From a virus (lineage: Duplodnaviria; Caudoviricetes): a stretch of 26,188 bases of DNA. Both the position numbers and the translations under genes were made by a program. Shown here piece after piece: positions 1-26,188 of this stretch; position 1 is the stretch's first letter, and every line of letters begins with the position of its first letter. The stretch is from IMG/VR virus record IMGVR_UViG_3300032116_001160, positions 1 through 26,188 of that record. One strand, written 5' to 3'. A model generated the notes under the pieces. The model was not told the DNA's origin. It made no database searches and saw only the letters and a program-made list of their open reading frames with translations.

Positions 1-137
1 TGGATAATAAAATAATTACCGATTTATACGGAGTAGAGCACATCATCATAGACCGAGGTAATGGCGAATTTACCTCTATGCCTAAAGCGGTATGGGATGA
101 ACAGCAAGCAAAACAAACTGAAGGGGGCCTAATCTAA
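1..137 (+). CDS. Small cassette-partner protein (5' end cut by window edge), paralogue of 1299..1448
   Basis: Read by hand: (M)DNKIITDLYGVEHIIIDRGNGEFTSMPKAVWDEQQAKQTEGGLI*; TAA at 135-137 overlaps the next ATG; shares VEHxIIDRGNGE(F/Y)TSM with 1299..1448. Confidence 0.85.
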   Translation, partial: DNKIITDLYGVEHIIIDRGNGEFTSMPKAVWDEQQAKQTEGGLI

Positions 138-1297
138 TGGCAACAGGACGCGTACCTACAACGGCGAACTCGCCGCTTACCGCAAAGGGTGATCTATTCA
201 CCTATAGCACTACACAGGCTCGCCTCGCAGTAGGCAACAACGGCGACACACTTCTGGCAGATAGTTCCGCCACAACGGGACTTCGTTGGCAAGGCAATTT
301 CGCCGCTGGGAAGAATAAGATTATTAACGGTGATTTCAACATTAACCAAAGAGGATTTACTTCTACAACTTCCACATTTGGTTACAATTTTGATAGATGG
401 ACATTTGCTAGAACGGGCGGTAGTTTAACTCTTTCGGCTGAAACTTTCACTCCTGGAACTGCACCTGTTGCTGGTTACGAAAGCAAGAATTTTGTGCGTT
501 GTGCTATTAGCGGACAGTCGGCAGCGGCTGATAGATTTATTTATTCACAAGCAATTGAATCAGTCCGAACATTTGCTAATCAGACAATCACAGTATCATT
601 CTGGGCAAAAGCATCAAGCGGAACTCCGTCCGTTGCTGTCAGCGTAGTTCAAACTTTTGGAAGCGGCGGTTCACCTTCTGGAGACGTTCAAACTGCTGGT
701 GGCAAAATAGCAATTACTACATCTTGGGCTAGATATTCTGTAACTTTTGCGGTTCCCTCAATCTCTGGCAAAACAATCGGAACAGCAAACGACGATGCTC
801 TTAATGTTAGATTGTGGACTTCTGCAGGAACAGATTTCAACGCCCCCACGAACTCATTAGGTATTCAAAATGCAACTATTGATTTTTGGGGCGTTCAGGT
901 TGAAGCAGGCTCAGTAGCAACCGCCTTCCAAACTGCGACAGGCACACTCCAAGGCGAGTTAGCCGCTTGCCAGAGGTATTACTGGCGAGCAGGTGGAGAT
1001 AGCGGTTATCAACCATTTGGCTTGGGCAGAGCAACGGCAACAACTACCGCAACAATGTTAATTAATAATCCTGTGCCAATGAGAACCAAACCATCATCGG
1101 TTGATTTTGCTAATCTTGGGCTTGGTGATTTTGTTTCAGTTTCCTCAAGTTTAAGCGGATTGACGCTGGATTATGCTGGAACAACGACTAGCACAGTAAA
1201 CGTTACAGGTGCTTCAGGATTGACAAGTGGAAATTTAATGGTCATTAGAGCAAACAATTCTACGTCTGCTTACATCGGAATGAGTGCGGAGTTATAA
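137..1297 (+). CDS. Tail-fibre/adhesin-like virion protein with putative carbohydrate-binding (jelly-roll) domain
   Basis: N-terminal AKGDL...RLAVG...ADSS motif; KNKIINGDF, SFWAK, WARYSVTF, GVQVEAGSVATAF and ELAACQRYY motifs typical of phage fibre CBM-like modules; S/T/G/A-rich. Confidence 0.7.
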   Translation: MATGRVPTTANSPLTAKGDLFTYSTTQARLAVGNNGDTLLADSSATTGLRWQGNFAAGKNKIINGDFNINQRGFTSTTSTFGYNFDRWTFARTGGSLTLSAETFTPGTAPVAGYESKNFVRCAISGQSAAADRFIYSQAIESVRTFANQTITVSFWAKASSGTPSVAVSVVQTFGSGGSPSGDVQTAGGKIAITTSWARYSVTFAVPSISGKTIGTANDDALNVRLWTSAGTDFNAPTNSLGIQNATIDFWGVQVEAGSVATAFQTATGTLQGELAACQRYYWRAGGDSGYQPFGLGRATATTTATMLINNPVPMRTKPSSVDFANLGLGDFVSVSSSLSGLTLDYAGTTTSTVNVTGASGLTSGNLMVIRANNSTSAYIGMSAEL

Positions 1298-1298
1298 A

Positions 1299-1448
1299 AT
1301 GAACTATGAAATCATTGAAGTGGAATTAACTGACGGCACAAAAGTAGAACACGTCATTATTGACCGAGGCAACGGCGAATATACCTCAATGCTGAAAAGC
1401 ACTTGGGATGAACTAGAAGCCGCCAAAGAAAACGGCACAATCTCGTAG
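1299..1448 (+). CDS. Small cassette-partner protein (49 aa), possible fibre chaperone
   Basis: Read by hand: MNYEIIEVELTDGTKVEHVIIDRGNGEYTSMLKSTWDELEAAKENGTIS*; directly follows the fibre-like gene; paralogue of 1..137. Confidence 0.85.
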   Translation: MNYEIIEVELTDGTKVEHVIIDRGNGEYTSMLKSTWDELEAAKENGTIS

Positions 1449-1453
1449 AATTC

Positions 1454-1469
1454 TGATAATCTAACGGAA
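1454..1469 (+). promoter_or_regulatory. Extended -10 promoter for a leaderless recombinase mRNA
   Basis: TG-A-TAATCT (1454-1462) matches TGnTAnnnT; spacing places +1 on the A of ATG 1469; no clear SD upstream. Confidence 0.55.
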
Positions 1470-2257
1470 TGGAAGAAATACCGTTAGAAGTAATCCGTGA
1501 GAAATTAGAGTCACGGTACAAAACACAAGGCTATTCAATGGCCTTATTTCGCAACGACTGGAATATGTTGATGCGCTTGGGGGTACATCCCCAGAATGCC
1601 ACCGTGGATGATTTCCAGCGCCTATTGCTTGGAGTCAATGCAAGTTCGACCAAAGGCACCTACGCAGCCCGCCTACGCTCCACATTCAAGGCAATGCGCA
1701 AGATGGGCCTGATTGATAACAACTCAATTGAAGATTTACCCAATGTGCGCAAACCGCGTGGCCTGCCACATCCGATAACTCCAAACGAAGCCAAGATGCT
1801 GATGACAGAAGCCAGGCAGCCAATGCGCGATTGGTTCATTTTGGGATGTATGGCTGGCCTTCGTGCAATGGAAGTTGCCAACCTTCGTGGGGTTGATTTA
1901 GAGCAGGCTGAAGATGGCTACGTTCTACGCATTGCAGGCAAAGGCGGCACTGACCTATCAGTGCCAGTTGCAAAGACTGTGGCTGAAACAATCCTTGCCC
2001 ACAATACAAATGGCAGATTGTGGACAGTATCGCCAAACCGCCTGACAAAGAAAACATCAGCGGAAATGAAAAGACTTGGCATACCCAAGAAAACCTTTCA
2101 CGCTTGCAGACATTATTTTGCCACTACGATGCTTGAAAAATCAGGTGGTGATTTACTAGCAGTCAGAGATTTGATGCGTCATTCAAGTGTTGCAACCACA
2201 CAGGTGTACACACAACTTTCAACAGGACGCACAAGGTCTTTGGTCAATCTAATCTAA
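1469..2257 (+). CDS. Tyrosine recombinase (compact XerC/D-like, no arm-binding domain)
   Basis: Catalytic motifs GLRAME (R), GKGG (K), HACRH (HxxR), MRHSS (H), TQVYT (Y); 262 aa. Confidence 0.93.
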   Translation: MEEIPLEVIREKLESRYKTQGYSMALFRNDWNMLMRLGVHPQNATVDDFQRLLLGVNASSTKGTYAARLRSTFKAMRKMGLIDNNSIEDLPNVRKPRGLPHPITPNEAKMLMTEARQPMRDWFILGCMAGLRAMEVANLRGVDLEQAEDGYVLRIAGKGGTDLSVPVAKTVAETILAHNTNGRLWTVSPNRLTKKTSAEMKRLGIPKKTFHACRHYFATTMLEKSGGDLLAVRDLMRHSSVATTQVYTQLSTGRTRSLVNLI

Positions 2258-2271
2258 ACATCGGGGGATGT

Positions 2272-3351
2272 ATGAGATTTCACGTAGTAAGCCTGCCACA
2301 CACGCAGGTAACAAAAGAATTTAGCGGTTGTGCTTTCACAGAGAAGGTGCGCCGCTTTTGCATAATGATGACCAGCCTTGGTCACGAAGTTTATTTGTAC
2401 GCTGGCGAAAAGGTTGATGCGCCAGTTACAAAACTCATTACCTGTATCTCAGAAGAGCGACGGGCGCAGGCAGTTGGCAACGGCCACTACACATCGGCAA
2501 GTTTTGATACCAATGCTCTGCACTGGAGAATCTTCAACACCAATGTGATTAGGCTGATGCAAAGCCATATCCAGCCGCAAGATTTTATCTGTCTCATTGG
2601 CGGATATGCCCATAAAGAGATTGCTGATAAATACCCCAATCACATCAGCGTTGAATTTGGCGTTGGTTATGGCGGTGTCTTTAGCAAGTTTCGCGTTTTT
2701 GAATCATACGCCTGGATGCATAGCATCTATGCAGGACACAAAAACCCAACAGCAGTTGATGGTCAATTCTTTGACACTGTGATTCCTGGGTACCTAGAGC
2801 CAGAGATGTTTCCACTTGGCAAAGGTGATGGCGACTATTACCTGTTCATTGGTCGCTTGATTGAACGCAAAGGTTTTCGCATTGCTCAAGAAGTATGCGA
2901 AAGATTGGGCAAAAGACTTATCCTTGCAGGACCTGGTGAACAATCAGGATATGGAGAGTTTGTTGGCTCAGTGGGGCCAGAGCATCGGGCAGAACTAATG
3001 GGCGGTGCAATCGCAACCTTTGCTCCAACTCTCTACATTGAGCCATTTGGAAACGTGGTGATTGAAGCCCAAGCCTGTGGTACTCCAACAATCACAACCG
3101 ATTGGGGAGCATTTACTGAAAACAATATCAACGGTCTAACAGGCTACCGTTGCAGAACGCTGCAAGAGTTTATGGATGCAGCCGAAAAGGTCAAAGAACT
3201 AGACCGAAAGAAAATCAGAGAACATTCTGTTGGCAGATACAACTTAGATGTTATCGCCAAAGAGTACGAAGATTACTTCCTCAGACTGTCAACCCTCTGG
3301 GATGACGGTTGGTATCACTTAGCAGAAAAGGCAGGCAATGAGTCTATCTAA
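2272..3351 (+). CDS. Glycosyltransferase, GT-B fold (GT4-like)
   Basis: LFIGRLIERKG, EPFGNVVIEAQACGTPTI (ExFG...E motif), GLTGY; N-terminal GHEVYLY. Confidence 0.92.
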   Translation: MRFHVVSLPHTQVTKEFSGCAFTEKVRRFCIMMTSLGHEVYLYAGEKVDAPVTKLITCISEERRAQAVGNGHYTSASFDTNALHWRIFNTNVIRLMQSHIQPQDFICLIGGYAHKEIADKYPNHISVEFGVGYGGVFSKFRVFESYAWMHSIYAGHKNPTAVDGQFFDTVIPGYLEPEMFPLGKGDGDYYLFIGRLIERKGFRIAQEVCERLGKRLILAGPGEQSGYGEFVGSVGPEHRAELMGGAIATFAPTLYIEPFGNVVIEAQACGTPTITTDWGAFTENNINGLTGYRCRTLQEFMDAAEKVKELDRKKIREHSVGRYNLDVIAKEYEDYFLRLSTLWDDGWYHLAEKAGNESI

Positions 3352-4726
3352 AAGACTTCGCGCAGCAGGTGAAAAGCGTGCGCAGAATCAGTTCGTTGAA
3401 CCATTGATTCCAGGCAGACCAGCGTATGCATCGCCTGCAGGAGTTGACGTCAACTCTGAAACAGCAGTTCGTATGTCAACGGTGTATGCCTGCGTTCGAC
3501 TCTTGGGCGACACGATTTCCTCACTTCCATTAGGTGCATATGTGCGCCGTGGTCGCAACCGTATTTCCTACGCTGCTGTTTATGGCGAGACACCAAACTG
3601 GGTCAATAATCCAAACCCAAGCACCACACGTCTTGAGTTCTACGAACAAATCATTGCTTCTTTGAACTTAGAAGGAAACGCTTTCATCCTCAAAGTTATG
3701 GATGAAATGGGCGAAGTTCTTGAACTCTATGTTCTCAATCCTCGCGATGTTCGTGTTGAACGTCCGATTGCTGGAGAACCTATTCGTTATTTTGTCCGTG
3801 ATAATTATGGAAACTTCTCATTTGAACTTAGCGCAAATGAAATTGTTCACATCCCACTATTTAGACTTCCTGGCCAATTACTTGGTCTAGGTCCAATCGG
3901 CGCAGCCAGAGTAACTCTTGGTTCTGCAATGGCCGCTGAAGTTTATGCTGCTTCATATTTTGGAAATGCTGCCAACCCTGGTGGCATTATCGAAACGCCA
4001 AGTGAGATGACGCAAGAGCAAGTTGATGACTTGGCTCGCGATTGGAATATCACTCACACTGGCCCATATAGAGCGGGCAAAATCGGTGTGCTAACAGGTG
4101 GAGCGTCTTTCAAGCCGCTTACCTTGAACGCTGCCGATGCCCAATTGCTTGAAGTACGACGCTTTGGGGTTGAGGAAATAGCCCGCCTATTCCGCGTTCC
4201 TATTTCGCTTTTGGGTCATCCTGTTGCTGGTGCAATGTCATTTGCATCAGTTGAAGCACAGAACTTATCGTTCGTGCAACACTCATTGCGTCCATTGTTG
4301 GAGCGCATTGAACAGGCTCTCTCTCCGCTACTTCCAGAATCAGATGGTTTTATCAAGTTCAATCTTGATGCGCTACTTCGTGGCACAACTCTTGAGCGCT
4401 ATGACGCTTACACAAAAGGACTTCGTGAAGGATTCCTCTCACTCAACGATGTTCGTGCTGTAGAAGATTTAGCACCGCTTGGCGAAGCAGGCGACCAATA
4501 CCGTGTTCCATTGCAGAATATTGATGCTGCAGATGCACCTGAAGTTGGTATGAAGTTGCGTGCTGAAATCATTGCTCAACTTGTTCAAGTTGGCTTTGAC
4601 CCAGCAGCAGTTCTCAAGGCTTTGGAGATGCCAAATATCAAGCACACTGGAGTTCCATCAACACAATTGCAGGCAGTCTCAACAATTGACCCTGCAAATC
4701 CTGAATCTGTATATGAGGTCAAATAA
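3338..4726 (+). CDS. Phage portal protein, HK97 family
   Basis: VYACVRLLGDTISSLPL, GNAFI, EIVHI, EEIARLFRVP, L(RP)LLERIEQAL, IKFNLDALLRG, NDVRAVEDL. Confidence 0.96.
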   Translation: MSLSKRLRAAGEKRAQNQFVEPLIPGRPAYASPAGVDVNSETAVRMSTVYACVRLLGDTISSLPLGAYVRRGRNRISYAAVYGETPNWVNNPNPSTTRLEFYEQIIASLNLEGNAFILKVMDEMGEVLELYVLNPRDVRVERPIAGEPIRYFVRDNYGNFSFELSANEIVHIPLFRLPGQLLGLGPIGAARVTLGSAMAAEVYAASYFGNAANPGGIIETPSEMTQEQVDDLARDWNITHTGPYRAGKIGVLTGGASFKPLTLNAADAQLLEVRRFGVEEIARLFRVPISLLGHPVAGAMSFASVEAQNLSFVQHSLRPLLERIEQALSPLLPESDGFIKFNLDALLRGTTLERYDAYTKGLREGFLSLNDVRAVEDLAPLGEAGDQYRVPLQNIDAADAPEVGMKLRAEIIAQLVQVGFDPAAVLKALEMPNIKHTGVPSTQLQAVSTIDPANPESVYEVK

Positions 4727-6282
4727 TGCCTTACTACATCTCAGATTCTCAAGGTGATTGCGATGGGTGGGCAGCAGTAAAAGAAGAATCAGATGGTTCG
4801 TACACAACCATTGGATGTCACGCAAATAAACAAGATGCGATTGACCAGATGGTTGCAGTTTCAATTTCTGAAGATATGGAACCAGGTGGAGAAATAAGAG
4901 CAGTTGATTTATCTGCTCCTTCCTTTGTTCGTGAAAACGCTGCACGTGGTTTGAAATATCTTGAAGAAGGTTTTGGGGGAGATGGCTTAACTGATGCCAC
5001 CAAGCGTGAAGCACGCGATATGGCAGCAGGAAGAATCTCAGAAAACAAGGTGCGCAAAATGGCACCGTGGTTTGCCCGCCATAAGGTTGACGGACAGGCA
5101 CCAAAAAACAGTGACCCTTCGCACGCTGAATATCCAGGAGCAGGCTTAGTTGCTTGGCTTCTCTGGGGCGGCGATTCCAACTTCAGTGACAGAGCGCAAA
5201 ACTGGGCGCAACGCAAGATTGACGCGCTGGATGCTGAAGCCGATTCAAGGAGCAAAATGAAGAAAATAGAACGCCGCACATATGTGGTGCAGGATGTGGA
5301 AGCACGCCAAGCAGAAGATGGCGTGATGCGTTTGTCAGGATACGCTGCAGTGTTCAACGATGCCAGCGTGCCACTACCATTCAAAGAGAGAATTGCACCT
5401 GGTGCTTTCCGTAAGACACTTACCGAAATGCCTGATGTCAGACTTCTTATCAATCACGAAGGATTGCCATTGGCTCGCACCAAGAATGGCACATTGTCAC
5501 TTACTGAAGATGAGCGTGGCCTTCGCTTTGATGCAGAACTTGCAGATACACAAGAAGCCCGCGACATCTATACCCTTGTTCAACGCGGCGATGTTGACCA
5601 AATGAGTTTTGCTTTCCGCGTCATCCGTCAGAACTGGAGCAAGGATAAGACAGAGCGCACACTGACTGAAGTTTCATTGGCAGATGGCGATGTCTCAGTT
5701 GTCACCTATCCTGCCTACCCAACGACATCAGTTGAAGCCCGCGAACATATCAAGAAGGCTTTGCAGGCAATCAAAGAAGGCCGCGAAGTAACTGGTGAAT
5801 CTTTGATAGTAGTTCAAGCAATTTTAGACAAGATTGATGAATCTTATGAATACCTTGGCGAAGGCAAATCAATGCTTGAAATGCTTCTTGGTGTACAACC
5901 TGAAGAACCATCAGATGTTGAACAACCAGAAGATGTAGAAGATGTTTTAGAAGAAGATTCACGTGCCGTTGATGTCGTCGGTGATTTTGTAGAATGGGAT
6001 TCATCAGGCGGAACCGCACGTGGCCGCATCGAACACGTAATGAGAGAAGGAGTTCTTGGAATTCCAGACTCTGACTTCTCCATCACCGCTGAAGAAGATG
6101 ACCCAGCAATTCTCATTCGCGTCTATCGCGAAGTTCGTGATGGTTGGGAAGCAACAGAAGTTCTTGTTGGACACAAAGCATCAGAACTTCGTGCAATTGA
6201 TGCGCTACCAGCACCAAGCGAAGAACAAAACAGAACAATCTCACTTCGTTTGGCGAAAGCAATTATCAACGCAAATAAATAG
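4726..6282 (+). CDS. Prohead (capsid maturation) protease, HK97 family, with extra N- and C-terminal domains
   Basis: Central GYAAVFN, ERIAPGAF, LLINH, LARTKNGTLSL.EDERGL, QMSFAF, DVSVVTYPAY; located between portal and capsid. Confidence 0.93.
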   Translation: MPYYISDSQGDCDGWAAVKEESDGSYTTIGCHANKQDAIDQMVAVSISEDMEPGGEIRAVDLSAPSFVRENAARGLKYLEEGFGGDGLTDATKREARDMAAGRISENKVRKMAPWFARHKVDGQAPKNSDPSHAEYPGAGLVAWLLWGGDSNFSDRAQNWAQRKIDALDAEADSRSKMKKIERRTYVVQDVEARQAEDGVMRLSGYAAVFNDASVPLPFKERIAPGAFRKTLTEMPDVRLLINHEGLPLARTKNGTLSLTEDERGLRFDAELADTQEARDIYTLVQRGDVDQMSFAFRVIRQNWSKDKTERTLTEVSLADGDVSVVTYPAYPTTSVEAREHIKKALQAIKEGREVTGESLIVVQAILDKIDESYEYLGEGKSMLEMLLGVQPEEPSDVEQPEDVEDVLEEDSRAVDVVGDFVEWDSSGGTARGRIEHVMREGVLGIPDSDFSITAEEDDPAILIRVYREVRDGWEATEVLVGHKASELRAIDALPAPSEEQNRTISLRLAKAIINANK

Positions 6283-6285
6283 ATT

Positions 6286-6370
6286 TCTGTTCAAACGAAC
6301 AGATACGAAGTCGGAGCGAGACTCACACCCTCAATGAGCGCCGTGAAATATCTACGCCACCACCTCGGAC
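6286..6370 (+). promoter_or_regulatory. Putative structured RNA leader of the major capsid gene
   Basis: Hairpin TCTGTTC-AAAC-GAACAGA (6286-6303), then closing stem GTCgGAG/CTCgGAC (6310-16/6364-70) enclosing CTCA/TGAG and CGTG/TACG hairpins. Confidence 0.4.
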
Positions 6371-6401
6371 CCTTACAAACACTCACAAGGAGAACTCAAT
6401 A

Positions 6402-7742
6402 ATGTCTTACCTAGACAAAGTTGTTGAGCGCCGTGATGCAGTGAAGGCTGAAATGGATGCAGTTCTTGATGCAGTTGCTGCAGAGAACCGCACAGACCTC
6501 ACAGCAGAGGAAACCGTCAAGGTTGATGCTCTCGTAGAAGAATCACGTTCACTCGACGCAAAGATTGAGAAGTTGACTGCACAGGCAGCAGCAGATGCAA
6601 AGGCAGCAGAAGCACGTTCTGTTGTTGCAGATGCTCTTCCAAAGGCTTCAACTTCAATCGTGCGTGAAGAGCGCACATATCGCGCAGACAATGGAACTTC
6701 CTTTGTTCGCGATGCGTTCAATGCACAAGTACGCGGAGACTATTCCGCACAAGAGCGTCTTGCTCGCCACATGAAGGAAGAATCAGTTGAGCGTCGCGAT
6801 GTAGATACATCCAACTTCGCTGGACTTGTTGTTCCACAATATCTCGTTGACCTTGCTGCGCCATTGGCACGTGCAGGTCGTCCAACAGCAGATTTCGCAA
6901 CCAATAAGATGGTTCTTCCTGCTGCTGGTATGTCACTTGAAATCAGCCGTATGACGACTGGTACTTCAACAGCAATCCAGGAAACACAGAACACTGCTGT
7001 TTCTGAAACAGATGCTGATGACACACTTCTCAGCGTTCCAGTACGCACAATCGCTGGACAGCAAGACCTATCCCGCCAAGCAATTGAGCGTGGAACAGGC
7101 ATTGATACATTCGTTATCGCTGACCTTATCCGCTCCTGGCACACAACACTTGATTCACAGGTTCTCAATGGAACAGGCTCAAATGGCCAGTTCAAGGGAA
7201 TCCGCGCATCAGGTGGAAACGCAATCACCTTCACTGCAACTACACCAACTGTTGCATTGCTATATCCAAAGTTGGCAGATGCTCTACAGCAAGTTCAGAG
7301 CAATGTTTTCACAACACCAACTCACTGGATTATGCACCCACGCCGTCTAGCATTCTTGCTCGCTGCAACTGATACTGCAGGACGCCCAGTAGTTGTTCCA
7401 ACTGCAGGTGGCCCACAGAACGCAGTTTCAACTGGCGCAGGTGTTGCACAGTACGCAAACAGTGGTTATCAACTACTTGGACTCCCAATCATCACAGATG
7501 CAAACGTAGCAACAAACTACGGCGCAGCAACCAACCAAGATGAAATCTATCTTGTTGATGCCCGCGAAATGCATCTCTGGGAGCAACCAGGTTCACCATT
7601 CTCACTCCGTTTTGATGCAACTGCCCCTGGCAGCCTAACCATCAAGACTGTTGTTTATGGCTTTGGTGCTTTCACAGCAGAGCGCTATCCAAAGGCCGCT
7701 TCAATCATCAGCGGTACTGGTCTAGTTGCACCATCGTTCTAG
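6402..7742 (+). CDS. Major capsid protein, HK97 fold with N-terminal coiled-coil delta domain
   Basis: Coiled-coil N-terminus, GLVVPQYL, TIAGQQDLSRQ, QVLNGTG, WIMHPR, LLGLPII; AAGGAG SD; follows the protease. Confidence 0.95.
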   Translation: MSYLDKVVERRDAVKAEMDAVLDAVAAENRTDLTAEETVKVDALVEESRSLDAKIEKLTAQAAADAKAAEARSVVADALPKASTSIVREERTYRADNGTSFVRDAFNAQVRGDYSAQERLARHMKEESVERRDVDTSNFAGLVVPQYLVDLAAPLARAGRPTADFATNKMVLPAAGMSLEISRMTTGTSTAIQETQNTAVSETDADDTLLSVPVRTIAGQQDLSRQAIERGTGIDTFVIADLIRSWHTTLDSQVLNGTGSNGQFKGIRASGGNAITFTATTPTVALLYPKLADALQQVQSNVFTTPTHWIMHPRRLAFLLAATDTAGRPVVVPTAGGPQNAVSTGAGVAQYANSGYQLLGLPIITDANVATNYGAATNQDEIYLVDAREMHLWEQPGSPFSLRFDATAPGSLTIKTVVYGFGAFTAERYPKAASIISGTGLVAPSF

Positions 7743-7765
7743 TTAGAACGAACAACTAAATAGTT

Positions 7766-7831
7766 GTGTAGGGGCGGGCAGGAATCCCCCGACTTGCCCG
7801 CTCCTACACTTCCTAACGAATCGGGGGATTC
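7766..7831 (+). promoter_or_regulatory. 17-bp hairpin after the capsid gene whose loop can pair with the downstream RBS (pseudoknot/attenuator)
   Basis: Stem 7766-82/7793-7809 (two G-U); loop AATCCCCCGA (7783-92) is the exact reverse complement of TCGGGGGATT (7821-30), just upstream of GTG 7833. Confidence 0.7.
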
Positions 7832-7832
7832 A

Positions 7833-8516
7833 GTGAAAACAGGACATAAGGTTTCAATCGGCGCCTGCGACCCAGGCACCGTCAATGCGGCGTGGGCATA
7901 TCGGATGTTTCAACTCTGCCAAGACCGCCGCGACAGACTAGGGCCATTTGTCAGAATCAAAGGCTCTGGATTGCTTTCAAAGATGCGCAATCGTGTGGTG
8001 AAAGCATTTCTTGACAATACAGATTCTGATTGGCTTTTGTTGATTGATGTTGATGAACAACTCACCACAGAAGCATTTGATATTTTGATTCAAGCCGCTC
8101 ACGATAAAGAGCGACCAGTTGTATCAGGTTTAGTATTTGCAGCCTTTGATGCACACAAACATTTATATCCAAAGCCTGTGCCAGCAATCTTTCAAGATGC
8201 ACCTGAAGGATTCTTGCCGCTTTTCAAGTATGACCAGAATCGTTTGTTTGAAATTGACGCCTGTGGCACTGGATGTGTTTTGATTCATCGCAGCGTGTTA
8301 GAAAAGATGCGAGAGCAAGCAGACCCTAATCAAGGCCAAGATTGGTGCTGGTTCTGGGATGGTCCAATTGAAGGCAATTGGATTAGTGAAGATTTGCTGT
8401 TTTCCCGTCGTATAAGACAATTAGGCTTTCCAATCTATGTTCACACTGGAGCGGTATTGCCACATCAAAAGTCTTATTGGCTATCAGAGGAACATCACCT
8501 ATCGTGGAAAGAATAA
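7833..8516 (+). CDS. Glycosyltransferase, GT-A fold (GT2-like); start revised to GTG 7833
   Basis: RNRVVKAFL, WLLLIDVD (DxD), ACGTGCVLIHRSVLEKM, SEDLLFSRR, H-x-K; GGGGG SD before GTG; the longer ORF runs through the hairpin. Confidence 0.88.
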   Translation: MKTGHKVSIGACDPGTVNAAWAYRMFQLCQDRRDRLGPFVRIKGSGLLSKMRNRVVKAFLDNTDSDWLLLIDVDEQLTTEAFDILIQAAHDKERPVVSGLVFAAFDAHKHLYPKPVPAIFQDAPEGFLPLFKYDQNRLFEIDACGTGCVLIHRSVLEKMREQADPNQGQDWCWFWDGPIEGNWISEDLLFSRRIRQLGFPIYVHTGAVLPHQKSYWLSEEHHLSWKE

Positions 8517-8656
8517 AGTTTTGGCGGAAACAAACCGCAACTGCAACCCCCGATTTAGAACGGGCAGTTGCTCCAAAGGCAGAGAAGAGGAAAAAGCGTG
8601 GCACTAATCAACGCATACTGCACACTGTCAGACCTGAAAGAATCATTGAACATTGA
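8504..8656 (+). CDS. Small basic hypothetical protein
   Basis: Read by hand: (M)ERIKFWRKQTATATPDLERAVAPKAEKRKKRG...; GAGG upstream; fills the gap between the GT and the adaptor. Confidence 0.5.
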   Translation: MERIKFWRKQTATATPDLERAVAPKAEKRKKRGTNQRILHTVRPERIIEH

Positions 8657-9206
8657 AGATATTCAGGATGATACTGCGCTTGAAGCAGCAATTATGGCTT
8701 CAAGTCGGATGATTGACGACTACACGGGCAGATTCTTTTACAAAGATGGAACCGTTGCTTCACCAGTGACTCGCTACTACACCGCACAGGATTGGTGGAC
8801 AACCAATACTGATGACTTCATCAGCATCAGCGAGATTGCAACTGATGATAACTTTGACCAGTTATACACAACAGTGTGGGCAAGTTCAGACTATATGGTT
8901 GAGCCAATCAATAATCCACGTCGCGGATGGCCTTACACAAGATTGCTCGCAATCGGTGCCTATATCTTCCCATTCAATCTTCCTCAATCGGTACGCGTCA
9001 AAGCAGTATGGGGATGGTCCTCAGTTCCACACGAAATTCAAATGGCCTGCAAATTACAGGCTGCGCGTTTGTTTGTTCGTCGCCAGTCGCCATTTGGTGT
9101 GGCTGGAACTCCAGAACTAGGAACTGTCAGACTTGGCTCACGCCTAGACCCAGATGTTGAACTCCTATGCAGACCATTCCGTAAAGTTTCCTGGATGGCC
9201 AAATGA
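8598..9206 (+). CDS. Head-to-tail adaptor (gp6/gp15-like); start revised to GTG 8598
   Basis: YCTLSDLKESL, ASSRMIDDYTGRFF, VKAVWGWSSVPHEIQMAC, DPDVELL.PFR; position after capsid. Confidence 0.85.
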   Translation: MALINAYCTLSDLKESLNIEDIQDDTALEAAIMASSRMIDDYTGRFFYKDGTVASPVTRYYTAQDWWTTNTDDFISISEIATDDNFDQLYTTVWASSDYMVEPINNPRRGWPYTRLLAIGAYIFPFNLPQSVRVKAVWGWSSVPHEIQMACKLQAARLFVRRQSPFGVAGTPELGTVRLGSRLDPDVELLCRPFRKVSWMAK

Positions 9207-9610
9207 AGCCAAGTGAAGTACGAGAAGGCATCAAGAAGAATCTATCTTCAATCAAAGGTCTGCGCTCATACGACATTATGCCTGACTTGCCACAGCCACC
9301 TTGCGCTGTCATAGGTCAGTTAGATTTTACTTTTGATTTGAACAATAGCCGTGGTTTAGACCAGGCCAACTTGGATGTCTATGTTCTTGTGCAACGCTTC
9401 TCTGAAAGAACTGCGCAAGATAACTTAGACAAATATTTGACTGGCTCTGGTGATTATTCAATCAAAGCAGCAATTGAATCTGATTTAACACTTGGCGGTG
9501 CCTGCAACACCTTGCGTGTGACATCAGCAGAATCTGGAACATATCTTGCAGGAGATGTGGAATATCTGTCTTACCGCTACAGGCTAACCGTCTGGGGACA
9601 AGGAGAATAA
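9203..9610 (+). CDS. Tail terminator / neck protein
   Basis: Size and position; SIKAAIESDLTLGG motif typical of tail-completion proteins. Confidence 0.65.
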   Translation: MKPSEVREGIKKNLSSIKGLRSYDIMPDLPQPPCAVIGQLDFTFDLNNSRGLDQANLDVYVLVQRFSERTAQDNLDKYLTGSGDYSIKAAIESDLTLGGACNTLRVTSAESGTYLAGDVEYLSYRYRLTVWGQGE

Positions 9611-9783
9611 TGAGTTACACAGTAAATTCTGACCGCTTTGCTCTAAAGGCCAAAGGTGAGTCAGTATCCGATAAAGAACTGCTTGAAGCAGGATGCAACA
9701 TTCCAGCACTCATTGCTGGTGGCCATCTTGTGTCAGCACAAACACCGAAAGCAGCACCGACACAAGAAGGAGACACTAAATAA
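9610..9783 (+). CDS. Hypothetical protein (57 aa)
   Basis: Read by hand: MSYTVNSDRFALKAKGESVSDKELLEAGCNIPALIAGGHLV...; AGGAG SD; TAATG overlaps at both ends. Confidence 0.75.
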   Translation: MSYTVNSDRFALKAKGESVSDKELLEAGCNIPALIAGGHLVSAQTPKAAPTQEGDTK

Positions 9784-10196
9784 TGGCACGCATCGTTCTT
9801 ACTGATGCATCTATAGTTATCAACTCAGTTGACCTATCAGACCATATTGCCAGCGTGACAATCTCAACATCAGAAGATGTTATTGACACCAGCGCATTCA
9901 GTTCCACAATCGCAGCAGGCCGTACACGTGTATCTGGTCTTGCTGACAATTCCGTAGCCCTAGAGTTCCACCAGGATTTTGCAACATCCTCGGTTGAGCA
10001 AACAATTTATCCGCTTCTTGGTAGCACAACAACCGTTGTTGTAAAGCCAACAAGTGCAGCAGTATCTGCAACAAATCCTTCCTACACATTCACTGCTCTT
10101 GTTTCAGAATGGCAAGAGTTGTCAGGTTCTGTGGGAGAATTGGCCACTGCAAGTGTGACTTGGCCAATTTCAGGCGCTATCACAAAAGGAGTATAA
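9783..10196 (+). CDS. Major tail (tube) protein, copy 1
   Basis: DLSDHIASVT, RVSGL, EFHQDF, NPSYTFTALVSEW, GSVGELATASVTW; position before the chaperone and TMP. Confidence 0.85.
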   Translation: MARIVLTDASIVINSVDLSDHIASVTISTSEDVIDTSAFSSTIAAGRTRVSGLADNSVALEFHQDFATSSVEQTIYPLLGSTTTVVVKPTSAAVSATNPSYTFTALVSEWQELSGSVGELATASVTWPISGAITKGV

Positions 10197-10200
10197 GTAA

Positions 10201-10623
10201 ATGGCCCGTATTGTTTTAACTGATGCGTATGTGGTGTTGGCAAGCACTGACATCTCGCAATATGTCACATCCGTGACTCTTTCCTCAACACTCGATGTTG
10301 TGGAAACAACAGGTATGTCAAACACCAGCCGCACCCGTGTTGCTGGCCTTCGTGACAACCAAATCACTCTTGAGTTCAACCAGGACTTTGCTTCTGGCGC
10401 TCTTGAAACCTTGATTTATCCAAGCGATGCAGCAACAAAGATTGGTACAGCAGTTGCAATGACTGTAAAGCCAACCAGCGGTGCTACATCTGCAACCAAT
10501 CCTTCCTACTCATTCTCAGCGCTAATTTCAGAATGGCAATCAGTATCTGGAAGCGTTGGAGAACTCGCAACCGTATCGGTCACTTGGCCGATTTCTGGCG
10601 CAATTACAAAAGCAACATCCTGA
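10201..10623 (+). CDS. Major tail (tube) protein, copy 2 (paralogue)
   Basis: Colinear with copy 1: MARIVLTDA, EFNQDFA, ATNPSY.F.AL.SEWQ, SGSVGELAT.SVTWPISGAITK. Confidence 0.85.
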   Translation: MARIVLTDAYVVLASTDISQYVTSVTLSSTLDVVETTGMSNTSRTRVAGLRDNQITLEFNQDFASGALETLIYPSDAATKIGTAVAMTVKPTSGATSATNPSYSFSALISEWQSVSGSVGELATVSVTWPISGAITKATS

Positions 10624-10641
10624 TAATCTAAGGGGGAAACA

Positions 10642-10920
10642 ATGGATGGCTTAGCAATAAAAGTAAAAACAAGTGATGGTAATGAACAGGTGTACAAACT
10701 AACACCACGAATCATTGTCGCATTTGAGCAAAACTTTGGTAAAGGGCTTCCAAAACTTATAGGTGAAGAGCAAAAAATTGAACACATCTATTGGTTGGCT
10801 TGGAAAGCCCAGCAGGTCAATGGCGTCATTGTGAAGCCATTTGGTCCTGAATATTTGGATACAATTCTCAATGCAGAGTTGGACGCCGACCCAAATTCCG
10901 AATCCACCGCGAAAGCCTGA
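10642..10920 (+). CDS. Tail assembly chaperone (G-like)
   Basis: Position after the tail tube genes; in-frame slippery heptamer C CCA AAT at 10890-96. Confidence 0.8.
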   Translation: MDGLAIKVKTSDGNEQVYKLTPRIIVAFEQNFGKGLPKLIGEEQKIEHIYWLAWKAQQVNGVIVKPFGPEYLDTILNAELDADPNSESTAKA

Positions 10921-11048
10921 CCTATACGGTTGCAGCAATTGCGGTGGAGACAGGCATTTCTCCTGTTGCCTTGCTTGATGCCCCTGAAGGTATCTTGGAA
11001 GCAATAGGAATTTATTTGAAGGAGCGGGCAAAGAAAAATGGCAGATGA
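10890..11048 (+). CDS. -1 frameshift extension of the tail assembly chaperone (GT-like product 10642..11048)
   Basis: -1 frame open from CCCAAAT: ...RIHRESLTYTVAAIAVETGISPVALLDAPEGILEAIGIYLKERAKKNGR*; no ATG of its own. Confidence 0.75.
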   Translation, partial: PKFRIHRESLTYTVAAIAVETGISPVALLDAPEGILEAIGIYLKERAKKNGR

Positions 11049-11619
11049 AGTCATAGTTCTCACTGGCATCAAAGAGACAGTTGATGCTTTGAAAGAATTT
11101 GATAAATCCGCTGTTCGCCGATTCAATAAAGTTATCAATACGGAACTTGCTAATGCAGAACGAGATGCACACGGTATCGCACGTGGCATCGGTAACGGTA
11201 AAACAGATACTCCAATGAGCGGTTGGCGGCCATATAACGCTGCCAACCCTCAGAGAAGTTCCCGTGGCGGTGTTGGATGGCCTGCCTGGAATACTGGCGA
11301 AGTTATTGCTGGTATTCGTAAAAGTAAGGCACAAGGTAAAGTTCGCGCCGATTACACAACCAGCGCTGGTGCTTTGATAAACAAATCAGCCGCTGGAGCA
11401 ATTTTTGAAGTTGCTGGCCGTAACAATGGCAAGAATGCAACTGGCAGAAGGCAAGGCGACCAGTTTATGCGAACCTTATCTGCAAGATTCAAACCAGCAT
11501 CACGTTTGGTCTGGCGCGTTGTTGATAAAGACCGCGCTAAAATTGAAGCCAATGTGAAGCGGGCTTTAGATGAAGCAAAAGCAGAATTACAGAGACATTT
11601 GAATAGAGAGCGGGCTTAG
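11038..11619 (+). CDS. HK97 gp10-like tail-associated protein
   Basis: Basic 193-aa protein, IVLTGIKETVDAL N-terminus, AGAIFEVAG; AAGGAG SD; position in tail module. Confidence 0.55.
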   Translation: MADEVIVLTGIKETVDALKEFDKSAVRRFNKVINTELANAERDAHGIARGIGNGKTDTPMSGWRPYNAANPQRSSRGGVGWPAWNTGEVIAGIRKSKAQGKVRADYTTSAGALINKSAAGAIFEVAGRNNGKNATGRRQGDQFMRTLSARFKPASRLVWRVVDKDRAKIEANVKRALDEAKAELQRHLNRERA

Positions 11620-11621
11620 AG

Positions 11622-13250
11622 ATGGCAGTTGGCGCAGTAGTAGCGCGAATCATAACCCAATATTCTGATAAGGGTTCCAAAGCCGCTAAAAAAGATATTG
11701 CCAACCTTGGCAAGAGTTTTGATAACTTCAGCAAAAATGCAGTACGGGCCTTTGCTGCTGTTACAGCCGCTGTTGGTGTTTTCGCTGTAAAGATTGGCAA
11801 AGATGCAGTGCAGGCTGCAATGGCAGACCAGAAGAGCCAAGCGCTTCTTGCCAACAGCCTACGCAATACCACTGGTGCAACTAATGCTGCCATTGCATCT
11901 GTTGAAGGTTACATTTCAAAACTACAATTGCAAGTTGGCATTGCCGATGACGAATTGCGCCCTGCTCTTTCCAAACTCGCAGCAGTCACTGGCGATGTCG
12001 CTAGCGCCCAGCAATTATTGGGAACTGCATTAGATGTATCAGCATTTTCTGGTGCCGACCTAAACAGTGCGACAAATGCAATTACAAAAGCCTTACAAGG
12101 TAACTTCCGTGGTTTGCAAAATTTGGTTAAAGGCATTGACCTAACTACTATAAAATCAAAAGATTTAGTTAAAATCTTCAAAGAAGTTGAAGCAATAACA
12201 TCAGGTGCGGCTGCAACTAGAGCAGATACTTTAGAATTTAGATTGGCAATTCTTCGCATTCGTTATAGTGAAATCCTTGAAACTCTTGGTTATCAATTAC
12301 TTCCAGTCATAGAGCGATTTGCCAAAGTTATTGAAACAAAAGTTTTGCCACAGGTAGAAGCCTGGATTGCTGCAAATGGCGAGAAGTTGACAACAGCATT
12401 TAGCAATGCCAGCACAGCAGCAGTAAATCTAATTGCCATTGCCATTTCATTCTCTGATTGGATTTCAAACAACATAGGTCTTGTCAAAACCTTTGCAATT
12501 ATAGTTGGTGGATTGTTCGCTGTTGGTAAAGTTGCAGCATTTGCAACTGTAATTGGTAAATTAACTGCAGCCTTCACAGCCTTGCGAACATCAGCAGGTC
12601 TTGCTGCTGTTGCAACAGCATACGCCACAGGCGGCGCTTCTGTTGCATCGGCAACTGCCGCACTTGCCCTTATTGGTGGTGCTGCTGCTCTTACTGGTGG
12701 TTATATTGCTCTTAAAAATGCAGGCAATGAAGTTAGAGCAAAAAATGCTCAAGCCTTAGCAGGTAGTAGTTCTTCAGTTTCAGAACGTGGTCGAACAGCA
12801 GTTCGTGGTATGCGCACACGTGGAACTACAGGTGGTGGCAACCTTCTGGCTAACTCATTACTCAATGCACAGAATCAACTCAATAATGCCAAGAAAAAAG
12901 AACTTACAATTGAGCAAAAGATTGTCAATGCAATGCTTAAGAAGTATGGTTTAACTTTAATGACTGGAGAAATTGAAGCAAAAGCAACTGCTGCTGCTAT
13001 TAACGCTAATCTAAAGCGTCAAAAGGCAATTGCTAACGCTCCAACAGTCTCACTTGCCGCTCAAGGCGATGGTTCTGCAACTGGCAATGTCATATCAGGT
13101 TCAGGAAATCCAATAGTCAAAGTCAATGTCAACACTCCATACATCACTCAAGATGATGTTGTTGTAGAAATTGAAAGCGGTTTGAATAAGTTACAAAGAT
13201 ACCGTGGCGCAGGCGCTGGCGGCGGATTCTTTAGAACAAGGCCTGAATAA
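11622..13250 (+). CDS. Tape measure protein
   Basis: Ala-rich helical 542-aa protein, IADDELRPAL motif, hydrophobic central segments, precedes tail-tip genes. Confidence 0.88.
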   Translation: MAVGAVVARIITQYSDKGSKAAKKDIANLGKSFDNFSKNAVRAFAAVTAAVGVFAVKIGKDAVQAAMADQKSQALLANSLRNTTGATNAAIASVEGYISKLQLQVGIADDELRPALSKLAAVTGDVASAQQLLGTALDVSAFSGADLNSATNAITKALQGNFRGLQNLVKGIDLTTIKSKDLVKIFKEVEAITSGAAATRADTLEFRLAILRIRYSEILETLGYQLLPVIERFAKVIETKVLPQVEAWIAANGEKLTTAFSNASTAAVNLIAIAISFSDWISNNIGLVKTFAIIVGGLFAVGKVAAFATVIGKLTAAFTALRTSAGLAAVATAYATGGASVASATAALALIGGAAALTGGYIALKNAGNEVRAKNAQALAGSSSSVSERGRTAVRGMRTRGTTGGGNLLANSLLNAQNQLNNAKKKELTIEQKIVNAMLKKYGLTLMTGEIEAKATAAAINANLKRQKAIANAPTVSLAAQGDGSATGNVISGSGNPIVKVNVNTPYITQDDVVVEIESGLNKLQRYRGAGAGGGFFRTRPE

Positions 13251-14362
13251 TGGCAAACTATAATGGGGTAACAGCGCCGTCAATTGCTGTGCAGTTTTTT
13301 ATTAGTTCTACTTGGACATCTGTGACAGCAGGCGATGTCTTGGAAACAAGCATTCGTCGTGGTCGCAAACAATATGACATATTGGCACAGGCTGGCGCTG
13401 CTTCTGTAATTTTCAACAATTACTCTGGTGCCTACGACCCAGACAATTCATCAGGACCATATGCAGGATTGCTCAAAGCAGGACTTCAGATGCGCATTGT
13501 GGCAACCTGGTCATCAACTGGTTATACGATTTATCAAGGATTCTTAGAATCAAGTGTTGTCAATCAGGGTCATTATCCAACTGTCACAATGAACTTTGTT
13601 GATGGTCTTGGCTATATCGCCGATGCACAAGCACCAGTCTTGGCTTCGCTACAATTTGAAGAGACAGCCGCATCTCGCGTTACAAGAATGCTTGATTACG
13701 CTGGCTGGTCTGCTACTGCTCGCTCACTGACAGGTACTGTGACGATGCAAAAGACAGTGCAAGGAAAATCCTGTCTGCAGATGATTTATCAAGCAGTCAA
13801 CTCTATTGCTGGGCGCTTTTACATTTCTCGCTCTGGCGTTGCAACATTGGTGCCACTGTCAGATAAATTCTCACGACCAACTCAGTTGCTCTTTAGCGAC
13901 CAAGGCGATGCCTATTCTTTGGATTACCAAGGCCTTGTTGTTGACCCTGGAACATTTTATGTGGTCAATCAGGCTGTGGTGGACCGTGGCGCCAGTGCCA
14001 CGGTCACTTCCACATACACGATAAGCAGAGATGCTTATGGTCTTACATCAAAGCGTTTTGATGCGCCTATCTTGAGTGAAACTTCTGGTACCAATCTTGC
14101 GCTGTATGAATCACGCCAACAGGCAACACCTGTGACTTATGCAAAGCAGATTGATTTCAGCGCTTTGAATCTTGGAGTTCTCTATCCTGATTTCCTAGCC
14201 TGTGAAATTGGCGACCAGGTAAGTGTAAAGCGTGAAACAGTTGACAATCGCAACTTGCAATACAACCTTGTGATTGAAGGTATGAACCATAAAATTACAA
14301 ACGATGACTGGAGAGTTTCATTCCACACATCGCCCATCAATCCTTATTCAATAACAATCTAG
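13250..14362 (+). CDS. Tail tip/hub protein (minor tail protein)
   Basis: Follows TMP; SIRRGR, FNNYSGAYDP, GRFYISRSG, EIGDQVSV, IEGMNHKIT...W beta-rich motifs. Confidence 0.75.
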   Translation: MANYNGVTAPSIAVQFFISSTWTSVTAGDVLETSIRRGRKQYDILAQAGAASVIFNNYSGAYDPDNSSGPYAGLLKAGLQMRIVATWSSTGYTIYQGFLESSVVNQGHYPTVTMNFVDGLGYIADAQAPVLASLQFEETAASRVTRMLDYAGWSATARSLTGTVTMQKTVQGKSCLQMIYQAVNSIAGRFYISRSGVATLVPLSDKFSRPTQLLFSDQGDAYSLDYQGLVVDPGTFYVVNQAVVDRGASATVTSTYTISRDAYGLTSKRFDAPILSETSGTNLALYESRQQATPVTYAKQIDFSALNLGVLYPDFLACEIGDQVSVKRETVDNRNLQYNLVIEGMNHKITNDDWRVSFHTSPINPYSITI

Positions 14363-14372
14363 GGGTCAGATA

Positions 14373-16097
14373 ATGCCATTATGTCCACAGATTACTAACA
14401 CGCCAATCACGGTCACACAGACTGCTGATTTTACTGTTACATCTGTGATTCCTGTTGTCGCTGATACTACTGATGGCTTGGCTGCTAATTTTGATTCTAT
14501 TGAAACCGCTGTTAATGGAAAAAATAAAATATACCGTCAAACAACTGCCCCCACAGGTGATTTAACAATTGGCGATATTTGGTTTGATACTGATGATGGC
14601 AACAAACTCTATTACTGGACGGGAACTGCGTGGGTATCAGTTCAAGATAATGCCATTGCAACAGCCCAAGCAACTGCAGATAGTAAAATTAAGACCTTCT
14701 ATCAGGCATCAGCACCGACAGCATCTGAAGTTGGCGACATTTGGTTTGACACCGATGATGGATTCAAACAATATTTTTGGAATGGAACTGCTTGGACATC
14801 TGTTCAAGACACATCTATTGCAGCAGCACAATCAGCAGCAACCGCCGCCGCTGCCGCCGCCACTGCAGCCCAGACCACGGCTGATGGCAAGAATAAAGTA
14901 TTTCGCCAGACGTCAGCGCCTGCGGCATCGGCTGTTGGCGACCTTTGGTTTGATACTGATGATGACAACCGTATTTATCGCTGGAGCGGTTCTGCTTGGG
15001 TTGCTAATGACCTTGGCACAAATGCATTAGCAAATTTCAGTGCAAATAAAATTACCAGCGGAACTATTGATGCAAGCGTTGTTACGGTTTCAAATATCAA
15101 TGCTGGCAATATCTCAACTGGCACACTCAATGCTGACCGAATTGCATCTGCTTCTATCACTGGAACAAAAATTGCAGCGGCTACAATTGAAGCATCAAAT
15201 ATTGCAACTGGCACAATTACAGCAACTCAAATTGCAGCCAGCACTATCACTGGTGCAAAGATTGCTGCCGCAACAATCACTGCTGATAATATCGCCGCTA
15301 ATACTATTACTGCTTCACAAATTGCATCAGCAACAATTACTGCGACACAGATTGCTGCAGGAACGATTACCACAGACAAATTAAGCGCTGGAACTCTAAC
15401 AGGTTTTGTTGTTCAAACATCTTCTGGAACAACTGCAGTTACTCTTGATGGTGGAACAAACTCAATGTATTTCAAATACTTGGGTACCGTTTATGGTCAT
15501 ATTTTGCCAGCATCTTCAGGTGCTGTAATGATTCACTATGGCGCAACAGCAGACCCTGTTGGCAATTCTTATCCACAATTTTATGTTGGTGCGAGCGCAA
15601 TATCTCTTGCTCAAAGCACTACTCGTTATGCATTGATTGACAGCAGCGGTCTTGATGTTGGCGGAAGTATTGATGCAACTTTAGATGTAACTGCTGGACG
15701 TGACCTATTTACTCCAAACCATACAACGGTCACCGATGCCGCCAATGGCCGCGTTACTATCTCACTTGGCCGTGTTACTAGAAGCACTGCATCTAGTGAG
15801 CGTTATAAAGAAAATATCACGCCAGTTCGTAATATTGATGAATTAGACCCAAAGAAATTGTTGGATTTACCAGTTCGCGCATTTACTTACCGCGAAGATT
15901 ATCTCTCTGAATCTGATTCTCGCTTTGGTGCTTTGATTCCTGGATTTATCGCAGAAGAAGTTGATGCTGTATATCCTGTGGCTGCAGATTATGAAAACGG
16001 CGAAGTTGAATCGTGGAACGATAGAATGATTGTTCCTGGATTGCTGGCTTTGATTCAGGATTTATACAAAGAAGTTCAAATACTCAAGGGGGAATAA
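14373..16097 (+). CDS. Tail fibre/spike with C-terminal intramolecular chaperone (Peptidase S74-like)
   Basis: Three GDIWFDTDD repeats, decapeptide IAAxTITxxx repeats, C-terminal SSERYKENI...GFIAEEV...LLALIQDL coiled coil. Confidence 0.88.
   Translation: MPLCPQITNTPITVTQTADFTVTSVIPVVADTTDGLAANFDSIETAVNGKNKIYRQTTAPTGDLTIGDIWFDTDDGNKLYYWTGTAWVSVQDNAIATAQATADSKIKTFYQASAPTASEVGDIWFDTDDGFKQYFWNGTAWTSVQDTSIAAAQSAATAAAAAATAAQTTADGKNKVFRQTSAPAASAVGDLWFDTDDDNRIYRWSGSAWVANDLGTNALANFSANKITSGTIDASVVTVSNINAGNISTGTLNADRIASASITGTKIAAATIEASNIATGTITATQIAASTITGAKIAAATITADNIAANTITASQIASATITATQIAAGTITTDKLSAGTLTGFVVQTSSGTTAVTLDGGTNSMYFKYLGTVYGHILPASSGAVMIHYGATADPVGNSYPQFYVGASAISLAQSTTRYALIDSSGLDVGGSIDATLDVTAGRDLFTPNHTTVTDAANGRVTISLGRVTRSTASSERYKENITPVRNIDELDPKKLLDLPVRAFTYREDYLSESDSRFGALIPGFIAEEVDAVYPVAADYENGEVESWNDRMIVPGLLALIQDLYKEVQILKGE
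14517..15000 (+). repeat. Three tandem ~55-65 aa repeats (KxxxQxxAP...GD(I/L)WFDTDD...WxGxAW) in the tail fibre
   Basis: DNA cores ggcgatatttggtttgatactgatgat (14571), ggcgacatttggtttgacaccgatgat (14733), ggcgacctttggtttgatactgatgat (14937). Confidence 0.9.
15051..15390 (+). repeat. Decapeptide repeats (IAAxTITxxx) in the tail fibre shaft
   Basis: IASASITGTK IAAATIEASN IATGTITATQ IAASTITGAK IAAATITADN IAANTITASQ IASATITATQ IAAGTITTDK. Confidence 0.9.
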
Positions 16098-16250
16098 ATG
16101 AACGAAGAACTTGATGTCAATGAGATATTGGCAGCAATGAGAATACAGATTGGCGCAATGGCACAAGAGAATGCAATCTTGGCGGCAAGAATCAAGAAGT
16201 TAGAAAATGGACCTTGTAACGGAACTTGTTCCAATACGAAGAACGATTGA
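16098..16250 (+). CDS. Small coiled-coil hypothetical protein (50 aa)
   Basis: Read by hand: MNEELDVNEILAAMRIQIGAMAQENAILAARIKKLENG...; GGGGG SD; abuts the fibre stop codon. Confidence 0.7.
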   Translation: MNEELDVNEILAAMRIQIGAMAQENAILAARIKKLENGPCNGTCSNTKND

Positions 16251-16308
16251 TGACCATATAGACCTGTTTGATGATATTCAGGTCTTGCTGAAGGAGAAAA
16301 CCACGTGA
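16207..16308 (+). CDS. Small hypothetical protein (33 aa)
   Basis: Read by hand: MDLVTELVPIRRTIDDHIDLFDDIQVLLKEKTT*; GTGA overlap with the next gene. Confidence 0.45.
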   Translation: MDLVTELVPIRRTIDDHIDLFDDIQVLLKEKTT

Positions 16309-16523
16309 CACCACTTGATATGGCAACCCTTGCTGTTGCAGTCAGTACCCTTGTTGGCTCATTTGCCTATGGGGTCAAATGGCTAGTCCAACACTATTTG
16401 GCAGAACTCAAGCCTAATTCTGGCTCAAGTATCAAAGACCAAGTAAATCGTTTGGAAGCACGTGTAGATGAAATCTATGCAATTCTCATTGGGGGAACAC
16501 CATCAAAGCGCAAGAAGAAATGA
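16305..16523 (+). CDS. Membrane protein of the lysis cassette (holin-like/accessory)
   Basis: One N-terminal TM segment and ELKPNSGSSIKDQVNRLE motif seen in actinophage lysis-region proteins; adjacent to endolysin. Confidence 0.7.
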   Translation: MTPLDMATLAVAVSTLVGSFAYGVKWLVQHYLAELKPNSGSSIKDQVNRLEARVDEIYAILIGGTPSKRKKK

Positions 16524-17032
16524 CACAGCGCGACAATTTCATTCAAGTCGCGTGGGCTGAAGTTGGATATGTAGAAGGCCCGAAAGAGAATGAGACAAAG
16601 TTTGGCAAAGAGATGGGCGCCAACTATCTGCCGTGGTGTGGCTCCTTTGTTATGTGGTGCGCCAAGAAGGTAGGGCTGCGCATCCCGAACTGCATTTCAA
16701 CCCAGGCAGGGGCGCAGGCGTTCGAGTCCCGCAATCAATGGCAGGACGCCGCCACCGCCACGCCAGAGCCAGGCGACCTAGCCTTCTTTGACTTCCCAGG
16801 TGACGGGGTTGAGCGTATCTCACACATCGGCATTGTCATCGGCGTGCAGGCTCGCAAAGGCGTCGTCCATACAATTGAAGGAAATACTTCTGGCGATTCA
16901 AAAGGTGACCAGCGCAATGGCGGTATGGTTGCCTTCAAGACCAGAACCTACAAGAAAACCAAGCGATTGAAATTGAAACGCCAAGAGCCAGTCTCAATTG
17001 TGGGATTTGGTAAGCCTAAGTTCAAGGAGTAA
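16520..17032 (+). CDS. Endolysin, CHAP-domain amidase/peptidase
   Basis: PWCGSFVMW (catalytic Cys), PGDLAFF, HIGIV (His), TIEGNT. Confidence 0.9.
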   Translation: MTQRDNFIQVAWAEVGYVEGPKENETKFGKEMGANYLPWCGSFVMWCAKKVGLRIPNCISTQAGAQAFESRNQWQDAATATPEPGDLAFFDFPGDGVERISHIGIVIGVQARKGVVHTIEGNTSGDSKGDQRNGGMVAFKTRTYKKTKRLKLKRQEPVSIVGFGKPKFKE

Positions 17033-17034
17033 GA

Positions 17035-17262
17035 ATGGAAAAGTTGAAGTCATTTGTTCACCGCAATCCTGCACGTGTTGCAGCATTTGTATCATCAGCA
17101 GTTGCGCTGGTAGTTTCCGCGCTCTCACCAGATATGCCAGTTGAAGCAGCAGTTGCATTCGTGTTATCTGCTCTTGGACTTGGTGAATATGCACAACGTG
17201 TTGAGAATGAGAAAACTGAAATTGCGCTTTACACAGATGTGGATGATTTAGAACAGGAGTAA
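17035..17262 (+). CDS. Holin-like membrane protein
   Basis: Two hydrophobic helices, charged C-terminus, directly after the endolysin. Confidence 0.65.
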   Translation: MEKLKSFVHRNPARVAAFVSSAVALVVSALSPDMPVEAAVAFVLSALGLGEYAQRVENEKTEIALYTDVDDLEQE

Positions 17263-17267
17263 GTCTG

Positions 17268-17558
17268 ATGAAACGGGGGGAAGTTCTCAAAGAAGCCGAA
17301 AGGCTGATGTATGGTGACCGCCAAGAAGATTATGGAACACCGTATGAGAATCACAGAAGAATTGCAGTCTTGTGGTCTGCCTATCTTGGGACAGAGATTT
17401 CGCCAATGCAGGTTTCAATTTGTATGGCGTTGGTAAAGATTGCCAGACTGCAACAAAATCACGAATACTCTAAAGATGATACCTTCATTGATTTGGCAGC
17501 ATATGCAAGCATTGCCGCCGAACTCGCTGAAATCAAACGCAAGCAGGACCAGCAATAG
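17268..17558 (+). CDS. DUF6378-like protein (helical dNTP diphosphohydrolase-related phage family)
   Basis: GDRQEDYG.P.ENHRRIAVLWSAYLG, MALVKIARL, DTFIDLAAYA. Confidence 0.75.
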   Translation: MKRGEVLKEAERLMYGDRQEDYGTPYENHRRIAVLWSAYLGTEISPMQVSICMALVKIARLQQNHEYSKDDTFIDLAAYASIAAELAEIKRKQDQQ

Positions 17559-17581
17559 TCTTTATCCCCTAGCGATAAGAA

Positions 17582-17625
17582 AACCCCTACACGGCCACCT
17601 TTCCCGTGTAGGGGTTCTTCTTTGT
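17582..17625. terminator. Probable bidirectional intrinsic terminator between convergent operons
   Basis: Perfect 13-bp stem AACCCCTACACGG/CCGTGTAGGGGTT, loop CCACCTTTC, T-rich tract on the right and A-rich tract on the left. Confidence 0.8.
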
Positions 17626-17628
17626 CTC

Positions 17629-17757
17629 TTACGCTTTTACATATTCACGCAAGTGTTCAACGATTACTTCACTGACAGTTTTATCTTCTTGCTTGGCTTT
17701 AGCCTGAACTTTTGCCCACAGCACATCTGACACACGCACGGACCTGATTTTCTTCAC
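17629..17757 (-). CDS. Ribbon-helix-helix (Arc/CopG-like) DNA-binding protein, 42 aa
   Basis: Read by hand: (M)KKIRSVRVSDVLWAKVQAKAKQEDKTVSEVIVEHLREYVKA*; GAAAGGAG SD; not in the ORF track. Confidence 0.85.
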   Translation of the reverse strand: MKKIRSVRVSDVLWAKVQAKAKQEDKTVSEVIVEHLREYVKA

Positions 17758-17846
17758 TTCTTCTCCTTTCGATTACATTTGCACGGAATATGAAAACCTT
17801 GCTGCCAATCAATCTGGCCGCATCGCTGACAGCGCCTAATTTCCAC
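17754..17846 (-). CDS. Cys-rich microprotein (30 aa)
   Basis: (M)EIRRCQRCGQIDWQQGFHIPCKCNRKEKK*; AAGGTGG SD; GTGA overlap with the RHH gene. Confidence 0.55.
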   Translation of the reverse strand: MEIRRCQRCGQIDWQQGFHIPCKCNRKEKK

Positions 17847-18039
17847 CTTCTGCCACCTTTTCACTCATAGTGCGAATCTGCTCAAATGCATTGGCGCAGA
17901 CTTGCAAGAGTTCAATTGCCACTAGGCAGGTGGCTTCCATTGTTTCGCCCCAACCATCGGCGACTGCTTCATTGAGTTTGTCTGCAACGTGAGTCATTGC
18001 AGTGGAAAGTTCTGCGTGTAGATTGCTCATCGCGCTCAT
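17836..18039 (-). CDS. Hypothetical protein
   Basis: ORF track; ATGA overlap within the leftward operon. Confidence 0.7.
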   Translation of the reverse strand: MSAMSNLHAELSTAMTHVADKLNEAVADGWGETMEATCLVAIELLQVCANAFEQIRTMSEKVAEGGN

Positions 18040-18233
18040 AGTTTTGCTTCGCTTATTATGCGCTTGATGGTATCTATACTGACATTATTGCGGTGCATTT
18101 CAGCAAGACCAATCACAAGATGGTAACTATCTTCTGCAGCATCCCAGAGAGATTCTTCATCAATGCCTTGTGCTGCTAAATAGCGGATTGCTTCTGTCTG
18201 ACGGTCAAGATAATAATTACCCATCGCGCTCAT
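18036..18233 (-). CDS. Hypothetical protein
   Basis: ORF track; GAAAGGT SD; ATGA overlaps. Confidence 0.7.
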   Translation of the reverse strand: MSAMGNYYLDRQTEAIRYLAAQGIDEESLWDAAEDSYHLVIGLAEMHRNNVSIDTIKRIISEAKL

Positions 18234-18349
18234 TTGATATTACCTTTCATCCAGCGCACTGCAAAGAATGCGACGATTGAAAACCAGAACCAGAACTGCA
18301 CCATCGCCTGCCAACCAGCAACGTGTGTGCCAAAGAGTAGGTCTAGCAT
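18230..18349 (-). CDS. Small membrane protein (39 aa)
   Basis: Read by hand: MLDLLFGTHVAGWQAMVQFWFWFSIVAFFAVRWMKGNIK*; GGAG SD; fills the operon gap. Confidence 0.65.
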   Translation of the reverse strand: MLDLLFGTHVAGWQAMVQFWFWFSIVAFFAVRWMKGNIK

Positions 18350-18552
18350 TGTTGAGTCTCCATTGTCTGTAATTGTTTGAAGAATTGCAGAGCATTCTTG
18401 AAACCTCTTATAGTTTCAATTACTTCAGAACCCTGGGTTGTGATTTTACCTATGTCATATCTTTGAACTGAATGGCCTGTTGGGTAATAACCGTACATAT
18501 AGAACTGACCATCTTTGCTTTCGCGATAACTCACGTATGTTCCTTTGTGCAT
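18343..18552 (-). CDS. Hypothetical protein
   Basis: ORF track; AAGGAG SD. Confidence 0.7.
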   Translation of the reverse strand: MHKGTYVSYRESKDGQFYMYGYYPTGHSVQRYDIGKITTQGSEVIETIRGFKNALQFFKQLQTMETQQC

Positions 18553-18644
18553 TATTTTTGCTCCTTTGAATAGTCACATTGATTGCCTGAACAGTTATGG
18601 CAGAGACAAGACTTCTTGATGAATCTATGGTCGCAACACTTCAT
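18552..18644 (-). CDS. Cys-rich microprotein (30 aa)
   Basis: MKCCDHRFIKKSCLCHNCSGNQCDYSKEQK*; AGGAG SD; TAATG overlaps at both ends. Confidence 0.6.
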   Translation of the reverse strand: MKCCDHRFIKKSCLCHNCSGNQCDYSKEQK

Positions 18645-18883
18645 TATGCAACTCTCCTAACGCCTGGATAAACACCTGAAGCAACATCATTTTCAACGTG
18701 CTTAACAACGCTTTGTGGTCTGATGTACCAGTGGTTCATATCGAATCGTTGAACTACACCATTGCGGATAACTTCATAACTAAGGTTTTCATAAACAAAA
18801 ATTGTTATGCGATGAGTTGAATCTTGCCACATAGCCAAGATTGCTGGACGTGGGGTGCTGTCAACTGAATATTTGATTTTCAT
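18644..18883 (-). CDS. Hypothetical protein
   Basis: ORF track; GAGGT SD; TAATG overlap. Confidence 0.7.
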   Translation of the reverse strand: MKIKYSVDSTPRPAILAMWQDSTHRITIFVYENLSYEVIRNGVVQRFDMNHWYIRPQSVVKHVENDVASGVYPGVRRVA

Positions 18884-19053
18884 TATGCATTTACCTCAAC
18901 AATCATTTCAGGGGTGTAATTGAAATCTATTGCTTTTGCGATTGCTTCATTGCGTGTATTGAAAAAATAAGTTGCAATTGCTAAACCGCTATCTGCTTCT
19001 AAACGCAACGTGTAACTATTTTGTTTGTTTTTGAAAACTACTGCCTGTGCCAT
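18883..19053 (-). CDS. Hypothetical protein, first gene of the leftward operon (start revised to ATG 19053)
   Basis: MAQAVVFKNKQNSYTLRLE...; purine-rich RBS; the longer ORF would run through the promoter. Confidence 0.65.
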   Translation of the reverse strand: MAQAVVFKNKQNSYTLRLEADSGLAIATYFFNTRNEAIAKAIDFNYTPEMIVEVNA

Positions 19054-19101
19054 TTTCTTCTTCCGTTTCCTGGAGTTACTGTGCTTGGCTCCAATAAGAG
19101 A

Positions 19102-19130
19102 ATTGAACCATCTATCCATACGATTGTCAA
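19102..19130 (-). promoter_or_regulatory. Leftward sigma70-type promoter
   Basis: Minus strand TTGACA-17 bp-TTCAAT with TG at the extended -10 position; the -10 deviates from TAnnnT. Confidence 0.5.
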
Positions 19131-19171
19131 TACAACCCCAGATTGCCACCGTCGGCGTGTCGCCCGTAGGC

Positions 19172-19193
19172 TGTCAGTCCCCTGGGTCATACT
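19172..19193 (+). promoter_or_regulatory. Rightward promoter resembling the actinobacterial RecA-NDp/PafBC type
   Basis: TGTCAG-N10-CATACT versus consensus TGTCRG-N10-TAnnnT; 24 bp upstream of the first rightward gene. Confidence 0.5.
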
Positions 19194-19217
19194 TGGGGCA
19201 AACGAAAGGGGGTCCGA

Positions 19218-19376
19218 ATGAACCAGATAGTGATGATTGGGGCTTTAGCGGGCATTCTAGGGGTTATTGTGGCGGTTCTGCGCTATGATGCCAGCCCGAT
19301 GGATGAAGCCATCAGAGAAGCCCAGCAGTGGGATTCTAAGCAGAAGCGCATCAAGCAAGCATTGGAGCGCAAATGA
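19218..19376 (+). CDS. Small membrane-anchored protein (52 aa)
   Basis: Read by hand: MNQIVMIGALAGILGVIVAVLRYDASPMDEAIREAQQW...; AAAGGGGG SD; ATGA overlap. Confidence 0.75.
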   Translation: MNQIVMIGALAGILGVIVAVLRYDASPMDEAIREAQQWDSKQKRIKQALERK

Positions 19377-19723
19377 CCAGACACCGTGAGCCGCTCTTTA
19401 GCGTCCACGCTACAGGTGATGGGGAGTTTGCCCTGTACCTAGAAGAGCAGGATGCCAACTTGGACCTGCTGGAAGATGTCACCGAACAGGTCAACCTGAT
19501 TGACCTTGCAGGGCTGAAGGAGTTCTCAAGCGTTGATGCTCTCAAGAACCCTGATGCCGCCGCCCGCCTAGATATTGTCCGTGCCGATATGCCAGATGTC
19601 GTTGCAAAGATTTGCAAGATGACAGAGGCAGAGGCGCTGACCCTGGCGGAGCAACTCATAATGATTGTCAAAGAACATCGGGCAAAGAACAACAAGCCCG
19701 TGAAATTAGAATTGGTGAAGTAA
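19373..19723 (+). CDS. Hypothetical acidic protein
   Basis: ORF track; overlapping start and stop with neighbours. Confidence 0.75.
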   Translation: MTRHREPLFSVHATGDGEFALYLEEQDANLDLLEDVTEQVNLIDLAGLKEFSSVDALKNPDAAARLDIVRADMPDVVAKICKMTEAEALTLAEQLIMIVKEHRAKNNKPVKLELVK

Positions 19724-20073
19724 TGGCTAACCCGAATGGTCGCAAAGGCGCTGCTTTTGAACTGGGAGTTCTCAAGTGGTTGCGTTCTCACGGAATATCA
19801 GCAGAGCGTTTGCGCCTATCGGGTCAGAAGGATGAAGGCGACATTGTTGCCATCATCGCGGGCAAGACTCATATCCTTGAGTTGAAGAACCGCAAATCCA
19901 TTACTTTGCCAGCCTTCTGGGAAGAAGCGGTTGTTGAATCCAAAAACTATGCCAAAGCGCGTGGCTTGGATTCAGCGCCACCTGCATTTGTTGTTATCAA
20001 ACGCAGAAATGCTTCCATTGAGAAGGCCTTCGTGGTTCAAGATTTGGACTCTTGGTTGAAGGAGAGGATGTGA
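19723..20073 (+). CDS. Holliday junction resolvase (Hjc-like PD-(D/E)xK); start revised to ATG 19723
   Basis: NGRKGAAFE, DEGDI, LELKN, VVIKRR motifs. Confidence 0.82.
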   Translation: MANPNGRKGAAFELGVLKWLRSHGISAERLRLSGQKDEGDIVAIIAGKTHILELKNRKSITLPAFWEEAVVESKNYAKARGLDSAPPAFVVIKRRNASIEKAFVVQDLDSWLKERM

Positions 20074-20543
20074 ATTTCTTTGAATTCCTTCCCATACTTC
20101 CTCAACTACCAGAAGCCAAATGCAGGGATATTGAGAATCCAGATATTTTCTTTCCCGAATCACGTGCAGAAGAGCGAACGTCGCTCCCAACTATTCGCGC
20201 ACTGTGCGAAAGTTGTACCGAACGAAAGGAGTGCTTGGACTACGCACTCGACAATGAAATCAGCAGCGGTATTTGGGCTGGTTTCACTACGGAACAACGC
20301 AAACGTATGCTCAATGCTCGTTATGCAAATGCTCCGAAAGCAAACAACGCGGAAAAGGTTCGCGTGATGTTTAAGTCGGGATGCACACCGAAAGAAATCG
20401 CAGTGGCACTGAAGGTAGAACATTCGTATGTGACGACTGTTCTCAAGCGTGCTGGTGTGAAATTAGAAGGAGACATCCAATCACAACTAACAATCGAAAG
20501 ACTCTCAAAGGAGTCGCAATCATCATCGGGGTTTCAGCAATGA
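20070..20543 (+). CDS. whiB: WhiB-family Fe-S transcription factor with C-terminal HTH-like extension; start probably GTG 20070
   Basis: AKC...PDIFFPE...LCESC...ECLDYAL...GIWAG.T.EQR (four Cys plus G[IV]WxG); C-terminal GCTPKEIAVALKVEHSYV. Confidence 0.92.
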   Translation: MNFFEFLPILPQLPEAKCRDIENPDIFFPESRAEERTSLPTIRALCESCTERKECLDYALDNEISSGIWAGFTTEQRKRMLNARYANAPKANNAEKVRVMFKSGCTPKEIAVALKVEHSYVTTVLKRAGVKLEGDIQSQLTIERLSKESQSSSGFQQ

Positions 20544-20917
20544 CATCATTGTTTGTCAATGCTGCCTTTGCACCACAAATGGCAGTTCCCGCCACCGTCA
20601 TCTACAAGGACCCACCTGCTTTGATGCAGGTAAATCCAAAGCAGATAGCGCGGGAATTGCTCACAAAGAAGCAGTTCGCCTGCTTCACAAAATTGGTCGG
20701 TAAGGAATCCGCGTGGAATCCCAAGGCCAAGAATCCAACAAGTAGTGCCAGAGGAATCGGGCAATTGCTTGAAGGTACATATCAGAATCTTGGAATGAAA
20801 CATTCTGAATCTGGTGTGGCTCAAACCGTAGCAACACTTGCGTATATCGGTAGAAAATATGGCTCTGGTGGCCCCTGTGCCGCCTGGGAGTTTTTCAAGC
20901 GCAATCGTTGGTACTAA
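20480..20917 (+). CDS. Lytic transglycosylase (SLT/lysozyme-like) with N-terminal signal anchor; start uncertain (ATC 20480 or ATG 20540)
   Basis: KESAWNPKAKNPTSSARGIGQ (catalytic Glu), YIGRKYG..PCAAW.F...WY. Confidence 0.82.
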   Translation: MTTNNRKTLKGVAIIIGVSAMTSLFVNAAFAPQMAVPATVIYKDPPALMQVNPKQIARELLTKKQFACFTKLVGKESAWNPKAKNPTSSARGIGQLLEGTYQNLGMKHSESGVAQTVATLAYIGRKYGSGGPCAAWEFFKRNRWY

Positions 20918-20936
20918 AACTGACTAGGGGGAAACT

Positions 20937-21251
20937 ATGTCAATGCAAATAGAAAAGGGTGTCAAAGTCTTAGATGACAACACCGCCCAATGGCTAAAGC
21001 AATACCGTGAAGCGTTAGTCAAGATTAAAGAGTGGCAAGAAGTTGCAGACATCGCTCGCAGTCACCTGGAGAATGCTCTGGGTGACTGTGAAGAAGGTTT
21101 GCACAATGGTCAAACTGTTGTTCGCTGGACACAGATTGAATCACGGCGATTTGATACCAAACGCGCCCGTGAAATTCTGCCACCACAAGTAATTGAGATG
21201 CTGGAAGTTGTTCAACAATCTCGCCGATTTTCATTGGTTGATGGTCAATGA
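20937..21251 (+). CDS. Hypothetical recombination-associated protein (resembles the C-terminal part of YqaJ-type proteins)
   Basis: Coiled coil followed by VVRW...SRRFDTK...SRRF; GGGGG SD; next to the exonuclease. Confidence 0.55.
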   Translation: MSMQIEKGVKVLDDNTAQWLKQYREALVKIKEWQEVADIARSHLENALGDCEEGLHNGQTVVRWTQIESRRFDTKRAREILPPQVIEMLEVVQQSRRFSLVDGQ

Positions 21252-21331
21252 GTATTGTCAACCCGTGGATTGACCCGATTACTCCATCAATTCCTGATGA
21301 AGAAATTTATGAAGATGAGGATGATGAATGA
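21248..21331 (+). CDS. Acidic micropeptide (27 aa)
   Basis: MSIVNPWIDPITPSIPDEEIYEDEDDE*; ATGA overlaps at both ends. Confidence 0.55.
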   Translation: MSIVNPWIDPITPSIPDEEIYEDEDDE

Positions 21332-22065
21332 CCTTTGCTAGTATTTCAACGCCTGGGCAGCAACTTGGCAACCAACTGCGTGAACTGATTACTCAAGCGG
21401 GTATTTGGTCACCAAGAGGAAAACAAATTGCTATCGGGCCATCTGAAATCGGACACGAATGCAGTCGCCGACTTGCATACAAACTCTTGGACTGGGAGAA
21501 GCCTAACGAAAGTGGGAGCAGTTCTTGGGCGGCGCAAGTTGGCACTGCCATTCACGCCTACCTAGCAGAAGTCTTTGGCAAACTTGAAGGTTACGAAGTT
21601 GAGCAGAAGGTTCAGATTCGTTCAAACCTTGCAGGCACGATTGATTTATTTGATTCAATTCGTGGCATTGTCTTAGATTGGAAAACTGTCGGTTTCAATC
21701 AACTCAAGGAGCGTCGCAGCGAAGGCGCGACAATCCAGCAGCAGGTGCAGATTCAACTTTATGGTTACGGCAAAGCCCAATCAGGTGCAACCGTCAACAA
21801 AGTTGGATTGGTCTATCTGCCAACATCGGGTTCACTTGATGATATGCACGTTGAACTCTTTGATTATGATGAATCAGTAGCGCTCAAAGCGCTCTCTCGC
21901 ATTGATGACCTATACACCTTACTTTCAACGGTAGATGTAGAAGCCAACCCTGCGATGCTGACAGTGATACCGTCGGCGCCCACACGGACCTGCAATTGGT
22001 GTCCGTACTTCCTACCATTTAGCAAAGACTTATCGAAAGGTTGCAATGGCGACACCATCGCGTAA
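21328..22065 (+). CDS. Cas4-like / PD-(D/E)xK exonuclease
   Basis: IGPSEIGHECSR, GTAIH, GTIDL...DWKT, QIQLYGYG, CNWCPY...C (Fe-S-type Cys set). Confidence 0.88.
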   Translation: MTFASISTPGQQLGNQLRELITQAGIWSPRGKQIAIGPSEIGHECSRRLAYKLLDWEKPNESGSSSWAAQVGTAIHAYLAEVFGKLEGYEVEQKVQIRSNLAGTIDLFDSIRGIVLDWKTVGFNQLKERRSEGATIQQQVQIQLYGYGKAQSGATVNKVGLVYLPTSGSLDDMHVELFDYDESVALKALSRIDDLYTLLSTVDVEANPAMLTVIPSAPTRTCNWCPYFLPFSKDLSKGCNGDTIA

Positions 22066-22267
22066 ATTGATAGTTGAAACTTTGCCCACGTGGAAAGAGA
22101 ACATTTTATATTTCGTCGCTAGATGCTTGGGACTCAAAGGAGTTCCCATTGGTCTTATTTATTATGAGAACGAACAAACAATCAACGACATTGTAAAAAA
22201 CAATGAAGAAGATGCAATGAATAGAGTTAGAACAGACAAACTAACAGAAATGGAGTCGGGGGAATGA
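22046..22267 (+). CDS. Hypothetical protein (start uncertain)
   Basis: ORF track; ATGA overlap with the next gene. Confidence 0.55.
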   Translation: MATPSRKLIVETLPTWKENILYFVARCLGLKGVPIGLIYYENEQTINDIVKNNEEDAMNRVRTDKLTEMESGE

Positions 22268-22719
22268 CCTTCGCTGCACCAAGTAATGCAACAGAGACGG
22301 TGAAAGTGGCAGACCTTGCCAATCACCTTCTTATCATCTCGCCAGTTGAATACAAGACTGGCATCCCAACAGTTCACGGAGAAGCAGAAGCAATTGAAGT
22401 GAACGTGATTGACCTTGATACCAACAAAGAGCATTCGTCATTGCTCTGGTTCAATGTCGCGCTACGCAATGCTCTCAAGAGTAAAACTGGCCAGAAGGTT
22501 CTGGCACGTATTGGCCAAGGCACTGCAAAGCCTGGCAAATCGGCGCCGTGGATTCTCATTGACGCCACAGGCGATGCATCGGCAGTTGCAAAAGCAAATG
22601 CCTATCTTGGCGCTGCAACAGCAAAGCCAGCGCCTGCGCCCGCGGCACCGATTGACCCCAACAATCTTTCACCAGAAGTGATGGCGCTGTTAGGTCAACT
22701 AGGAGCAAAGCCAGTATAA
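22264..22719 (+). CDS. Putative single-stranded DNA-binding protein
   Basis: Beta-rich core with VLARIGQG.AKPGKSAPWIL, Pro/Ala-rich linker tail, position after the exonuclease. Confidence 0.55.
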   Translation: MTFAAPSNATETVKVADLANHLLIISPVEYKTGIPTVHGEAEAIEVNVIDLDTNKEHSSLLWFNVALRNALKSKTGQKVLARIGQGTAKPGKSAPWILIDATGDASAVAKANAYLGAATAKPAPAPAAPIDPNNLSPEVMALLGQLGAKPV

Positions 22720-22723
22720 AGAT

Positions 22724-22764
22724 TCTCACTTGAAGTTTTACCCTTCCGTTTTCTTCAAGTGGGA
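22724..22764 (+). promoter_or_regulatory. 12-bp hairpin with a 17-nt pyrimidine loop
   Basis: TCTCACTTGAAG/CTTCAAGTGGGA (one G-U); loop TTTTACCCTTCCGTTTT. Confidence 0.6.
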
Positions 22765-22829
22765 TAGGAATGTCTGGGGACCGCAATACACGGGGTACGG
22801 CGCGGTGGTTCGATTCCACCGATTCCACA
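22759..22829 (+). ncRNA. tRNA-like element (good T-arm and acceptor-like stem, non-canonical D/anticodon region)
   Basis: CGGTGG-TTCGATT-CCACCG (22803-21); GTGGGAT/ATTCCAC (22759-65/22822-28); no standard cloverleaf centre and no CCA after the stem. Confidence 0.45.
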
Positions 22830-22855
22830 AAATTCAAACGACCTGAAAGGAAGCA

Positions 22856-23026
22856 ATGTCACCGACATATCAATTCACCTGCAGCGATTGCGGAGATGTC
22901 ATCTTGCAATCATTCTCATTTGATGTAGAACCGACAGTCAACTGTGGTCATTGCGGTTCGATAATGCGCAAAGAGTTCACACCACCAGCAATTCATTTCA
23001 AAGGAGATGGTTGGGGCGGAAAGTGA
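22856..23026 (+). CDS. FmdB-family zinc-ribbon protein (56 aa)
   Basis: Read by hand: MSPTYQFTCSDCG...NCGHCGSIMRKEFTPPAIHFKGDGWGGK*; GAAAGG SD; not in the ORF track. Confidence 0.85.
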   Translation: MSPTYQFTCSDCGDVILQSFSFDVEPTVNCGHCGSIMRKEFTPPAIHFKGDGWGGK

Positions 23027-23205
23027 AATGCAGACACATCTATCAGAAGATTGGACTTCCCCAATGTCCTGATTGTGGGAGAGATACCCACGAAACCAAT
23101 TTTGAATTACAAAGGCATTTGCATAGGAAATGGATTGAAGAAGGTAAAGCAGATTGGAACATCTGCCCGCTAGGTGGAACCTTGCGTGGTTGGTGGTCAA
23201 TCTAA
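23023..23205 (+). CDS. Small Cys/His-containing hypothetical protein (start revised to GTG 23023)
   Basis: (M)KCRHIY...CPDCG...; GTGA overlap. Confidence 0.6.
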   Translation: MKCRHIYQKIGLPQCPDCGRDTHETNFELQRHLHRKWIEEGKADWNICPLGGTLRGWWSI

Positions 23206-23268
23206 AAACGGAAAAATGGGGGAGAGAATGTCGTCAGCAAAACTTGTACCATCTGGGGTAATTAAAGA

Positions 23269-23318
23269 CCCCCGCGCAGCGCTAACTGCCAGGGGCGTGA
23301 CCGACTGCAAAGGAGTCG
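23269..23318 (+). promoter_or_regulatory. Two-hairpin leader sequestering the HNH gene SD
   Basis: CCCC..GCAG-CGCTAA-CTGC..GGGG, then CGACT-GCAAAGG-AGTCG covering AAGGAG, ending 2 nt before ATG 23321. Confidence 0.55.
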
Positions 23319-23320
23319 AT

Positions 23321-23719
23321 ATGACATATCTTAGACCATTTATACCCAGTTCTGTATATAGCCACAAAGAAAATTATTTACGCTATTTGGATTCCAGAGA
23401 GTGGGAAGCCAGAAAACGTGCTTATTGGGAATCTGACCGACCTAATTATTGTTGGGCCTGTAATCTGCCCTGGACCTTAAACGCCAGGGGTTTTAACTTC
23501 CATCACGTTACTTATGCCAATTTATACAACGAGAAGTTGGAAGATTTGGTTTTGCTTTGCACTGACCATCATTCAGAAATTTCAGATGGTTGGATAATGG
23601 CAAAAGGCTTTAGAATGAGCCTTGAACTTTTCACTTATATGTTTATTTGCAATTATCGCGTTGAAAAGGGATTGCCAATAAAACCCTTGATGAAGTTTTT
23701 CAAGGGGTTGATTGACTAA
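23321..23719 (+). CDS. HNH endonuclease (start probably ATG 23321)
   Basis: YLDSREW..RK, CWAC, HHVTY, EKLEDLVLLCTDHH; AAGGAG SD. Confidence 0.82.
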   Translation: MTYLRPFIPSSVYSHKENYLRYLDSREWEARKRAYWESDRPNYCWACNLPWTLNARGFNFHHVTYANLYNEKLEDLVLLCTDHHSEISDGWIMAKGFRMSLELFTYMFICNYRVEKGLPIKPLMKFFKGLID

Positions 23720-25842
23720 TGCAAACACAACCATCAACCGTTCAAATTACTAATCAATCAATCTTGGCCCGCGCTTTAGAATTTTATCTTGAAGGTATTG
23801 TCCCACTGCCAGTAAATCGTCACCGTCAAAAGGCGCCAGCGGTTTCATCCTGGACTCAGTATCAAACCCAGATGCCAACCAAAGAACTTATCATTGAATG
23901 GTTCTCCAAAGCAGATGGCGTCGGCGTTCTTTGTGGGCAAATCTCTGGCAATCTTCTTATGATTGAGTTGGAAGGACGCGCTGCAACTTTGCAGACGATT
24001 GACCTTCTTACCCACCGTGCTAAAGAAAACAACATCATTGACATATTTGAAAAACTAAACAACGGATATGTTGAGCGCTCACCATCTGGCGGCCTTCACT
24101 GGCTCCTTAGAAGTGAAGGAATGGTTCCAGGCAATGAGAAATTTGCTCGCCGTGTAGATGAAAATGGTGTCATCTCAGTATTGGCAGAATCAAGAGGTTC
24201 TGGCGGTTTTGTGGTAACAGCACCGACACCAGGCATCTGCCATCCAACTGGTAACGGCTGGAACATCATTCGTGGCAATCCAAAAACAATCCCGACATTT
24301 ACTGAAGATGAAGTTGATGCATTGCGTGAACTTTTCATTTCTTTAGACGAGATGCCCAAAGAGCAATACAGAGAACCAATCACACGAATGCGCACTGAAG
24401 GTCAGATGCTGCCAGGTGATGATTTCAATGCCAGAGCAACGTGGGATGAAATCCTGATTCCTGACGGCTGGACTAAACTTCATACTGATTCAATGGGTAA
24501 GACAGACTGGCGCAGACCTGGTAAGGATTATGGAATCAGCGCCACTACTAACTATCAGGGCAACGACCTGTTTCACATCTTCACATCATCGGTAGCCCTG
24601 GACTCTGACCGTTCATACAACAAGTTTGCCTATGTTGCCTTAACTAAATTTGGCGGCGACTTCCAAGCCTGTGCCAATGCCCTACGCCAGCAAGGTTATG
24701 GCCAGGTCAGTGAGATTAGTTCTTTCAACTCAATGCCAGTTGCCGATGCCTATGGCAATGTCACTGCAATCGGCGGAGTCACCGCCCGTGACCCACTGGA
24801 AGTAGAAGTTGAACGCCAAAGGATGCGACTTGAAGCATCCAAGATAATCAAACAAGAAGAAGCAGCAAAACAATACAAAGACCCTGTTTTTATCACTAGC
24901 CTTAAAGATGAACTACAGTTGCCCGAAAAACAGGCTCAATGGGTCATTAGAGACGTTTTCCCGCAAGGTGCGAATATCTCCATTACAGCGCAATATAAGG
25001 CTGGCAAAACGACACTGGTGAACGCTTTGGCCAAGTCTCTGGCTGATGGAACAAAATTCTTGGAGTATTTCCAAGAGCCAATCCATCCCCGCCGAATTGT
25101 GATTTTCAACTATGAAGTCTCAGAGAATCAATATCGGCGCTGGATGAAAGACGTCAACATAAAGCACGCCGACCACGTGACCCTGGTACATCTACGTGGT
25201 GAGCGTTTGCCTATGATTGTTGACCGTGTTCAAGAATTGGTCATCAAGATGCTTACTGACCTTGATTGCGGAACCTGGATTCTGGACCCATTTGCTCGCG
25301 CTTTTGTTGGAAGCGGAGATGAGAACTCAAACTCTGATGTCGGAGTTTTCTTAGATACGCTTGATTACATTAAAAAACGGGCAAATGTGGATAACTTGGT
25401 GATTCCGATGCATACAGGCCGCGCCCAGGAACACGGCATTGAACGCGCTCGCGGTGCTACACGCCTAGATGACTGGGCTGACGTTCGCTGGTTGCTTTCC
25501 AAGACAGAGGAAGGCCGATTCTTCGCCGCCGATGGACGTGATGTATTCCTAGAGCAGCAACAGTTGACCTTTGACGAAAACACCAGGAATCTCAAACTTG
25601 GGGGCGCCAGTGCCAAGGTTGCTAAGAAGATGGCGATGGAAGATAAATTTGTTCAAACCGTTACCGCTCATCCTGGTAAAAGCACCAATGAGTTGTTTGA
25701 GTTGATGGGAGTGGACTCAACTTCAAAGCCTATGCGCAATGCTATGAAGTCTGCCTTGCACTACAACAGGGTCAAAACCTCAACAGTCGGAACTGCAAAA
25801 ATCTGGTATCCAGCGGATTATTTAAGGAGTTTCGATGAGTAA
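23719..25842 (+). CDS. Bifunctional primase-polymerase fused to an AAA/RecA-like (RepA-type) helicase
   Basis: N-terminal KAP..SWTQYQ, GVLCG.ISG, SPSGGLH, RGSGGFVVTAP; WRRPGK; Walker A AQYKAGKTT, Walker B ILDP, HTGR, RGAT. Confidence 0.9.
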   Translation: MQTQPSTVQITNQSILARALEFYLEGIVPLPVNRHRQKAPAVSSWTQYQTQMPTKELIIEWFSKADGVGVLCGQISGNLLMIELEGRAATLQTIDLLTHRAKENNIIDIFEKLNNGYVERSPSGGLHWLLRSEGMVPGNEKFARRVDENGVISVLAESRGSGGFVVTAPTPGICHPTGNGWNIIRGNPKTIPTFTEDEVDALRELFISLDEMPKEQYREPITRMRTEGQMLPGDDFNARATWDEILIPDGWTKLHTDSMGKTDWRRPGKDYGISATTNYQGNDLFHIFTSSVALDSDRSYNKFAYVALTKFGGDFQACANALRQQGYGQVSEISSFNSMPVADAYGNVTAIGGVTARDPLEVEVERQRMRLEASKIIKQEEAAKQYKDPVFITSLKDELQLPEKQAQWVIRDVFPQGANISITAQYKAGKTTLVNALAKSLADGTKFLEYFQEPIHPRRIVIFNYEVSENQYRRWMKDVNIKHADHVTLVHLRGERLPMIVDRVQELVIKMLTDLDCGTWILDPFARAFVGSGDENSNSDVGVFLDTLDYIKKRANVDNLVIPMHTGRAQEHGIERARGATRLDDWADVRWLLSKTEEGRFFAADGRDVFLEQQQLTFDENTRNLKLGGASAKVAKKMAMEDKFVQTVTAHPGKSTNELFELMGVDSTSKPMRNAMKSALHYNRVKTSTVGTAKIWYPADYLRSFDE

Positions 25843-25987
25843 GGATGTCCGATTTGTCTTATTGCCCAAAAAATGGGCAAGAAGCATAACCAGGGTTCTA
25901 CTTATTGGTGGTGCCTATATAGAGGCACCAATAAGTAATACGACTTCATTGTTGCCCATAATGAAAACGGAAATGGGCAACCAATGA
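25835..25987 (+). CDS. Possible small hypothetical protein (50 aa)
   Basis: AAGGAG SD; MSKDVRFVLLPKKWARS...; ATGA overlap with the next gene. Confidence 0.45.
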   Translation: MSKDVRFVLLPKKWARSITRVLLIGGAYIEAPISNTTSLLPIMKTEMGNQ

Positions 25988-26188
25988 CATCTTCTGATTT
26001 CAAACCCATCATTTGTAGTAAGTGCGGCACCCTGGTTTGGTCGGGCATTTCTTGGGCTGGATTTAGCAGGTTGCTCAACAAAGAGCGCCTGACCATTGAG
26101 GAAGAAATCATCAAGAAGTTATCAGGGCTTCAGACCTATGAAATCCATCGGACCAGAGTTTCCTTTGAAGCGGTGGAAAGAAGCGCCA
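25984..26188 (+). CDS. Hypothetical protein with CxxC motif, 3' truncated
   Basis: MTSSDFKPIICSKCGTLVWSGISW... open to the window edge. Confidence 0.65.
   Translation, partial: MTSSDFKPIICSKCGTLVWSGISWAGFSRLLNKERLTIEEEIIKKLSGLQTYEIHRTRVSFEAVERSA

Follow-up and report, generated by a model that had tools for sequence, protein, structure and literature searches.

The 26,188-base stretch of phage DNA analysed here (the window) begins with a receptor-binding fibre gene, a small partner gene and a tyrosine recombinase without an arm domain, and it carries three recombination-type sites with like arms and unlike spacers. We consider it about an even chance (probability roughly 0.5) that this enzyme exchanges fibre modules between co-infecting genomes at sites with matching spacers, and a swap of this kind between co-infecting phages would likely change host binding. 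A broader version of the proposal is offered somewhat more tentatively: freshwater actinophages may trade receptor-binding modules site-specifically and community-wide, with the recombinase-less majority served in trans and the in-cis shufflons of sister clades being derived.

Organization of the locus

The phage is siphovirus-like, its portal and capsid being of the HK97 type, and it encodes WhiB; the latter, combined with the habitat, points to a host from the Actinobacteria. The first 3.4 kb of the window are present in 20 public runs, labelled as freshwater or fungus metagenome. The genes and domains of the locus are:

1..137 (ORF 3-137, 5'-open), + strand: partner gene A, with 44 aa visible and a start codon that the contig edge has likely removed
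137..1297, + strand: fibre B, 386 aa, with a short N-terminal part, a CBM-like beta-sandwich, a helix and a tip domain
320..907, + strand: CBM-like domain of fibre B, residues ~62-257, the module between sites A and B
980..1297, + strand: tip domain of fibre B, residues ~282-386, together with partner B the module between sites B and C
1299..1448, + strand: partner gene B, 49 aa, predicted tip-trimer binder
1469..2257, + strand: tyrosine recombinase of 262 aa without an arm domain, with an intact catalytic set and under purifying selection
2272..3351, + strand: glycosyltransferase, a neighbour outside the system, directly after site C in the recombinase-free loci L344 and L362

The first-pass annotation, made from the sequence alone, had described two microgenes flanking the fibre gene and a recombinase 20 bp beyond the second of them, all of which were found at the same positions. 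Over 78 nt the partner genes share 76% identity, and fibre B matches the tail fibre family phrog_4492 (E 1.7e-63) and CBM_4_9 (E 2.5e-6). A tandem array continuing to the left of the window had also been expected. The full record (G001, 33,967 bp) carries at its end a terminase, then a 655-aa collagen fibre between ORFs of 116 aa and 109 aa, and, as its last gene, one further fibre gene truncated at the contig end; partner gene A belongs to the upstream fibre A, located at the opposite end of G001 (C1:3-944, minus strand). A bridging contig in 3 of 4 runs joins a fibre motif to window position 1 across ~350 nt, the length of one tip. Thus, the array comprises two full fibre+partner pairs and does not extend further; both pairs sit between the terminase and the portal/recombinase, and there are no silent cassettes. 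The gene at 14373, taken earlier for a fibre separate from these adhesins, is indeed a distinct tail protein, with a Peptidase_S74 match under the Pfam cut-off.

Recombination-type sites in the window

No recombination site had been identified in the window before; our analysis revealed three, and a fourth in the upstream fibre. The motif consists of 12+6+12 bp, a shape of the tyrosine-recombinase type:

242-271: site A, GGCGACACACTT-CTGGCA-GATAGTTCCGCC, spacer 254-259 (codons L40-A41), homologous to the site where the sister shufflons cross over
938-967: site B, ACAGGCACACTC-CAAGGC-GAGTTAGCCGCT, spacer 950-955 (codons Q272-G273), where the helix towards the tip begins
1431-1460: site C, AACGGCACAATC-TCGTAG-AATTCTGATAAT, spacer 1443-1448, with a weak right arm, filling the space just 5' of the recombinase start
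C1:108-137: site B', in the upstream fibre A, spacer CAGGGA

The likeness of the arms of A and B was first spotted by eye, and the statistics given here are tests of a chosen idea. A matrix derived only from 74 intergenic shufflon palindromes ranked C, B', A and B as 1, 5, 6 and 7 of 33,925 genome positions (scored positions in the window: C 1435, A 246, B 942), and among the spacer lengths from 4 to 8 that were tried, 6 alone put all three sites on top within the first 1.5 kb. A second matrix with 12-bp arms, whose training set held C-type arms but no A or B, placed B, A, C and B' at ranks 1-4 of 33,909 positions, B, A and C at ranks 1-3 in an independent genome (G002), and the sites of the more distant G003 at ranks 1, 3, 6 and 8. 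The right arms of B and C fit the palindrome matrix poorly.

Since A and B lie within the fibre gene, their scores were compared with those of synonymous-codon shuffles, which indicated that neither site is accounted for by the protein sequence. For the window itself P was 0.004 (site A) and 0.0055 (site B), and for the groups of A sites and of B sites the observed score was reached in 0/2000 runs each, group P values that are optimistic because related sequences are not independent. The paralogous ADS motifs of the upstream fibres stayed at control level (1687/2000 and 684/2000), and the outer four arm bases, which had not been used in site picking, also beat the shuffles (0/300). Five distant fibres with an identical protein motif score from -8 to -31, and two of seven outgroup fibres lack a scorable motif. 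Most site codons in the TCGTAG group are conserved at 92-100%, compared with 45-78% for the 5' flank of B, and conservation of the DNA extends ~10 nt past the right arm of B. B sites score higher beside an adjacent enzyme (mean 6.2 vs 2.2, P 0.03, for non-independent sequences). Conservation of the DNA encoding the ELAACQRYY motif was at one time considered as proof of the neighbouring enzyme's action and was discarded, as it holds without a neighbouring recombinase too; it was later explained as site B.

Site C is tied to the recombinase gene by position: its half-site occurs within 100 nt upstream of the gene in 125/150 cases, compared with 0/150 control stretches. Inspection by eye prompted a guess that site C overlaps a promoter; a sigma-70 scan ahead of the recombinase found none.

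Modules between the sites

The positions of the sites delimit units smaller than a gene, namely a domain (A to B) and a tip with its partner (B to C), and not the whole adhesin+partner cassette assumed in the first-pass annotation. The A-B module is a beta-sandwich resembling CBM22/CBM4; the fold search with the fibre returned CBM-type folds for this middle domain and, among the matches listed, no clear match for the tip. A complex of partner B with the tip trimer was predicted with a score of 0.78 (best control 0.13), the runs agreeing in at least 90% of contacts and the partner having pLDDT of at least 78; the score mark used is reached by 116/157 solved complexes and 2/215 mismatched pairs, counts that hold only roughly in this case. 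According to this model, in which the partner binds the tip trimer, the stretch from B to C would be one physical unit, and partner B is likely to be an assembly chaperone or a tip cap. One partner in a related array is a PF16778 tail assembly chaperone, an analogy from which we infer that a chaperone role is plausible.

The recombinase

The profile search assigned the window enzyme to PF00589 (E 4.1e-14). It possesses the catalytic set R-K-H-R-H/W-Y as R132, K158, H211, R214, H238 and Y247, invariant in 124/124 distinct relatives, and its predicted structure comprises the core-binding and catalytic domains expected of a tyrosine recombinase, with the arm domain absent, so the earlier description of an intact enzyme without an arm domain holds. 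Between the window and L004 the gene has accumulated 51 synonymous and 2 non-synonymous changes, and dN/dS is 0.01-0.09 in cassette-less loci vs 0.04-0.09 in shufflon loci. To judge from these substitution patterns, the window recombinase is kept by purifying selection without cassettes to invert. A decayed relic, another candidate, was ruled out by the invariant catalytic residues together with the purifying selection.

The best fold matches of the model are the Brujita integrase (5vfz), XerA and the integron integrase (2a3v), and the nearest annotated relatives, among the matches listed, are integrases of mycobacteriophages and Gordonia phages, i.e. actinophages, at ~23-31% identity. Both results would suit an arm-less integrase of lysogeny with site C as its attP, and the absence of an arm domain, which had been held to speak against an integrase, loses its force with actinophage integrases (~30%) as the nearest annotated relatives; arm-less integrases are indeed known, according to the relevant part of PMC6109161. 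We regard this function as scarcely probable, for several reasons. One scan of 185,579 GTDB genomes with two short patterns, of limited sensitivity, detected no close relative of the recombinase and 3 remote matches (25-42% on parts). A repressor, which the first-pass annotation had also noted as lacking nearby, is absent from the 35 ORFs scanned (most of the small leftward ORFs at 17.8-19.2 kb lie outside that scan). The position in the tail module is held across several backbones, and a duplicated core was not found at the empty site described below. A plasmid search gave matches all under 60% (~25-32% among the 10 matches listed).

Distribution of the recombinase and of its sites

Three scans with recombinase queries, each retaining the best 80 matches, yielded 226 loci (185 without repeats); the proportions of locus types among them are biased by this limit and by the use of one query from the shufflon clade. 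Loci with at least 1.3 kb of upstream sequence (n=113) comprise 54 with direct fibre genes, 52 with inverted tip cassettes and 7 with neither. The fibre family of the window lies upstream of the recombinase in 106/113 relatives, which bears out the suggested tie between the recombinase and the fibre module; 6 of the 7 exceptions have a tail-associated partner-like gene directly upstream, and the seventh is 2.8 kb from a fibre. The downstream genes and the backbones differ among the loci.

The association is much looser when viewed from the fibre or from the sites. The enzyme is downstream in 8/61 fibre relatives with enough downstream DNA, the window's own record included, and the recombinase is in view in 13/61 loci carrying the window's site C. 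At the ends of enzyme-less partner genes the half-site was found in 32/54 fibre loci (2/54 controls); at partner ends it is read in differing frames. Empty versions of the locus exist as well: in L344 and L362, which are 84% identical to the window over glycosyltransferase-portal, site C is joined directly to the glycosyltransferase, and the same joint occurs on another backbone in L370. An 8-bp repeat, TAATCTAA, on either side of the recombinase gene was examined as an insertion scar and rejected, as no clade but that of the window has it among the 226 loci and the empty allele is without it.

The empty versions and the enzyme-less sites could mean that the recombinase is an optional passenger behind site C and that the sites are vestigial or serve as binding sites for another protein, from the host or from the phage. 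This seems improbable given the strong purifying selection on the gene, the invariance of its six catalytic residues, and the observation that, where the gene has moved (L025, L042), the highest-scoring site still adjoins it.

Inversion shufflons in sister clades

In sister clades, whose enzymes are 70-77% identical to that of the window, the 47 complete arrays have a constant fibre gene and, behind it, between 0 and 3 silent tip+partner cassettes, and 52/113 loci exhibit the Rin/Rci-type layout, i.e. a constant gene, silent tips in both orientations and one invariant core. Across 135 sites chosen by the protein motif, the hexamer GTAGCG is 99-100% invariant per base. The bases to its left follow the slot and those to its right follow the tip, a pattern that locates the crossover within the hexamer. 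One cassette is identical for 732 nt from the spacer onward in L030, where it is silent and inverted, and in L090, where it is expressed; another is shared at 98% over 781 nt by different slots of L170 and L019. Such alternative arrangements of the same cassette were seen between contigs, not within one clone; layouts E+S-S- and E+S+S- differ by one inversion. The 125 cassettes fall into 109 clusters, so cassette content turns over between genomes. On the evidence of these comparisons, the sister-clade locus is a Rin-like inversion shufflon, with crossing over that apparently takes place in the A-type spacer. The reads for one such locus (L088, contigs only) give thin, patchy cover by other strains, and the 5181-5975 joint is what a strain with one cassette would give, as opposed to an inversion.

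The junctions between cassettes carry palindromes with a 6-bp centre, whose arm is also found beside the in-frame crossover hexamer. Since the same arms flank in-frame sites, we do not favour the reading of the palindromes as mere terminators; a second role as terminators is compatible with the data. The left arm of silent cassettes is poor (mean -9.2 vs 2.3 at the constant gene). In the recombinase tree, which has weak support, shufflon ancestry of the window's clade is neither favoured nor disfavoured.

These clades lend part of its substance to an earlier suggestion that crossover may occur near the ADSS junction: the sister shufflons do cross there, and the window genome departs from them in having four unlike spacers.

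Spacers, mosaics and switch points

The four sites of the window genome have four different spacers, none of which is the reverse complement of another. Recombination by Cre and Xer needs identical spacers. If the same holds here, the window genome would not be expected to undergo inversion or deletion in cis, nor the in-genome excision or reordering of cassettes that the first-pass annotation had envisaged. Excision, reordering or swapping of same-orientation cassettes would call for relaxed pairing of B' with B; there are indeed two direct paralogues, each with a B-type site, whose spacers CAGGGA and CAAGGC agree at 4/6 bases, and L002 has CAGGGA ahead of the window's tip. This is nonetheless very improbable: only two pairs exist, the spacers differ in all loci with two B sites (13/13, several of them near-duplicates), and the listed joints of 4 runs (contigs, which cannot show absence) prove no excised circle, a 987-to-1 joint fitting a linear neighbour.

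Between genomes, the spacers recur in shared combinations. The triplet GTCGCG/CAAGGC/TCGTAG was found in 32/114 modules, with 14 more in which B and C match and A was not found, and GTAGCA/CAAGGA/CACACC in 18/114, again with 14 more of that kind; counting those without a visible A, the two main triplets cover 78/114 modules. Both groups mix phages with and without the enzyme (present in 15/50 and 15/34). The A spacer of the window, CTGGCA, is a minority type.

Six haplotypes with enzymes 98-100% identical have five different tips and mostly unrelated domains. The window's positions 224-973 are shared at 97.6% with L235, which has a different backbone and no recombinase; the domain of the window matches L235 and its tip matches L002, in each case with the switch at the final base of spacer B, where the spacer of the window differs from those of both putative parents. 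The segment shared with L235 begins ~24 nt left of spacer A, so this border was not made at spacer A. In 144 non-independent pairs drawn from 162 modules, 71/86 switch points fall in windows around A, B and C (~360 of 1,800 nt), 5 in the domain and 0 in the tip; a clustering at domain borders is also expected from selection for working proteins. Only 31/86 are found in the interval -20..+26 around a mapped spacer; for most pairs at A, divergence sets in 24-36 nt away from the spacer, either to the left or to the right. The breakpoints are thus compatible with an enzyme-dependent, spacer-matched exchange, but scattered.

The scatter is what one would predict if homologous recombination at conserved blocks made the mosaics and the enzyme acted at site C only, with A and B inherited and kept uniform by gene conversion. 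At site C alone the enzyme might resolve genome dimers in the manner of Cre/Xer, or serve in circularisation, in self-repression or in one crossover behind the tail module. The phage encodes an exonuclease and RusA-like genes, recombinase-less phages, which are the majority of fibre relatives, are mosaic too, and six loci retain a conserved recombinase beside a single site; the enzyme is therefore of use where A and B are missing. We nevertheless consider this account, a strong rival and the main one to the exchange proposed below, the less likely of the two, as conversion leaves unexplained how three unrelated coding contexts converged on one inverted arm motif exactly 6 bp apart, and why tandem B sites differ in their spacers; moreover, the A-type site is the crossover point in the sister clades.

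Proposed exchange of fibre modules

For exchange between co-infecting genomes at spacer-matched sites, we envisage the following course. The recombinase would bind the 12-bp arms and cross over in the 6-bp spacer, as the sister shufflons suggest, and unlike spacers would block deletion and inversion within one genome, by the behaviour of Cre and Xer. Like spacers on two genomes in one cell could then recombine, and a module would be moved by two crossovers (A+B, B+C or A+C), or by one plus homologous recombination. The modules so exchanged would be the carbohydrate-binding-like domain (A-B) and the tip with its predicted binding partner (B-C). Phages that lack the recombinase and retain the sites may be served in trans, and some clades may have stored silent tips in cis, giving rise to an inversion shufflon. 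On the community scale, a single tyrosine-recombinase family would act on in-frame sites at fibre domain borders, the spacer triplets representing exchange groups across unrelated backbones.

Whether phage mosaicism makes use of dedicated linker sequences or arises by chance and homologous recombination only is an old question. With the enzyme, the three sites and the spacers all specified by this locus, the question of linkers can be tested here with two plasmids, and success of such an assay would establish a new kind of inter-phage exchange. If true, the proposal would explain how phages track the surface diversity of the very abundant lake Actinobacteria. Even on a cautious reading, the tyrosine shufflons gain a large family from free-living phages, in which more than 100 tips are distinct, and there is in addition a compact recombinase whose orthogonal spacers are natural ones.

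Comparison with known systems

The integron integrase recombines attC cassettes. The likeness to the present system lies in a big cassette pool common to genomes beside a tyrosine recombinase, and in the fold match to 2a3v (a chain of 313 aa vs 262 aa for the window enzyme). The window locus differs in that no attC-type array, whole-gene cassette array or attI beside an intI was found; its modules are in-frame gene parts, and its sites look double-stranded and symmetric. Brujita-type arm-less integrases, the other structural neighbours, sit by a repressor and attP, neither of which was found at the window locus.

The R64 Rci shufflon employs a tyrosine recombinase and asymmetric sites for in-cis inversion of a plasmid pilus adhesin. 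By this description it shares with our family the type of enzyme and the asymmetry of sites, compare the poor left arm of the silent cassettes, whereas its target is a plasmid pilus adhesin inverted in cis. With Min, Cin and Gin, a tip+chaperone unit is switched. As here, a variable fibre tip changes behind a constant part in p15B (Min), P1 (Cin) and Mu (Gin); these enzymes are serine invertases working in cis, whereas the window has a tyrosine enzyme and no invertible segment (PMC6109161, in the part that treats them).

The closest described phage system is the Rin shufflon of the Bifidobacterium prophages Bb423phi1, Bl157phi1 and Bl30698phi1, which, in the account given in part of PMC6109161, has an arm-less tyrosine recombinase beside a receptor-binding gene and sites inside that gene and after its 3' end. 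As far as the same account goes, Rin and our sister clades share a constant N-terminus and silent C-termini in both orientations, while Rin uses one repeated 11-bp site and the sites here are arm-6-arm, each tip having its own partner gene (PMC6109161). Likened by that partial description, the window locus has the arm-less recombinase adjoining a receptor-binding gene, and differs in its three sites with unlike spacers; neither silent start-less tips nor an inverted repeated core was found in it. Rin was not among the 40 matches listed of 503 tblastn matches. For lake actinobacterial phages, modular gene sharing has been reported, with no mechanism in the part of that account concerned (PMC10202952). 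The literature searched, mostly open-access, contained Rin as the only phage tyrosine shufflon, nothing on this recombinase family, and no natural heterospecific cassette exchange in a phage.

The nearest parallel to the exchange proposed for the window is a laboratory one. In recombinase-mediated cassette exchange, heterospecific lox or FRT sites allow one enzyme to exchange a segment between molecules. The window locus has the same arrangement, like arms and unlike spacers flanking a module; the laboratory system is engineered, and here the exchange would be a natural one, inferred from the sites and their distribution among phages.

Genes adjoining site C and the recombinase

Site C, the tyrosine-recombinase-type motif that directly precedes the recombinase gene in the window, was found in 73 related loci (L310–L382). 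In most of them, the start codon of the next gene, which we take to be lysin-like, shares bases with the right arm of the site. Three loci (L344, L362 and L370) are alleles that lack the recombinase, with the next gene joined directly to site C; L344 and L362 are 84% identical to the window across window positions 2255–4893.

In a further related locus, L025, the recombinase lies 2.8 kb from site C:
L025:5876–6700, inverted relative to the fibre, recombinase
This gene has a site of its own immediately past the stop codon, and its neighbours are glycosyltransferase-like and sugar-metabolism-like genes (names assigned by eye).

Five other loci exhibit a single-site architecture: a near-perfect arm-6-arm site lies 31 nt (L138, L147, L150 and L151) or 83 nt (L042) upstream of the recombinase, and the tail paralogues that precede the site and this gene are a different set. 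None of the highest site scores in these five loci belongs to an A or B site, and the enzyme is nonetheless conserved.

Other genes of the phage

The remaining features considered here are as follows (window positions, except for the collagen fibre, which is placed on the full record):
2272–3351, glycosyltransferase, virion module
7764–8516, glycosyltransferase, virion module
G001:C1:1267–3234, collagen fibre (655 aa), virion module
4726–6282, prohead protease (518 aa) with extra N- and C-terminal domains
9783–10196, major tail tube paralogue 1
10201–10623, major tail tube paralogue 2
14373–16097, tail protein with a weak Peptidase_S74 match
17836–19190, leftward, cluster of small ORFs without assigned function, ahead of the divergent point

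The presence of two glycosyltransferases and a collagen fibre in one virion module suggests that the side fibres are possibly glycosylated. The prohead protease exhibits a Hva1_TUDOR-like match at 419–465 of the protein. The tail tube paralogues, a tandem pair also found in relatives, share 74% identity over 149 nt, and the tail protein gene carries 30-nt tandem repeats at 15141–15358.

Comparison with the shufflon clades

Three members of the sister shufflon clades (L017, L105 and L135) possess the constant gene and the recombinase and are devoid of any silent cassette. The arrays of these clades both lose and gain cassettes.
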